This document shows, piece by piece, positions 1-64,000 of a stretch of 64,000 bases of DNA. A program made the position numbers and the translations under genes. The notes beneath the pieces are model-generated. The model made no database searches. It saw nothing but the letters and a program-made list of their open reading frames with translations, and was not told where the DNA came from. This DNA is from an uncultured beta proteobacterium (GTDB lineage Bacteria; Pseudomonadota; Gammaproteobacteria; Burkholderiales; SG8-39), in contig CAVWFR010000011.1 in assembly GCA_963754305.1 (NCBI GenBank), forward strand, positions 194,505 through 258,504. Reading direction: 5' to 3'. Numbering within the stretch: position 1 is the first letter of the stretch; every line of letters begins with the position of its first letter.

Positions 1-55
1 CACACCTTCGTTGCAGCGACAGGCGCTGGACGATCGGTACGGATGTCCTGCCCCG

Positions 56-352
56 ATGCATCGCATCTGCTACCCGCTCGCCCGCGTCTATCGCGATCCC
101 GACGAGGACGAGGGGGAGAACGACGACGGCGAGGACGAGGAGGAGGACGATGAGGAGGAGGATGACGACGCCGACGAAGATGTTCTCCGCGTCGCGCCTC
201 CTGCCGCCGGATCTTTCGCCAGTGAGCCCTCTGGCGACTGCAGGGCGCCAGTCGGCAGGTACTCGCGCTGGTTCGAAGCGGGCGTCGAGCACGCGGGGCC
301 ATGGAGCATGCCGTTCCGGACGTGTCGGTCAAGATGCTCGACGATGAGTTGA
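56..352 (+). CDS. Hypothetical small protein with an Asp/Glu-rich low-complexity tract
   Basis: ATG at 56 within ORF 11..352; run DPDEDEGENDDGEDEEEDDEEEDDDADED; no family motif recognised. Confidence 0.35.
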   Translation: MHRICYPLARVYRDPDEDEGENDDGEDEEEDDEEEDDDADEDVLRVAPPAAGSFASEPSGDCRAPVGRYSRWFEAGVEHAGPWSMPFRTCRSRCSTMS

Positions 353-390
353 AGGCCCGCCGCTAGCGCGAGACGGCGGTCAGGCGCAGC

Positions 391-594
391 ATGGGAGCCG
401 TTCAGACCGGAGGAGGTCCACCCGGCAAGATCACGCTGCCGGTCTTCGAGTTGCGGGGCGGGGGCAAGACCGTGAAGACCGCTGGCCTGGGGTTCGATCT
501 CGCGCAGGAGGGGGATGCGGTGGCGCGGCCGGCGCCGGCGCTCGGAGCGGACAATCAGGCGCTCGTTCGCGCAGGTGAAGCGCTCGCGCGGTAG
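391..594 (+). pseudogene. Probable C-terminal relic of a CaiB/BaiF (family III) CoA-transferase
   Basis: ...KTVKTAGLGFDL...ARPAPALGADNQAL resembles the conserved PAPxLGxH/DN C-terminus; only 67 aa, rest absent. Confidence 0.45.
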
Positions 595-660
595 CTTCTG
601 CCGCCGCGAGCTAGCGCCCGGGCACGGCCCTCGGGCCCGCGCTTTCGCCGGGGTGATCAG

Positions 661-2037
661 TCATAGCCCCACTGCCTCGGCCACCAGCCGCGCCAGATCC
701 GCGCGCAACTCGCGCTTGATCTCCGCGTAGCGCGGATCGCCGATCCGGTTCGCAAGCTCGTACGGATCGTCCTCCAGGTCGTACAGCTCGTCCACGTCCT
801 CGCGGTTCACCCAGTGGATGAGCTTGTGGCGCTCGGTGCGCACGCACTTGTAGGTCATGCCGATCAGCCATGGCAGCGCGTTCTCGGTGAAGTACTCCGC
901 CAGGAACGACCGGCGCCAGCCCGCCGTCTCGCCGGCGAGGAGCGGCGCGAGCGAGCGGCCCTGGATCTGAGCGCCGGGCGTTCCGCCCGCGAGGTCGATG
1001 AGGGTCGGCGCGATGTCGAGCGCCAGCACGAGCTCGCTCGCCTCGGTGCCGGCTTTCGCGAGCGGCGGATAGCGCAGCACGAACGGCGCGCGGATCCCCT
1101 CCTCGTACGCGAACCGCCGTTCCGGGCCGAGAGCGTGCTCGCCGAAGAAGTAGCCGTTGTCCCCGAGAAAGAGGATGAACGTGCGGTCGAGCTGCCCGGT
1201 GCGCTCGAGCGCGTCGAAGAGCAGGCCGACGCCTTCGTCGACCGAAGCCATCATCGCCGCCCGGAGGCGAATCTCCTCCTGCGTGCCGGCGTGGATCGAT
1301 TTCAGCACCGCCTGCGATTTCTCGCCGCGCTTGATGCCGAAAGCTTCCGCCCAGGCCGGCTTCGACTTCACCACTTCCTCCGGCGCAAGCATGTTCGGCC
1401 GGCGCGGGAACTCGGCGCCCCGGTAGAGATCGGCGTGGCGCGGCGCCGGCTTGTAGCCGCCCTGCCGGGTGAGGTCGAGCGTCCCGTCGGGCGCCTGATA
1501 GGCGTCCGGATGCACGGCCTTGTGCGCGAGGAAGAGGCTCCACGGGCGATCATGCTTCGACTCGACGAAGCCGACCGCGCGTTCGTTCAGCAGATCGGTG
1601 ATGTAGCCGTTGTGCTGCCGGTAGACGCCGTTCTCGTTCAGCTTCGGGTCGAAGAGGCTGCCGTGCCCGTCGAAGCTCACCCAGAGGTCGTAGCCCGGAC
1701 GCGGCGTGCCGTCGTTGCCCATGTGCCACTTGCCGATATGCGCCGTCTCGTAGCCGAGCGCCTGCAGCGCGACGTGGTAGTTCGGCAGCCGATGGCTGAG
1801 CGCGTCGCGCGCGACGTTGTCGATGATGCCGTGCCGGCTCGCGTACTGGCCGGTGAGGATGCTCGCGCGGTTCGGCGAGCAGAGCGGCGTAGTGTGGAAC
1901 GCGCGCAGGCAATTCGCGCCCTCGTGCGCGATGCGATCCACGTTGGGCGTCTTCATGTACGGGTGCCCGCCCGCGCCGAACTCGTCGAAGCGCAGGTCGT
2001 CGATCAGGATGACGATGAAGTTGGGGCGTTCGGCCAT
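661..2037 (-). CDS. Sulfatase (formylglycine-dependent, Cys-type)
   Basis: Start MAERPNFIVILIDD with GGAGG RBS; CSPNR (CxPxR) motif, GKWH, DNG. Confidence 0.93.
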   Translation of the reverse strand: MAERPNFIVILIDDLRFDEFGAGGHPYMKTPNVDRIAHEGANCLRAFHTTPLCSPNRASILTGQYASRHGIIDNVARDALSHRLPNYHVALQALGYETAHIGKWHMGNDGTPRPGYDLWVSFDGHGSLFDPKLNENGVYRQHNGYITDLLNERAVGFVESKHDRPWSLFLAHKAVHPDAYQAPDGTLDLTRQGGYKPAPRHADLYRGAEFPRRPNMLAPEEVVKSKPAWAEAFGIKRGEKSQAVLKSIHAGTQEEIRLRAAMMASVDEGVGLLFDALERTGQLDRTFILFLGDNGYFFGEHALGPERRFAYEEGIRAPFVLRYPPLAKAGTEASELVLALDIAPTLIDLAGGTPGAQIQGRSLAPLLAGETAGWRRSFLAEYFTENALPWLIGMTYKCVRTERHKLIHWVNREDVDELYDLEDDPYELANRIGDPRYAEIKRELRADLARLVAEAVGL

Positions 2038-2060
2038 CTTGCCTCCGCGATTCGTACGCT

Positions 2061-2129
2061 GCGCGGAGGCACCGCCCCTCGCACTCCCCGAGCCGGCGAA
2101 AGCCGCCGCCGCAGCGGCGATTCTTCTAG
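2061..2129. repeat. Dispersed double-hairpin repeat (family A), degenerate copy
   Basis: cccctcgcactccccgagcc...gccgccgcagcggcgattcttctag aligns by eye with copies at 2783, 27254, 45851. Confidence 0.5.
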
Positions 2130-2183
2130 GGGGGTCGACGGAGATGGTAGCCGCAAGTCCACGGTTCATGCTGAAATCGCGGC

Positions 2184-2786
2184 ATGGACGCCGTTCTCTT
2201 CGATCTCGGCAAGGTGCTGCTCGACTACAACCCGCGCTATTACTACGAGCGCTTCTTCGCCGGCGACGAGCTTGCGCTCGATCGCTTTCTCGCCGAAGTG
2301 GTTCCGGGAGATTGGGTGCTCGAGATGGATCGCGGCACGCCGATGGACGAGGCGATCGCGACGCGCCAGCAGCGGTTCCCGGAGCACGCCCCGCTGATCG
2401 CGCGCTGGAAAGAAGGCTGGCCGCACATGGTGCGCGCGGAGATTCTCGGCACGGTCGCGGTGCTCGACGAGCTCCGGCAGCGCGGACGCCGGCTCTATGC
2501 GCTCACCAACTTCTCGCACGAGACCTGGCCGGTCGCGCGCGCGCGGTTCGAGTTTCTCGGCTGGTTCGAGGACGTCGTGGTATCGGGGGAGGTCGGCCTC
2601 GTGAAGCCCGATCCGCGGATCTACCGGCTCGCGATCGACCGGTGCCGGCTGGAGCCGGCGCGCACCGTGTTCGTAGACGATCTACTGGCTAACGTCGAGG
2701 CGGCGAGCGCCGAGGGCCTGCACGGGCTGCACTTCTCGACCCCCGAGCGGCTGCGCGCGGACCTGGCTGCGCTCGGGCTGCTCTAG
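2184..2786 (+). CDS. HAD-family phosphatase
   Basis: FDLGKVL motif I, LTN, KP, FVDD. Confidence 0.92.
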   Translation: MDAVLFDLGKVLLDYNPRYYYERFFAGDELALDRFLAEVVPGDWVLEMDRGTPMDEAIATRQQRFPEHAPLIARWKEGWPHMVRAEILGTVAVLDELRQRGRRLYALTNFSHETWPVARARFEFLGWFEDVVVSGEVGLVKPDPRIYRLAIDRCRLEPARTVFVDDLLANVEAASAEGLHGLHFSTPERLRADLAALGLL

Positions 2787-2875
2787 TCTTCAAGATACGA
2801 GGGGGCACGGCCTGGCACCCCCTTCGTGCTCCCCGAGCCCCAGGAGCATCGCCGCCAAAGCGGCGGTTTCCCCCT
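2783..2875. repeat. Dispersed double-hairpin repeat (family A)
   Basis: ctagtctt..tacgagggggcacg..cccccttcg..atcgccgccaaagcggcggtt; begins at the CTAG containing the HAD stop codon. Confidence 0.65.
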
Positions 2876-2876
2876 T

Positions 2877-3284
2877 TCAGGCACCCCTCGCCTTCTCCTC
2901 CATACGCCGGTCGAACCGCTCGACGTTGACGACAACGCGCTCGTGCGTGCCTTCGCTGATCGCCTCGCGCTCGTCGCGCGCCGACACCCGGAATCTGAGC
3001 GTCCTGCCCTCGACGGCGATCAGCTCCGCCTCCGCGTGCACCTTCATCCCGACCGGCGTCGCGGCGAAATGACGGACATCGAGGTGGACGCCGAGCGATT
3101 GGTGCCCCAGCGGGAGGAGATTCTCGACGGCGGCGAGCGCCGCCGCCTCCAGCAGATTGATCACGACCGGCGTCGCGAGCACCAGTACGCGCCCGCTCCC
3201 GACATGCGGGGCGGTGTGCTCGGCGGCAACGACGAGATCGACCTGCCCGGTGAGCCCGGGCGAGAGTTGAGACGAGAGATCCAT
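2877..3284 (-). CDS. Hotdog-fold thioesterase, fluoroacetyl-CoA thioesterase (FlK)-like
   Basis: LATP..LLEAAA..GVHLDVRH..GTHER: Thr-Glu-His triad pattern of FlK. Confidence 0.88.
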   Translation of the reverse strand: MDLSSQLSPGLTGQVDLVVAAEHTAPHVGSGRVLVLATPVVINLLEAAALAAVENLLPLGHQSLGVHLDVRHFAATPVGMKVHAEAELIAVEGRTLRFRVSARDEREAISEGTHERVVVNVERFDRRMEEKARGA

Positions 3285-3495
3285 GTTTGCTCCGCGGCCC
3301 ATCGCAGCAGCGCGACGCCGAGCCTCGTCATTCTGCATGGAGTAACGACCCTGCGTCGACGGCGCGCGTCTGCCCGACCGGTCACGGTCGCGCCCTGGTT
3401 TCAGCGCGCCCGCAGCGGGGCGTCCGGCGAGGCGATGCCCGCGTTGCGCCGCAATTTGCTAGTCTTCCGTCGACGATTCTCCCGAGGTGAACCGC

Positions 3496-3912
3496 ATGAG
3501 AGCCACCCTCGCCGCCGGACTCGCTACCCGCCGCAACCTCGTGGTCGACGAATCGCGCGTGATCGGCTTCATGGGCGACGACTGTCGCGTGTACGCGACG
3601 CCGCGGATCATCAGCGACATCGAGTACGCCTGCCGCAACTTGCTCCTCGGGCATCTCGAGGCGGGCGAAGACTCGGTCGGGACGAAGGTGAACGTCGAGC
3701 ACGTCGGCCCGGCGCTCCTGGGCGCCGAGGTGTCGATCGACATCCGCGTGATCCACGTCGACGGCCGCCGCGTGACGTTCGAGGCGACGGTGAAGGACGG
3801 CGCCGACGAGGTGTTGCGCGGCACGCACGAGCGCTTCGTAGTGGCGGTGGAGAAGGTCCGCGAGCGGCTGCTCAGGAAGAAGGCGCAGCAGGCGCAGCAA
3901 CAACAGCAGTAG
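3496..3912 (+). CDS. Second FlK-like thioesterase
   Basis: YATP..DIEYAC..GTKVNVEH..GTHER; GAGG RBS upstream (alternative GTG start at 3487). Confidence 0.85.
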   Translation: MRATLAAGLATRRNLVVDESRVIGFMGDDCRVYATPRIISDIEYACRNLLLGHLEAGEDSVGTKVNVEHVGPALLGAEVSIDIRVIHVDGRRVTFEATVKDGADEVLRGTHERFVVAVEKVRERLLRKKAQQAQQQQQ

Positions 3913-3926
3913 GAGCGTCTTTCCGG

Positions 3927-5024
3927 ATGACCGAGCCGACATCGCCCGACCGCTTGCTGCCGGCTGCGCCACAGCTGCCTGTGGCGTGGTACTTCGATCC
4001 GGAGATCTTCGCGCGCGAGCAGGCCGCGCTCTTCGACAACGGTCCCGGGTACGTCGGGCACGAGCTGATGGTGCCGAAGGAGGGCGACTACATCACCCTC
4101 GAAGCGAGCCGGCACGCCCACGCGCTGGTGCGCAGCGACCGCGGCGTGAACGTGCTCGGCAACGTCTGCCGTCATCGCCAAAGCATGCTGCTCGAGGGCC
4201 GCGGAAAGATCCGCAACATCGTCTGCCCGCTGCACCGCTGGACCTACGATCTGAACGGCAAACTGCTCGGCGCACCGGAGTTCGCGACGACGCCGGACAT
4301 GCCGCTTCCCTGCGCTCTGCCGCGCTCCTGGCACGGCCTGCTCTTCGCGGGCGAGCGCGACGTTGCGGCGGACCTGGCCGATTTCAGCCTCGCCGCCGAC
4401 TACGACTTCTCGGGCTACGTCTTCGACCGGATCGTGGTCGACGAATGCGCGTTCAACTGGAAGACGTTCTTGGAGATCTATCTCGAGCTGTATCACGTGC
4501 AGCCGTTCCACCCCGGACTGCAGGAGTTCGTCGACGCCGGCAACTACAAATGGGGCTTCGGCGAGCGCTGGTCCTACCAGATTCTCGGCATCAAGGACGA
4601 GTGGCGCCACCAGGTGTCGCCGAACTACACGCGCTATCGGGACGCGATCCTCGCTTACAGCGGCGGCGAGTTTCCGAAGTACGGCACGGTGTGGTCGATC
4701 TACTACCCCAACGTGATGCTCGAGTGGTATCCCTACTCGCTCGTCGTCAGCACGCTGATCCCGCGCTCGCCGGAGCACACCACGAACGTGCTCGAGTTCT
4801 ACTACCCGGAGGAGATCGCGCTCTTCGAGCGCGGGCTGGTGGAGGCGCATCAAGCCTCGTACGCGGAGGCGGCCGCCGAGGACGCGCAGATCTGCACCCG
4901 GCTCCACCGCGGCCGCAAAGCGCTACACGCGCTGGGGCAGGACGATCGCGGCCCCTATCATTCGCCGCACGAGGACGGAATGGTGCACTTTCACGAGTTC
5001 CTGCGGCGGGAGCTGGAGACGTAA
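3927..5024 (+). CDS. Rieske non-heme iron oxygenase alpha subunit (putrescine 2-hydroxylase-like betaproteobacterial family)
   Basis: AGGAG RBS; CRH..CPLH Rieske motif; NWKTFLEIYLELYHV..H mononuclear Fe site; C-terminal GPYHSPHEDGMVHFHE. Confidence 0.88.
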   Translation: MTEPTSPDRLLPAAPQLPVAWYFDPEIFAREQAALFDNGPGYVGHELMVPKEGDYITLEASRHAHALVRSDRGVNVLGNVCRHRQSMLLEGRGKIRNIVCPLHRWTYDLNGKLLGAPEFATTPDMPLPCALPRSWHGLLFAGERDVAADLADFSLAADYDFSGYVFDRIVVDECAFNWKTFLEIYLELYHVQPFHPGLQEFVDAGNYKWGFGERWSYQILGIKDEWRHQVSPNYTRYRDAILAYSGGEFPKYGTVWSIYYPNVMLEWYPYSLVVSTLIPRSPEHTTNVLEFYYPEEIALFERGLVEAHQASYAEAAAEDAQICTRLHRGRKALHALGQDDRGPYHSPHEDGMVHFHEFLRRELET

Positions 5025-5348
5025 GCGGCCGCGTATCTTGGCGCCGGGCGGCCGGGGCGGCGGCAACCGGCGCGGGCCGCGCGGGCTGCTCGCCGATCAT
5101 CACCGTATTGCTCGTTCCGTCCACGACGGACGATCGCTGCGGCACGACCGGTACGGGGAGCTGCAGCGCCGAAGGCGCACGGTGCACCGCGCGAGGGTTC
5201 TTCGACTCGCCCGGAACCCCTTCGATCTTGAGAAAGGGATAGAAAATGCCCGTGGCGCGGCCCGCGCCTGCGGACAGCCTCCGCGGCCCGGCGTCCGTCG
5301 CCGGTGTTGCGCTGCCGGGCACCCCGCTGATCAAGACCTCCCTCAGAA

Positions 5349-6263
5349 CTACTTCCGGCCGGCCTTCCGCCGCAGGTACAGGTTGTTCGCCGCCAGGGCA
5401 CCGATTACGAGCCCGGCGCCCGCGAGCTCGACGGGCTCGAAGCGCCGGCCCTGCGCATACCCGATCGCGAACACGATGACGGGCATCAGGTTGAGCATCA
5501 GCATCGCGTTGAGCGCGCCGATGCGTTTGGTGCCGGCATTCCAGCAGATCATCGAGAGGAGCACGCCGAAGAGCGCGAGAAACGCGAGCTCCAGGCCGAC
5601 CGCCCGGAGGTCCACCAGGCTCGGCACCCGCGCGAGGCCGAACGGCACCAGTGCCGCGGCCACGATGAGGAGCCCGATCGAGCCGGGGATGAGCGTGAGC
5701 AGCGTGAACTTGAGCGCGGACCAGCCCCGGAAGCTCTCGGTCCCCATGGTGTAAACGACCCAACACGCGGCGCCGGCTAGCACCAGCGCATCGCCGACGA
5801 TCTCGCCTCTCCCGAGCGCGAGCGCGAGGCTGCCCTTGGTGACGACGAGCACCACGCCGGCGAACGCGGTCGCGATGCATCCGAGGGTGAACCGCGACGG
5901 CCGCCGGCCGTGTAGCCACCAGTCGGCGATCGCGGTAATCGAGGGCTGCAGCGAGACGATGATCGCCGCGTGCTCGGGGCGCGTGATCGCGAGCCCGGCG
6001 AACACGAGCGCCGGCGACCCTGTCATCCCCACGAGGCCGACCACGGCCGCCGGCCACCCGCGGCCGTAGTAGCGGAACGCAGCGCGCCCGTCGCGCCATG
6101 CCATCCCCGCCGCGAGGAGCAAGGTCGCCACGCCATAGCGGATCGCCGACACGTGGAACGGGTCGACGCTCGCGAACGCCGCCTTGGCAACCGGGAACTG
6201 CGCGCCCCAGATGACGACCGCCGCGAACGCGAGCGCGGCCCCGGAAGCGAGCGGTTGTTGCAT
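5349..6263 (-). CDS. DMT/EamA family transporter
   Basis: IWG..F, ~10 hydrophobic segments, GD.L.L..A.CW..Y, NLMPV. Confidence 0.9.
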   Translation of the reverse strand: MQQPLASGAALAFAAVVIWGAQFPVAKAAFASVDPFHVSAIRYGVATLLLAAGMAWRDGRAAFRYYGRGWPAAVVGLVGMTGSPALVFAGLAITRPEHAAIIVSLQPSITAIADWWLHGRRPSRFTLGCIATAFAGVVLVVTKGSLALALGRGEIVGDALVLAGAACWVVYTMGTESFRGWSALKFTLLTLIPGSIGLLIVAAALVPFGLARVPSLVDLRAVGLELAFLALFGVLLSMICWNAGTKRIGALNAMLMLNLMPVIVFAIGYAQGRRFEPVELAGAGLVIGALAANNLYLRRKAGRK

Positions 6264-6312
6264 CGAGTGGATTCGTCGGACCGGCGGAGACTACACGACC
6301 TCGAGCAGCCTT

Positions 6313-6340
6313 CGTCATGCCGGCGAAAGCCGGCATCCAG
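6313..6340. repeat. REP-like palindrome (cgtcatgccggcgaaagccggcatccag)
   Basis: Stem atgccggc-gaaa-gccggcat; same family as 12715-12770. Confidence 0.6.
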
Positions 6341-6398
6341 CGGGCGTCGACCTAATTAGTGCACTGGGCCGCGGCTTTCGCCGCGCCGGCGAGGGACG

Positions 6399-7421
6399 CT
6401 AGAGCTTGCGTGCGACGACCTGGTCGCGCCCGCCCCTGACCGCTTCGGCGAGGGCTTCGTCGGCGCGGCGAACGAGGCTGTCTGGGGTCCACTCGGCGGT
6501 GTCGTCGCTCGCCGCGACGCCTAAGGTCATGGTCAGCGTGAGCTGTCCCGCGCCGACCTTGACCGGCGTCTTGCGAATACGGTGGCGCATCCGCTCGGCG
6601 AGCGCGCCGGCGTTCTCGAGATCGCAGCGCGGGAGGAAGACCAGGAACTCGTCCGGTCCGAAGCGCGCCACCGTGTCCGAGCGCCGCACGATGGTGCGGA
6701 TGCGGTTGGTGATCTCCAGCAGCACGGCGTCGCCGGCGCTTTTGCCATTTTCCTTGACCACGGTGTCGAACGCATCGATCTCGCCGAGGATGACGCCGAC
6801 GCCTTCCCGCTCCCGGCGCGCGCGGTGGAACTCGCGATCGAGCAGCTCGAACATCGCGTGGCGGTTCCAGAGCTGCGTGCCGGTATCGATCAGCGCGCGC
6901 TTGCGCAGACGCTCGCTCTGCTCGACGAGCTGCGCCTGCGCGCGGCCGAGCGTGACGAGCTTCAGCTCCGACTCGACCAACCGCGCGAGATCGCGCAGCA
7001 GGATGAGGTCGCCTTCGGCGAGCGCGTTCGGCATCCGGTCGCACACGCCGAGGACGCCGGCGACCGAGCCGTCGGGGGCGACCACGAGCGCGCCGGCGTA
7101 GAACCGCACCTGCAGCCGGCCGGTCACCCAAGGGTGATCCTGGAAGCGGTGGTCGCCCAGCGTGTCGTTGACGAGGAGCGGCCCGGCCTGATCGAGTGTC
7201 GCGGTGTCGAAGGCGACCTCGGTGCCGAGCACGGTCGACGGCACGCCCTGAGCGGCGAAGAGCTTGAGCTTCCCCTCCTTCATCAGCGACAGCGACACGA
7301 CCGGTACGCGGAAGAGGCGCCGCGCGAGGCGGGTGATGATGTCCAGCCGCTCGGCGAGCGCCGATGCCGGCGCGGTGTCTTGGTCGGAATGGGACGGTTG
7401 GTCCTGCGCCTCGGTCGTCAT
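6399..7421 (-). CDS. GAF + GGDEF-domain protein with a degenerate active site (GPDEF)
   Basis: N-terminal GAF (RFYAGA), D..T.L.NR, RRSD I-site, RFGPDEF, RADEAL..A...GRD. Confidence 0.88.
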   Translation of the reverse strand: MTTEAQDQPSHSDQDTAPASALAERLDIITRLARRLFRVPVVSLSLMKEGKLKLFAAQGVPSTVLGTEVAFDTATLDQAGPLLVNDTLGDHRFQDHPWVTGRLQVRFYAGALVVAPDGSVAGVLGVCDRMPNALAEGDLILLRDLARLVESELKLVTLGRAQAQLVEQSERLRKRALIDTGTQLWNRHAMFELLDREFHRARREREGVGVILGEIDAFDTVVKENGKSAGDAVLLEITNRIRTIVRRSDTVARFGPDEFLVFLPRCDLENAGALAERMRHRIRKTPVKVGAGQLTLTMTLGVAASDDTAEWTPDSLVRRADEALAEAVRGGRDQVVARKL

Positions 7422-7699
7422 GGTGGTTGCGGGGTGGCTCGCGAACCCACCCGGTGCCGGCGATGATGCGAGCTACAGACCAGAAAGTCCATCAAAAACC
7501 GCAGGATGTTGCGGGTTTTGTCGATCTTCCCTGGGGTTCGCCGCGCGGCCTGCGAAGCGCGGACGCTGGCCACCGCGGGAGATATTTCCCGCGTACCCTG
7601 CGGAACCCCGGCATGGCGGAGAAGGTCTACCCCTGAACGTCTCCCACCACCGCTGTCACACCACCGTAGAAGGCCCGCAGCAGAATCGGGCCGCTTCCG

Positions 7700-8467
7700 A
7701 TGCGAACCATCGACGACCTCGTCCGCGAACGGACGCCGCGCGCGGACGTTGCGTGCTTCGTGCGCCAGGAGCCGCTCGCGGCCTATCTCGCGCGGGCCGA
7801 CTACGTATCGGCCTCGACGCTCGCCCGCGCCGCGCGCACGGGCGATGTGCTGCGGGCCTCCCGGATCGAGAACGATCCCGCGCAGCGCCTGGCCCAGGCG
7901 CTCCACGCGCTGGTGCTCGAGCCGGCGCGGTTTGCGCTGGACTACTTCGTGCTCGATCGGGCCCCCGACGCCTCCCCGGCGTCGGGCGAGCCGGAGACGA
8001 CTGGGCAGCGGACCTGGCTCTCGAGCGCCGAGTACGCGGCGATCGCGGGTGCGCGCGAGGCGATCCGCGCGTATCCGCGCGCGTCGCTCGCGCGCAGCCT
8101 CGACGACGGCATGAAGGAGCTGTCGGTCTACTGGACCGACGAGTCCGGCCGCCGGTGGAAGGCGCGGCCCGACTGCTTCTCACCCGAGCTCGTGCTCGAG
8201 CTGAAGACCACCGGCGACGTGCGGCCGCGCGCGTTCGCGCGCACGCGCCGCCGCTTCGGCTACGACCTCAAAGCGGCGCACTATGTGGAGGCGGTGCGAC
8301 GGCTCACCGGCCGCACACCGCGCTTCGCCTTCGTCGCGATCGAGCTGACCGCGCCGCACTACGTATGGCTTTACGAGCTGTCCGCGGCGGAGCTCGGGCG
8401 CGGCGCCGCCGAGCTGGCCGCCGCGCGCGCGGCGTTGCCGCATCCCCGAGTCGCGTCGTCGAGGTGA
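7700..8467 (+). CDS. PD-(D/E)XK nuclease-like protein, RecE/exonuclease VIII C-terminal (DUF3799)-like
   Basis: LHALVLEP, E.SVYW, KARPD, VLELKTT, GY..KAAHY. Confidence 0.8.
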   Translation: MRTIDDLVRERTPRADVACFVRQEPLAAYLARADYVSASTLARAARTGDVLRASRIENDPAQRLAQALHALVLEPARFALDYFVLDRAPDASPASGEPETTGQRTWLSSAEYAAIAGAREAIRAYPRASLARSLDDGMKELSVYWTDESGRRWKARPDCFSPELVLELKTTGDVRPRAFARTRRRFGYDLKAAHYVEAVRRLTGRTPRFAFVAIELTAPHYVWLYELSAAELGRGAAELAAARAALPHPRVASSR

Positions 8468-8489
8468 TCGAGGCGTTCACGCGCGGTAG

Positions 8490-8681
8490 AATCCGCGCCG
8501 CTCCGCCGCGACGCGCGTCACCAGCCTGTTCTACCTGACGCCGGTCATCGCGGTCGCACTCGAGTTCCTGATGTTCGAGGTCGTCCCGACCGCCCTCAGT
8601 CTCGCCGGAATCGCGATCACTTGCCTCGGGGTGGCGCTCGTCGCCTGGCGGTCGCGCGACCCCGCCCACGCCGAGCCGTGA
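8490..8681 (+). pseudogene. 3' relic of a DMT/EamA transporter
   Basis: Frame reads AATRVTSLFYLTPVIAVALEFLMFEVVPTALSLAGIAITCLGVALVAWR..*; no start codon; directly follows a TAGAAT -10-like hexamer at 8487. Confidence 0.7.
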
Positions 8682-8843
8682 CAGATTGCCGCGGTCCGCG
8701 GTCTAAAACGATCGCCCGGCACGGCCCGCGCGCACGAAGCGTGGGCCGTTCGCGCTTCAGCCCCGCTCGCGCCGTAAGCGGCGCGTCGCCGCACGCGCGG
8801 TACAATCGCGGCCCGTTCCGAGCCCAAGTGTGAAGGAGGCCGC

Positions 8844-9716
8844 ATGAAGCGCATCGTGCTCTTCGTCCTGACGAACATCGCCGTGCTGGCGGTGTTAACC
8901 ATCGTGCTCAAGGTGCTCGGCCTCGACCAGGCAGTCTCGCAGCAGGGCATCCAGTTCGGACAGCTGCTCGCCTTCTCGGCGGTCGTCGGTTTCACCGGCG
9001 CGATCATCTCGCTCCTCATCTCGAAGCCGATGGCGAAGTGGTCAACCGGCGCGCAGATCATCGACGGCTCGGAAGGCACGACCCAGCACTGGCTCGTCGA
9101 GACGGTGCGCCGGCTCTCCCAGCGGGCCGGCATCGGCATGCCCGAAGTCGCGGTCTACGAGGGCGAGCCCAACGCGTTCGCAACCGGGGCGTTCAAGAAC
9201 TCGGCGCTGGTCGCCGTCTCGAGCGGGCTGCTGCAGTCGATGAGCCAGGAGGAGGTCGAGGCGGTGCTCGGCCACGAGGTCGCGCACGTCGCGAACGGCG
9301 ACATGGTGACGATGACGCTCATCCAGGGGGTGGTGAACACCTTCGTCGTGTTCCTGTCCAGGATCGTCGGTTCGATCGTGGACCGGGCCGTCTTCAAGAG
9401 CGAGCGCGGCACCGGACCCGGCTACTTCATCACCGTGATGATCTGCCAGGTGGTGTTCGGGCTGCTCGCTTCGATCATCGTCGCGTGGTTCTCGCGCCAG
9501 CGCGAGTTCCGCGCCGACCGCGGCTCGGCCGATTACCTCGGCAACCCGCGGCCGATGATGAGCGCGCTCGCGCGCCTCGGCGGGCTCGAGCCCGGCGCGC
9601 TGCCGGAGTCGATCAAGGCGATGGGGATCAACGACCGCCCGGGCTGGATGGCGCTCTTCTCGACCCATCCGCCGATCGAGCAACGCATCGCGGCGCTCCA
9701 GTCCCTGAGCAAATAA
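8844..9716 (+). CDS. htpX: Protease HtpX (M48 zinc metalloprotease)
   Basis: [32 protein letters not shown]; GGAGG RBS. Confidence 0.97.
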
Positions 9717-9728
9717 GGCGCACGAGCC

Positions 9729-10346
9729 ATGATCGATTTCTACACCGCCGGCACCAGCAACGGCCATCGCGCCGCAATCGCCCTCGAGGAGTCCGGCCTG
9801 CCTTACCGGGCCCATAAGCTCAATCTCATGGCGGGCGATCAGAAGAAGCCGGAGTACCTGGCGATCAATCCCGCCGGTGCGATCCCGGCGATCGTCGATC
9901 ACGAGGGGCCCGGCGGCAAGCCGCTCGCACTCGCCCAGTCCGGCGCGATCGCGCTCTATCTCGCGGAGAAGAGCGGGCGCATGCTGCCCCAGGATCCGGC
10001 CCGCAAGGCCGCCGCCCTCAACTGGCTGATGCACGCCTGCACCGACTGCGCGGTGACCGGCGGCGCGCTCTTCCAGCTCAACAGCGCCGCGCCGGAGAAA
10101 TCGCCGGCGAACATCGCGTTCTTCGAGCAGCGGCTCGTCAACCTCGTCGGCGTATGCGAGCCGCGCCTCGCCGGGCGCGAGTATCTCGCCGACGAGTTCT
10201 CGGTCGCCGACATCGCTCTGTACCCGATCGTGAATCAGCGTCGGGCCGCGTTCGAGCAGGCCGGGAAGTTTCCCCACCTGCTGGCATGGCTCGCGCGCGT
10301 CGGGGCGCGGCCGGCGGTAGCCAAGGGCATGCAGGTCTCGGTCTAA
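9729..10346 (+). CDS. Glutathione S-transferase (YfcG/Nu-like)
   Basis: MIDFY..TSNG, INP.G.IPA, QSGAI..YLAEK, FSVADI. Confidence 0.92.
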   Translation: MIDFYTAGTSNGHRAAIALEESGLPYRAHKLNLMAGDQKKPEYLAINPAGAIPAIVDHEGPGGKPLALAQSGAIALYLAEKSGRMLPQDPARKAAALNWLMHACTDCAVTGGALFQLNSAAPEKSPANIAFFEQRLVNLVGVCEPRLAGREYLADEFSVADIALYPIVNQRRAAFEQAGKFPHLLAWLARVGARPAVAKGMQVSV

Positions 10347-10521
10347 CCCTTCCTGCTACCCCTTCCCTTCCGTCTTCCGGGCTACACCCTCGGGTTGAAG
10401 ACACCTCCGCGTCCGATTCCTAGACTCGATTACGGTCGTCCAGCACGCCGGGGCATCGTGGGCCCTTGCCGTTCGATGACCGGCCCTCCCGGTGTCACGG
10501 ATCCTCGCCAGCCGGCTCGTC

Positions 10522-12024
10522 ATGTTCATCGCATGGATTTACAAACGCTGGGGCGCGGCGGTGCTGCTCGCTCTCGTCAGCCTGCCGGCATTCGCCGGCA
10601 CGACCGAGTCATTCACTTTCCGCGCAAAGGATTACGCCGGGTCGCGTGACCGCCAGTACAAAGTCTACGTTCCCGATGGTCTCAGCGGTCCTGCCCCGAT
10701 GGTCATGGCGCTGCACGGGTGCCAGCAAACGAATGACGACGTCCTGCGCGATTGGGGGTTGACTGCAGCCGCCGATCGCTTCGGCTTCATCCTGGTTGCC
10801 CCGTTTATCACCAGCTACGACGGGCTGCGCAATACCAACTGCTGGGGCTTCTGGTTCGACGCCCACCGGCACGAAGGCAGGGGCGAGCCGGAGGACCTGC
10901 ATCAGATCGCCCGCGAGGTCGAGTCCCGCCGCAACGTGGATCCGGCGCGCCGTTACATCACCGGCCTGTCGTCCGGTGCCGCGATGAGCGTGGTCGCGGC
11001 CACCACGCACAACGAGTACTGGGCCGCCGCAGCCAGCGCGGCGGGCCTCCCCTACGGCGAGGATGCGGCGTCGGTGTCGCTATCGGGCCAGTGTCCCGGC
11101 ATGGCGACCTTCCATTCCGTCGACCGCATCGCGGCCGACATGCGTACCGAACTGGACGATCGCTACGCGATTCCCTTGATGGTGCTGCAGAACGACCGCG
11201 ACTGCACCGTCGTTCAGCCGGCCGGCCGCAATCTCCGCGACGCGCATTTGCGCGTGTTCGGCGATGCAGCCCACGACACCCCGGCCGAGGCCCGCGCGAC
11301 GCAGCGCGCCTGCACACCGGTAGCTGGCGAGGACTACGGCTGCCAGCAGGTGTTCTACACCGTCGATGGCCGGAGCGGCAGCCGCTCGCTGGTGGAGACG
11401 GTGTTCTACAGCGGGCCGCTCGTCACGCCGAACACCGCCGACACCGATCGCGGGCATTACTGGATCGGCGGCGAGAACGGCAACAACGGCCGGTGGTCGC
11501 TCTCGCGCGGACCGAGCTACCCGGACATCGTCTGGGATTTTTTCTCGCGCCACCCGCGCGGCGGCGCCACGCCTGGGGGTCTTCCCCAAATCCGACTCAA
11601 CGGCGACAATCCGTTGCAGATCAACGTGGGGCAGGCGTTCGTCGATCCCGGCGCGACCGCGACCGACCCAGAGGACGGCAACCTCCCGGTGAGAGCCGAC
11701 TGCACCAGTGTCGATCCGAGCCGTGCGGGCCGCTATAGCTGCACGTACAGCACCACCGATAGCGCGGGGAACACCGTTTCGGCGACCCGCAGCGTGGTGG
11801 TCTTGGACCCGGCCGCTCCGGTCTGCGCGACGGCCACTGACTCGCCCGCGACGCACGTCGCCGCCCGGCGCGCCGAGGCCGGCGGCTGGTTCAACCTTCG
11901 TGCGTTGTCCACCGGCGACCGGCAGGACATCGGTTTCGCGTGGGACGTCTGGTCGCGCGTCACACTTTACGAAGGCACGCCGGGGCGCTGGTATGCGCGC
12001 CGGCCCGACGGTTGTACGCGTTGA
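10522..12024 (+). CDS. Secreted PHB/PHA depolymerase-family esterase with Ig-like (DUF5011) linker and C-terminal substrate-binding domain
   Basis: Signal peptide; LHGCQQ oxyanion region; GLSSG lipase box; GHYW; LNGDNP..DPGATATDPEDG Ig-like repeat; Cys-bounded C-terminal domain. Confidence 0.85.
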   Translation: MFIAWIYKRWGAAVLLALVSLPAFAGTTESFTFRAKDYAGSRDRQYKVYVPDGLSGPAPMVMALHGCQQTNDDVLRDWGLTAAADRFGFILVAPFITSYDGLRNTNCWGFWFDAHRHEGRGEPEDLHQIAREVESRRNVDPARRYITGLSSGAAMSVVAATTHNEYWAAAASAAGLPYGEDAASVSLSGQCPGMATFHSVDRIAADMRTELDDRYAIPLMVLQNDRDCTVVQPAGRNLRDAHLRVFGDAAHDTPAEARATQRACTPVAGEDYGCQQVFYTVDGRSGSRSLVETVFYSGPLVTPNTADTDRGHYWIGGENGNNGRWSLSRGPSYPDIVWDFFSRHPRGGATPGGLPQIRLNGDNPLQINVGQAFVDPGATATDPEDGNLPVRADCTSVDPSRAGRYSCTYSTTDSAGNTVSATRSVVVLDPAAPVCATATDSPATHVAARRAEAGGWFNLRALSTGDRQDIGFAWDVWSRVTLYEGTPGRWYARRPDGCTR

Positions 12025-12078
12025 GGTACCGCTGCCGCCTCCGGGCGGCGATGACGAACTGACACACAGGGAGTGCGT

Positions 12079-12513
12079 ATGTATCCATGGCTCTGGATCT
12101 GGGCGCCGACGTTTCACTTTCCGTTCAGCGGCAGTGTCGCGCAGGAGATCGCGCCGGACACCGACTGGTTTTTCGATGCCATTCCCCCCGCGGCAGGTGA
12201 CGGGCGTCTCGAGCAGAAGATCGTCGAAGTCGCGTCCTACGGTCGACAGCTCGGGCTGATCAGCGAGATCGTGCTTGCGCTTGCCGATGGCAAGGACGTG
12301 AAGGAGGGCGAGGCTCGCCAAGCGCTCGAGCGCCTAAAGGCGATCGACGCCGAGATCGAAGCGATCAAAGTCGCGGACAACGCACGGGTTGCGGAGGCGG
12401 CGATCGTCCTCCTGCGCAAACTCGGCAAGAGCGATCGGGCGCAACTGCACCGGGTGCTCGAGCTCGTGAGCGCGGAGCCGCCTCAGATCGCGTATGTAGA
12501 CGCGGCGAAGTGA
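12079..12513 (+). CDS. Hypothetical protein
   Basis: GGGAG RBS; protein-like ORF (..VASYGRQLG..). Confidence 0.7.
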   Translation: MYPWLWIWAPTFHFPFSGSVAQEIAPDTDWFFDAIPPAAGDGRLEQKIVEVASYGRQLGLISEIVLALADGKDVKEGEARQALERLKAIDAEIEAIKVADNARVAEAAIVLLRKLGKSDRAQLHRVLELVSAEPPQIAYVDAAK

Positions 12514-12714
12514 GTGTTGCCGCGGCAGCGATGTTGAGCGAGTCGCAGCGGAGCAGCTACCGTGGGGTCCCAGCCGTCGTGATCGTCGGCGGTCGCCTCG
12601 CGCTCTTCGGTGGCGGCCATCTTGTCAAACAGCGTCAGCCCGAGGCCGCGCCGGCGTCGAGACCAAGGGATCGGCTTGCCCTCGGCAGACGCGGATCGTT
12701 CCGGCGCCAGCTCC

Positions 12715-12770
12715 CGTCCCGGCGAACGCCGGGATCCAGAGCATAGGCCCTGGCTTTCGCCGGGGCGACG
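12715..12770. repeat. REP-like inverted doublet downstream of the Bug gene
   Basis: cccggcgaacgccgggatccag ... ccctggctttcgccggggcgacg. Confidence 0.6.
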
Positions 12771-13709
12771 TCACTCCTGCTTGAGCCCGAGCTCCTTCAC
12801 GAGCTTGCCCTTGAGCTCGTAGTCCGCCGCGAGCCGCTGCGCGAACGCCGCGCCGGTCATGAACACGACCGGCTGGTTCAGTTTGTGCGCCTGCTCGCGG
12901 AAGGCCGCCGACTGCGTCGCCTGCTCGCACGCACGCTCCAGCGTGTCGAGTACGGGGCGCGGGGTCCCGCGCGGCGCATAGATCCCGTTGAGCCCCGGCG
13001 GTATGTACGCGAAGCCAAGCTCGGTGACCGCGGGGGCGTTCGGCTCGCCCGGGTGGCGCTTGTCGCTGAACACCGCGAGCACGCGTAACCCCCGCCCCGA
13101 GATCGACGAGATCGCCGGCACCGCGAACGCGAGCTCGCCGCCTAGGAGCTGCGGCAGCATCGGGCCATCGCCGCGATACGGCACCTGCGTCACCTCCACC
13201 TTCGCGGCGGAGGCGAGCGCGGCCATCGAGAGGTGCGGCAGCGTGCCAAGGCCAGCATGGCCGTAGGTGAGCTTGCCCGGCTGCGCGCGCGCCGCGTCGA
13301 CCAGCTCACCGAGCGTCTTGTAGGGCGAGGCCTGCGTCACGGCGACCGCAAACACGTTTTCGAACACTTGGCACACCGGCACGAACGACTCGAACCCGTA
13401 CGACAGGTTCTTCATGACGTGCGGCGAGTTGGTGATCGGCGTCGAGGGCGAGAACGCCAGCGTGTAGCCGTCTGGCTTGGCCGCGGCGACCGCGCCGAAG
13501 CCGATGGTGCCCGCGGCGCCATCGCGGTTCACCAGCACAAAGGATTGACCGAGGATCCGGCCGAGCTCAGCGGAGAACGCGCGGCCCATCGCGTCGACCC
13601 CACCGCCGGCCGCGTACGGCAGGACGACCTGCACCGGCCGATCGGGATAGCGTTCCTGCGCAAAGGCGGACCCCGCGCAAGCGAGCAGTACGACGATCAG
13701 GCTACGCAT
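12771..13709 (-). CDS. Bug/TctC tripartite tricarboxylate transporter substrate-binding protein
   Basis: Signal peptide, YPDRPV..PYAAGGG.D, GAAGTIG, PDGYTL, VPYRG. Confidence 0.93.
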   Translation of the reverse strand: MRSLIVVLLACAGSAFAQERYPDRPVQVVLPYAAGGGVDAMGRAFSAELGRILGQSFVLVNRDGAAGTIGFGAVAAAKPDGYTLAFSPSTPITNSPHVMKNLSYGFESFVPVCQVFENVFAVAVTQASPYKTLGELVDAARAQPGKLTYGHAGLGTLPHLSMAALASAAKVEVTQVPYRGDGPMLPQLLGGELAFAVPAISSISGRGLRVLAVFSDKRHPGEPNAPAVTELGFAYIPPGLNGIYAPRGTPRPVLDTLERACEQATQSAAFREQAHKLNQPVVFMTGAAFAQRLAADYELKGKLVKELGLKQE

Positions 13710-13848
13710 CGCTCTCCTCTAGCTGCCGCTTAGGAAGGGGGTCGGGAATAGCGGCGGTCGGGCATCTCGAGGCGGTTACGCCGCCAACCCCCGGCTCATC
13801 CGTTCGTCCGAGCGGGCGCGCTCCCCCCTCGGCACTGAGGTGTCGGCG

Positions 13849-14138
13849 TCAGCCGCCGAGCTCCACGATAACCTTCCCGATCGCGCCCTCCTCCACCGCG
13901 AGATGCGCGCCGGCGTGACGCTCGGGCGGAAACGAATGGTAGCGCGGATGAACTGCGCCGCGGTTCCGAGCGGGCGCTGCCAGCCGGTGCTATGCAGCCA
14001 GACGCGCGCTCCTATCCGCCTGCCGTCGACGCCGGCGCCCACCTTGTCGATCGTCCCCGCGCCGTCGTTGTTCGGCACCGCCCAGGGGAACGCAAGCCGC
14101 TGGTTGCCGAAACCGGCGCGCCGCTTCACGTCCGGGTT
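13849..14138 (-). pseudogene. NADPH:quinone reductase (MDR family) relic with a large internal deletion
   Basis: NPDVKRRAG..P.NDGAGTIDKVGAGV..RIGARVW..GTAAQF (N-terminal part) joined out of frame to AHLAVEEGAIGKVIVELGG* (C-terminus). Confidence 0.75.
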
Positions 14139-14284
14139 CGAGAAGTTCGCGGACCTCTTTCACCAGCGCTTGAAGGTGCTTTTTCCGGACCGCGTCCTGT
14201 GACAGTGCTCCGGCAGCGTTCCCGGGGTCGGCTGACCGCCTGGAGCCGGTGCTTCGAGGTCCAGGCGGTCCCGATCCAGCCGCT

Positions 14285-15508
14285 TCACCGCGGCATCCAC
14301 AGCCGCTGCGTCACCGCCAGTTCTCCGATGCGGCGGCCCATCGCGGCGCCGACTTCGGTGGCGCTGCGGTAATGGATGCCGGCGTAGATGCGGGCCTCCG
14401 ACACTTCCCGCACGAAATCGTCGGTGCTCGTCCAGCGCCGCGCCGCGCCGTTCGCGGTCGGGCTGCTCGTCGTCAACACCGGGATCGGACCGTCGCCGAT
14501 CTCCGCTTCCAGCACTGCACAGACGGCCCCCGCGAGGATGCTGTGCCCGCTCGGATACTCGGGGTGCATCGGCGCGTCGATGAGGGGCGCCCACGACCCT
14601 TCCCGTTCGGTTGCCGCATTGCCGTCGATGTCGCCGTTGCGGATCGCGGTGGCCGGGCGCCAGAAGTTGTAGTGGTACTTGGCGTCGAAGACCGCGATCA
14701 TCGCATCGTCCATCGCCTGCGCCACCGCCGCGAACAGGCGGGCGTTCTGCGCTACCTCGCGCCCCGGCATACGGGCGACCGAATGCACCACCCCGTAATA
14801 GATCGGCGGCAGCGAGTACTCCCAGAAGTTGGCGATGTCGGTCTGCTCGGGGCTACGGCGCGTGCTCACCTTGCCGCCGAGCGCCTTGACCTCGTTGTAC
14901 TCGCGCGCCCAGGCATCGCTCGCCAGCGCCGGCGGCGGACCCGGGCGGAACTGGGTCGAGCTCGTCATCAGCCACGGCTTACGCTGCGACCACTGCGGGA
15001 CCGCCGGTGCCGCCGTGGGTACGTAGGCCCCGGCCGTGGTGTGCGGCCGATACGCCGGCGTCGCAGCGGCACCGTCGTCGGCGCGCGAGGCGAGGACCGC
15101 AGCCGCGGCCCTCTCTCCGACGGAGATGCCCGCTGCCTTTGCCGGGCCCTCGGCGATCCTCGCCAGTGCTGCCTGGTAGGCCGCGTCGATCGCCGCCTGC
15201 TGCGACGGGATGAGCTTCGCAAGCGTGACCCGGTTGGCCGCGGCGACCGCGGCATCGACCGAGGCGCCGCGCAGGCTTGGGGCTGCGTCGCGCCAGGCAC
15301 CGGTAGTCACCGCCTCATGGACGGCCGTCTGCACGATGGCTATCACCCGGACGGCCGGTGGCGTTCCGAGCTTCGACTCGACGACGATTTCGCCGGCCTT
15401 GATGTTCCAGTCGGTGATCACGTCGGCGTTCGCGTTGATCGCCGGAGCGGCGAGCAATGCTGCCGCCAGGGTGATGCGCATTGCGTGGACTCGTGTTGCG
15501 TTTTGCAT
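14285..15508 (-). CDS. Secreted vanadium-dependent haloperoxidase / PAP2 acid phosphatase superfamily protein
   Basis: AAAGGA RBS; signal peptide; KYHYNFWRP, HPEYPSGH, SEARIYAGIHY. Confidence 0.87.
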   Translation of the reverse strand: MQNATRVHAMRITLAAALLAAPAINANADVITDWNIKAGEIVVESKLGTPPAVRVIAIVQTAVHEAVTTGAWRDAAPSLRGASVDAAVAAANRVTLAKLIPSQQAAIDAAYQAALARIAEGPAKAAGISVGERAAAAVLASRADDGAAATPAYRPHTTAGAYVPTAAPAVPQWSQRKPWLMTSSTQFRPGPPPALASDAWAREYNEVKALGGKVSTRRSPEQTDIANFWEYSLPPIYYGVVHSVARMPGREVAQNARLFAAVAQAMDDAMIAVFDAKYHYNFWRPATAIRNGDIDGNAATEREGSWAPLIDAPMHPEYPSGHSILAGAVCAVLEAEIGDGPIPVLTTSSPTANGAARRWTSTDDFVREVSEARIYAGIHYRSATEVGAAMGRRIGELAVTQRLWMPR

Positions 15509-15552
15509 GATCGTTCCTTTCCTGATCAAGTGATTGGATCGGTGGCGCGCGC

Positions 15553-16386
15553 TCAGCGTTTGGTGATGACGACTTCGAGGTACTCGCTCGGCACGACCAG
15601 CGATGCCGCACCCGCGATGTTCATCTGCTCGAGCAGCGTCGTGATGTCGCGCTCCAGCGCCTGACTGGCTATCCCCTCGAGCGCGGCGAAGGCCTTGTGC
15701 GTCGGGCCGTAGAAATCGCGGAATACCTGCACCCAATGCGCGGCCGAGCGGTAGCGGAAACTGAACATGCGCCGCTCGCAACGGATCTGCGTCGCCTGCG
15801 CGCCGAACAGCTCGACGATGTGCGGCTCGGTGCCCCACAGGGCCGGCGACTTCAACCCTGCCGGCGGCGGCAGGTGGGCGCCGATCACTTTGAACAGCCG
15901 GCCGATGAACCCTTCGGGCGTCCAGTTCGCCATGCCGATGCGACCGCCGTCGCGCAGCACGCGAAGCATCTCGCGGGCGGTGCGGCCGTGGTCGGGGGTG
16001 AACATTGCGCCGAAGGTCGACAGCACGACGTCGAAGCTCGCGTCGGGGAACGGCAGTTCTTCGGCGTCGGCGGCCCGGAACTCGACCGACAGCCCCTCGG
16101 CCCGCGCGCGCTCGCGGCCCTTGTCGAGCAGGGCCTGCACGTAGTCGGTCGAAGTGACCTCGGCGAAGCGGCGTGCCGCGGCGAGCGTCGCATTGCCGTT
16201 GCCGGCGGCCACGTCGAGGACGCGCTCGCCGGCGCGCACGTCGACGGCCTCGGCCAGCGACTCGCCGACGATCTGCAAGGTGGTACCGATGACCGCGAAG
16301 TCGCCGCTGGCCCAGGTCGCCTGCTGGCGCTGCTTGATCGCGGCGAAGTCGGGCGCGGCGGGGCGGGTTTCGAGAGCAAGACTCAT
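15553..16386 (-). CDS. Class I SAM-dependent methyltransferase
   Basis: VLDVAAGNG, DAEELPFPDASFD, RVLRDGG; GAGGAG RBS. Confidence 0.92.
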   Translation of the reverse strand: MSLALETRPAAPDFAAIKQRQQATWASGDFAVIGTTLQIVGESLAEAVDVRAGERVLDVAAGNGNATLAAARRFAEVTSTDYVQALLDKGRERARAEGLSVEFRAADAEELPFPDASFDVVLSTFGAMFTPDHGRTAREMLRVLRDGGRIGMANWTPEGFIGRLFKVIGAHLPPPAGLKSPALWGTEPHIVELFGAQATQIRCERRMFSFRYRSAAHWVQVFRDFYGPTHKAFAALEGIASQALERDITTLLEQMNIAGAASLVVPSEYLEVVITKR

Positions 16387-16589
16387 GGGATTCTCCTCGG
16401 GAACGGGTTGCAGCCTGCGGGGCAGGCCGGTCGACGAGAGCTACTCACGCCGACGAGCCTATTATTCGAGAGCCATGGGCATTGACGCTTCTCCCGGCGT
16501 CGTGCAGATTTGCCCGCGCGTCCGGATTTGCGGCGGCGATTGATCGTGCGTCCGCCGCGCTTGACCGAGCCTCCGCCCGCGCACCCGCG

Positions 16590-17076
16590 GTGAACCAAGA
16601 TCCACTGTCCGATGTCCTGCGCAGCGTGCGACTGCGCGGCGCGGTCTTCTGGTACGTCAGCTGTTGCGACAGATGGTGTTCGTCGATGCCGCGCGGCACT
16701 ACTTCGAGTCGCCGACGGCCGAGGCCTCGGGCTGGCTGGCTGCGCTGCGCGACCGCCACGTCGGCCGCGCAATCGCCTGATGCACGAGCGGCCCGCCGAG
16801 CCCTGGACGATAGACGACCTGAGCCGCCAGGTCGGCCTGTCGCGCTCGGCGCTGCACGAGCGTTTCGTCGAGTTGGCCGGGCAGCCGCCGATGCAGTACC
16901 TGACGAACTGGCGCATGCAGTGCGGCGCGCGCCTCCTGCGCGAAGGGGACGCCACGGTGGCGACGATCGCCCAGAAGGTCGGCTACGAGTCCGAGGCCGC
17001 CTTCGCGCGCGCCTTCAAGCGTCTGGTGGGGCAGCCCCCGGCGGTGTGGCGGCGCGCACAGCGCTTGTCGAGATAA
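16590..17076 (+). pseudogene. AraC-family regulator (cupin_6 type), internally deleted and frameshifted
   Basis: VNQDPLSDVLRSVRLRGAVFW N-terminus joined to MVFVDAARHY..GWLAALRD in another frame; further frameshift at ~16777 before LMHERPAEPWT..VGYESEAAFARAFKR. Confidence 0.85.
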
Positions 17077-17195
17077 ACCACGCGGCCCCGAGGTCAGGGG
17101 CGCCGGACGCGCGCAGAGCTGTCGGCTGCGCGCGTCACGAGGCAGCCAAAAGGCAACGACCGTCGGCCAACCGCGAACTGAACCGGCGGTGCGAT

Positions 17196-17756
17196 CTAGA
17201 AGAGATGCACCGCGGTCGGCGCGAACTGGCCGATCAGCGTGAAGGCGAGCCCGACGACCCCGAGCGCGGCGCCCAGCCATTTCAGCGCCATCACGCCGGT
17301 GATGATGGCGGCGGAGGCGAGGACGATCCCGACCTGGACCGCGCCCGAAGCGATCTCGAACTGATGATAGGCCGCGAGCGAGCGATCGCGCTTTTCCTCG
17401 GCGGCCTTGGCGCGCGCGGCGAGCTCCTTGCGGCCTTCGTTCGTCTCGGGCTCCGAGTCGTAGCGCGCCGCGGTCTTTTTCCAGGCGTCGATCTGCTTGT
17501 CGTAGGCGCCGCGGGCTTCGCCCGCCGCTGCTGCCGCGTCGAGCTGCGCCTGCTCCGCGGCGATGCGCACCGTCGTCATGCGGATCGTCTTGGCCTGAAA
17601 GAAAGCCCAGAGGTTCGACGCCTCGATGTTGTAGCTCAGCGCCGCGGTCTGCGCGCTCTTGCCGAGCGTCTCCGAGATCGCGAGCACCAGCGCGAGCAGC
17701 GCGATCAGCAGCGCGATCTTCTTGTTCGACGGATCGATGTGGCTTGCGGCGGACAT
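17196..17756 (-). CDS. DUF4337-family membrane protein
   Basis: KIALLIA.LA, ASNLWAFFQAKTIR, QVGIVLAS; GGAGG RBS. Confidence 0.8.
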   Translation of the reverse strand: MSAASHIDPSNKKIALLIALLALVLAISETLGKSAQTAALSYNIEASNLWAFFQAKTIRMTTVRIAAEQAQLDAAAAAGEARGAYDKQIDAWKKTAARYDSEPETNEGRKELAARAKAAEEKRDRSLAAYHQFEIASGAVQVGIVLASAAIITGVMALKWLGAALGVVGLAFTLIGQFAPTAVHLF

Positions 17757-18024
17757 GGCCGAGCCTCCCTGTTGGAAGAAGGCCGCCATTGTCGCCGCCG
17801 GCGCGGTTTTGCGTTCGCGCATGGACCGCTCGTTTGCCCCGCGGTGCCGCTCGTTCCCCCGGCGCTTGTATCGAGGTGCAGCAGGCGTAATCTCGCGTTG
17901 CAGGACGAGCCTCGCTGGTTCGAGGCACGTGGGTCTCCCTTACACGACATCACTCATCGGGAGAGCGGGTTGCGCCGCCGCGAGGTCGCCCCTTCGGGAC
18001 CGTGGAGATCGGTAAGCTCTAGGC

Positions 18025-18552
18025 GTGGACATCCGCGCGCTCATCCGCACCATCCCGCACCATCCCAAGCAAGGGGTGATGTTCCGCGACATCACGACCC
18101 TCATGAAGGACCCGGCGGGCTTCCGCTGGACGATCGACGCGCTGGCCGGCCGCTGCGCGGGGCGCCGCATCGACAAGGTCGCCGGGATCGAGGCGCGCGG
18201 ATTCATCGTCGCCGCTCCGATCGCCTTCGAGCTCCGCGCGGGTTTCGTGCCGCTCCGGAAACGCGGCCGGCTTCCGGCCGCTACGGTCGGCCACGACTAC
18301 GCGCTCGAGTACGGCACCGACCGCATCGAGATGCACGTCGACGCGATCGCACCGGGCGACCGGGTGCTCGTGGCCGACGACCTGATCGCCACCGGCGGCA
18401 CCGCGGAGGCGGCGGTCAAGCTGATCGAGGCAGCCGGCGGCACGGTGGTCGAATGCTGCTTCGTCATCGAGTTGGCCGAGCTGGGCGGTCGCCGCCGGCT
18501 GGAGGCGCTCGGACACACCGTGTTTGCGCTGTGCGCGTTCGAGGGGGAGTGA
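18025..18552 (+). CDS. apt: Adenine phosphoribosyltransferase
   Basis: FRDITTL, GIEARGF, LEYGTD, DDLIATGGT PRPP-binding loop. Confidence 0.97.
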   Translation: MDIRALIRTIPHHPKQGVMFRDITTLMKDPAGFRWTIDALAGRCAGRRIDKVAGIEARGFIVAAPIAFELRAGFVPLRKRGRLPAATVGHDYALEYGTDRIEMHVDAIAPGDRVLVADDLIATGGTAEAAVKLIEAAGGTVVECCFVIELAELGGRRRLEALGHTVFALCAFEGE

Positions 18553-18698
18553 CCGCGACCCCTGGACGGCGCTGATCGTCATCCGCGCCGGCACGCGGCC
18601 GCCGCGCGCCCCGCCGGAATCCCACTACACGCACCCGGCTCCCGCAGATGCAACTGCGCGGAGCGTCGCGGAGACCTTCTCCGCACTCCGCGCGCATC

Positions 18699-18724
18699 GC
18701 ATCCGCTCCCTTGAAGACGGCGTA
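18699..18724 (+). promoter_or_regulatory. Possible ECF sigma-factor promoter (GCATCC-N16-CGTA)
   Basis: Bipartite motif 55 nt upstream of the ferritin-like gene; inferred from ECF-type promoter shape only. Confidence 0.35.
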
Positions 18725-18778
18725 TGAGCGGTCGGGCATCCCGCCCCGACTGTCCCCAGTGTCTACAAGGAGAGATCC

Positions 18779-19360
18779 ATGAACTGTTCTTCCCCGATCG
18801 CGCTATCGCGCCGCACCTTCCTCGGCCGCGCAGGCGCTGCAACGCTCTCGACCGCCGCCGTCGCCCTGCTTGCCGGCAACCAGGCCATCGCGCAAGGCGG
18901 CTCCGCCACCATGCAGGACGTAAACATCCTCAACGTCGCGCTCGGCCTCGAGCACGAGGCGATCAACGCGTATCAGCTCGGCGCGATGTCCGGCCTCCTG
19001 CAGAAGCCGGTCCTCGAGGTCGCGGTGCTCTTCCAGGGCCATCACAAGGGCCATCGGGACGCGCTGATCGCGACCATCCGGAAGATGGGCGGCACGCCGG
19101 TCGCGGAGAAATCGCTCGACGAGTACGCGAAAGCGCTGCGTGCCGACACGCTCAAGTCGCAGGGCGACATCCTCGAGCTCGCGGCGCGGCTCGAGCTCGG
19201 TGCGACCAACGCTTATCTCGGCGTGATTCCGGCGTTCAAGGACGCCGGGCTCGCCAAGGTCGCCGGCCGGCTCGCGGCGGACGAGACGATGCACTGGTCG
19301 ATCCTCTCGAATGCGATGGGCAAGCCGCTGCCGATGGCGGCGCTAACGTTCGGCGCGTAA
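18779..19360 (+). CDS. Tat-exported ferritin-like domain protein
   Basis: SRRTFL Tat motif; LEHEA..Y, H..H, LE.GA..AY, DE..H diiron-type ligands. Confidence 0.85.
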   Translation: MNCSSPIALSRRTFLGRAGAATLSTAAVALLAGNQAIAQGGSATMQDVNILNVALGLEHEAINAYQLGAMSGLLQKPVLEVAVLFQGHHKGHRDALIATIRKMGGTPVAEKSLDEYAKALRADTLKSQGDILELAARLELGATNAYLGVIPAFKDAGLAKVAGRLAADETMHWSILSNAMGKPLPMAALTFGA

Positions 19361-19365
19361 GCACG

Positions 19366-19403
19366 CCCCACCCGAACCCTCCTCCGTCCGGCGGGGGAGG
19401 GAG
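19366..19403. repeat. Short palindromic intergenic repeat (ccccacccgaaccctcc..ggggagggag)
   Basis: Hairpin between the ferritin-like and cytochrome c genes. Confidence 0.45.
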
Positions 19404-19409
19404 AAGGAG

Positions 19410-19769
19410 ATGACGATGATGCGCATCGTCCTCGCGGCGCTCGCCCTCGCCGGCGGCGCCGCGAACGCCGCGGATGCGGCGCGCGGGCGCGAGCTCTACG
19501 AGACCCGCTGCATCGCCTGCCACTCGATCGACGCGAATCGCGTCGGCCCCGCGCATCGCGGCGTCTTCGGCCGCAAGGCCGGCAGCGTCCGCGACTACGA
19601 CTATTCGCCGGCGCTCAGGAGCGCGCGCGTGGTCTGGAACACGCAATCGCTCGAGCGCTGGCTCGCCGACCCCGAGAAAACGATCCCCGGGCAGCGGATG
19701 GGCTACTCGGTCGCCGGGGCGGCCGACCGCGCCGATCTCGTGGCGTACCTGCGCACCCAGGCAGAGTAG
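19410..19769 (+). CDS. Class I cytochrome c (c2-like)
   Basis: Signal peptide, CIACH, GP.H.GVFGR.AG, PGQRM. Confidence 0.93.
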   Translation: MTMMRIVLAALALAGGAANAADAARGRELYETRCIACHSIDANRVGPAHRGVFGRKAGSVRDYDYSPALRSARVVWNTQSLERWLADPEKTIPGQRMGYSVAGAADRADLVAYLRTQAE

Positions 19770-19818
19770 CGGTCGCGCGGGCGGCAGACCGTAGAATGCG
19801 GGCCTCCCGGGGCCCGCA

Positions 19819-20964
19819 TTGCCGCTCGCGCTGATCTTCACCGTCACCGCTCTCACGCATCTCGCGTTCGCAGGCGCGCGCGTCTCGGTGGCGCTGCTCG
19901 CGCTGCACCTCGGCGCCTCGGCGGCGGTGGTCGGGGTGCTCGCCGCGCTGTTCGCGGCGCTGCCGATGTTCTTCGCCGTCCCGGCCGGCCGCGCGATCGA
20001 CCGCATCGGCGCGTTCAGGCCGATGCTCGCCGGCTCGGTGGCGGTCGCCGGCGGTTGCGTGGCCGCGTTCGTCTGGCCGACTTTGGAGGCGTTGTACGCG
20101 GTGACCGTCGTGATCGGGTCGGGCGCGATGCTGTCGCACATCGCCTCGAACAACATCGGCGGCTCGATCGGCACGCCGGCGGACCGGCCGCGCAACTTCA
20201 CCCTGATCGCGCTCGCGTTCTCGGTCGCGACCTTTGGCGGGCCGGTGCTCGCCGGCGTGGCGATCGACGGCCTCGGCCATGCGCGTGCCTTCCTCGTCCT
20301 CGGCATCGTGGCGGTCCTCTCGCTCTGCGCCATCATCGCCGGACGATCGCGGTTTCCCCCGCCCGCGCGCGCCGCCGGCCCGCGCGGGGAGCGCCGCATG
20401 ATCGATCTCCTCCGCGTCCGCGCCGTGCGCCACGTGCTCGGGGCCGGCGCACTCCTCGCGATGACCTGGGAGATCTTCGTATTCGCGGTGCCGATCTACG
20501 GCACCGGGCTCGGCCTGTCGGCGAGCACCATCGGCGCGATCCTCGGCGCGTTCGCCTTCGCGACCCTGGTCGTGCGCATGCTATTGCCGGCGATCGCGCG
20601 GCGCGCTCGCGAGTGGACGCTGATCGCAGTGGCCTATGCGGTCGCGGTGGCGGTGTTCGCCGCGTTTCCGCTGGTGCGGCAGGCGCCGCTCCTGATGGGG
20701 CTCGGGTTCGTGCTCGGCCTGGGGCTCGGCATGACGCAGCCGATGCTGATGTCGCTCCTCTACGCGGCGGCGCCGGAAGGACGCTCGGGCGAGGCGGTCG
20801 GCATCCGCACCGGCATCATCAGCCTCTCGCAGACCGCGATGCCGCTCTTCTTCGGCGCGATCGGCGCCGTGCTCGGGATCGCACCGGTCTTCTGGGCGAT
20901 GGCGCTCGTCCTCGCCGGCGGCACCGCTTTCGCGCGCGCGCGGGCGCGGCCCCCGGCCGAATGA
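19819..20964 (+). CDS. MFS transporter
   Basis: About 12 TM segments, GRAIDRIG motif A; TTG start after TAGAAT. Confidence 0.88.
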   Translation: MPLALIFTVTALTHLAFAGARVSVALLALHLGASAAVVGVLAALFAALPMFFAVPAGRAIDRIGAFRPMLAGSVAVAGGCVAAFVWPTLEALYAVTVVIGSGAMLSHIASNNIGGSIGTPADRPRNFTLIALAFSVATFGGPVLAGVAIDGLGHARAFLVLGIVAVLSLCAIIAGRSRFPPPARAAGPRGERRMIDLLRVRAVRHVLGAGALLAMTWEIFVFAVPIYGTGLGLSASTIGAILGAFAFATLVVRMLLPAIARRAREWTLIAVAYAVAVAVFAAFPLVRQAPLLMGLGFVLGLGLGMTQPMLMSLLYAAAPEGRSGEAVGIRTGIISLSQTAMPLFFGAIGAVLGIAPVFWAMALVLAGGTAFARARARPPAE

Positions 20965-21097
20965 CGACGTGCGCCTACGTGCGCACGCCGCTTTCGCGCG
21001 CGGCGCGCCCCACGACGATGCGGAAGACGTGATCAAGGCCGCCGACAAGGCGCTCTATCGAGCGAAGCGGGGCGGGCGGAACCGGGTCTCGCGCTAG
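20961..21097 (+). pseudogene. Relic of a diguanylate cyclase (start joined to last ~30 codons)
   Basis: ATG overlapping the MFS stop, then out-of-frame EDVIKAADKALYRAKRGGRNRVSR* (canonical GGDEF C-terminus). Confidence 0.75.
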
Positions 21098-21137
21098 CGC
21101 GGGATTCGCGCCGGTAGCGTCGAGACCAGCGAGCGCG

Positions 21138-22025
21138 CTACTCGCAGGAGAACTCGACCACCGTCGCGTCCGCGTCGCCGGTGCGATGACCGAGCCCGAT
21201 GCGCCCGCGCGCGCGGAGCATCAGCTCCTCGCGTCGCAGGCACACTTCGGCCTCGCCTGCGATCGCGACGAACGTGCCGTTCGAGCTGTGGTCGACGATG
21301 ACGAACTTGTCCCGGCGCTTCTCGATGCTCGCGTGCTGGCGCGAGGCCTTGCGGTCGCCGACGACGATGTCGCAGATCGCCTCGCGGCCGAGCCCGACCT
21401 GGCCGGAGCCGGCGCCGTCGAACCACAGCTCGCGGTCACCGTAGGCGAGCCGCAGCCGCGGGACGCGCTCCTCGCGAAAGCGCGTGCCGAGCGTGGTGAT
21501 CTCCTCGGAGTCCTGCCACACGAACTCGTAGATCTCCAGCGGCTCCCGCTTGCCCTTGACCGTGACGCGGTCGAGCATGCGCACCTTGTCGCGCGCGGGG
21601 CCGGCGAGACGCGCGACCACTTCCTGGGTGGCGATGATCTGGCCGACCTTGGCGAGCCCCGCGACGCGCGCGGCGGCATTCACGCAGTCGCCGTAGAGAT
21701 CGCCGGCGTCCTCGATCACCGCACCGTAGTGGCAGCCGACATGAATGCCGAGCGCGGGGCCGCCGAGCGCCGTCTGCTCGAGCACCCGTACGTGCATCGT
21801 GCGCGCGGCCTGGAGGGCCGCATCCGCGTCGACGAAGGCGCACATCAGCCCGTCGCCGGTCGACTTGATCACCCGGCCCTTGAGGTCGTTCGCCGCATGC
21901 TGCAGCAGCCGCAGGCAGCTCGCGACCCGCGCGAGCGCATGGGCGTCGCCGAGCTCCTCGTAGAGCCGCGTGCTGCCGCTGATGTCGACGAAGAGCACCG
22001 TGCAGAGCGAGGGGGCGGCGGCCAT
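21138..22025 (-). CDS. Class III adenylate cyclase with C-terminal FHA domain
   Basis: FVDISGST, KSTGDG, DLYGDCVNAAAR; FHA motifs LGR, ASRQHA, SSNGTFV. Confidence 0.92.
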   Translation of the reverse strand: MAAAPSLCTVLFVDISGSTRLYEELGDAHALARVASCLRLLQHAANDLKGRVIKSTGDGLMCAFVDADAALQAARTMHVRVLEQTALGGPALGIHVGCHYGAVIEDAGDLYGDCVNAAARVAGLAKVGQIIATQEVVARLAGPARDKVRMLDRVTVKGKREPLEIYEFVWQDSEEITTLGTRFREERVPRLRLAYGDRELWFDGAGSGQVGLGREAICDIVVGDRKASRQHASIEKRRDKFVIVDHSSNGTFVAIAGEAEVCLRREELMLRARGRIGLGHRTGDADATVVEFSCE

Positions 22026-22275
22026 TGGCGAAAGAGGACGTGGCGGGAAGAGGGTACGAGGTCGCCGCAGGCTAGGGGTTCAAGCGATCGGGGTTCAGAT
22101 TGGGGTCCAGCGATCGGGGTTTCGTGATAGGCGCTTTGCGAATGGTATAGGGAATGCCGGCGCGCGAAGGCGAAACCGGCGCTTGCCCGGACGGGGCCTA
22201 CCCCAAACGCTGCGGCGGCGGAAGCCGTCGAACGGCTAATGCAAACCGTCGATAAGGTGCCGTTCCTAAAGGCGA

Positions 22276-22305
22276 TTGACGCGGAATGGCACCCGCGCCT
22301 AGTAT
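22276..22305 (+). promoter_or_regulatory. Putative sigma70 promoter for the FecR-DUF3365-kinase operon
   Basis: TTGACG-N18-TAGTAT. Confidence 0.4.
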
Positions 22306-22408
22306 CAGCCGGTAGGCCCGCACCGGTCGCGCGGGCGGAGGTTTTCCGGCGGCTCGTGCGAGGGATTGAAGCGGGTGGTGTCGCGGGACGTCGGGAAAGG
22401 AACGGGGT

Positions 22409-23329
22409 TTGCGGGCAGGTCTCGCTCAGAGAGTGCTGGGAGCGCTGGCGCTGGCGGGCGTCGTTGCCGTTGCCGTCGCCGCGGAACCGCCGGCCGTCGT
22501 CACGCTGCTCGAGGGCCAGGCTGCGCTATTGCGCGGCATGGTGCGCTACGCGCTCGCCGAGGGCGTGCGGCTGCAGGCCGGCGACATCGTGGAGCTCGGC
22601 GACAAGGGCGCGGCGCAGGTCGAGTTCGCCGACGGGTTCGTCCTCAGCCTGGGCCCGAAGGCCCGCTTCTTCCTCGGAGTGCTCGCCACCCGGGCCGCGA
22701 AAACCGGCGGCATCTCCGATCTCTACATCATGCAAGGGTGGACGAAGCTCACGTCGGCGAAGACCGCGGCGCCGGTGCGCATCACGACGCCGATGTTCGG
22801 CATCGCCACGGCGGATGCGACGGCGGTGATGCAGCTTGCCGACGGCGAGGGCGCGCTATTCGTCGAAACGGGCGAGGTGCGCGTCGCCGAGGGGTTCGTG
22901 AAGGCCGGCCCCACCAGCGCGGTGCGGCTCAAGGGCGGCGAGTTCTTCGCCCGCAAGGTCGACACGAAAGGTGCGATCGCGGCGCGGCCCGCAGCGGCCT
23001 TCGTCACGGCGATGCCCAAGCCTTACCTGGACAACCTGCCACCGCGGCTCGCGAAGCACAAGGACCGCGAGGTCACGCCGCGGGCGACCGGCGACCTCGT
23101 TTACGCCGACGTCGAGTTCTGGCTCAAGGCGCCGCCGGAGATCAGACGCCCGCTCATGCAGCGCTTCATCCCGAAGGCGCACGACCTCGCTTTTCGCCAG
23201 GCCCTGGTCGCGAACCTGAAGTCCCACCCGGAGTGGGACCCGATCCTGTTCCCGGAAAAATACAAGCCGAAGCCGCCGCCCGAGCCCTCGACCGTGCAGG
23301 AAGCCGGCGGGCGGCGGCCCGCGAACTGA
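22409..23329 (+). CDS. Exported FecR-domain-like protein with helical C-terminal extension
   Basis: Signal peptide; VTLLEG, EGVRL..GDIV, VEFADG..L.LGP, ITTP, LFVETG; C-terminal HPEWDPILFPEKY. Confidence 0.75.
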   Translation: MRAGLAQRVLGALALAGVVAVAVAAEPPAVVTLLEGQAALLRGMVRYALAEGVRLQAGDIVELGDKGAAQVEFADGFVLSLGPKARFFLGVLATRAAKTGGISDLYIMQGWTKLTSAKTAAPVRITTPMFGIATADATAVMQLADGEGALFVETGEVRVAEGFVKAGPTSAVRLKGGEFFARKVDTKGAIAARPAAAFVTAMPKPYLDNLPPRLAKHKDREVTPRATGDLVYADVEFWLKAPPEIRRPLMQRFIPKAHDLAFRQALVANLKSHPEWDPILFPEKYKPKPPPEPSTVQEAGGRRPAN

Positions 23330-23354
23330 CGCGCCAGAAAGAGAGAGCTCCGAA

Positions 23355-24227
23355 ATGAAGCTGATCCTCAAGTTCAACATCGTGTTCATCGCGATCTTCC
23401 TGATCGGGCTGGGGGCGGCCGGCTACGTCTCTAACCAGCTGCTGCAGAACAACGCCCGCGAGGAAATCCTGCAGAACGCCCGCCTGGTGATGGAGACCTC
23501 GCTCGCGACGCGCGCCTACACCTCGGGCCAGATCCGCCCGCTCCTCGAGACGCAGATGAAGTACAGCTTCCTGCCGCAGTCGGTGCCGTCGTACTCGGCG
23601 CAGGAAGTGCTGGGGGGCTTGCGCAAGAAGTTCCCCGAGTACGCGTACAAGGAAGCGACGCTGAACCCGACCAACCCGCGCGACCGGGCGGTGGACTGGG
23701 AAGCCGATATCGTCAACCAGTTCCGCGCGAGCCCCGACCGGGCCGAGATCATCGGCGAGCGCGACACCCCCAGCGGCCGCTCGCTGTACATCGCGCGCCC
23801 GATCCAGATCAAGGACCCCAACTGTCTGCCATGCCACAGCACGGTCGACGCCGCGCCGAAGACCATGGTGGACAAATACGGTCCGGCGAACGGCTTCGGC
23901 TGGCAGCTGAACGAGATCATCGGCGCGCAGGTGGTGTCGGTGCCGACCGACGTGCCGATCCAGCGCGCGCAAGCCGCCTACCGCACGTTCATGATCTCGC
24001 TCACCGCGGTGTTCATCTTCATCGGCATCGCGCTCAACCTGATGCTGTTTGCCATGGTGATCCGGCCGGTGACGCGGCTCTCGAAGCTCGCCGACCAGGT
24101 GAGCATGGGCAGCATGGATGTCCCCGACTTCAACGTCGGCGCCAAGGACGAGATCGGCAAGCTCGCCGAGTCGTTCAACCGGATGAAGAAGAGCCTGGTG
24201 CAGGCGATGAAGATGCTGGAGGACTGA
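23355..24227 (+). CDS. Membrane sensor: TM - DUF3365 (Tll0287-like c-heme) - TM - HAMP, no output domain
   Basis: LNPTNPRD.A..WE, CLPCH heme-binding site, GFGW, second TM, HAMP (IRPVTRL..DEIGKLAESFNRM), stop about 13 aa later. Confidence 0.88.
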   Translation: MKLILKFNIVFIAIFLIGLGAAGYVSNQLLQNNAREEILQNARLVMETSLATRAYTSGQIRPLLETQMKYSFLPQSVPSYSAQEVLGGLRKKFPEYAYKEATLNPTNPRDRAVDWEADIVNQFRASPDRAEIIGERDTPSGRSLYIARPIQIKDPNCLPCHSTVDAAPKTMVDKYGPANGFGWQLNEIIGAQVVSVPTDVPIQRAQAAYRTFMISLTAVFIFIGIALNLMLFAMVIRPVTRLSKLADQVSMGSMDVPDFNVGAKDEIGKLAESFNRMKKSLVQAMKMLED

Positions 24228-24275
24228 TCACTTGATTCGGCACTGCAACGCGGGTCGCGCCGGCGGCGACGGACG

Positions 24276-25721
24276 ATGGCTACCGTAGACCGTCTCGGCA
24301 AGTACGAAGTCACCGAGGTGCTGGGCAAGGGCGCCATGGGGGTGGTGTACAAGGCGTTCGACCCGAACATCCGCCGCACGGTCGCGATCAAGACCATCCG
24401 GAAGGAACTGATCGAGGACGATCGCGGCCATTCGCTCCTCGCGCGGTTCAAGAACGAGGCGCAGGCCGCGGGCCGGCTCGCGCACCCGGGCATCGTCGGA
24501 GTGCACGAATACGGCGACGAAGGCGACCTCGCCTATATCGCGATGGAGTACGTGCAGGGAAACAGCCTGCGCGAATACTTCAACCGCGGCACGCGCTTCG
24601 AGACCCGCGACGTCGTGAGCATCACGGCGCAGCTCCTCGACGCGCTCGCCTACGCGCACGAGCAGGGCGTCTGGCACCGCGACATCAAGCCGGCCAACCT
24701 GATCATCATGACCAACGGCCGGCTGAAGATCGCCGACTTCGGGATCGCCCGCATCGACTCCTCGAACCTGACGCAGATCGGCGCGGTGATGGGCACCCCG
24801 GGGTACATGGCGCCCGAACAGTACGCCGGGCAGGACGTCGACTGGCGCGCCGACATCTTCGCCTCGGGCGTGGTGCTGTACCAGCTCCTGTGCGGGGTCA
24901 AGCCGTTCGCCGGCAGCACCGAAGCGGTCGCCTACAAGGTCTGCTACGAGCACCCGCCGCTGCCCTCGCAGGTCGACCTGGGGCGCGTTCCGGCGGCTTA
25001 CGATGCGGTGGTCGCAAAGGCGATCGAGAAGAAGCCCGTGAAGCGCTTCCAGAACACCAATGAGTTCCGCGCGGCGCTGCTCGCCGCCTATGCCGCGCCG
25101 CTCAGCCCGACGGTGTCCGAAGAGACGATCATCACCGAGATCATCCCGACGACGATCCGGGTCGAGCCGACGAGCCCTTCCAACGCCTCTCACTCGACCC
25201 CGAACGACGGCACGCCGTCCACGCCCAAGACCACGCAGCCGCCGCCGGGCTGGGACCCGGCGGTGCTGAAGGCGATCGAGGGCAACCTCGCGCGCTTCGT
25301 GGGACCGGTGGCCAAGGTCATGCTCAAGCGCGCCGCGCTGCAGACGACCGATGTCGATTCGGTCTACGGCATCCTCGGCGAGCAGCTCACGGGTGCCGAC
25401 GAGCAAAAGCAGTTCCTCGCCACCCGCGCCAAGGTTCCCGGCGCGCCGCCGCCGAAGGCGCTCGCGAGCACGCGCACCGTCGCGATCGAGGCCGGCACCA
25501 TGCTGGCGGCCAAGGCCGCCGGTGCGCCGCTCACCGCCGACATGATCGCACTCGCGACGCGCAAGCTCACCATTTACGTCGGTCCGATCGCGAAAGTGAT
25601 CGTCAAGAAGGCGGCCGGACAGGCTTCCACCTCGCGGCAGTTCTACCTGCTGCTCGCCGACAGCCTCAGCTCCGACGCCGAGCGCGCGAAGTTCCTCGAC
25701 GAGCTCGGCGCCGGGCACTAG
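24276..25721 (+). CDS. Hanks-type Ser/Thr protein kinase, soluble, with duplicated C-terminal helical repeat
   Basis: GKGAMG, VAIK, HRDIKPAN, DFG, GTPGYMAPE; Pro/Thr linker; repeats LARFVGPVAKVMLKRAA and LTIYVGPIAKVIVKKAA. Confidence 0.95.
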   Translation: MATVDRLGKYEVTEVLGKGAMGVVYKAFDPNIRRTVAIKTIRKELIEDDRGHSLLARFKNEAQAAGRLAHPGIVGVHEYGDEGDLAYIAMEYVQGNSLREYFNRGTRFETRDVVSITAQLLDALAYAHEQGVWHRDIKPANLIIMTNGRLKIADFGIARIDSSNLTQIGAVMGTPGYMAPEQYAGQDVDWRADIFASGVVLYQLLCGVKPFAGSTEAVAYKVCYEHPPLPSQVDLGRVPAAYDAVVAKAIEKKPVKRFQNTNEFRAALLAAYAAPLSPTVSEETIITEIIPTTIRVEPTSPSNASHSTPNDGTPSTPKTTQPPPGWDPAVLKAIEGNLARFVGPVAKVMLKRAALQTTDVDSVYGILGEQLTGADEQKQFLATRAKVPGAPPPKALASTRTVAIEAGTMLAAKAAGAPLTADMIALATRKLTIYVGPIAKVIVKKAAGQASTSRQFYLLLADSLSSDAERAKFLDELGAGH

Positions 25722-26595
25722 CGCGGCCGGAGCCGAGCAGGCGTTCGAGCGTCGCGGTCTCGCCGGGCGCGAGCGTCCCTTTCTCGAGCGCGATCGGAAC
25801 CACCCGCGACGCGAGCTCGCGGTAGAAGTCCAGCGTGCGCTCGTCGAGCGCCCCGAGCGCGCGCAAGTGCCGCTGGACGGTACCCGTGTCGCCGCGCGCG
25901 ATCGGGCCGGCCAGACCCGCCACGGTACCGGCTTGCGCGATCGCGTCGAGCGTGCCGCGCGCGAGCGGCACCAGCGCCGCGAGCGCCTCGCTCTCGGTCA
26001 TCCCGAAGCCCCGCCAGATCCGCACCGCTTCGTGCAGCAGCGTGGTGACGAACGGTGCGGCAAAGCTCCCGGCACAGTGGTAGAGCGCGCGGGCGCCATG
26101 AGGAAGCCGGATCGGTCGCGCGCCGAGCGCGTGCGCGAGCCGCTCGAGTGAGCCCGCGAGCGGCCCGTCGGCCTCGATCGCGACCGCACAGCCGGCGAGC
26201 CCCGCGAGCGCCGTCTCGGGATCGGCGAAGTTCTGTAGCGGGTGGAAACCACCGATCGCGGCGCCGCGCGCCGCCGCGGGCGCGAGCACCGCGACCTCGG
26301 TGGCGCCGCTGCAGTGCGCGACCGCCTGTCCGGTCCGCCAGACGAGCCCCGCGGCGGTCCGCGCGATCGCATCGTCGGGAACGGTGAGGAAGACGAGATC
26401 GGCGCCGTCCGCCGCCGCTTGCGGGCTCGCGCAAACGTTGCAACCCGCGACCGAGTCGGCGAGCGCGCGAGCGCGCTCGAAGGTGCGGCTTGCGACGCCC
26501 GTCACCGGATGTCCGGCACGGGCGAAGCCTCGCGCGAGCGCGCTCGCGACGCGGCCGGCACCGATGAAGGCGATCGCGGGAAGAGCGGCGGTCAT
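25666..26595 (-). CDS. Rossmann-like / DUF2520 oxidoreductase
   Basis: IGAGRV, TVPDDAI, HCSGA, FHPLQ, LYH, GPIARGD. Confidence 0.88.
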   Translation of the reverse strand: MTAALPAIAFIGAGRVASALARGFARAGHPVTGVASRTFERARALADSVAGCNVCASPQAAADGADLVFLTVPDDAIARTAAGLVWRTGQAVAHCSGATEVAVLAPAAARGAAIGGFHPLQNFADPETALAGLAGCAVAIEADGPLAGSLERLAHALGARPIRLPHGARALYHCAGSFAAPFVTTLLHEAVRIWRGFGMTESEALAALVPLARGTLDAIAQAGTVAGLAGPIARGDTGTVQRHLRALGALDERTLDFYRELASRVVPIALEKGTLAPGETATLERLLGSGRASARRRARRGTSRARRRS

Positions 26596-26693
26596 GCGGG
26601 CGTGCTCCGGAACCAGGCCGAACCGAGGCGGGAAAGCAAGCGGCCGGCGCCGCGCAAAGCGGGGCCGGCCGCGAGGAAAGGATCGGGAGTGCG

Positions 26694-27041
26694 CTACTTC
26701 AGGTGCTTGTTGACGAGCCGCGTCATCTCGAACATGTCCACCGACTTCTTGCCGCCGAAGACCTCGCGGAGGCGCTCGTCGGCGTGAATAAGGCGGCGAT
26801 TGATCGCGTCCTGGAGCTTGTTCTTCTTGATGTAGCCCCAGATCTTCTTGGTGATCTCGGTCCGCGCCTGCGCGATCGGTCCCACGACCGCGGCGAGCGC
26901 GGCACTCGGGGTCATCGGCTTCATGAACGCGGCATTCGGTTTGCGCTTGACGCCGGATTTCTTTTTCGCCGGCCGACGGGCAGCCATTTTCTTCGCGGCC
27001 TTCTTCGCAGTCTTTTTCGCGGACTTCTTCTTCGTCGCCAT
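26694..27041 (-). CDS. SWIB/MDM2 domain protein with Lys/Ala-rich histone H1-like N-tail
   Basis: MATKKKSAKKTAKKAAKK..; RTEITKKIWGYIKKNKLQD; GGAGG RBS. Confidence 0.92.
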   Translation of the reverse strand: MATKKKSAKKTAKKAAKKMAARRPAKKKSGVKRKPNAAFMKPMTPSAALAAVVGPIAQARTEITKKIWGYIKKNKLQDAINRRLIHADERLREVFGGKKSVDMFEMTRLVNKHLK

Positions 27042-27253
27042 CGTTAAACCTCCACTAGCGTGTTGTATTCGTCGAGTGTCTTTGATCTTGACCGTCTCTG
27101 CATCGCCGCCCTCGGGGGACTGGCTGGCGACGAGAGAATGCCCCAAGCGCGGGCCAACACGCAAGCGGTTTTTTCGAGCGGCGAGCCCGCTTTTCCCTCT
27201 GTAGCGGAGCCCGCCGAGTCGCCGCGCGCGCGTGTATGCTCGCGGCATCGAGA

Positions 27254-27333
27254 AAGAGAATCGCCGCCCTTAGCGGCGATTCAGCGAGCTTGGGCAGCGC
27301 GCGGGGGGCGTGCCCCCTCGTACCGTCAAGACT
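27254..27333. repeat. Dispersed double-hairpin repeat (family A), reverse orientation
   Basis: gaatcgccgcccttagcggcgattc..ggggggcgtgccccctcgtaccgtcaagact. Confidence 0.65.
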
Positions 27334-27350
27334 GTTCCGGAGGAACGCCG

Positions 27351-27980
27351 ATGAGAATGAGCTTTCGCGCTGCCGCCCTCGCCGGGGCGTTCGTCGCCGC
27401 TGCGATCGCCGCCGCGCCCGCCGTGGCGCAAGCGCCCGCTTCGCCGTCGCAACAGGCGGTTGCGACGTTCGCGGGCGGCTGCTTCTGGTGCATGGAGCCC
27501 CCCTACGACAAGCTCGCCGGGGTGATCTCGACCGTCTCGGGCTACATGGGGGGGACGAAGCGCAACCCCACCTACGAGGAAGTGTCAACCGGACGGACGG
27601 GCCACACCGAGGTCGTGCAGGTCGCCTACGACCCGTCGCAGGTTTCCTATGAAAAACTCCTCGAGGTGTACTGGCGCAACGTCGATCCGACGGTGAAGGA
27701 CCGTCAGTTCTGCGACGTCGGGTCGCAGTACCGGCCCGCGATCTTCTACCACTCCGACGAGCAGAAGCGGCTCGCGGAGGCGTCGAAGGCGGCGATCGAA
27801 CGGACCAAGCCCTTCAAGGATCCGATCGTCGTGCCCATCACGCAGGCCGGCGAGTTCTGGAAGGCGGAGGAGTACCACCAGGACTACTACAAGAAGAATC
27901 CGGTGCGGTACACCTACTACCGAACAGGGTGCGGAAGGGACGCGAGACTGAAGGAGTTATGGGGACGCGCCGGAGAATGA
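27351..27980 (+). CDS. msrA: Peptide methionine sulfoxide reductase MsrA (exported)
   Basis: Signal peptide; GGCFWC, GY.GG, H.EVV, AEEYHQDY. Confidence 0.95.
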   Translation: MRMSFRAAALAGAFVAAAIAAAPAVAQAPASPSQQAVATFAGGCFWCMEPPYDKLAGVISTVSGYMGGTKRNPTYEEVSTGRTGHTEVVQVAYDPSQVSYEKLLEVYWRNVDPTVKDRQFCDVGSQYRPAIFYHSDEQKRLAEASKAAIERTKPFKDPIVVPITQAGEFWKAEEYHQDYYKKNPVRYTYYRTGCGRDARLKELWGRAGE

Positions 27981-28004
27981 GCTCGGCATCCTGTGTCCCG
28001 ACAC

Positions 28005-28035
28005 GGGGGATCTACAAGGGCGCCGTGCCCCCTTG
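28005..28035. repeat. Repeat family B copy (gggggatctacaagggcgccgtgcc)
   Basis: Near-inverse of 29336-29361. Confidence 0.5.
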
Positions 28036-28141
28036 TTCGACGTGGGGCAATAGCGGCCCGGTTTGACCGCAACCTCCGGATGGCGGGGCCCGGGCAGCGC
28101 ACCTAGACTGCGCTCATCCGTCACCCGAGGACTCTTCCGCC

Positions 28142-29269
28142 ATGAATCTCGCCGACTCTCCCCTCGCGCACGACACCCCGCACGACATCCGCTGGCACGC
28201 GGTGTCCGTCCGCGACGCAGCCGCCGACGGATCGTTCGTCTACGCCGTGAAGACGACCGGCATCTTCTGCCGGCCGACCTGCCCGTCGCGGCGCCCGAAG
28301 CTGGAGAACGTGGCGTTCTTCGCCAGCGCCGCAGCAGCGGCGGGCGCGGGCTACCGGCCCTGCCGCCGCTGTCACCCGGAGCGAGCGCGTTCACCACGCG
28401 ACGACTCGGCCGAGCGCATTCGCGCCGCGTGCCGCGCCATCGAGGCGGCGGAGGCCCCGCCTACGCTCGCCGCGCTCGCCGGCACCGCCGGGTTGAGCCG
28501 CTTCCACTTCCAGCGGCTGTTCAAGCGCACCGTCGGCGTGTCGCCACGCGAGTACTTCGCGGGCCGGCGGCGCGAACGGCTGCAGCGTGCGCTCGAGCAG
28601 GGCGACTCGGTCGACGGTGCGGTCTACGGCGCCGGCTTCGGCTCGCCGAGCCGCGTGTACGAGCACTCGGGGCGCCTCCTCGGCATGTCGCCGGCGGCCT
28701 ACCGGAACGGTGCCGCCGGGCAGCGGATCCGCCGCGCCTTCGCCCGCTCGTCGCTCGGTTGGGTCGGCATCGCGGCCACCGCGCGGGGGGTCTGCGGAAT
28801 CGAGATCGCGGCGAGCCGTGCCGCGGCCGCCGCTCAGCTCGCGCGCCGCATGCCGCACGCGATCGTCGAGCAGGAAGCCGGGGCACTCGACGACTGGCTC
28901 GCTGCGGTCGTCGCGTTCGTCGAGGCGCCGCAGACGCCGCTCAGGTTGCCGCTCGATATCGCGGGTACCGCGTTCCAGCAGCGGGTGTGGCGCGCGCTGC
29001 AGGCGGTGCCGCCGGGGAAGACGGTGAGCTATGGCGCGCTCGCCCGGAAGGTCGGTGTCCCCGACGGCGCACGAGCGGTAGCGCGGGCGTGCGCGACCAA
29101 CCCGGTCCCGCTCGCCATCCCTTGCCACCGGGTCGTCCCGGCCGACGGCAGTACGGGCGGCTACCGGCTGGGCGGCGCGCGCAAGCGCGCGCTGCTCGAG
29201 CGGGAGCAGGTCGCGGCGAGCAACGGGAAGCGCGCTGCGGAACAAGCGAGATCATCTTCCAAGCTTTGA
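28142..29269 (+). CDS. ada: Bifunctional Ada regulator / O6-methylguanine-DNA methyltransferase
   Basis: TTGIFCRPTC, RPCRRC zinc site, AraC HTH, PCHRV active site. Confidence 0.95.
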   Translation: MNLADSPLAHDTPHDIRWHAVSVRDAAADGSFVYAVKTTGIFCRPTCPSRRPKLENVAFFASAAAAAGAGYRPCRRCHPERARSPRDDSAERIRAACRAIEAAEAPPTLAALAGTAGLSRFHFQRLFKRTVGVSPREYFAGRRRERLQRALEQGDSVDGAVYGAGFGSPSRVYEHSGRLLGMSPAAYRNGAAGQRIRRAFARSSLGWVGIAATARGVCGIEIAASRAAAAAQLARRMPHAIVEQEAGALDDWLAAVVAFVEAPQTPLRLPLDIAGTAFQQRVWRALQAVPPGKTVSYGALARKVGVPDGARAVARACATNPVPLAIPCHRVVPADGSTGGYRLGGARKRALLEREQVAASNGKRAAEQARSSSKL

Positions 29270-29320
29270 AGCCCGCCGACCTCGCGCGCCGCGTCGGCCT
29301 CGCCGCAATCTGGGGCGTAC
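29266..29320 (+). pseudogene. Degenerate duplicate of the 5' end of the downstream EamA gene
   Basis: LKPADLARRVGLAAIWG vs MKHADVARLVALAAIWG (29406); shared ctcgccgcaatctggggcg; TTG overlaps the ada stop. Confidence 0.7.
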
Positions 29321-29335
29321 CCGCACATACCGAAA

Positions 29336-29361
29336 GGACGGCGCCCCCTTGTAAATCCTCC
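29336..29361. repeat. Repeat family B copy, inverted
   Basis: Reverse complement ggaggatttacaagggggcgccgtcc. Confidence 0.5.
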
Positions 29362-29405
29362 GAATCGGCGTCCTGCGCGCGCGCATCGAGGCGCCCCGCG
29401 CAGCG

Positions 29406-30296
29406 ATGAAGCACGCCGACGTCGCGCGTCTCGTTGCCCTCGCCGCAATCTGGGGCGCTTCGTTCCTGTTCATGCGCATCGCCGCGCCCGCGCTCGGCCC
29501 GATCGGTACGGCAGCGCTGCGGGTAGCGCTCGCCGCGGCGACGCTCGCTGGGTGGCTCCGCTTCGCCGGGATCGAGCTCGCGTGGCGCGACCATTGGCGC
29601 TTCTACCTGGTCGTCGGGTTGACCGCCTCCGGGCTGCCGTTCGCGCTGTACGCGTTCAGCGCGCTCCACCTCCCCGCGTCGTACCTCGCCGTGATCAACG
29701 CGACTGCACCGCTGTTCGGGGCGCTCGTGTCGGCGCTCTGGCTGCGCGAACGCCTGAGCGCACGCGCGGCGGTCGGGCTGGTCATGGGGGTCGCCGGTGT
29801 CGCGATGCTCGTCGGCCTCGGCCCCCTCCGTCCGACGCCAATGGTCGCGTGGGCAATCGCTGCCGCCGCGGGCGCCGCGCTCTCCTACGCCATCGCCGCC
29901 GCCTACATGAAGCGTCGTGCATCCACGGTGGATGCGGCCGCGATAGCGGCGGGGAGCCAGCTCGGCGCAACGCTCGCGCTCGCGCCGCTGCTGGTGCCGC
30001 TCCCGCCGCTGGCGTGGCCGACGCCGGGCGAATGGTGGGCGGCGGTTCTGCTCGGCGTTGTCTGCACCGGCGCGGCGTATCTCCTCTACTTCCGGCTGAT
30101 CGCCGACGTCGGACCGACACGTGCGCTAACCGTCACGTTCCTGATCCCGGTGTTCGGGATGCTGTGGGGCGCGCTGTTTCTCGGGGAGGCGATCACGCCG
30201 ACGATGGTGGCGGGTTGCGCTTTGGTGCTGATCGGCACGGTCCTGATCGTCAGACCGGACGTCCGCCTACGCGGGGATCCAGCGAGCGCGGGCTGA
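29406..30296 (+). CDS. DMT/EamA family transporter
   Basis: LAAIWGASFLFMR, NATAPLF, VTFLIPVF..LWG. Confidence 0.92.
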   Translation: MKHADVARLVALAAIWGASFLFMRIAAPALGPIGTAALRVALAAATLAGWLRFAGIELAWRDHWRFYLVVGLTASGLPFALYAFSALHLPASYLAVINATAPLFGALVSALWLRERLSARAAVGLVMGVAGVAMLVGLGPLRPTPMVAWAIAAAAGAALSYAIAAAYMKRRASTVDAAAIAAGSQLGATLALAPLLVPLPPLAWPTPGEWWAAVLLGVVCTGAAYLLYFRLIADVGPTRALTVTFLIPVFGMLWGALFLGEAITPTMVAGCALVLIGTVLIVRPDVRLRGDPASAG

Positions 30297-30333
30297 AGAT
30301 CGGGTCGACGCGATTGCTCGGTAGAATCGCCCC

Positions 30334-30966
30334 ATGGACATCGCCGACCGCCGACGGGAATACACGCGCGCGAGCCTCGACGAAGCGGGGGTCGCGCGCG
30401 ATCCGTTCGAGCAGTTCGCGAAATGGTTCGAGGAGGCGCTCGCCTCCGAGCTCCGCGAGCCGACCGCGATGGCGCTCGCCACCGTGGGCCCGGACGGACG
30501 CCCGTCGACGCGCATGGTGCTCCTCAAACGCTCCGACGAGCGCGGGCTCGTCTTCCACACCAACTATGAAAGTCGCAAGGGCCGCGAGCTCGGCGGCAAC
30601 CCGAACGCGAGCGCGCTCCTCTACTGGGCCGAGCTCGAACGTCAGATCCGCGTCGAGGGCGTGATCGCGAGGATCGCCGCTGCGGAGTCGGACGAGTACT
30701 ATCGTACCCGGCCGCTCGGCGCGCGAATCGGCGCCTGGGCCTCGCCGCAGAGCGAGCCGATCGGCAAGGGCGCGCTGATGGCGAGAGTCGCCGAGATGGG
30801 CCTTCGCCACGGCCTGAACCCGTCGCGGCCGCCGCACTGGGGCGGCTACCGGCTCGCGCCCGACGCTTTCGAGTTCTGGCAGGGCCGGCCCTCGCGGCTG
30901 CACGACCGCGTCCGCTACCGCAAGCTGGCCGACGGCGGCTGGGCGATCGAGCGGCTCGCGCCCTGA
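30334..30966 (+). CDS. pdxH: Pyridoxamine 5'-phosphate oxidase
   Basis: [34 protein letters not shown]. Confidence 0.97.
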
Positions 30967-30989
30967 GCGCGCGCTCCCACGCCGCTCGC

Positions 30990-31157
30990 ATGCGCGAGAT
31001 CCTCGGCGTCCTCGTGCCGTTCTTCGCGATCGCGGCGATCGGCTATGCCGCGGCGCGGTTCAAGCTCGTATTCTCGGCCGCAATCTCGTCCTCGACCGTT
31101 AAAAGCGTGGCGACCCTCACCCTCGTCGTATGGCTGCTCGCGCGCTTCCTGCCCTGA
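30990..31157 (+). pseudogene. AEC (auxin efflux carrier)-family transporter collapsed to an in-frame 55-aa N+C fusion
   Basis: MREILGVLVPFFAIAAIGYAAARFKL (AEC N-terminus) fused to SAAISSSTVKSVATLTLVVWLL (AEC C-terminus). Confidence 0.7.
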
Positions 31158-32863
31158 AGCGCGCGGCCGTGCTCCTCGTCGCCGCGCTCGGCGCGCTCGG
31201 CGGCCTCGCATGGTGGTACGCGCGCGGGCAGCCGGTCGCGCTTCCGGACGCGCCCGCGAGCAGGCTGCCCTGCGTGTCGTACGCGCCCTACCATCTGCCC
31301 GGCCAGACGCCGTTCACGAAGGGGTTCGTCGTGAGCCCGGCGCAGATCGACGCCGATCTCGCCGCGCTCGCGAAGCGCACGGCATGCGTGCGCACCTACT
31401 CGGTCGACCAGGGGCTCGACGAAGTGCCGCGGCTCGCCGTCAAGCACGGGCTGCGCGTGATCCTCGGGCTGTGGATCGGCCGCGACCGAACGGAGAACGA
31501 GCGCGAGCTCGAGCGCGGCTTGAGGGTGATCGCGCGCGACTCGGCGGCGATCGACGCCGTCATCGTCGGCAACGAAGTGCTGCTTCGGCGCGAGCTGCCC
31601 GCGGCGGTGCTCGCGGGATACATCCGGCGCGTGCGCGCCGCGACGGCGCTGCCGGTCACCTACGCCGACGTGTGGGAGTTCTGGCTGAAGTCTCCCGAGC
31701 TCGCGGCGGCGGTCTCGTTCGTGACGGTGCATCTCTTGCCCTATTGGGAGGATGAACCGATGGGGATCGGCCCGGCGGTCGATCATGTCGTCGCGATCCA
31801 CGCGCGCGTGCGCGCCGCGTTTCCCGGCCGGGAGATCCTCGTCGGCGAAGCGGGATGGCCGAGTCGGGGCCGACGCCGCGAAGGCGCCGTGCCCTCGCTC
31901 GTGAACCAGGCCCGGTTCGTACGCGAGCTGGCGAACGCCGCCGCCGCGAACGACGTGCGCTACAACCTCATCGAGGCGTTCGACCAGCCGTGGAAGCGGC
32001 AGCTCGAAGGTACCGTCGGCGGCTTCTGGGGCGTGCTCGACGCGGCAGGGGTCGCGAAGTTCCCCCTGCGCGGACCGGTGACCGAGGATCCGGCGTGGGC
32101 GCGCGGGCCCATTGCCGCCGGGCTGGTCGCAACGGTCTTCGTCATCGCCGGCTTCGTCCGCCGGCCGCGTCCGCGCGCGGGCGGCAGCGCGCTGCTCGCG
32201 CTCGCCGGCGCCGTGCTCGGTTCGGCGCTCGCCGCGCAGCTCGACGTCCTTGCGGCTGCAAGCCGAGACGTCTTCGAGTGGACGCTCGGCGGCGCGTTCA
32301 TTGTGATCGCCGCCGCCGCGACCCTTCTATGCAGCGCGAGTCTCGCGCGCCGCATCGACGGCCGCGACCCGATCCTCCCGGCGCCCGGTGCAGCGATCTG
32401 CGCCTGGTTCCGGACGAACCGATCCGGGTTCTCCGTCGCCGAACGCTGGCTGGGCACGCTGCGCTTCGCGCTGCTGTTCGGCGCCGCAATCGTGCAGCTC
32501 GCCCTCGCGTTCGATCCGCGCTATCGTGATTTCCCGCTCGCCCTCTTCACACCGCCGGCGGTCGGATTCGCGTTGCTCGCGTGGACAGCCGGCACGTGGG
32601 CGGACGTCGAGGAGCGCACGCTCGCAGCCGTAATGGCCGCGCTCGTTCCCGTGGTGCTCATCCGCGAAACACTTGCCAATCTGGATGCGCTGGCGTGGAG
32701 CGCAGTGACTCTCGCGCTAGCCGCGAGCGTTCTCCGCCTGCCGCGCGGCGACAGTTCGCGCGAGTACGAGCGCGCCGAGGAGAAAGCCGACCGCGCCGGC
32801 ACCGACCGAGTAGAGGACGAGGCCGGCGCCGCCCAGGCAAGCGGCCGCGAGCGCCCAACCTGA
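31130..32863 (+). CDS. Membrane-anchored GH17 beta-glucan synthase/transglycosylase (NdvC-like)
   Basis: PCVSYAP, CVRTYS, VGNEVLLR, HLLPYWE, GEAGWPS; C-terminal TM region with FDPRYRDFP; start uncertain. Confidence 0.85.
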   Translation: MAARALPALKRAAVLLVAALGALGGLAWWYARGQPVALPDAPASRLPCVSYAPYHLPGQTPFTKGFVVSPAQIDADLAALAKRTACVRTYSVDQGLDEVPRLAVKHGLRVILGLWIGRDRTENERELERGLRVIARDSAAIDAVIVGNEVLLRRELPAAVLAGYIRRVRAATALPVTYADVWEFWLKSPELAAAVSFVTVHLLPYWEDEPMGIGPAVDHVVAIHARVRAAFPGREILVGEAGWPSRGRRREGAVPSLVNQARFVRELANAAAANDVRYNLIEAFDQPWKRQLEGTVGGFWGVLDAAGVAKFPLRGPVTEDPAWARGPIAAGLVATVFVIAGFVRRPRPRAGGSALLALAGAVLGSALAAQLDVLAAASRDVFEWTLGGAFIVIAAAATLLCSASLARRIDGRDPILPAPGAAICAWFRTNRSGFSVAERWLGTLRFALLFGAAIVQLALAFDPRYRDFPLALFTPPAVGFALLAWTAGTWADVEERTLAAVMAALVPVVLIRETLANLDALAWSAVTLALAASVLRLPRGDSSREYERAEEKADRAGTDRVEDEAGAAQASGRERPT

Positions 32864-33088
32864 CGATCGCTTCAGGTTCGCCGCCACCCCGGCGGCGATC
32901 GCCGCGACCCCGGGCACTCCGAGTCCCAGCGCTCCCACCAGTGCCTCGCGCACGCCGCACCACCACGGCGCCTCCGGCGCGCTGCAGAGGTGCGCGATGC
33001 CGGCCGGCTCGACGATCGCGAACCGCAGCGCCGCGGCTGCCAGGAGCGTCCCCGCGATCGTCGTAGCACTGGTAACGATCGATCTCAT
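32717..33088 (-). CDS. Small hypothetical membrane protein
   Basis: About 4 hydrophobic segments, LR..IVEP...HLC......WWC..R; overlaps the 3' end of the GH17 gene. Confidence 0.6.
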   Translation of the reverse strand: MRSIVTSATTIAGTLLAAAALRFAIVEPAGIAHLCSAPEAPWWCGVREALVGALGLGVPGVAAIAAGVAANLKRSSGWALAAACLGGAGLVLYSVGAGAVGFLLGALVLARTVAARQAENARG

Positions 33089-33282
33089 GGGCGCACTGTC
33101 GTCGTCTCCCGACATTGCGATTGAAAAAAAGCGCGTGCTCCGACCGAGTTTCTCTCAACCGAGGGCGGTGGGCGCTCTTCGCACTGGGTCGCGATGGTCA
33201 CGCAGCGTGCTTTTAGCCGTATACCGATGGCTCGAACTCTACCTGACCGGTACACTCCACTGCCCGCGGCATGTGCCACGCA

Positions 33283-33298
33283 CGGCACGTCGCTTGCT
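33283..33298 (+). promoter_or_regulatory. Putative sigma54 (-24/-12) promoter
   Basis: CGGCACGTCGCTTGCT matches YGGCAC-N5-TTGCW, about 80 nt upstream of the ndvB-like GTG start. Confidence 0.6.
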
Positions 33299-33379
33299 CA
33301 AGCCCCTAGCTGTCAACCGTCGCGACGTGTACACGTTTTCAACCAGGGTCGTTTCCCCCCGCACACCGAGCTCCGCGCC

Positions 33380-36040
33380 GTGACTACCGCCAGCATCCAC
33401 GCATTGCCCGCACCGAGCGAGCGCCGCTCGCCTTCGGCCCTGGTCGCCGCCGCGATGATCGCGGCACTGCTCGCCGCCGGCAATTTCGGTCTGTGGGCAG
33501 CGGCGAACCGTCCGCTCCTCCTACCCGACGGCACCGACAGAGTTCATGGCGTCGCGTTCAGCAGCTTCCAGCGCGACCAAGACCCCACGCAGGGCCGGTT
33601 CCCGACCGAGGACGAGCTTGCCGCCGACCTCGATCGCGCCGCCGAGCTGTCCGACCGCATCCGCACCTATTCTTCGATCGAGAACGCGGACGCCGCGCGG
33701 CTGGCGGCGTTGCGCGGGCTGCGCGTCACGGCCGGCGCGTGGCTCGATCGGCGCGACGACAACAACGAGCTCGAGCTCGCAGCGCTGGTGCGGCTCGCCC
33801 GCGAGAACCGCAACATCGACCGGGTGATCGTCGGCAACGAATCGGTCCTTCGCGGCGACCTCAGCATCCCCGCACTCGCCGGGCACTTGGTCCGTGTGAA
33901 GCGCGCGGTCCGCGTCCCGGTGTCCACCGCCGAGCCATGGCACGTCTGGCTACGCTATCCGGAGCTCGCACGCCAGGTGGACTTCATCACCGTGCACCTT
34001 TTACCGTATTGGGAAGGCGTGCCGGCGGCCCAGGCGGTCGACTACGCCCTTTCGCGCTATGCCGAGCTGCGCCGCGCCTATCCCAAAAAGCGCATCGTCA
34101 TCGGCGAGATCGGCTGGCCCAGCCGCGGCGACCGCGTCCGCGGCGCGGTCGCTTCACCTGAGGCGCAGGCCCTGTTCGTCCGCGACTTCCTCGCCCGCAC
34201 CGTGGAGCGGCCGCTCGACTACTACCTGCTGGAAATGTTCGACCAGCCGTGGAAGGAATTCCACGAGGGACGCGCCGGAGCGTATTGGGGCGCCTACCGC
34301 GCCGATCGCACGCCGAAGTTCGCGCTGGAGGGACCGGTCGAGATTGATTCCCACTGGCGCACGAAGGCGCTCGTCGCCTCGGCGATCGCGGCACCGCTCA
34401 TGCTCTGGTTCGCCTTCGCTTTCCGGCGGCTGCGAACGACCGGGCGGTTCGTCTTCTGCGCGCTCATCCAAGGCGCGGTCGGGGCGCTCGTCTGGCTCGC
34501 GGCAATCCCGCTCGAGTTCTATTTGCGTCCGGTGGACTGGGCGGCGATCGCCGTGCTCCTCCCGGCCGCGGCGGCGATGCTCGCCGTGCTGCTCGTCAAC
34601 GGCTTCGAGCTGGTCGAGGTGCTCTGGCGGCGCGAGTGGCGGCGCGAGTTCCGGCCGCTTGCAAGCATCCCGCTCGCGCACGAGCCGTTCGTTTCGATTC
34701 ACCTCCCGGCGTGCAACGAGCCGCCCGAGATGGTCATCCTGACGCTCGATTCGCTCGCGCGCCTCGACTATCGCAATTTCGAGGTGATCGTGGTCGACAA
34801 CAATACCCGCGACGAGCGGCTGTGGCGGCCCGTGGAGGCCCACTGCGCGCGGCTGGGGGTGCGGTTCCGCTTCTTCCACCTGCCGGACTGGCCCGGGTTC
34901 AAGGCCGGCGCGCTCAACTTCGCGCTGCGCGAGACCGACGCGCGCGCGGAGGTGATCGGCGTCGTCGACGCCGACTACGCGGTCGACCGCGGCTGGCTGG
35001 CGCGGCTCGTCGGGCATTTCGAGGACAGCGCCGTCGCGGTCGCGCAGTCGCCGCAGGCGCACCGCGAGTTTGAAGGCTTCGCATTCCGACGCATGGCGAA
35101 TTGGGAGTTCGACGGCTTTTTCCGCATCGGCATGCATCACCGCAACGAGCGGAACGCGATCATCCAGCACGGCACCATGACGCTCGTGCGCAGGACGGCG
35201 CTCGAGCGGGTCGGCGGATGGGCCGAGTGGTGCATCTGCGAGGACGCGGAGCTCGGCCTGCGCCTGATGCAGGCCGGGCACGACGTGCGCTACGTCGACT
35301 CCGTGCAGGGGCGCGGGCTCACGCCGTCGGATTTCGCCGCGTTCAAGGCGCAGCGCTTCCGCTGGGCGTTCGGCGCGATGCAGATCCTGAAGCGGCACTG
35401 GCGCGCGCTCGTCGGACCGGGCACGCTGACGTCAGGGCAGCGCTATCACTTCCTCACCGGCTGGTTCTCGTGGTTCGCCGACTCGCTGCACCTACTGTTC
35501 GCGTTCAGCGCCATCGCGTGGACGATCGGCGCCATCGCGCTGCCCCGCGTGTTCACGCTCCCACTCTACCTCTACTTCATTCCGATCGTGGCGTTCCTCG
35601 CCTGCAAGGCGGTGTTCGGTCCGGTGCTGTACCGCGCGCGGGTCGACTGCAGCTGGGCGGACGTGTTCGGCGCATCGGTGGCGAGCATGGCGTTGTCGCA
35701 CGGCATTGCGCGCGGGGTCATCGAGGGACTCCTGCGGAAGAACGGTGTGTTCAAGCGCACCGCAAAGGGTGCGAAAACCGGACGGTCAAGCTGGCTTGCG
35801 CCGGTGCGCGAGGAGTCGCTCCTTTTCGCTGCACTCGCGATCGGCGCGGCCGGCGTCGTGTTCCACTTCGGGACCGATCACGTCGAGGCGATGCTGTGGG
35901 CGGGAGTGCTTGGCGCCCAGGCTTTGCCGTACGCGGCGGCGCTCGCATGCGGCTGGATCGGCGCTCGCACCGCTCGCGTCGCGCGGGCTGCGGCGCCGCG
36001 TGAAGAGGCGGCCCCGGTGGCCATCCGCGCCGCGGCGTGA
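33380..36040 (+). CDS. GH17 + GT2 glucosyltransferase (NdvB-like cyclic beta-glucan synthase)
   Basis: GH17 (VGNE, GEIGWPS); TM region; GT2 motifs VVDNNT, KAGALN, VDADY, CED, QRFRW. Confidence 0.92.
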   Translation: MTTASIHALPAPSERRSPSALVAAAMIAALLAAGNFGLWAAANRPLLLPDGTDRVHGVAFSSFQRDQDPTQGRFPTEDELAADLDRAAELSDRIRTYSSIENADAARLAALRGLRVTAGAWLDRRDDNNELELAALVRLARENRNIDRVIVGNESVLRGDLSIPALAGHLVRVKRAVRVPVSTAEPWHVWLRYPELARQVDFITVHLLPYWEGVPAAQAVDYALSRYAELRRAYPKKRIVIGEIGWPSRGDRVRGAVASPEAQALFVRDFLARTVERPLDYYLLEMFDQPWKEFHEGRAGAYWGAYRADRTPKFALEGPVEIDSHWRTKALVASAIAAPLMLWFAFAFRRLRTTGRFVFCALIQGAVGALVWLAAIPLEFYLRPVDWAAIAVLLPAAAAMLAVLLVNGFELVEVLWRREWRREFRPLASIPLAHEPFVSIHLPACNEPPEMVILTLDSLARLDYRNFEVIVVDNNTRDERLWRPVEAHCARLGVRFRFFHLPDWPGFKAGALNFALRETDARAEVIGVVDADYAVDRGWLARLVGHFEDSAVAVAQSPQAHREFEGFAFRRMANWEFDGFFRIGMHHRNERNAIIQHGTMTLVRRTALERVGGWAEWCICEDAELGLRLMQAGHDVRYVDSVQGRGLTPSDFAAFKAQRFRWAFGAMQILKRHWRALVGPGTLTSGQRYHFLTGWFSWFADSLHLLFAFSAIAWTIGAIALPRVFTLPLYLYFIPIVAFLACKAVFGPVLYRARVDCSWADVFGASVASMALSHGIARGVIEGLLRKNGVFKRTAKGAKTGRSSWLAPVREESLLFAALAIGAAGVVFHFGTDHVEAMLWAGVLGAQALPYAAALACGWIGARTARVARAAAPREEAAPVAIRAAA

Positions 36041-36153
36041 TGAGTGTCACACCGGCACACAGCGCACCGCGCATCGCGCTGCCATGCCGCTATTCCAGTG
36101 GCACAATGCGGGCGCTCGGCTCTTGCCCACCGGTCGCTTCCGCGGACAACAAC

Positions 36154-36678
36154 ATGAACACACCCAACGCGGCGCCCCGCGCGCGCCAACCTTCCAGTCT
36201 TGCACGGTTCGCCCTCGCGATGCTCGCCGCAGCCGCGTGCGGTGCCGCTCAGGCCGGCGAGCTCGGCATCAACGTCTACGGCCTTTCGTACCACTTCGAC
36301 CGCGACCGCGCCCAGGCGCTCGGCGTCGACAACGGAGTGAACCCCGGGCTCGGGTTTCGCTACCAGTTCGCCGAGTGGGAGCGGTGGCGGTTCTTTGCCG
36401 ATGCCGGCGCGTTCCGCGATTCCGGGCGCCAGATCGCGGCGTACGGGGGGGTAGGCGCACTCTGGCAAGTCGCCGGCGGCTTTCAGGCTGGCGCCGCGCT
36501 GGTGGTAATGGGGAGCGACACGTACAACGACGGGCGCACGTTCATCGCGCCACTGCCGCTGCTCGCGTGGGATTTCGGGCCGGTGACGCTCAACGCGACA
36601 TTCTTTCCGAAGATCGCGCGATTCAACGACATAGCGACGCTCGGGTTTTGGGTGACGTTGTGGCCGGAGCGGTGGTGA
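36154..36678 (+). CDS. Predicted small outer-membrane beta-barrel protein
   Basis: Signal peptide AQA; SYHFD..N..NPGLG, FRDS; alternating beta pattern; terminal Trp. Confidence 0.65.
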   Translation: MNTPNAAPRARQPSSLARFALAMLAAAACGAAQAGELGINVYGLSYHFDRDRAQALGVDNGVNPGLGFRYQFAEWERWRFFADAGAFRDSGRQIAAYGGVGALWQVAGGFQAGAALVVMGSDTYNDGRTFIAPLPLLAWDFGPVTLNATFFPKIARFNDIATLGFWVTLWPERW

Positions 36679-36781
36679 GGGGGTCGGGTTTGGGGTTGCG
36701 CTAGATCCTCATGCCTCGTTTGCCCCCCGCCGGGGTTCGGTGCAGCATGACGTCCCCGACTCCTCTCGAGGACATCCGGTC

Positions 36782-37876
36782 ATGCCCGCCACCCCTCCCT
36801 TCCGCGCCGATCACGTCGGCAGCCTGCTCCGCCCTGCCGAACTGATCGCCGCCCGCGCCAAGGCGAAAGCCGGCAGGTTAAGCGATGCGGAACTGAAGCT
36901 GGTCGAAGACCGCTGCATCCGCGCCGCGGCGGCAAAGCAGGAAGCGATCGGCCTCGACGCCATCACCGACGGCGAGTTCCGCCGTGACTTCTGGCATCTC
37001 GACTTCATCCGCCAGCTCGAGGGCGTGACCTTGGTGAAGGCGGTGGGTAAGACCTTCGCCGCCGAAGACGTGCCGCCGATGGCGTCGGTCACCGGCAAGA
37101 TCCGCTGCATCAAGCCGATCTTCGCCGATCACTTCGCATACCTGAAGTCGGTCGTGACCAAGACGCCCAAGCTTACGATCCCGGCGCCCGCAACCCTGCA
37201 CTTTCGCGGCGGGCGGAACGCGATCTCGCGCGAAGCCTACCCGGATCTCGAAGAGTTCTGGGCCGACGCGGCGATCTCGTATCGCGACGCCATCGGCCAC
37301 ATCGCCGCCGCCGGCTGCACGTACCTCCAGCTCGACGACGTGAGCTTCTCCTATCTCTGCGACCCGGCGGTGCGCGAGAACTTCCGGGCGAACGGCGACG
37401 ATCCCGCCATGCTCGCGACCGATTACGCGAACGCGATCAACGGTGCGCTCGCGAATCGTCCGCAGGGCATGACGGTGACGATGCACACCTGCCGCGGCAA
37501 TTTCCGCAGCACCTGGTTCGCTGCCGGAGCCTACGAGGACGCGGTGCTCGGGCCGCTCTTCTCGGCGAACGTCGACGGCTTCTTCATGGAGTGGGACGAC
37601 GAGCGCGCCGGGAGCTTCGAGCCGCTGCGCCTCCTGCCCAAGACGAAGAAGGTCGTGCTCGGCCTCGTGACGACCAAGTCCGGAAAGCTCGAGAGCAAGG
37701 ACGATCTCAAGCGCCGCATCGACGAGGCGGCGAAGTTCATCCCGCTCGAGAATCTGTGCCTCTCGCCGCAGTGCGGCTTCGCCAGCACCCACCACGGCAA
37801 CCAGCTCACCCAAGACGAGCAGTGGCGGAAGCTCGAGCGGGTGGTCGAGGTGTCGCGGGAGGTCTGGGGCGGGTAG
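36782..37876 (+). CDS. Cobalamin-independent methionine synthase II family (single-domain MetE-like)
   Basis: HVGSLLRP, TDGEFRR, LQLDD, HTCRGN, LSPQCGFAS. Confidence 0.92.
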   Translation: MPATPPFRADHVGSLLRPAELIAARAKAKAGRLSDAELKLVEDRCIRAAAAKQEAIGLDAITDGEFRRDFWHLDFIRQLEGVTLVKAVGKTFAAEDVPPMASVTGKIRCIKPIFADHFAYLKSVVTKTPKLTIPAPATLHFRGGRNAISREAYPDLEEFWADAAISYRDAIGHIAAAGCTYLQLDDVSFSYLCDPAVRENFRANGDDPAMLATDYANAINGALANRPQGMTVTMHTCRGNFRSTWFAAGAYEDAVLGPLFSANVDGFFMEWDDERAGSFEPLRLLPKTKKVVLGLVTTKSGKLESKDDLKRRIDEAAKFIPLENLCLSPQCGFASTHHGNQLTQDEQWRKLERVVEVSREVWGG

Positions 37877-37897
37877 CCCAGCGCGTTGGTCGAGCGC

Positions 37898-38626
37898 CTA
37901 GGAGTCGATCGATCCGAGGACATCGCCCAGGATCTCGATCGCGCCGTCGAGCAGATCGCCGCCAATGTCGGCGCTGTCGAGCGCGGTTTCGCGCGTCCAG
38001 CGCTTCGCGTCGCGCTTCGCCTTCGACTCCACCGCACGCATGTCGAGGAGCGCCTCGGCGAGCTTCTCGCGCGTCGGGCGCGCGCGGCGCGCCTCGGCCT
38101 CGGACCACATCTTCACCGCCCGCTCGACCGCATCGGCGTCCAGGATGGCGATCGGCGCGCGGCAGAAGCCGCACTTCGTCTCGCGCTCGAGATCGATCGG
38201 CGCGCCGCAACCGGAGCAGCGGACGGTCTTCAGCTCCGCGCGCACGCGCGCGAGCTCGGCCGGCGTCAGCGAGCGTACGAACTGCTTCTCGCGCAGGAAC
38301 TCGAAGAACGGGGTGAGGCGGCCGTGGTCGGCCGGGCAGCGGTAGTACGTGAAGCGCCCGCTCTTCGCCATGTCGCGGGTGAGCGCGAGCACGCTTCGGC
38401 AGTGCGGACACTCGGGCCGCTCGGCGAGCGGACGCCGTGCCGCGTCACGGTGGCGGTGGATCTCCTGGAACAGATCGATCACTGCGCCGGGGGCGAGCTG
38501 GACACTCTCGTTCAGATCGAACCAGATGACGTGGCACGGATGGCAGAGATCGATCTGCAGCTCCCCGCCCATACCGCGCGCGAGCGAGCGCGACTGCATC
38601 GGCTCGCCGCAGCTCGCGCACTTCAC
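37898..38626 (-). CDS. Multi-zinc-ribbon protein (zf-TFIIB-like)
   Basis: GTG start; CASC, CHPC..WFD..E, CPHC, C..DH, CSGC, CGFC; 17 nt downstream of the oxidase stop. Confidence 0.8.
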   Translation of the reverse strand: MKCASCGEPMQSRSLARGMGGELQIDLCHPCHVIWFDLNESVQLAPGAVIDLFQEIHRHRDAARRPLAERPECPHCRSVLALTRDMAKSGRFTYYRCPADHGRLTPFFEFLREKQFVRSLTPAELARVRAELKTVRCSGCGAPIDLERETKCGFCRAPIAILDADAVERAVKMWSEAEARRARPTREKLAEALLDMRAVESKAKRDAKRWTRETALDSADIGGDLLDGAIEILGDVLGSIDS

Positions 38627-38643
38627 GGGTTTACGGCTCGCGC

Positions 38644-40266
38644 TCAAAGAAAGGATTCGCTTCGCACGCCCAGCCGGGCGAGCACGCGCTCGGCGGCGGC
38701 GACGCCACGATACTGCGCCTCCTCGAACAGCGAGAGCCCGCTTGCATCCGAATGCGCAAAATGCACGCGGCCCGCGTGCGCTTCGACACGCCGGCGCGCA
38801 TCGCCCCAGACGAACCCGGGACGCGGGCGGACCATCGCGTGGCCGTTCGCGAACACGTCGATCCGGCGCACGGTCGTGCGGATCTCGGGATGCGGGCGCG
38901 AGAGCTCGCCGAGGATCCGCTCCGCCCACGCTTCGCGCGGCGTCGCGAGCAGACGCTCGCGCGCCGCCCGCGGCGGCTCGCCGCACAGCGGCAGGTACCA
39001 GGTGAGCACGGTCGGGCCGCGGTGCGAGGCGACGCTCTGGTGGGTGGCGACGACGTAGCCGAGCGCGGCGCTGTCGTACAGGATGTTGTCCCAGGCGAGC
39101 GGCGCGCCGTACCGGTCGCGCGGACACTCGTCGAGCGTGAGATTCGCGGTGAGCCACGGCGCGTAGTCGAAGGCGCGGAGCGCATCGACCAGGCCACCCT
39201 CGCCCGCCACGAGCGCGCGCGCGGCGAACGCGAGCGGCGCCGCCCACACGACGTGCTCGGCGGTGAGCGCGATCGAGCGATCCTCGCCCGCGAGATAGAC
39301 GTGCAGCGCCACGTCGCGCCGGCGCTCCTCGACCCGGTGCACGAGCGCATCGCGCGTCGACTCCGGCGCGTAGCGCTCGGCGAGGCGCCGCACGATCCAC
39401 CCGTTGCCTTCGGGCCAGGTCAGCACCGTGTCCGGGTCGGCATGCTGCGCGCGGGCGTCGCGGCTCGCGAAGTAGTGGATCCCCGCCCACGCCGAGACGT
39501 CGCGGTAGTCGCAGCCGTAGTCGTCGCGGCAAGCGTAGTTCACCAGCCAGTGCACCGAGTCCCCACGGTAGCCCTCGGCGAGGAGCCAGTCGCGGATCGA
39601 ACCGCGGTCGAGCGCGAGGAGCTTCGCGTCGCGAGACGAGAGCGCCGTCGGCATCGCGAACGCCTTGCGGCCGTCGGCGCCGCGCGCGGCCTTGAACGCT
39701 TCCATCCGGTCGTGGAATCGCCGCCACTCGTCGTGCTCGCCTGCAGACGCCCGTGCGAGCGGCACGATGCCCTCATGCCACGCGCCGTCGCGCCAGACGC
39801 GCTCGTGCGGCGAGAAGCACAGGGCGCGCTCGTCATAGCGCGGCGACGGCGCATCGGGGTCGCCATGCAGCACGCCGAGATCCGCGAGGAGGAGCCGGAC
39901 CGCGCGCGACTCGCGCGTCGGCAGCGGCACGTAGTGCGCGCCCCAGGGAAACGCGCTCACTTCGTTCTCGCCCCAGCGCGCATTGCCGCCTGGCTCGCGC
40001 TCGAGCTCGACCAGCTCGAAGTCGTCGAAACCCGCTTTGCGGAAGCGCCACGCCGCCGAGAGCCCGGCGATGCCGGCGCCGACGATCACGACCTTGCGCC
40101 GGCGCTCGCCGCTAGGTGCAGCAGGCAGGGTGCCGTCGCGCAGGCGGTGGCCGAGCTCATGCCGTGTCGTGAAGAGCCTCCCCTGCGGCAGCGGCGGCGC
40201 CGCTCGCCCGCACGCCGCCGCGGCGACCGCCGCCGCGCCCGCCGCCAGAAACTCGCGCCGCTGCAT
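38644..40266 (-). CDS. Tat-exported (lipo)protein FAD-dependent amine-oxidase-like enzyme
   Basis: MQRREFL..AAAC signal; GAGIAG, GGNA, WGAHY, GHAM..P.PG, FAHSD.SG.SLFEEA. Confidence 0.88.
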   Translation of the reverse strand: MQRREFLAAGAAAVAAAACGRAAPPLPQGRLFTTRHELGHRLRDGTLPAAPSGERRRKVVIVGAGIAGLSAAWRFRKAGFDDFELVELEREPGGNARWGENEVSAFPWGAHYVPLPTRESRAVRLLLADLGVLHGDPDAPSPRYDERALCFSPHERVWRDGAWHEGIVPLARASAGEHDEWRRFHDRMEAFKAARGADGRKAFAMPTALSSRDAKLLALDRGSIRDWLLAEGYRGDSVHWLVNYACRDDYGCDYRDVSAWAGIHYFASRDARAQHADPDTVLTWPEGNGWIVRRLAERYAPESTRDALVHRVEERRRDVALHVYLAGEDRSIALTAEHVVWAAPLAFAARALVAGEGGLVDALRAFDYAPWLTANLTLDECPRDRYGAPLAWDNILYDSAALGYVVATHQSVASHRGPTVLTWYLPLCGEPPRAARERLLATPREAWAERILGELSRPHPEIRTTVRRIDVFANGHAMVRPRPGFVWGDARRRVEAHAGRVHFAHSDASGLSLFEEAQYRGVAAAERVLARLGVRSESFL

Positions 40267-40322
40267 CCTTCCCTCGTTTCTCCCTTCTTTCCCGCGCTTT
40301 GCCGCTCTTTGCCGCTCTTTGA

Positions 40323-41882
40323 CTATTGCACCGGCGCCCGCTTCCACTCCGCCTCGTAGTACTGCACGAGCACCTGGTTGTTGAGGCGGTTCACCGCAGC
40401 CGGGACGCGATCCATGTCCTTCGGAAAGCGGAAGAGCGCCGGCTGTATTTCCGGAGTGAGGAAGCGGAGCTCGGGGAGATAGCGCTCGGGCGGGGAGTAG
40501 CCTTCCCGCGAGGCGATCACGTAGCCCCACTCGCCGAACGACGGCACGAGCGCGTGGTACGGCGTCGCCTTGAGCCCGGCGGCTTCGATCGTGCCGACGA
40601 TGCACCAGAACGAGCGCCGCGCGTAAAGGGGAGAGGTCGCTTGGATCACGGCGATGCCGCGCGCCGAGAGCCGCCGCTCGAGCAGCTGATAGAACGCGTT
40701 GGTGTAAAGCTTGCCGAGCGAGTAGTTGCTCGGATCCGGGAAGTCGGCGATGACGAGATCGAAGTACTCGGTCGTCTGCTCGAGCCACTTGAAAGCATCC
40801 GCATTGACGATCGTCACCTTCGGCGAAGCGAGCGCATCGCCGTTCATGGCGCGGAGAAGCGGCGCGGTCGAGAAGAGCCGCGTCATCTCCGGGTCGAGGT
40901 CGACGAGCGTCACCGATTCGATCTGCGGGTAGCGCAGCACCTCGCGCACCGCGAGCCCGTCGCCGCCGCCGAGCACTAGCACCCGCCGCGCCGCCGGCAG
41001 GGTCGCGAGCGCGGGATGGACGAGCGCCTCGTGATAGCGGTACTCGTCGGCCGAGCTGAACTGGAGGTTGCCGTTGAGGAAAAGGCGGACGTCGTTCCGC
41101 CACTTGGTCACCACGATGCGCTGGTAGCGGCTCGACTGCGCGTAAAGGATGCGATCGGCGTAGAGCTCCTCCTCGGCGAAGGTGGTGAGCCGTTCCGCGC
41201 CGGCGAAGCCCGCACCGAGCAGTCCGACCACGGCCGCGACCTGCGCGGCGCGCCAGCCGAGCGGCGCGAGCTGCGCGCGGAAGAGGTACAGCGCCCACAC
41301 GGCGACGAGCGCGTTCATCAGCCCGAAGAGAAAGGCGGTGCGGATCAGCCCGAGCCGCGGAGCGAGGACGAGCGGGAACGCGATCGACACCGCGAGCGCG
41401 CCGAGATAGTCGACCGAAAGCACCGCCGATACCAGCTCGCGAAAGCCCAGCCGATCGCGGAGGATGCGCATGACGAGCGGGATCTCGAGCCCGACCAGCA
41501 CGCCGATCCCGACCACGAACCCGTAGAGCACGAGCCGGAAAGCGTCGCCCAGGTGCGCGAACGCGAGGAACATGACCGCCGCGGAGACGCCGCCCAGCAC
41601 CGCGATCGCGAGCTCGATCTCGAAGAAGCGCGCGATCAGGCCGGCAACGATGTAGCGCGACAGGAACGAGCCCACCCCCATCGCCGCAAGGTAGGCCCCG
41701 ATCACGATCGAGAACTGGGTGACCGAGTCGCCGAGGAGGTAGCTCGCCGCCGCGCCGGCGACGAGCTCGTAGACGAGCCCGCACGCGGCGATGACGAAGA
41801 CCGAGGCGAGGAGCGCGCGGCTCAGTGCGCCGGGGGAGAGGCCGGCGGCGTCTTCGGACGGGACTCGTTGCGGGGAGAGCAT
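40323..41882 (-). CDS. speE: Membrane-fused polyamine aminopropyltransferase (spermidine synthase-like)
   Basis: N-terminal multi-TM domain (CGLVYEL..); DEYRYHEALVH, LGGGDG, VDLD, DFPDP. Confidence 0.92.
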   Translation of the reverse strand: MLSPQRVPSEDAAGLSPGALSRALLASVFVIAACGLVYELVAGAAASYLLGDSVTQFSIVIGAYLAAMGVGSFLSRYIVAGLIARFFEIELAIAVLGGVSAAVMFLAFAHLGDAFRLVLYGFVVGIGVLVGLEIPLVMRILRDRLGFRELVSAVLSVDYLGALAVSIAFPLVLAPRLGLIRTAFLFGLMNALVAVWALYLFRAQLAPLGWRAAQVAAVVGLLGAGFAGAERLTTFAEEELYADRILYAQSSRYQRIVVTKWRNDVRLFLNGNLQFSSADEYRYHEALVHPALATLPAARRVLVLGGGDGLAVREVLRYPQIESVTLVDLDPEMTRLFSTAPLLRAMNGDALASPKVTIVNADAFKWLEQTTEYFDLVIADFPDPSNYSLGKLYTNAFYQLLERRLSARGIAVIQATSPLYARRSFWCIVGTIEAAGLKATPYHALVPSFGEWGYVIASREGYSPPERYLPELRFLTPEIQPALFRFPKDMDRVPAAVNRLNNQVLVQYYEAEWKRAPVQ

Positions 41883-41891
41883 CCGGTCACG

Positions 41892-41985
41892 CCCCCGTGA
41901 CAAAGGGGGTGGCGCGAAGCGCCGGGGGTTGCGGGCGGTTGCCGAAGATCCCCCGCTTCGCTTCGCACCCCCTTATCAGGGGGGC
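41892..41985. repeat. Palindromic intergenic element inside the operon
   Basis: ccccc..aaggggg ... ccccc ttatcagggggg inverted arms with internal gcgaagcg/cgcttcgc. Confidence 0.55.
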
Positions 41986-41991
41986 AGGGAG

Positions 41992-42210
41992 TCAGTGCAT
42001 CGCCGAGGCGACGATGATCGCGATCGCGATGCACATCGCGCCGACGACCGTGGCGAGCGACTGGTTGCGCTCCTCGATCAGCTCCTTCCACAGGTCGTAG
42101 GGGGTCAGCTTGTCGATGATGATGAACGCGAGCACGACGAAGATGACGCCGAGCAGGGAGTAGACGAGCGAGCCGACCAGCGCTGCCGGCTTGAGATACT
42201 CGAAGATCAT
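41992..42210 (-). CDS. DUF350 small membrane protein
   Basis: YSLLG..F..IDKLTPYDLWKELIEERN. Confidence 0.9.
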   Translation of the reverse strand: MIFEYLKPAALVGSLVYSLLGVIFVVLAFIIIDKLTPYDLWKELIEERNQSLATVVGAMCIAIAIIVASAMH

Positions 42211-42244
42211 TGTCGTGGCCTCCGTTGGGGAATCGGGGAATCGG

Positions 42245-42391
42245 TCACTTGCCGCGCGTGCCGCTGGCGCCGGCCAGCCGGCTCGGTTCCTTGGTGCCGG
42301 CGTCCGTGCCGTAGAGCGACCAGTGGTTGTACTGGCCGTAGCTGAACAGGCCGACGAGCAGGGCGCCGAGGACGAGGTATGCGCGGTGCAC
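42245..42391 (-). CDS. 48-aa single-TM microprotein (not in the ORF track)
   Basis: GAGAGG RBS + GTG; MHRAYLVLGALLVGLFSYGQYNHWSLYGTDAGTKEPSRLAGASGTRGK*; fills the gap between DUF4178 and DUF350. Confidence 0.7.
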   Translation of the reverse strand: MHRAYLVLGALLVGLFSYGQYNHWSLYGTDAGTKEPSRLAGASGTRGK

Positions 42392-42424
42392 GGTTCGGCC
42401 TCTCAGCGGCAGAGCGCGTCGTTG

Positions 42425-44341
42425 TCAGTCATCGTCGTCGTCGCTCGCCGAGGAGGGCGCGTGGTCGCTTTCGGACCACCGCTTCGATTCGAACGACGAC
42501 GCACGCCACCACGCGAAGATCGGGAAGAGCGCGAGCCCGAAGAGCGCGAGAAAGTAGTTGGTCCAGTCGGGCGGGTCGCGCGTCACGACGATGCGGCCGC
42601 TGACCCGGCTGCCGCGCGGATCGCCTTCCAGATCGATGTCGAGGTAGTACCGTCCGGGCGGCACCCTCGCCACGCGGGCCTGATCGTCGCGGCCGCCCTC
42701 CGACCAGCTCTCGCCGTCGTCCACGCCGGCGTAGTAGGCGACTTCGCGGCCGAGCTGCCAGCTCTCGCCGGTCTTCTCCTCGACGAGCGTCATGTCGAGA
42801 TACACCCAGTTGTTCGTGACGTCGGCGGTAGTCTTGATCGCGAGCGGTGCCGGCCGCGATCCGCGCACCTCGAACACGGGCGAGGTGTACTCACGTGTGC
42901 CCTTGCCGGGGATGAACTCGAAGTCCTGCACGAGCAGCACCTTCGAGTCCGCGGCGAAGCGCAGGCCGAGATGCACCGCGAGGGCGAGCATCGCGAAGAC
43001 CGCGAACCAGAGCCAGTAGCGGCCCCGGCCGGCGTGCGGCGAGGGCTGGTTCGGCGCGATGCCGACCTTGCGCGGGGGCGTCGTCTTCAGCCCGAACGCC
43101 TGCCACAGCTTGCCGGGGTCGGTGTACTCGCCGAGCGACCAGTTGAGCTCGCCGTCGGTCCGCTCGCTGGAGAGGATGAGCGGCGGTGCGACGAAATCCT
43201 CGACCTTGCACTGCTCGCCCTTGGTGACGCGCCAGTAGAACTCGCCGACGACATAGCTCACCGCGGCGACGCAGGTCTGGAAATGCCTGAACTCGCGCCC
43301 GAGGTAGCGCGCGCGCGGCGGCGGGCCGGAAGCGGTCCGCGGCGTGTCGGTGCTCGCCTTGATGAGGTTGAAATGCCCGTTGTACTCCGAGATCCAGCGG
43401 TAGCCCTGCTCCGGGTTGTGGAGCAGGTACTCGCCCCAGGAGTAGGTCATCCCGTCCGCCCTCATCTCGCGGCGCATGTAGCCGATCACCTCGTACTCCG
43501 CACCGGCGAGCTTGCCGCGGGCGCCGAGCGGAATCGACGGCTTGAACCGCGCCGCATTCGCTTCTACGCGCGAGATGATCTGGAAGCCGGGGTTGGCGAC
43601 GTCGACCACCGCGCCGCAGCTTCCGCAGGCGACCGCCTCGGTCGTCTTGACGCGCTTCGTGAGCGGGGCACCGCAGCCGGGACACTGAAACGCGAACGCC
43701 TGGGCGGTCGCAGCGCCGCCCGACTTGCCATCGCGCAGGTTCTGGAACTTGAAGGACTCGAAGGGGACCTGCGCGCCGGCGAAGAGCAGCGGCGGCGTCT
43801 CGCTGTAGTCGATGGTCGCGAAGGTTCCGCCGTCGCCGCGCAGGTCGACGAAGACGCCTTCCCAGCCCGCACCCACCTTGAAGGGCAGCTCGCCCGCGCC
43901 GGCGACGACGTGGGCGCGCTCGATGTTCGCCACCTCGAAGGCTTTGCCGTCGAGGTTCACCCGCCGGCCGGGCTGCATCGCATCGAGCGGCGGCAGCTCC
44001 TTCGGGCGCTTGAGGAAGGTGATGAGATAGTTCCCCATAGCATCGGAGAGCCAGCCGGTGCGCTGGTCGTCGAACATGCAGTACCACTCGTTCCACGAGC
44101 CCGAGGCGTAGCGGTACTGGATGCGCCCGATCAGCGCGAAGTGGAGCCCCTTGTAGCGGCCCTCCGTGCCGAGCTGGAGCGGGGAGGCGTCCTCGATCAC
44201 CTCCGTCATCGTGCCGATGTTCTCGAGCGCGGCGCCCTGCCTGACGAGCGTGGAGCGGCAGAACTCGCAGATGGCGACGATCGACGCCGCGCCGCGGAAG
44301 CGGACCGGCGCGCCGCAGGAAGGGCAGTTGGCTATCGCCAT
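42425..44341 (-). CDS. DUF4178 protein (two Zn-ribbon + DUF4178 units, C-terminal membrane region)
   Basis: CPSC..CEFC, GRIQY..W.EW..GWLS; CPGC..CGSC, W.EYLL..GYRWI.E; YVVGEFYW. Confidence 0.88.
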
Positions 44342-44405
44342 TGTTGTTGCCCGACAAGTACGAGGCGCGCCTCCCGGGCGCGCCTCGGGGACCTCACGCG
44401 CAGCG

Positions 44406-45431
44406 TTACCCTATCCGCTTGAGGAGCTCTGCCTTCTTGGTGTTGAACTCGTCCTCGGTCAGAATGCCCTTCGTCTTCAGATCGTGCAGCTTCTCCAGGA
44501 GCTGCGCGACATCCTCGGGCTTCGCCGGCGCCGCGGCGGCAGGCGCGGCGCCCGGTGCGCCGGCGGGCTGGATCGCCTGCCCGATCGCCTGCGTCATCGC
44601 CTGGCCCATCGCGACACCGGTCGCGAGCCCGGCGCCGATGCCGGCCAGCCCGCCCGGGTTCGCGGCCGCCGCCGGAATGCTGTTCGCAACCTGAAACTGC
44701 GTGTAGCGCTGCATGTCGCCGATCATGCCCATGCTGATGCGCTGGTCGAGGATCTTCTGCAGCTCTTCGGGCAGCGAGAGGTTCTCGACGACGAAGCTCG
44801 CAAGCTCGAGGCCGATCGCCTTGAAGCCGTCGCCGGCCTTCGCGCGGAGCTGCGCGGCGAACTCGTCCTGGTTGGCCGCCATGTCGAGGAAGGGGATCTG
44901 CGACTCGGCGAAGAGGTCGGTGATCGCGCCGACGATCGTGCTGCGGAGCTGGCCGCTGAGGTCATCGACGCTGTAACGCTCGCGCGTGCCGCTCACGTTC
45001 ACGTGGAACGCCCTGGGGTCGACGACGCGATACGAGTAGATGCCGAACGCGCGCAGCCGCACCGCGCCGAACTCCTTGTCGCGGATCGTGATCGCATTCG
45101 GCGTGCCCCACTTCTGGTCGACCTTCAGGCGGGTGCTGAAGAAGTACACGTCGGACTTGAAGGGCGACTGGAAGAGCTTGTCCCAGTTCTTCAGGTTGGT
45201 GAGGAGCGGGATCGTCTGCGTCGTCAGCTTGTGGCGGCCGGGTGCGAGGATGTCGGCGACCTGGCCCTCGTTCACGAAGGCGGCCAGCTGCGATTCGCGG
45301 ACGGTGAGTTGCCCGCCGTACTGGATCTCCATGTCCTGCATCGGGTAACGGTACGCAAGCGTCGTCTCGTCGTCCTCGGTCCACTGGATGACGTCGATGA
45401 ACTGCTTCTTGATGAAGTCCATGAGTGCCAT
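44406..45431 (-). CDS. SPFH/band-7 (YdjI/virion core-like) protein with C-terminal SHOCT domain
   Basis: [34 protein letters not shown]; [19 protein letters not shown]. Confidence 0.9.
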
Positions 45432-45588
45432 GCGAGCTCCCCTCGGCGCAAGCGAAAACAACGCTTGCGAGTCTACCGCGAAGCGACTGCCGCCCGCGCG
45501 CGGCCACCGCCGGGCCGGTGTGACTTTCCTCGCCTTCGGCCGCGGTCCACGCTAGGATTCTCACCCCGGCGCCCGGGAGGACTCGGGA

Positions 45589-45849
45589 ATGGCGACGCGG
45601 AAGCGAAGAATCAAGAAGAAACCGGTTTGGGAGCGGGGCTACCTCTCCCACGGCCTGTGGCTGGGCAACGCGCGGGTCGGCGTGGTGCACCTCGATCGCG
45701 AGGCCCGCGTCGACGCGAGATACCGCTGGGAAGCGGCAACCTACGCCGGGCGGAGCGGGACGTTGAAGGACGCGAAGCGCGCGGTGGAGGAGGCGGTGCT
45801 CCTCGGGACGGTGCAACTGCCGCTCTTCGATCCGCCGCAGCGCGAATAG
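45589..45849 (+). CDS. Hypothetical protein
   Basis: GGAGG RBS; 86 aa ending in QLPLF. Confidence 0.65.
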   Translation: MATRKRRIKKKPVWERGYLSHGLWLGNARVGVVHLDREARVDARYRWEAATYAGRSGTLKDAKRAVEEAVLLGTVQLPLFDPPQRE

Positions 45850-45850
45850 G

Positions 45851-45935
45851 CTAACGGGGATCGCGGCCGTCGTGCGGCGATTCCTCTGAATTCGGAGAGC
45901 ACGAGGGGGTGTACCCCTCGTAGCGTGAAAACTAG
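45851..45935. repeat. Dispersed double-hairpin repeat (family A), reverse orientation
   Basis: gatcgcggccgtcgtgcggcgattc..acgagggggtgtacccctcgtagcgtgaaaactag; terminal CTAG contains the nfi stop. Confidence 0.65.
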
Positions 45936-46603
45936 CGGCGTCCGGTCTCGTCGACCGACGCGAGATGGTGCGCCCAGCGCGTCGTTTCCGGCAGGCGATA
46001 CCGCGTCACGCACGCCATCACCCAGCGGACCGCGGTCTCGAGGCTGACGCGATGGCCGATCGAGACGTAGACCGGCTTCACCCCCGCGCGCGTCCGCAGC
46101 ACCGCGCCTATCGTCTCGTCCCCGTCGACCAGCGGCACCGACACGCCCTTCCGGGCCGCGAGGCGGGCGTGCTCGCCGACGTAGAGCGTCTTAGCGACGC
46201 CGATGGTCGGGAGATCCACGAGCAGTCCGAGGTGGCTCGCGATGCCGCACCGTCGCGGGTGCGCGATACCGTGACCGTCGTAGAGGACGAGGTCGGGCGC
46301 GCGCTGCAATCGCTTGAACGCCGCGAGCACAGCGGGGGCCTCGCGGAACGAGAGCAGGCCGGGGATGTAGGGAAACCGCGTCGGCTCGCGGACGAGCACG
46401 CGCTCGACCGGCGTGAGCCCGGGAAAGGCGAGCACGACGATCGCCGCCCGGGTCACCCGGCCCGCGTCCTCGAAGCCGACGTCGACCCCCGCGACGCGCG
46501 CCACTGGCCCGATCCGATCCTCGCGCAGGACGCGGCCGCGCAGCCGCGACTGCAGCGCCATCGCTTCCTTCGGCGTGAGATCCCAGCGGTGGCGGGTGCT
46601 CAC
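45932..46603 (-). CDS. nfi: Endonuclease V
   Basis: [41 protein letters not shown]; GTGA overlap with SDR stop. Confidence 0.96.
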
Positions 46604-47385
46604 CGGGCGTGCGGCGGCAACGCCCCGAGCGTGAACCCCGAGTCGATCACCAGCACCTGGCCGGTGATGGTGTCGGCCTCGCCGACGAACCAGAGCACCG
46701 CCGCGGCGACGTCCTCGGGTATGCCCACTCGCGCGAGCGGCGCGTTCTGCTGCCAAAACTTCGCCTGCGCTTCGTAGCGCTCGGGCCCGAGCGAGTTTCG
46801 CATCCACGGCGTGTCGGTCATGCCCGGGCACAGTGCGTTCACGCGGATCTCCGGCCCGAGCGACCGGGCGAGCGTGACGGTCAGCATGTTGAGCGCCGCC
46901 TTCGAGGTCGCGTAGGCCATCGAGCTGCCGGTGCCTTTGATGCCCGCGATCGAAGAGATGTTGACGATCGCGCCCTTCCCGGCCGCTTTCATCGTCGGCG
47001 CGACCGCGCGCGCCATCTGGTACGGCCCGACCACGTTGACGCGGTAGACGCGCAGGAAATCCTCGCCGCTCAAGCCCTCGAGATCGGCGTGCGACACGAA
47101 CTTCGTCGTCCCGGCCGAGTTGACGAGCGCGTCGATCCGGCCCCAGCGCGCGAGCGTCTCGCTCGCCAGCCGGCGGCAGTCCGCGTCCTCGCCGACATCG
47201 GCACCGCAGACGAGCGTCTCCACGCCCTCGGCCTCGCAGGCGCGTGCGGTCACGGCGGCGCCGTCGGCGTTCTGCGAATAGTTGACAGTGACGTTCCAGC
47301 CGCGCTGTGCAAGCAGGATCGCGGTGGCGGCGCCGATGCCCGATGCGGATCCGGTGACGATCGCAACGCGCTTCGATTCGCTCAT
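46600..47385 (-). CDS. Short-chain dehydrogenase/reductase
   Basis: [22 protein letters not shown]. Confidence 0.93.
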
Positions 47386-47555
47386 TCCGCCTTCGCTCCG
47401 GAGGCCTCGATCGGCTGCGCCGAATTCGCGGTCTCCGCGCACACGAACGCCGCGAATTCAGCCGGCGCGCCCGGCCAGGACTCGAGCGCCAGCGCAGTCA
47501 TCCGCACATCGCTCCTCCCCTCCCCGGCCCGCTCCGCACCGGTCGCACGCCCGGG

Positions 47556-48137
47556 TCAGCGCGCCGCTTTCTTTACCTGCGCGAGGAAGTGCTTGCGGAA
47601 TTTTTGCACCTTCGGCGCGACGACCCACATGCAGTACGGCTGTCCGGGATTGTTGCGGAAGTACTCCTGATGATAGCGCTCGCCCATCCAGAACTCGCTG
47701 GCCGGGGTCACCTCGGTCACGATCCGGTCGTCGTACACCTTCTCGCGCGCGAGCTCGGCAATGACCTCGGCGGCGACCTTCTGCTGCTCCGGCGAGTGGT
47801 AGAAGATCGCCGACCGATACTGGGTTCCGACGTCGTTGCCCTGGCGGTTGAGCGTGGTCGGATCGTGGATCACGAAGAACACCCGCAGGATCTCGCGAAA
47901 CGAAATCGCGGCCGGGTCGAAGGTGATGCGCACGACCTCGGCATGCCCGGAGTCGCCGCCGCACACTTCCTCGTAGGACGGCTCGCGCGATCGTCCACCC
48001 ATGTACCCGGATTCGACCGACTCGACCCCGGCAAGATCGTCGTAGACCGCCTCCAAGCACCAGAAACAGCCGCCGCCCAGCGTGGCGACTTCCTTGCCGG
48101 CGGGGATCTGGTCGGGAGGGATGGGCTGTGCGGCCAT
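47556..48137 (-). CDS. msrA: Peptide methionine sulfoxide reductase MsrA (cytoplasmic)
   Basis: GGCFWC, GHAE, HDPT, GTQYRS, YHQEY, QPYC. Confidence 0.96.
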   Translation of the reverse strand: MAAQPIPPDQIPAGKEVATLGGGCFWCLEAVYDDLAGVESVESGYMGGRSREPSYEEVCGGDSGHAEVVRITFDPAAISFREILRVFFVIHDPTTLNRQGNDVGTQYRSAIFYHSPEQQKVAAEVIAELAREKVYDDRIVTEVTPASEFWMGERYHQEYFRNNPGQPYCMWVVAPKVQKFRKHFLAQVKKAAR

Positions 48138-48275
48138 TGCTTAAACCTCCTGTAGCGGTGTCGTTCGTCGCGACACGAGGATGGATCCTTGCGGCCCGTC
48201 CACCGCCCGCGCATCGTCCCCGATTGTCGGTGAAAAACGGCGCGGTTGCGGGGTGTGTAATAAGTCACACGGCGT

Positions 48276-48322
48276 CCCCGATATCTTGGGGTGGGCTCCC
48301 CTCGGAACACTACATGCAGTGC
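48276..48322. promoter_or_regulatory. Tandem NrdR boxes
   Basis: CCCCGATATCTTGGGG (48276) and ACACTACATGCAGTGC (48307), 31 bp apart, upstream of nrdJ; match acaCwAtATaTwGtgt. Confidence 0.8.
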
Positions 48323-48512
48323 CTGGAAATGATTCAATAACGCCGTGACGCTTGCGCGGCGGAAGTTCAAGGAGTACGTTAAGAACCGTTCCCAACGTGC
48401 TTGAAAAGGCTCACTGCATGACTCGCTGGTGCCCTGGCGCTCCAAACCGGCGTATTCTCGGCCCCTTTCGCAACGCCTTTGACACGCCCCGACTGGATGA
48501 CTGAGAGCGAGA

Positions 48513-51467
48513 ATGCAACCCGTTGAATCCACTAAACAACTAGACAAAGCCAAGCAGGCGGCGCTACCCGAGCAGGAGATCTCGGGCGAGGTGCTGGTGG
48601 AGAAGTACGCCAAAGGACAGGAGCGCACCGTCGAGGACGTCCGCCGACGCGTCGCGCGCGCCCTCGCGATGGTCGAGGCGGAGGACAAGCGCGCGCTTTG
48701 GGAAGCGCGGTTCTATGACGCGCAGGACGGCGGTTTCATCGCCGCCGGCCGCATAAACTCCGCCGCTGGCACGACGCTCACCGCGACGCTCATCAACTGC
48801 TTCGTGCAGCCCGTCGGCGACTCGATCACCGAGATCGTCGACGGGAAGCCCGGCATCTACACCGCGCTCGCCGAGGCGGCCGAGACGATGCGCCGCGGCG
48901 GCGGCGTCGGCTACGACTTCTCGTCGATCCGGCCGCAGGGCGCGCTCGTGCGCGGCACGATGTCGCGCGCGAGCGGCCCGGTGTCGTACATGCGCGTCTT
49001 CGACCGCTCGTGCGAGACGGTCGAGTCGGCCGGCTCGCGCCGGGGCGCGCAGATGGGCGTCCTCCGCTGCGATCACCCCGACGTCGAGAATTTCATCCAC
49101 GCCAAGGACCAGGGCGAGCTCACGAACTTCAATATCTCGGTCGGCGTCACCGATGAGTTCATGCGTGCGGTCGAGAGCGACGGCGACTTCGAGCTCGTCC
49201 ACCGTGCCGAGCCGTCGCGTGATACGAAGGACGCCGGCGCCTACCAGCGCGCCGACGGTCAGTGGGTTTACCGCAAGGTCCGCGCACGCGACCTGTGGGA
49301 ACAGGTGATGCGCTCGACCTACGACCACGCCGAGCCGGGCGTCCTGTTCCTCGACCGTGTCAACAAGGACAACAACCTCTACTACTGCGAGACGATCGAG
49401 GCGTCGAATCCCTGCGCCGAGGAGATGCTGCCCGCCTACGGCTGCTGCTGCCTCGGCTCGATCGACCTCACCCAGTACGTGAAGCAGCCCTTCGCCGAGA
49501 AGGCGGAGTTCGATTTCGCGGCCTTCGGCCGGGTCGTCGAGGTCGCGGTGCGAATGCTCGACAACGTGCTCGACGCGACGCCCTGGCCGCTCAAGCAGCA
49601 GCACGACGAGGCGATGGCGAAGCGCCGCGTCGGCCTCGGCTACACCGGCCTCGGCGACGCGCTGATCATGCTGCGGCTGCGGTACGACACCGCGGAGGCA
49701 CGCGCGATGGGGACGAAGATTTCGGAAGCAATGCGCGACCGTGCCTACCTCGCTTCGATCGAGCTCGCGCGCGAGCGCGGCGCGTTCCCGCTCTTCAACG
49801 CCGATCTCTATCTGTCCGGCGGCAACTTCGCCTCGCGCCTGCCGGCGGAGATCAAGCAGAAGATCCGGAGCCACGGCATCCGCAACTCGCATCTGCTCGC
49901 GATCGCGCCGACCGGGACGATCAGCCTCGCGTTCGCCGACAACGCCTCGAACGGCATCGAGCCGCCGTTCTCGTGGACCTACTCGCGCCGCAAGCGCATG
50001 CCCGACGGCACCTGGAAGGAGTACCAGGTCGAGGATCACGCGTGGCGGCTCTACCGCCATCTCGGCGGCGACGTCCGGACCCTTCCGCCCTACTTCACGA
50101 CCGCGCTCGAGATCTCGGCGCAGGCGCACAAGGACATGGTGGCGGCAGTCGCTCCGCTCATCGATACGAGCATCTCGAAGACGGTGAACGTTCCCGAGGA
50201 CTATCCGTACGCCGACTTCGAGGACCTGTACTTGAGCGCGTGGCGCGCGGGCTTGAAGGGGCTCGCGACCTACCGCCCGAACAAGGTGCTCGGCGCGGTG
50301 CTGTCGGTCGAGTCGCAGCAGAAGACCGACGCCCCGAAGAGCGGGCCGCAGGGCGACGCGATCTCGGAAGCGAACCGGCGTCTGTCGATCAAGAACCTGC
50401 CCGCGCCGGTGCTGGCCTCGCTCGCGTGGCCGAACCGGCCGACATTCCCGTCGGGGAACCTCGCGTGGACCTACATGGTCGCGCACCCGGGCGGCGAGTT
50501 CGCGCTGTTCGTCGGGCACGTCGAAGACGAGGACGGGGGAGGGGCCGCGGGCGTAACCTCCGGGCGCCGTGCGTTCCCGTTCGAGGTTTGGGTGAACGGC
50601 GCCGAACAGCCCCGCGGCCTTGGCGCGGTGGCGAAAACGCTGTCGATGGACATGCGCGCGAAGGATCGCGCCTGGCTCGCGCTCAAGCTCGACGTGCTCT
50701 CGAAGACGCCGGGCGATCACTCGTTCGAGCTGCCGTTCCCGCCGCACGGCGAGCGCAAGCTCGTGCCCAGCGTCGCCGCGGGCGTCGCCCAGGTGATCCG
50801 CTGGCGCTGCGACCAGCTCGGCGCACTCGACGAGAAGAGCCCCGATCTCCTCTCGCCCGAGGGCCGTCCGCATCCGGTGCTCGATGCGATGTTCGCCGTC
50901 GAGGAGCCGCGCACCGGCACCGACGGCACGCTCTCGTGGACGGTCGACATCCGCAACCCGGCCTCGGGGGAGGATTTCGTCGTCGGTTTGAAAGAAATCA
51001 CGCTGCCTCTCAACGACGGGTACTCCGTGGGCGTGACGCGGCCCTACGCCATGTTCCTCGCCGGCCATTATCCGCGCGCGCTCGATGGGCTCGCGCGGAT
51101 CCTTTCTCTCGACATGCGCGTGCTCGATCCGGCGTGGATCGGGATGAAGCTGCGGAAGCTCGTCAACTACTCGGAGCCGCTCGGCGACTTCATGGCCTTC
51201 GTTCCGGGCGAGCGCCGCCAGCAGACCTGGCCGTCGACAGTCGCGTATCTCGCGCGGCTCCTGATCCACCGCTACGCGATGCTAGGCGTGCTCGACGAGA
51301 ACGGGGTGCCGACGCGCGAGATGGGCATCCTCGAGGCCCCGCGCGACGATCGTTCCCCGAAAGTCATGCAGGGCGCGCTCTGCAACGAGTGCGGGAACCA
51401 CACCGTGATCCGGAAGGACGGGTGCGACTTCTGCACCGCGTGCGGCGCGGTCGGATCGTGCGGCTGA
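48513..51467 (+). CDS. nrdJ: Adenosylcobalamin-dependent (class II) ribonucleotide reductase with C-terminal extension and Zn ribbon
   Basis: INCFV, GGGVGY, RRGAQM, NPCAE, CCLGS, APTGT, SISKT; terminal CNEC..C..C.AC..CG. Confidence 0.96.
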
Positions 51468-51707
51468 GCCCTCCGAAGCGACGCTCTTCTCGAGCAAGGC
51501 TCGGGCCGGCGGCCGGCTTGCGACACCGGCCAGTCGACTGTCGTTGTCGTTGACACGCGGGCGGGTGGGTTCGTCCCGTCCGCTTGCCTCAGACGCTGGC
51601 GCTGCGCGAACCCTCTGACGCGTCAGGGGAACGTGGCGCAATGTGGTCTCCCGGCACGGTCCGTGCTGACGGTTTCAACGACCGCCTTCTCGGAGTCGAC
51701 CGTAAAG

Positions 51708-52025
51708 ATGTCCGACAAGATCAGCCTCCGACAGATCTTGGACCTGAGCGTTCCGGTGGTCCTGCTCGTCGTCGCGAGCGGGGGGCTGGTCTACGCAATC
51801 AAGATCGCCGCGACGCTCCGGGATCTCCGCGCCCTCGAGCCGGTCACCCTCGCTACGGATCCGGAAACCTGGCGCTGCCCCCACGCGACGCATTTCCCGG
51901 GGTCGAGCCTCGTGCGTGATGGCGAGCCTGGGCTCAACACCTCCGGCGCGTTGCGGCTCCCGGACGCCCCGCCGGATCGGGTAGCGAGCTGCCTGCCGCA
52001 TACTCCGCAAGTGCGCGCCGAGTAG
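51708..52025 (+). CDS. Hypothetical single-TM protein
   Basis: GGAG upstream; hydrophobic LSVPVVLLVVASGGLVYAI. Confidence 0.45.
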   Translation: MSDKISLRQILDLSVPVVLLVVASGGLVYAIKIAATLRDLRALEPVTLATDPETWRCPHATHFPGSSLVRDGEPGLNTSGALRLPDAPPDRVASCLPHTPQVRAE

Positions 52026-52210
52026 CGCTGGCACGCGCGCCGGGGCCACTGACTTTCTCACTCGCGCCCCTACCGCCGGCCCCCAATTGTGTTGGTCGGT
52101 GACACACCGAGTGCGATCAACCCGGTCCGCGCTTCGGCTTTGAGCTTCCGCTCCGCGACTGCCGGGCAGCGCGATCGCGCCCCCGACGGTCGGATGTTCG
52201 GGGACCGGGG

Positions 52211-55200
52211 TTAGCGACCGGCTTCGCGCTCCCGGGGCAGATGCGCGCGCAGAAGCGCGAGCAGTTGCGCCGGCTCGATCGGCTTCTGCAGCACCGCCCG
52301 CACACCCGCCGCCTCGACCTGTGCATCGTTGACGCCGTCGGCGTAGCCGGTGTAGAGAATCACCGGCAGCCGCGGCCGGATGGCGACGAGCTCGCGCGCG
52401 AGCTCGAGCCCAGTCATTCGCGGCATCGTCTGATCGGTGATCACCAGGTCGTAGCGATCGGACTCTTCGGCGAAGACGAGCCGCGCGTCGGGCGCGGCGC
52501 GCTTCGCGGTGACCTCGAGGCCCCAGCCTTCGAGCAGCTCGCGCATGAACCCGACCACCATCTCCTCGTCGTCGACGAGCAGCACGCGGCCGCGGAGCCG
52601 CGCCTTGCGCGCAGCGGGCGAGTAGCCGGGCAGGGTCTCGTGCTCGATCGCGTCGTCGTCGGCGCGCAGCACCGGGAACAGGGCGCGAAAGGCCGCGCCC
52701 CGCCCGAGCCCGGTTTCCACGATGAGGTGCCCGCCGTGCTCGTGAACGATGCCGTGGACGGTGGCGAGTCCCATCCCGCTGCCCTTCCCGACCTCCTTGG
52801 TGGAGAAGAACGGCTCGAACATCCGCTCGAGCACCTCCGGCGCGATGCCCGGACCGTCGTCGGCCACCGCGAGCTCGACGAACTCGCCGGCGATCCGCTG
52901 GCGGCAGCTCGCGCACGTCGCCCCGTGCGCGCCCGCGGACCGCCCGACGCGGACCCGCACCTTCCCCTGCCCGCCGAGCGCGTCGCGCGCGTTGATGCAA
53001 AGGTTGAGCAGCACCTGCTCCGCCTGCACGCGATCGAGCGCAGCGAGCGGGACCTCCCCATCGGCGACCGTCTCGAGCTCGAGGGTCGCGGGCATCGAGG
53101 AGCGCAGGAGCCGCGCCGATTCGGCCGCGACCCGCCGCAGGTCGACGGGCCGTCGCTCGCCGCGCTGCCCGCGGCTGAACGTCAGCATCTGCTGGATGAG
53201 GTCGCGCGCCCGGCGGCTCGAGAGCATCGCCTGCTCGAGATAGCTCCCGACCTTGCGATCCTCCCGTGCGGCGTCGCGCTCCGCCGCCAGCGCGACGTAG
53301 CCCATGATGCTGGTGAGAATGTTGTTGAAGTCGTGCGCGATCCCGCCGGTGAGCTGTCCGATCGCCTCCATCTTCTGCGCCTGCCGGAGCTGTGACTCGA
53401 GCGCGAGCCGCTCGGCCTCCGCACGCTTCCGCGCCGTGATGTCGCGGCCGATGTAGAGCACATGCGGCCGGCCCTGGTGGTCGATCGGCACGCCGCGGAG
53501 CTCGATATCGGTCCGCGCACCGTCCTTGCGCAGGCCCTCTGTTTCGAGGTGGATCGCCTCCCCGGCGAGCGCCCTCCGGTGCAGGGCGATCAGCTGCCCG
53601 TTCACCCGCTCCGGATGCGCGACGACCCGGTCCGCACCCAGCACCTCGTCGCGCGTGAAGCCGCTCATCGCCTCGTAGGCCGGGTTCACGTCCACGATCC
53701 GGAAATCGGCATCGCGCAGGACCAGCGCGTCCGCCGTGGCGTTGAAGATCGCGCGGTACTGCGCGGCGCTCGCGCGCAGCGCCTCGTCCGCGAGTCGCCG
53801 CGCGGTGATCTCGCGCGCCATCGCGAGCACGTGCGGCCGGCCGCGGTACTGGATCGGCACGCAGCGCACCTCGACGTCGAAGCGCGTCCCGTCCTTGCGC
53901 ACGCCGACGGTCTCGAACTGGATCGGCTCGCCGGCGATGATGCGGCGGTGGAACTCGCTTCCCTGGCCGTGCAGCTCCGGCGGGATGAACGCCCAGCGCT
54001 GCGTCCCCACCAGCTCCTCGCGCGCGTGCCCGGTCATCGCCAGCAGCGCCGGGTTCACGTCCACGATGCAGTTGTCGGCGTCCCGCAGCACCAGACCGTC
54101 GGCGGTGGCGTTGAACACCGCGCGGTACTGCTCCTCGCTCGCGCGCAGCGCCTCGTCGGCGAGCTTGCGCTCCGTGATGTCGCGGGTGAACGCGAGGATC
54201 CGCGGCTCGCCGGCGATCGTGGCGCGCTTGAGCGTCACCTCGTGCCACATCAGGCCGCCGTCCCGGTGCTGGGCGTGCCACTCGAACCGGACCGGTGCGG
54301 CGCGCACCTTCGCCTGCTGGATGTGGCGCGCGAGCTCCGCCAGCGCGTATGCCGGCTCGTTCGCGCTCACGTCGGCCACCGTGAGCCGCCGCATCTCCTC
54401 GCGCGAGTACCCGTAGACCTCGGCCGCCTTCGGGCTCACGTCGAGGATCGCGCCGGTGTCCCAGTCGTGCACGAAGATCGGATCCTCGCTCGCCTCGAAG
54501 ATCGACCGGTAGCTCGATTCCGAGTGCCTGAGCGCCTGCTCGGCGCGCGCGCGTTCGAGCTCCGCCGCCGCGCGCCCCGCGAAGATCTTGAGCAGCGACT
54601 CCGCGAGCTCGCGATCGACCATCGCGCCGCGATCGAGCGCGGCGATCAGACCGAGCTGGACGCCCGCGGCGTCGCTCAGCGCGTAGGCGGCGTAGCTGTC
54701 GAAGCCGAGCGCCTCGAACATCGTCCCCGGCGCGAACTCGGGCCGCACGCCCTGCCCGACGAACCGGAACTCGCGGCCGACGACGCCCGCGCAGGGCGTC
54801 CTCGACAGCTCGTAGTCGAATCGCCTCAGGATCCGTCCATCGAGACAGGTCGCGAGCGTTCGCATGCGCGAGCGGCCTTCGTCGGCGAACACCGCGATCA
54901 TCACCGCGTCGACGCCAAGCGCTTCGGCGAGCGCGCGCGCGAGCTCCTCGAAGACCCGATCGCCGCCCGCGATCGACAACGCGACCGCGGCCTGGTGCAG
55001 GGCTTCCGCAAAGCGCTTGCGCTCGGTGATATCGATCGAGATACCGCAGACGGCGTAGGGCCGGCCGTCGGGGCCGAGCAGCGGAAACTTGTTCGCGAGC
55101 ATGGTGCGCCGCTCGCCGCGGATGACGTTCGTCTCCTCGACCTCCAGCGCGCGGCCGGTCTCGATCACGCGCCGATCGTTCGCGCGTAACCGCTCCGCCA

Positions 55201-55417
55201 CCCCGGGTGGGGCGATGTCGGCGGTGGTGCGGCCGATGATCTCGTGCTGCGGCCGCCCGACGTGCTGCTCGAACGCGCGGTTGACGAACAGATACCGGCC
55301 TTCCAGGTCCTTGGCGAACACGCGCACCGTCGTGCTGTTGTCCAGGATCTGGCGCAGCGTGATCTCGGTCTCGCCCAGCCACGCGAGATCACCCTCGAGC
55401 TTCGAGAGATCGGTCAT
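52211..55417 (-). CDS. Cytoplasmic hybrid sensor kinase PAS-GAF-PAS-PAS-PAS-HisKA-HATPase-REC
   Basis: DITERK PAS ends, AHDFNN H-box, NLCINARDA, DDGPG, FFSTK..G.GMGL, VDDE..TDQTMP..KP. Confidence 0.95.
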   Translation of the reverse strand: MTDLSKLEGDLAWLGETEITLRQILDNSTTVRVFAKDLEGRYLFVNRAFEQHVGRPQHEIIGRTTADIAPPGVAERLRANDRRVIETGRALEVEETNVIRGERRTMLANKFPLLGPDGRPYAVCGISIDITERKRFAEALHQAAVALSIAGGDRVFEELARALAEALGVDAVMIAVFADEGRSRMRTLATCLDGRILRRFDYELSRTPCAGVVGREFRFVGQGVRPEFAPGTMFEALGFDSYAAYALSDAAGVQLGLIAALDRGAMVDRELAESLLKIFAGRAAAELERARAEQALRHSESSYRSIFEASEDPIFVHDWDTGAILDVSPKAAEVYGYSREEMRRLTVADVSANEPAYALAELARHIQQAKVRAAPVRFEWHAQHRDGGLMWHEVTLKRATIAGEPRILAFTRDITERKLADEALRASEEQYRAVFNATADGLVLRDADNCIVDVNPALLAMTGHAREELVGTQRWAFIPPELHGQGSEFHRRIIAGEPIQFETVGVRKDGTRFDVEVRCVPIQYRGRPHVLAMAREITARRLADEALRASAAQYRAIFNATADALVLRDADFRIVDVNPAYEAMSGFTRDEVLGADRVVAHPERVNGQLIALHRRALAGEAIHLETEGLRKDGARTDIELRGVPIDHQGRPHVLYIGRDITARKRAEAERLALESQLRQAQKMEAIGQLTGGIAHDFNNILTSIMGYVALAAERDAAREDRKVGSYLEQAMLSSRRARDLIQQMLTFSRGQRGERRPVDLRRVAAESARLLRSSMPATLELETVADGEVPLAALDRVQAEQVLLNLCINARDALGGQGKVRVRVGRSAGAHGATCASCRQRIAGEFVELAVADDGPGIAPEVLERMFEPFFSTKEVGKGSGMGLATVHGIVHEHGGHLIVETGLGRGAAFRALFPVLRADDDAIEHETLPGYSPAARKARLRGRVLLVDDEEMVVGFMRELLEGWGLEVTAKRAAPDARLVFAEESDRYDLVITDQTMPRMTGLELARELVAIRPRLPVILYTGYADGVNDAQVEAAGVRAVLQKPIEPAQLLALLRAHLPREREAGR

Positions 55418-55458
55418 GGCGCGAAGTGTACCGCCCGTGCGGGCGCACCGGACGCGGT

Positions 55459-55495
55459 GTTACCCAGTGGCAACCATTGAAACGGTCGGGTTACA
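55459..55495. promoter_or_regulatory. Possible OmpR-type direct-repeat array between regulator and kinase
   Basis: GTTAC/GCAAC/GAAAC/GTTAC at 9-11 bp spacing. Confidence 0.35.
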
Positions 55496-55503
55496 AACCG
55501 GCG

Positions 55504-56235
55504 CTAGGGGGGCGGCACGAACATGTATCCCGCCCCCCGCATGGTGCGGATCACCTTCGGGTTCTCGGGGTCGTCCTCGATCTTGCGGCGCAGGCGCGCG
55601 ATGCGGATGTCGATCGAGCGGTCGAACGGCTCCCACTCGCGATTGCGGGTGAGCGTCAGCAGGCGGTCCCGCGACAGCACCTGGTGCGGGTGGTCGGCGA
55701 ATACCTTGAGCAGCTCGAACTCCATCGTCGTCAGCGCGACCTCGGCGCCGTCGCGCTCGAAGAGCCGGTGCGATTTCAGGTCGAGCAGGCAGCGGCCGAC
55801 TGGGATGCGGCGCTCGGGCGCACCGGCCGGCGCCGGCTCGGGCGCGGCCGGCGCAACGCGGGCCTGCACGCGCCGCATCACGCTCTTGAGCCGCGCGCGC
55901 AACTCGCGGGGCTCGAACGGCTTCGCGACGTAGTCGTCGGCACCCATCTCGAGGCCGATGATACGGTCCACCACTTCGCCCGCGCCGGTGACCATGATGA
56001 TGCCGAGGTCGTAGCGCTCGCGGAGGTAGCGCGCGAGCGCGAGCCCGTCCTCGCCCGGCAGCCCGACGTCGAGGAGCACCACATCGGGCACCTCGCGCTC
56101 GAGCGCGGTGCGCATCGCGACCCCGCCGTCGGCCTGCGCGACCTCGTAGCCGTGCGTCGACAGGTACTCGACCAGCATGTCGCGCACGTTGCGATCGTCG
56201 TCGACGATCAACACTTTCCCTGCGGTCATCCCCAT
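55504..56235 (-). CDS. OmpR-family response regulator
   Basis: VDDD, LLD..LPGEDG, GADDYVAKPF, winged helix DRSIDIRIARLRRKIE, RGAGY. Confidence 0.96.
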   Translation of the reverse strand: MGMTAGKVLIVDDDRNVRDMLVEYLSTHGYEVAQADGGVAMRTALEREVPDVVLLDVGLPGEDGLALARYLRERYDLGIIMVTGAGEVVDRIIGLEMGADDYVAKPFEPRELRARLKSVMRRVQARVAPAAPEPAPAGAPERRIPVGRCLLDLKSHRLFERDGAEVALTTMEFELLKVFADHPHQVLSRDRLLTLTRNREWEPFDRSIDIRIARLRRKIEDDPENPKVIRTMRGAGYMFVPPP

Positions 56236-56270
56236 CCGGCTTCCCGAGTTCCGCGCCGATTCTAGCTCCG

Positions 56271-56296
56271 GTTACACACCGATACGAAATGTTTCC
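56271..56296. promoter_or_regulatory. Possible OmpR-type direct repeats in the divergent promoter
   Basis: GTTAC(56271)-GATAC(56281)-GTTTC(56291), exact 10-bp period. Confidence 0.45.
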
Positions 56297-56379
56297 GGAC
56301 CGACATCGGGCGAATACCGCGGGTGCGTAGTCTGCGCAGCCATCGAGTCTCGCAATCAACCGATCGAGAGGAGCGCGAA

Positions 56380-56598
56380 ATGAACGTCCGCAGCATCTTG
56401 ATGCACATCGCCATCGGCGCGGCCCTCGTCCATGCCGCGGCAAACGCGTCGCGCGCCGCGGAGCCCCGGGCGTGCACCGTCTGCCCGGTCGAGCAGCCCG
56501 CCTGCCCCGAGACCTATGTCGTCTATCCCGAGGCGAGCCATGTCCAGTATCCGGCCGGCCGTTGCGTCTTCGGCGACATCCGCCCGTTCGCCGAGTAG
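56380..56598 (+). CDS. Small secreted Cys-containing protein
   Basis: GAGGAG RBS; signal peptide; CTVC, two further Cys. Confidence 0.6.
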   Translation: MNVRSILMHIAIGAALVHAAANASRAAEPRACTVCPVEQPACPETYVVYPEASHVQYPAGRCVFGDIRPFAE

Positions 56599-56613
56599 CC
56601 GGGAGAGAACGCC

Positions 56614-56799
56614 ATGGCCAGGAACCTCGACGAAGCGTTCTTGCTTGCACCCGAGACCGCGGTGCCCTCTCACGACGCCTTCGCGGACGACGCGTACGGG
56701 GAGCCGGACGACGCCGCCTTCGAGAGCGTCGCCGGGCTCTACGACCACGACGCCGAAGGCGAGGTCCGGCAGATCCTCGGCCGCGTCTTGGGCGGCTGA
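56614..56799 (+). CDS. Small acidic hypothetical protein
   Basis: GGAGA RBS; 61 aa; operon spacing. Confidence 0.55.
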   Translation: MARNLDEAFLLAPETAVPSHDAFADDAYGEPDDAAFESVAGLYDHDAEGEVRQILGRVLGG

Positions 56800-56829
56800 C
56801 GCGCATCCACGAACTCGAGGAAACCTCTG

Positions 56830-57393
56830 ATGATCACTCGCAACGCCGACGTCCGGACAGCGCAGGCGACGCTCCGGTCGCTCTACCAGCTCGCGCCCAA
56901 GGCCGCGCTCGTCGCCAGCCACGCCACCACGGTGGACCGCGATCCCGCCGACCCGTTCCGCGCCACCGTCTTCATCGGCTCTGGCGACGCCGACGTCGTT
57001 CCGGTCGCCGCCGAGCGCGCGGTGGGCGGACCGAACGGGGCGCCCGCCGCCGGCGATCTGCTCTGCGGGGCGCTGGCCGCGTCGCAGGATTCGACCATCC
57101 GGATCGCCGCCAACCTGTGCGGCGTGGGCATCGTCGCCCTCAGCGTCGACGTGCGCGGCTGGGTCGACGTGCGCGGCACGATGGGCGTGGACCCCAAAGC
57201 GCCGGTCGGCTTCCAGACGCTGGAATCCGTGATTCGACTCCAAGTCGCCGACGGCGCTGACCGGGACGCGGTGCGCCGCATGCTGATCGAGGCGGAGAGC
57301 CGCTCGGTCGTGCTCGCGACGCTGCGCCGCGCCGTCCCCGTCCACATCCGGGTCGAGGAGCCGGCGGCCGCGCCGTCGGCGCTCGCGGCGTGA
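56830..57393 (+). CDS. OsmC/Ohr-like protein lacking the canonical cysteines
   Basis: AVGG..GDLLCGALAAS, DVRGTMGVD..APVGFQ, AESRSVVLATL. Confidence 0.8.
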   Translation: MITRNADVRTAQATLRSLYQLAPKAALVASHATTVDRDPADPFRATVFIGSGDADVVPVAAERAVGGPNGAPAAGDLLCGALAASQDSTIRIAANLCGVGIVALSVDVRGWVDVRGTMGVDPKAPVGFQTLESVIRLQVADGADRDAVRRMLIEAESRSVVLATLRRAVPVHIRVEEPAAAPSALAA

Positions 57394-57525
57394 AGGCGCG
57401 ATCCGCCATGAACGCCAGACGAATCCGCCTCGTCCGCGGCGGCCTCCCGATGATCGAAAGCTCGAGGCGCGCGCCCCCGCGCGTGCCGCCGCGCCCCTTT
57501 TAACACTCACCTTCAGGAGTACATC

Positions 57526-57726
57526 ATGATCACCAGACACCCGTTCGGCGTGCGACACGGCATTAGCGGCCTCTCGCCCGCCGTGGTCGCGATCTTCGAA
57601 GCGCTCTGCGGCATTGCCGCTCCCGCCCCGGCGACCCCGCGACCCCCGGCCGCCGAGGAGAACGCCACCATGCTGATGCGGACCGAAACCGCCCGGGACG
57701 GTTCAGCGACGTCCTCGGCCGGATGA
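57526..57726 (+). CDS. Small hypothetical protein
   Basis: CAGGAG RBS 6 nt before ATG. Confidence 0.45.
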   Translation: MITRHPFGVRHGISGLSPAVVAIFEALCGIAAPAPATPRPPAAEENATMLMRTETARDGSATSSAG

Positions 57727-57836
57727 TCGACGCGGCGCGGGGCGAGCGCACCGGGGTCGCGTCGCACCCTCTGTCCGCCGTCCGGAGCGTCGGGCGCCTC
57801 GCCTACGAATTCTGACCCTCACCGGAGATCCGCGAC

Positions 57837-58091
57837 ATGGCAACCCGCATCGCCAACGTGCTCATGCACATCGCCGGCCCGATCGTCGGCGCCGAGATCC
57901 GCGAGATCGTGCGCGACCTCTCCCGCGTCGCCGGCGTCGCGCGCGTCCGACCCGGCGCGAAGCTGCCGAAACTGCTGCTCATCGACTACGACCCCGCGAT
58001 GATCGACGCCCAGTCGCTCGTCGCGCTCGCCCGGCGCCGCTGGACCGCCGCGCAGCTCCTCGGAATGCGACCGTCCCCAACTTTCGATTGA
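57837..58091 (+). CDS. HMA/ferredoxin-like fold small protein without CxxC
   Basis: GGAG RBS; ANVLMHI..L.RVAGV..V..LLLIDYDP. Confidence 0.65.
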   Translation: MATRIANVLMHIAGPIVGAEIREIVRDLSRVAGVARVRPGAKLPKLLLIDYDPAMIDAQSLVALARRRWTAAQLLGMRPSPTFD

Positions 58092-58107
58092 GGAGGAGAA
58101 CCCCGTC

Positions 58108-58386
58108 ATGCTGATGCCGATCGAAACCGCGCGCTATGCGAAGTGCATCGAGAATTCGAAGCGCATGCGCTTCGACATCGACCGCGACGTGATCCGCGGC
58201 CGCAAGCTCGATTTCGCCAAGAAGTTCCTGCCCGACGGCCTGTCGAGGGTCGACCGCCTGATATTCCTCAGCGCCGCCGAGCAGCGCCTGCTGAGCCAGG
58301 TCCAGGGTCGCAGCTACGCCAACATCTTCGGCCTGGTGGAGCGCTTCATCGCCGCCAAGGTCCTCGAGGTCAGCCGCGAGCAGTAG
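58108..58386 (+). pseudogene. N-terminal part of a ferritin-like (diiron oxygenase-type) protein, prematurely terminated
   Basis: GAGGAGG RBS; RYAKCIE.SKR.RFDIDRDVIRGR..FLPDGLS..YANIFGLVERFI then TAG before any ExxH ligand. Confidence 0.65.
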
Positions 58387-58401
58387 CCCGAGCGAAGCGA
58401 C

Positions 58402-58530
58402 ATGGCGTCACGCATCCACTCCATCGGCCGGCGGTATTGGCTCGCGATGGCCGGCCTGTCCGCGAGCGGGATCGCCGGCTGCCAGGCGGCCCCGCTCGCC
58501 GCCGCCGCGCGCTGGACCGTGCAGCCATGA
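58402..58530 (+). pseudogene. Tat-lipoprotein signal peptide relic (42 aa)
   Basis: MASRIHSIGRRYWLAMAGLSASGIAGC..; stop overlaps the GNAT start (ATGA). Confidence 0.45.
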
Positions 58531-59060
58531 CGCCATTCCTTCCGGCGACGATCGCCGCCCGGGACGGGCGGCGCGCATGGGTCCGCCCGGTGCGCGCGGC
58601 GGATGGACCGCTCGTGCAGCAGTTTGTGCGAGAGCTGTCGCCGCAGTCGCGCCGCAATCGTTTCTTCGGCCCGCTGCGCGAGCTGTCGTCGTCACAGCTC
58701 GAACGTATGACCCGCTTTGCGGCACCGGACGAGCTCGGCCTGGTCGCGCTCGCCGGCACCGCTTCGCCGCGCATCGTCGCCATCGCCCAGCACGCCGTTT
58801 GCGACCCGCCGGTTGCGGAGCTGGCCGTGGCGGTCGCGGACGACTGGCAGCGGCGGGGGCTCGGCGAACAGCTCGTCACCCGCCTCCTCGCGTACGCGTC
58901 GCGGACCGGTGTGGCAGCGATGCACGGGCTGGTGATGGCCACCAACCAGCCGATGCTGGCGCTCGCCGCCAAGCTCGGCTTCGCCCTCGACGACGACGCC
59001 GATCCCGCGCTCGTGCGCATCGCAAGGCCCCTCGGCCGCGCGCTCGCGGCCGCCGTTTGA
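58527..59060 (+). CDS. GNAT family N-acetyltransferase
   Basis: VRPV..AD, LSPQSRRNRFF, AELAVAVADDWQRRGLG, N.PMLALA.KLGF. Confidence 0.88.
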   Translation: MTPFLPATIAARDGRRAWVRPVRAADGPLVQQFVRELSPQSRRNRFFGPLRELSSSQLERMTRFAAPDELGLVALAGTASPRIVAIAQHAVCDPPVAELAVAVADDWQRRGLGEQLVTRLLAYASRTGVAAMHGLVMATNQPMLALAAKLGFALDDDADPALVRIARPLGRALAAAV

Positions 59061-59074
59061 TTCGCGAGACGACG

Positions 59075-60286
59075 ATGATCCGCTGCCGCGGCCCCGCCCT
59101 TATGCTCGCCGCCGCCGCCGCGGTCCTCTCGATCGCGCTCGGCATCCGCCACGCGTTCGGACTGTTCCTGCAGCCGATGAGCTTCGAGTACGGCTGGGGC
59201 CGGGAAGTCTTCGCGTTCGCGATTGCCGCGCAGAACCTGGTCTGGGGCGCGGCGCAGCCGGTGACAGGGATGCTCGCCGACCGCTTCGGCGCGGCGAAGA
59301 CGATGGTCGCCGGTACCGCCCTTTATGTGGCGGGCCTCGTAATGATGTCGCTCGCCTCGACGCCAGGCGCGCTTTTCCTCGGCAGCGGGTTGCTCCTGGG
59401 CCTCGGGCTGAGCGGGACCACCTTCGCGGTGGTGCTCGGGGCGGTGGGCCGCGCCGTGCCGGCCGAGTCGCGCAGCCGCGCGATGGGGATCGCGACGGCG
59501 ATCGGCTCCTTCGGCCAGTTCGTGATGCTGCCCGGCAGTCATTCGCTCATCGGCTGGCTCGGCTGGTCGGCAGCGCTGATCGTGCTGGCCGGCATCGCGG
59601 CGTCGATGGCCGCGCTCTCGACCGCGCTGCCCTGGCACGACTCCGGCGCGAGGGCGGACGCGGGGATGCGCGCGGGGGACGCGCTGCGCCTCGCGCTGGC
59701 GCACAACGGCTTCCGGCTCCTCGCCTTCGGATTCTTCGTGTGCGGGTTCCAGGTCGTCTTCATCATCACCCACCTGCCCGCGTTCCTCGTCGATCGCGGG
59801 CTGTCGCTATCGGTGGGGACGACGGTCCTCGCGCTGATCGGCCTCGCGAACGTCGCCGGCGCCTATCTCGCCGGCGTGTGGGGCGCGCGATACCGCAAGC
59901 CCGCGCTGCTCGCGGCGATCTACGCCGGCCGGGCGCTCGTCATCGCGGCGTTCATCTGGCTCCCGATCACCGAGGTATCGGCCTACGTCTTCGGCGTCGC
60001 GATCGGGCTGCTCTGGATGAGCACGGTTCCGCTCACCAACGGGACGGTGGCGGCGGTGTTCGGGGTGCGTAACCTGGCAATGCTCAGCGGCATCGTCTTC
60101 TTCGTCCACCAAGTGGGCGCGTTCCTCGGCGGGTGGCTGGGCGGCTATCTCTACGACCGCGCCGGGACGTACGACGGCGTGTGGATGATCGCGGTGGGCT
60201 TGAGCGTGCTCGCCGCGGTGGTGAACCTTCCGATCCGCGAGGAGCCGGCGCCCCGCCAGAGGACCGCCGGCCAAGCGGCGACATGA
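59075..60286 (+). CDS. MFS transporter
   Basis: G.RHAFGLF, GMLADRFG, GFFVCGF, HQVGAFLG. Confidence 0.92.
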   Translation: MIRCRGPALMLAAAAAVLSIALGIRHAFGLFLQPMSFEYGWGREVFAFAIAAQNLVWGAAQPVTGMLADRFGAAKTMVAGTALYVAGLVMMSLASTPGALFLGSGLLLGLGLSGTTFAVVLGAVGRAVPAESRSRAMGIATAIGSFGQFVMLPGSHSLIGWLGWSAALIVLAGIAASMAALSTALPWHDSGARADAGMRAGDALRLALAHNGFRLLAFGFFVCGFQVVFIITHLPAFLVDRGLSLSVGTTVLALIGLANVAGAYLAGVWGARYRKPALLAAIYAGRALVIAAFIWLPITEVSAYVFGVAIGLLWMSTVPLTNGTVAAVFGVRNLAMLSGIVFFVHQVGAFLGGWLGGYLYDRAGTYDGVWMIAVGLSVLAAVVNLPIREEPAPRQRTAGQAAT

Positions 60287-60408
60287 ACGTAGCCGCCCGA
60301 TGGCTCCTCGCCGGGGCCGCGGCGGCGGTCACCGCAGCCGCCTGGGCCGGTTACCGCCGGCCCGACTTCCTGCTCTGGCTGGGAAACGCGGTGTTCCTCT
60401 GTGGTTGA
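60283..60408 (+). CDS. 41-aa membrane microprotein coupled to the MFS gene
   Basis: ATGA overlap; MNVAARWLLAGAAAAVTAAAWAGYRRPDFLLWLGNAVFLCG. Confidence 0.65.
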   Translation: MNVAARWLLAGAAAAVTAAAWAGYRRPDFLLWLGNAVFLCG

Positions 60409-60510
60409 TGTGTTGCCGTCGAAACAAATCGGTGCACGACAGACATAGCGGGGTTACCGGCGTATGTGAGCATCGGGTCTGATGTCTCACACCATAGACG
60501 GAGGCCGGCG

Positions 60511-60798
60511 ATGAAGGTCCTCGAAGCGAATGAGCTGGAATGCCTGGTACGGCACACGTTCCCGGCCAAACCGCGGTTCTCGGTCCAGGCCGATCTCGGA
60601 CTGACGCCGGCCCGCATGCCCGCCACCGCGTTCGTCCACGGCGGCCCGGATCCGTATCTCGACCGACAGCTGGACGACTGGCTGAGCGGCGCGCTGAGCT
60701 TCGTAGGACTCTACCCGCTGCTCAACCGCTTGTGCACCAGCGGCGCGTTGCCACCCGGCGATTACGCGGTGGCCGCGGCCCGGCGAGCACGGCAGTAG
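60511..60798 (+). CDS. Hypothetical protein
   Basis: GGAGG RBS; 95 aa ending in LPPGDYAV.. Confidence 0.65.
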   Translation: MKVLEANELECLVRHTFPAKPRFSVQADLGLTPARMPATAFVHGGPDPYLDRQLDDWLSGALSFVGLYPLLNRLCTSGALPPGDYAVAAARRARQ

Positions 60799-60850
60799 CC
60801 CGTCTCCGAACTGCGTCGATCCGGAGCTCCAGGCTCATCCGCTTCCCCCG

Positions 60851-61747
60851 CTAGGCGCGCGGCGGCAGGTTCACCAGCACGATCCCGCCGGCGACCGCGA
60901 GCGCCGCGGCGAGAAACGCCGGCGTGATCGGGTCGCCGAGGAGCGCCGCGCCCAGCGCGACGCCGAAGAGCGGCGTCATGAAGGTGAACGTCGCAAGCCG
61001 CGCGGCGAGGTACGTCCTGAGCAGCCAGAACCAGGCGAGGTAGCTCGCGAACGCCACGACCGCGCCCTGGAACGCGAGGCTCGCGATCGCGAGCGGCGTG
61101 ACCCGCACGACGCCGGGCTCGCCGATCGCGATCGAGACGAGCGGCAGCACCGCCGCCGAAACGGCGAGCTGGTAGAAGAGCGTGCGCGTCGCCGGGATGC
61201 GGGCGAGCTTCGTCGCGCGCATCACCACGATCGTCGATGCCCAGAAGATCGCGGCGATGATGCCGTAGAGGTCGCCGCGCAGCGTCCCGCCGCCGGCCGC
61301 GGAGAACCCCTGCGAGAACGCTGCGATGATGCCGCCGAATGCGAGCAGCACGCCCGCCCACTGCCGCGCGTGGAGGCGCTCGCTCGGGACGAATACGGGC
61401 AGCAGTAAGGCCGTCAGGCACGGCGTCAGGTACACGAACACCACCATGCGCGATGCGGTCGTGTAGCCGAGCCCGGCGTAGATGAAGGCGAACTCGCCGG
61501 CGAACATCGCGCCGGCGACGAGCGCCGGCAGCAAGGCGCCGTCGCGCTCGAAGAGCGGGACGCGGCGCAACCGCGCCCACGCGAACACCAGGCACGTGGC
61601 GATGATCGACCGGATCGCCGCCTGCATGACGAGCGAAACGTCGGAGCCGATCACCTTGATCGCTACCTGCTGGAAGCCCCAGAGGAAGCAGAGGCCCGTC
61701 ATCAGGCCGAACGCGAAAGCGTCCAGCGGCTTGCGGTCGGGCGGCAT
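60851..61747 (-). CDS. DMT/EamA family transporter
   Basis: LWGFQQVAIK, ASR..VF.Y, GD..G, SYL.WF.LL..Y.A. Confidence 0.92.
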   Translation of the reverse strand: MPPDRKPLDAFAFGLMTGLCFLWGFQQVAIKVIGSDVSLVMQAAIRSIIATCLVFAWARLRRVPLFERDGALLPALVAGAMFAGEFAFIYAGLGYTTASRMVVFVYLTPCLTALLLPVFVPSERLHARQWAGVLLAFGGIIAAFSQGFSAAGGGTLRGDLYGIIAAIFWASTIVVMRATKLARIPATRTLFYQLAVSAAVLPLVSIAIGEPGVVRVTPLAIASLAFQGAVVAFASYLAWFWLLRTYLAARLATFTFMTPLFGVALGAALLGDPITPAFLAAALAVAGGIVLVNLPPRA

Positions 61748-61803
61748 GGCAAGGCGTTGTCGTTGCGAGCGCGGAGCTTTACCGGTGATCGGATAATCGG
61801 GGC

Positions 61804-62448
61804 ATGCCGCGCCGACCCAACACGCCGGTTCGCACGCTCGTTCGCACCGGCCGGCGCGTCGGCCGCGCGGCCGCGCGCCTGCCGGCGCTCTTCGCGCTCG
61901 CGCGCGCGCTTCGTCCGGACGGATTTCCCGCCGAGGAAACGCGCGAGCTGGCGGAGGTGCGGGCGCGGATTCCCCTCCGCCTCGCGCTCGAGCTTCGAGC
62001 AGAGGTGGCGGCGACGCTGGGGATCGCCGCGCGCGCGATGCGGCTCCGGCTGCTCACCGTGCAGGCTTGCGGCCCGGTGAGCCTCCACGACGACAAGTTC
62101 CGCTATCCCGGCGTCTACTTCGCGATCGTCGTCGCGCATGCCGGCCGCCTCGGGATCGTCGATCATCGCGCGCGGGCCGCGGCCCATGTGCCGGGCGAAA
62201 TCCTGGTGCTCGATCCCTACCGCCGTCACGGGCTCGTGCCGGTCGGGAGCACCGCTGCCGAGCATCCCTACGAGCGGACGCACAGTCCAGTGCACGAACC
62301 CGCCGACCAGTTCCTGTTCCTCTGCTTCGACGTGAAGCGGCCGCGGCTGCGCGGGCGGCTGCGGAATGCGTCGGAGACGGGGGCCGTATCGATCAGCGCG
62401 GCGCGATCGATTGTTTTCCGGATAACGGAACGGATTTGCGCATCTTGA
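61804..62448 (+). CDS. Hypothetical protein with cupin/2OG-Fe(II)-like HxD..H pattern
   Basis: VSLHDD..YFAIVV..GEILVLDPYRRHG. Confidence 0.55.
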   Translation: MPRRPNTPVRTLVRTGRRVGRAAARLPALFALARALRPDGFPAEETRELAEVRARIPLRLALELRAEVAATLGIAARAMRLRLLTVQACGPVSLHDDKFRYPGVYFAIVVAHAGRLGIVDHRARAAAHVPGEILVLDPYRRHGLVPVGSTAAEHPYERTHSPVHEPADQFLFLCFDVKRPRLRGRLRNASETGAVSISAARSIVFRITERICAS

Positions 62449-62512
62449 CGATCCGGCAGGCGTGGGCGTAGCGTTTGCTTCGGAAGCCGCTTCCCGCCCC
62501 CGAGGAGGAGTC

Positions 62513-63505
62513 ATGGTCACCGCAATCGCGCATCGCGCCGCCGCCGCATCCGTCACCGTGCTTGCCGCATTGGCAATACTCACGGCGGCACCCGCCGCCG
62601 CGCAGCAGTGGCCGACGAAGCCGGTGCGTCTCGTCGTCACGTTCTCCCCCGGCGGCTCGAGCGACATCGTCGCGCGGGCGCTGTCGGTGCCGCTGCAGGC
62701 GAAGCTCGGCCAGCCGGTCATCGTCGACAACAAGCCCGGCGCGGGCGGAACGATCGGCGCCTCGGAGATCGCGCGCGCCGCGCCCGACGGCTACAACCTG
62801 CTGATGTCGAACACCACGCCGATCTCGCTGGCGCCAGCGATGCTCACGCCGCCGCCGTACGACTCGATCAAGAACTTCACCCACGTGAGCCTCGTCGCGG
62901 TAGTGCCGGACGTGATCATGGTTCACCCCTCGGTGCCGGCGAAGAACATGAAGGAGCTGGTCGCCTGGATCAAGGCGCAGCCGAATCCGGTCAACTTCGG
63001 CTCCGGCGGCATCGGGTCGATCGGGCACATCCTCGGCGAGATGTTCAAGAAGGAGGCGGGCGTGAAGATCGAGCACGTCGGCTACAAGGGCAGCGCGCCG
63101 ATGATCACCGACCTGATCGGGGGGACGTTGAGCTTCTCGTTCGACACGCTGCCGCAGAACGTGCCGCACATCAAGTCGGGCAAGCTGCGCCCGGTCGCGG
63201 TGACCTCCCGGGCGCGGGCGGCGATCGCCCCCGACGTGCCGAGCGTGACCGAGGAGGGCATGGCGTTTCTCGTCGCCGAAAACTTCATCGGCGTTTCCGG
63301 GCCGGCCGGCCTGCCCGACCCGATCGTGAAGCGCCTCTACGCGGCGATCCAGGAATCGCTCGACGACCCGAACTTCGTGAAGCGCCTCAACGACCTCGGC
63401 TTCGCCATCCAGAAGATGTCGACCGCGGACTTCCAGGCGTTCGTCCAGAACCAGATCACCGGCTGGGCGCCGGCGGTGAAGGCGTCCGGGGCGAAGCTGA
63501 ACTAG
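62513..63505 (+). CDS. Bug/TctC substrate-binding protein
   Basis: GAGGAG RBS; WPTKPV, PGGSSD, NKPGAGG, PDGY, YKGSAP. Confidence 0.94.
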   Translation: MVTAIAHRAAAASVTVLAALAILTAAPAAAQQWPTKPVRLVVTFSPGGSSDIVARALSVPLQAKLGQPVIVDNKPGAGGTIGASEIARAAPDGYNLLMSNTTPISLAPAMLTPPPYDSIKNFTHVSLVAVVPDVIMVHPSVPAKNMKELVAWIKAQPNPVNFGSGGIGSIGHILGEMFKKEAGVKIEHVGYKGSAPMITDLIGGTLSFSFDTLPQNVPHIKSGKLRPVAVTSRARAAIAPDVPSVTEEGMAFLVAENFIGVSGPAGLPDPIVKRLYAAIQESLDDPNFVKRLNDLGFAIQKMSTADFQAFVQNQITGWAPAVKASGAKLN

Positions 63506-63562
63506 GGAGAGACGGAGAGAGGATCGCCGCCGCAGCGGCGACTCCATATCCTGTCGACGCGT

Positions 63563-64000
63563 CTACTTCCCGGCCTTCGCCTTCGGCAGCACGACGTCCC
63601 ACTTGCCGCGGGCGTCGACGAACATCACGCAGTCCTGCGCGCCCTCGCAGCGCGCGGCGTGCGGCGCCTTGCCGGTGAAGGCGAAGTACGAGCCCGGCGG
63701 CAGGCGATGCTCCTTGCCGTCCACGATGAGGACGAGGTTCCCCGCGACCGTGGTCACGTAGTGGTCCGGGGAGTGATGGTGGACGGGCGCTGCGAACCCC
63801 GCGGCGTACTTCAGGTAGAAGTGGCTCGCGCCCTTCGCCGTGTCGCCCTTGACGGCCGCGGTCTCCACGCCGGGAACCCCGGCGCCGATCCATTTCAAGT
63901 CCGCCACCGGCGTCAGCACCGCCTTGGCCGGCGTCGCGCCTTGCGCGAGCAGCGCGGACGGCAGCGCCAGCGTGACCGCGACCACGGCAACGCTCGTCAG
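63563..64000 (-). CDS. Exported cupin (DUF4437-like) protein, 5' end at or beyond the window edge
   Basis: Signal-like N-terminus; P.H.HS.D....V.G, LPPGSY..F..K.PH...C; frame open to 64000. Confidence 0.8.
   Translation of the reverse strand: MTSVAVVAVTLALPSALLAQGATPAKAVLTPVADLKWIGAGVPGVETAAVKGDTAKGASHFYLKYAAGFAAPVHHHSPDHYVTTVAGNLVLIVDGKEHRLPPGSYFAFTGKAPHAARCEGAQDCVMFVDARGKWDVVLPKAKAGK

What the first reader, a model, noticed from the sequence alone, without database searches (positions are those of the whole stretch)
21138..25721. Candidate split receptor-kinase system: c-heme DUF3365-HAMP sensor without output + soluble Ser/Thr kinase + FecR-like partner + FHA-adenylate cyclase
Seen: three co-oriented genes separated by 25 and 48 nt (exported FecR-like protein; TM-DUF3365(CLPCH)-TM-HAMP that stops about 13 aa after the HAMP; intact Hanks kinase with no TM segment), divergent from a class III cyclase carrying an FHA domain. 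Established: HAMP domains normally pass signal to a fused kinase, cyclase or MCP output; FHA domains bind phospho-Thr; the Lys/Asp specificity residues (KSTGD, DLYGD) indicate ATP as substrate. Inference: the heme sensor signals in trans to the kinase, whose Thr-rich linker or substrates recruit the FHA cyclase, giving a periplasmic redox/gas or ligand signal -> pThr -> cAMP relay with no His kinase. I am not aware of such a relay being characterised.
Basis: partly seen in the sequence, partly recalled or inferred. Interest (0 to 1): 0.75.

Follow-up and report, generated by a model that had tools for sequence, protein, structure and literature searches.

The report
Heme sensor, docked kinase, gated cyclase
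These genes encode a relative of a recently described bacterial heme (nitric-oxide-binding) membrane receptor with its docked protein kinase, plus two undescribed extras: a periplasmic protein that probably binds the tip of the receptor, and a cAMP-making enzyme that is a plausible but untested output.

Summary
All four genes are real. The core is not new. An output-less Cache_heme-HAMP (CHH) receptor that docks a soluble Ser/Thr kinase through two C-terminal repeats was characterised in Pseudomonas azotoformans (bioRxiv 10.64898/2026.05.25.727664).

Not in that paper's main text:
(1) The FecR-like gene occurs in 74 of 80 related loci. A model docks it on receptor residues 65-71 (score 0.64, best control 0.20), and these residues best separate FecR-linked from unlinked receptors.
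(2) The FHA-cyclase has an intact catalytic site and phospho-Thr pocket and a linker Thr invariant in 55 of 55. It is linked in only 21 of 80 loci, and 57 of 352 receptor-less genomes also have it.
(3) Elsewhere the same repeats are fused to a different class III cyclase; 25 of 27 such metagenome loci follow a CHH gene.

The published HAMP phospho-Thr has no counterpart here. A heme-to-pThr-to-cAMP relay is plausible (about 0.5) but untested. This scan reported the same module earlier on other genomes. Verdict: new variant of a known kind.

The parts
21138..22025 (-). Class III adenylate cyclase (res 5-172) with a C-terminal FHA domain (res ~190-295)
   Evidence: Pfam PF00211 + PF00498. Window catalytic set D14, K54, D58, D109, N116, R120. 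K54 in 49 of 55, D58 in 55 of 55; FHA G213, R214, S228, R229, H231, N249 in 55 of 55.
21495..21497 (-). Thr177 in the cyclase-FHA linker (W-Q-D-S-E-E-I-T): candidate phosphosite and FHA ligand
   Evidence: Thr in 55 of 55 aligned homologues, acidic at -2 in 54 of 55; positions 178-190 are variable. Function inferred.
22276..22305 (+). Sigma-70-like promoter (TTGACG-N18-TAGTAT) for the FecR-like/receptor/kinase operon
   Evidence: The only promoter-like match in 20900-26000 (1 found, 0.3 expected). A similar -35/-10 pair is visible by eye in most related divergent gaps, with a conserved AGTATA facing the cyclase.
22409..23329 (+). Exported FecR-like protein: PupR-type periplasmic beta domain plus its own helical cap; no anti-sigma domain; probable co-receptor
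   Evidence: PF04773 in 35 of 69 homologues. Model pLDDT 92. Fold matches PupR CCSSD 6OVM_R (Z 14.8, rmsd 2.7, 136 aligned) and BDI_1681. Complex model.
23355..24227 (+). CHH receptor: TM - Cache_heme (DUF3365/Tll0287-like, CLPCH) - TM - HAMP, no output domain
   Evidence: C157, C160 and H161 are invariant in 59 aligned homologues. Most of the 120 best database hits are 290 aa.
23547..23567 (+). Receptor apex motif ETQMKYS (res 65-71): predicted binding site of the FecR-like protein
   Evidence: Interface. Y70 is in 100% of 90 FecR-linked vs 11% of 53 unlinked receptors; T66 97% vs 9%; ranks 1 and 2 of 290 columns.
24276..25721 (+). Soluble Hanks-type Ser/Thr kinase with a Thr-rich linker (SEETII 281-286) and two C-terminal docking repeats
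   Evidence: VAIK, HRD, DFG and APE intact. 38% identical over full length, repeats included, to Pseudomonas kinase P0194, which carries the published motif IGPLARFLVRKSLN.
25251..25433 (+). Docking repeat 1 (DUF8082/PF26309; VGPVAKVMLKRA)
25533..25712 (+). Docking repeat 2 (DUF8082/PF26309; VGPIAKVIVKKA)

Best explanation
A receptor kinase assembled from separate proteins, of the published CHH-STPK kind, with a periplasmic co-receptor and a phospho-Thr-gated cAMP output.
(1) The receptor is a membrane dimer with a periplasmic c-heme that binds NO or another heme ligand. Shown for the P. azotoformans protein; inferred here (~0.7 for NO-like ligands).
(2) The kinase is held on the HAMP by its two DUF8082 repeats. 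Shown in P. azotoformans; inferred here (~0.9).
(3) The exported FecR-like protein binds the apex of the receptor dimer at residues 65-71 and tunes or clusters it. Model plus covariation (~0.7).
(4) The activated kinase phosphorylates Thr in acidic-x-Thr-hydrophobic motifs: its own linker (EETII) and Thr177 between the cyclase and FHA domains. The FHA reads this pThr, which recruits or dimerises the cyclase and switches cAMP synthesis. Inferred (~0.5; the sign of the switch is unknown).
The HAMP phosphosite mapped in Pseudomonas cannot be the FHA dock here, because the window connector has no Thr.
For: Core: the whole main text of the preprint; full-length kinase match including repeats; repeats in 71 of 80 loci. 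Co-receptor: present in 74 of 80 loci, directly upstream in 90 of 143 scored receptors. Its contact residues E129 and P179 (numbering of alignment A2) are invariant and G153, D184, P187 are at least 90% conserved; apex columns rank 1, 2 and 6 of 290. Cyclase: invariant pThr pocket and linker Thr in 55 of 55; kinase-linker Thr motif in 23 of 24 cyclase-linked vs 55 of 97 other kinases. An FHA partner recurs: FHA-cyclase in 25 and T6SS TagH/TagF/TssM in 27 of 145 loci, never both. Cyclases recur as outputs in other forms: cyclase-DUF8082 right after CHH in 7 of 64 genome loci and in 25 of 27 metagenome loci, 4 of them kinase-cyclase-repeat fusions.
Against: The FHA-cyclase is divergent, has its own promoter and is absent from 59 of 80 loci (about 7 of these too short upstream to tell). 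It occurs in 57 of 352 genomes without a CHH match, and this genome has three such cyclases, one beside another kinase. The divergent linkage may be a single ancestral event; the tree did not show more than one origin and its careful search was unfinished. The invariant Thr is equally present in unlinked FHA-cyclases, so it points to some kinase, not this one. The DUF8082-fused cyclases are another subfamily, lacking the Lys/Asp adenine residues, so they support 'a cyclase output' and not this enzyme. The preprint's authors think it unlikely that the receptor modulates the catalytic domain directly, and their phosphosite has no Thr counterpart here, so how signal reaches the kinase in this clade is open. 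Apex covariation is confounded by descent. No expression, binding or enzyme data exist for these proteins.
Confidence: 0.5

Rival explanations
1. The three-gene operon works as described, but the FHA-cyclase is a general reader of phospho-Thr from any of the genome's many Hanks kinases. It sits here by shared ancestry and is not controlled by the heme sensor in particular.
For: Own divergent promoter. Missing from most loci. Present in 57 of 352 genomes without CHH. Three paralogues in this genome, one next to a different kinase. At least 10 other kinase matches in this genome. One origin of the linkage is not excluded.
Against: The linkage is kept across several families while the cyclases diverge to about 45% identity. 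A second arrangement puts it directly behind the kinase (L131). Genome-level enrichment is 29 of 49 vs 57 of 352 (kin not independent). It is mutually exclusive with T6SS FHA genes.
Confidence: 0.35
2. The main input is an envelope or protein signal sensed by the FecR-like partner, as in T6SS TagQRST-PpkA switches. The heme acts as a redox or NO modulator, or as a relay, not as the primary sensor.
For: The slot upstream of the receptor is held by unrelated exported proteins in different clades: FecR-like (90 loci), caspase-like plus peptidoglycan-binding (22), a 160-aa protein (7). Each clade has its own apex motif. Many loci lie in T6SS clusters.
Against: CXXCH is invariant. The Pseudomonas receptor responds to NO in vitro without any partner. 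Many receptors have no recognised upstream partner.
Confidence: 0.25
3. Receptor and kinase are one gene split by a nonsense change or read through at the TGA.
For: They are in frame across a single TGA in the window. A few longer database entries join the two (P0206, P0207).
Against: In frame in only 31 of 116 relatives; the stop codon varies. The joined entries have out-of-frame text in place of TM2/HAMP and the repeats, so they are frameshift artefacts. The kinase lies upstream of the receptor in some loci.
Confidence: 0.02

Closest known systems
CHH receptor and docked Ser/Thr kinase of Pseudomonas azotoformans (Deshpande, Xu, Dunleavy, Zhulin, Crane; bioRxiv 10.64898/2026.05.25.727664; whole main text read, supplement closed)
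   Same: TM-Cache_heme-TM-HAMP without output; adjacent soluble PknB-like kinase without TM or PASTA; two C-terminal GP(I/L)A helical repeats. Window kinase is 38% identical over full length to a Pseudomonas kinase bearing the published motif.
   Different: No Thr at the start of the HAMP connector (Thr256 there). No PP2C gene in this locus. FecR-like partner and FHA-cyclase present; 'FHA', 'forkhead' and 'FecR' occur 0 times in the paper's main text. The paper leaves the downstream target unknown.
sCache_heme (DUF3365/Tll0287) family, signalling cluster 2 (bioRxiv 10.64898/2026.02.01.703092; abstract, passages, sections 9 and 12 read; supplements of version 1, PMC12889525, searched and one PDF read)
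   Same: PF11845 with CXXCH, between two TM helices, followed by HAMP.
   Different: That paper lists cyclase outputs only as direct fusions, not as docked or FHA-linked proteins.
T6SS threonine-phosphorylation pathway PpkA-Fha-PppA-TagF (PMC5995506; passages read)
   Same: Hanks kinase, pThr, FHA reader logic. The mapped TssL site WQDLP-pT-VV resembles the cyclase linker WQDSEEI-T-TL. CHH-kinase pairs lie within T6SS clusters in other bacteria.
   Different: No TssM match in this genome. The kinase is soluble and docked, and the FHA is fused to a cyclase.
FecR/PupR cell-surface-signalling anti-sigma factors (PDB 6OVK/6OVM, 4M0H)
   Same: Periplasmic beta-sandwich fold, Z 14.6-14.8.
   Different: No cytoplasmic anti-sigma domain. 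No ECF sigma or TonB-dependent receptor gene seen beside it. A different C-terminal helical cap.
Cyanobacterial FHA-containing adenylate cyclases (Synechocystis Cya1, Anabaena CyaD): recalled, not confirmed by a call
   Same: FHA and class III cyclase in one chain.
   Different: As recalled, the FHA is N-terminal there. Searches returned no paper describing them or a kinase-gated FHA-cyclase.

Membership tests
CHH receptor-STPK pair | Periplasmic DUF3365/Tll0287 domain with CXXCH between two TM helices | tested here: met
   PF11845 138.6 bits; CLPCH 157-161; two hydropathy peaks.
CHH receptor-STPK pair | Terminal HAMP with no fused output | tested here: met
   HAMP 234-282, end at 290; relatives end at the same place; no read-through pattern; no genuine HAMP-kinase fusion among 49 longer hits.
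CHH receptor-STPK pair | Adjacent soluble PknB-like kinase with intact catalytic residues and no TM or PASTA | tested here: met
CHH receptor-STPK pair | Two C-terminal GP(I/L)A helical repeats | tested here: met
   Both repeats align to those of P0194; PF26309.
CHH receptor-STPK pair | Phospho-acceptor Thr at the start of the HAMP connector (Thr256; a property of the studied protein, not stated as family-defining) | tested here: not met
   The window connector 251-263 has no Thr. The position (~254, Met) is inferred from the 292-aa length and domain bounds 33-199; the Pseudomonas sequence itself was not obtained. Ser250 and Ser253 are nearby.
CHH receptor-STPK pair | Covalent heme c, NO binding, nanomolar kinase binding | not testable with these tools
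   The genome has three cytochrome c assembly matches (PF01578); binding needs experiments.
Class III adenylate cyclase | Two metal Asp, Lys and Asp/Thr adenine residues, Asn and Arg transition-state residues | tested here: met
   D14, K54, D58, D109, N116, R120 in the window; residue roles from established knowledge; activity not shown.
FHA phospho-Thr reader | G-R, S-x-x-H and N-G motifs | tested here: met
   Invariant in 55 of 55.
FecR/PupR anti-sigma factor | Periplasmic FecR beta domain | tested here: met
FecR/PupR anti-sigma factor | Cytoplasmic anti-sigma domain before the TM helix, with a cognate ECF sigma gene | tested here: not met
   The hydrophobic segment starts at residue ~9; neighbours are the cyclase and the receptor. 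Not filed as an anti-sigma factor.
T6SS PpkA pathway | Linked T6SS core and TagH/TagF genes | tested here: not met
   None in this locus; no TIGR03348 match in G000, which is 100% complete (long queries can miss weak matches).
Pycsar pyrimidine cyclase (for the DUF8082-fused cyclases of relatives) | PycC profile match and UTP/CTP-selecting residues | tested here: inconclusive
   Best PADLOC PycC match E 0.009 for 1 of 3 tested. The pocket (I/L/V-D-[TS]-G-D; N-x-x-G-D-x-I-N-x-A-Q-R) lacks the adenine Lys/Asp and does not obviously match the residues named in PMC11224242.

The most novel reading that the evidence does not exclude
CHH receptors are a plug-in platform. A clade-specific exported protein binds the receptor apex, and interchangeable enzymes dock on the HAMP through DUF8082 repeats: Hanks kinase, class III cyclase, kinase-cyclase fusion, TIR domain, and possibly an MscS-type channel. 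Kinase, cyclase and TIR are all switched by self-association, and the published stoichiometry is one docked chain per receptor dimer. The shared mechanism would then be ligand-driven pairing or release of docked enzymes. In this genome that yields a periplasmic NO to phospho-Thr to cAMP relay through an FHA-gated cyclase. In others it gives a direct NO to cyclic-nucleotide receptor built from two proteins, a bacterial counterpart of soluble guanylate cyclase with a possibly non-purine product.
Probability: 0.35. Interest if true: 0.8.

Novelty: new variant of a known kind. Interest (0 to 1): 0.52.

Why it matters
The 2026 preprint that defined the receptor-kinase pair states that its downstream consequences are unknown. 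This locus supplies concrete, residue-level candidates: a periplasmic partner with a predicted and covarying binding patch (T66/K69/Y70), and an FHA-cyclase with one invariant candidate phosphosite (Thr177). The survey also shows that the HAMP-docking repeat carries other enzymes, which changes the picture from one receptor kinase to a modular sensor platform. If confirmed, it would be a route from a periplasmic heme ligand to cyclic nucleotides without a histidine kinase, and a cyclase controlled by phospho-Thr. My ten literature searches found no description of either.

Tried and rejected
One read-through or frameshifted receptor-kinase gene: rejected.

Phospho-HAMP as the FHA dock: rejected for this clade, since the connector has no Thr. 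Invariant Ser250 (145 of 145) is kept also in kinase-less, cyclase-docked loci, so it is more likely structural.

FHA-cyclases 5-10 kb from CHH in family f96 as extra linkage: discounted, because L116 shows it heads another kinase cluster, like the paralogue on C26.

Anti-sigma role for the FecR-like protein: rejected (no cytoplasmic domain, no sigma gene). T6SS control in this genome: no TssM match. PADLOC PD-T4-6 and MAD6 matches of the kinase cover the catalytic domain and linker only and were treated as generic.

PDB sequence searches found no relative of the repeats or of the FecR-like protein, and only HAMP domains for the receptor; the cryo-EM entries named in the preprint did not appear.

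The P. azotoformans receptor sequence was not obtained from supplements, a 401-genome class search or representatives.

The careful tree search did not finish; only the quick tree was read.

Literature searches with no relevant paper: DUF3365 + type VI secretion (63), DUF8082 (64), uridylate cyclases + Linder (79), FHA + adenylate cyclase + kinase (85; only the T6SS paper was useful), slr1991 + FHA (120), FecR + Tll0287 (121), FHA/Cya1 (39, 91), cUMP (38), 2026 bioRxiv (106; only the known preprint). The library lacks most subscription papers, and the preprint's supplement (its neighbourhood figure S1) was closed and may show FecR or cyclase neighbours. No kinase-receptor complex was modelled, as the single job went to the open FecR question.
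Full report
OBSERVATION. The four ORFs are at the stated coordinates with gaps of 25 and 48 nt and coding-like GC3 of 0.91-0.95. Pfam gives cyclase + FHA, FecR (just over the cut-off), Tll0287-like + HAMP, and Pkinase. The receptor has two hydrophobic segments and CLPCH at 157-161; the kinase and cyclase have none. The genome is a 6.7 Mb, 100% complete assembly whose best-matching loci are mostly Burkholderiales/betaproteobacterial MAGs. The ESM Atlas gave DUF8082 as a lead (scores 0.85-0.89), and precomputed Pfam labels on homologous repeat regions give PF26309.

TWO GENES, NOT ONE. Receptor and kinase are in frame across one TGA. Among 116 related pairs 31 are in frame, about the third expected by chance, and the stop is TGA 82, TAA 19, TAG 15. 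Of 49 longer database hits, the entries that join a close relative to a kinase or cyclase (P0206, P0207) have out-of-frame text where TM2/HAMP and the repeats belong.

THE CORE IS KNOWN. bioRxiv 10.64898/2026.05.25.727664 (whole main text read; supplement closed) describes this architecture in P. azotoformans. The Cache_heme-HAMP receptor binds its operon kinase at about 90 nM through two C-terminal helical repeats, one kinase per receptor dimer, and NO increases phosphorylation of HAMP Thr256. The authors say the downstream consequences are unknown. 'FHA', 'forkhead' and 'FecR' occur 0 times in that text. Pseudomonas kinase P0194 carries the paper's first motif exactly and the second with one change; the window kinase aligns to it over its full length at 38% identity, repeats included. 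I could not obtain the Pseudomonas receptor sequence. From its length (292 aa) and domain bounds (33-199), Thr256 falls near window residue 254, which is Met. The window connector has no Thr at all.

NEIGHBOURHOODS. In the 80 best genome loci (80 kept of 281), the FecR-like gene is present in 74, a kinase domain in 70, the repeat in 71 and the divergent FHA-cyclase in 21. About seven loci are too short upstream to show the cyclase. Six of eight other genomes of the genus hold the whole four-gene block. For an evener view I searched 401 genomes of the order (49 with a receptor match) and 130 of a distant family (35), and fetched 64 regions. Among 145 loci with a complete receptor, 25 have the FHA-cyclase and 27 have T6SS TagH/TagF/TssM-like genes, and none has both (the T6SS group is mostly Variovorax, so not independent; one of the 25, L116, is discounted below). 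Annotated plasmids show receptor and kinase inside T6SS clusters in Caballeronia, Skermanella and Paraburkholderia. This genome has no TssM match.

THE FecR-LIKE PROTEIN. The model (pLDDT 92) has a PupR-type periplasmic beta domain (Z 14.8, rmsd 2.7, 136 aligned) and its own helical cap; there is no cytoplasmic anti-sigma domain. A complex prediction with two copies of receptor residues 28-208 scored 0.64 against a best control of 0.20. That mark was reached by 116 of 157 solved and 2 of 215 mismatched pairs, counts that hold only roughly for this job; runs shared at least 92% of contacts and partner pLDDT was at least 86. It supports binding but does not show it. The interface is receptor 65-71 on both copies against partner residues that include its invariant E129 and P179 (alignment numbering). 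As a separate check I split receptors into 90 with an adjacent FecR-like gene and 53 without (2 dropped for short flanks). Of 290 columns, the two that best separate the groups are Y70 (100% vs 11%) and T66 (97% vs 9%); K69 ranks sixth. Descent confounds this, but the ranking singles out the predicted patch. Other clades put unrelated exported proteins in the same slot (caspase-like + peptidoglycan-binding in 22 loci, a 160-aa protein in 7), each with its own apex motif.

THE FHA-CYCLASE. The catalytic set is complete and of the ATP type (D14, K54, D58, D109, N116, R120; roles from established knowledge). In 55 aligned homologues, linked and unlinked, the pThr-binding residues G213, R214, S228, R229, H231 and N249 are invariant. 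So is Thr177 in the linker, with an acidic residue at -2 in 54 of 55, while residues 178-190 vary freely. The mapped PpkA site in Agrobacterium TssL, WQDLP-pT-VV (passage in PMC5995506), looks alike. A similar motif follows the kinase domain in 23 of 24 cyclase-linked kinases and 55 of 97 others (a loose pattern). Against a dedicated link: the gene is divergent with its own promoter elements; it was found in 86 of the 401 genomes, 29 of 49 with a receptor match and 57 of 352 without (3 of the 49 receptor matches are partial; kin not independent); this genome has three copies; and the quick tree does not show more than one origin of the divergent arrangement. L131 has it directly behind the kinase, a second arrangement. 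The f96 cases were discounted.

THE REPEAT IS A PORTABLE DOCK. In 7 of the 64 fetched regions, from two families including this genome's own, the gene after the receptor is a class III cyclase fused to the two repeats, with no docked kinase in the region. Of 81 database hits to such a repeat region, 28 carry PF00211 + PF26309 and one carries TIR_2 + PF26309 (the query biases this count). A metagenome scan seeded on cyclase motifs returned 80 loci (best of 521). 27 have the repeat in the same ORF and 25 of these follow a receptor gene (one exception has 9 nt upstream, the other a single repeat match). Of the 53 without a repeat only one follows a receptor, and its contig ends before the C-terminus; 31 of the rest had at least 1200 nt upstream. 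Four are kinase-cyclase-repeat fusions. These cyclases keep the metal Asp residues and the N...R motif but lack the adenine Lys/Asp; their product is unknown and the PycC test was inconclusive. They are a different subfamily from the window's cyclase, so they argue for cyclic nucleotides as a recurring output of this receptor, not for this enzyme in particular.

MECHANISM. Shown elsewhere: heme c, NO binding, repeat-HAMP docking. Inferred here: the same docking (~0.9); apex binding by the FecR-like protein (~0.7); kinase phosphorylation of Thr177 and of its own linker, read by the FHA to switch cAMP (~0.5). How ligand binding activates the docked enzyme is open, since the published phosphosite is absent. 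Kinase, cyclase and TIR all depend on self-association (recalled for Hanks kinases; passages in PMC11224242 for cyclases and TIR) while one chain docks per receptor dimer, so pairing or release of docked enzymes is the simplest shared mechanism. This is inference.

EARLIER NOTES. I looked these up only after the results above. Agents of this scan reported the same four-gene module on two other genomes, and the kinase-cyclase, odd-pocket, TIR and T6SS variants on others. They agree with my reading but are not independent evidence.

VERDICT. A new variant of a system first described in 2026. The added value is a testable co-receptor patch, a testable phosphosite and the modularity of the dock. 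Interest 0.52.

Noticed in passing
G000:C6:16635-17507 (L011), with upstream L011:1220-1440: A second receptor copy, 81% identical, with no kinase beside it, preceded by only the 3' remnant of a FecR-like gene: a partial duplication. L017 and L022 are similar orphans.
   Followed up: partly
G000:C26:112165-113043 and 111614-112111: A third receptor (50% identical, different apex motif) followed by a stand-alone 165-aa two-repeat protein with no enzyme domain: a possible adaptor or competitor for the HAMP dock.
   Followed up: partly
L133:5172-6854 (-): The gene after a divergent receptor encodes an MscS-type channel (PF00924) whose C-terminal part, which by eye resembles a degenerate cNMP-binding domain, holds one repeat-like insert: a possible channel output. 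One locus only.
   Followed up: partly
L221:2936-5164, L238:523-2760, L253:823-3000, L262:2936-5200: Kinase-cyclase-repeat-repeat fusions directly after the receptor; L202 and L208 carry both a repeat-bearing kinase (or its end) and a repeat-bearing cyclase around one receptor.
   Followed up: partly
L136:6390-6890 and homologues (L113, L114, L122, L124, L134, L135, L193-L208): A ~160-aa exported protein with no Pfam match and a conserved LRFWP motif sits upstream of receptors that dock cyclases: a candidate alternative co-receptor.
   Followed up: partly
L210-L271 (metagenome): The same odd-pocket cyclase without repeats is followed by a Ser/Thr kinase in 34 of 53 loci; earlier scan notes call this a cyclase-PEGA/lipoprotein/kinase operon.
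   Followed up: no
G000:C26:131715-135167: A paralogous FHA-cyclase beside an 820-aa membrane kinase with CsgG-like neighbours (label by eye); the same arrangement appears in family f96.
   Followed up: partly
G000:C6:20657-21640 and C24:176127-177110: Two near-identical FecR-like paralogues ending in what looks by eye like a peptidoglycan-binding domain, not adjacent to a receptor.
   Followed up: no
window 18779-19769: A Tat-like-leader ferritin-like (Ferritin_2) gene next to a small cytochrome c gene, 1.4 kb from the cyclase; not among the recurrent neighbours.
   Followed up: no
L063:6930-10208 and L075:6978-9866: In Acidobacteriota loci the repeats sit at the end of long TPR-rich kinase proteins encoded convergently to the receptor.
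   Followed up: no
L188 (Rippkaea plasmid NC_011721.1:47395-50884): A cyanobacterial output-less receptor with a divergent PhnD/SsuA-type binding protein and three identical 97-aa genes downstream.
   Followed up: no
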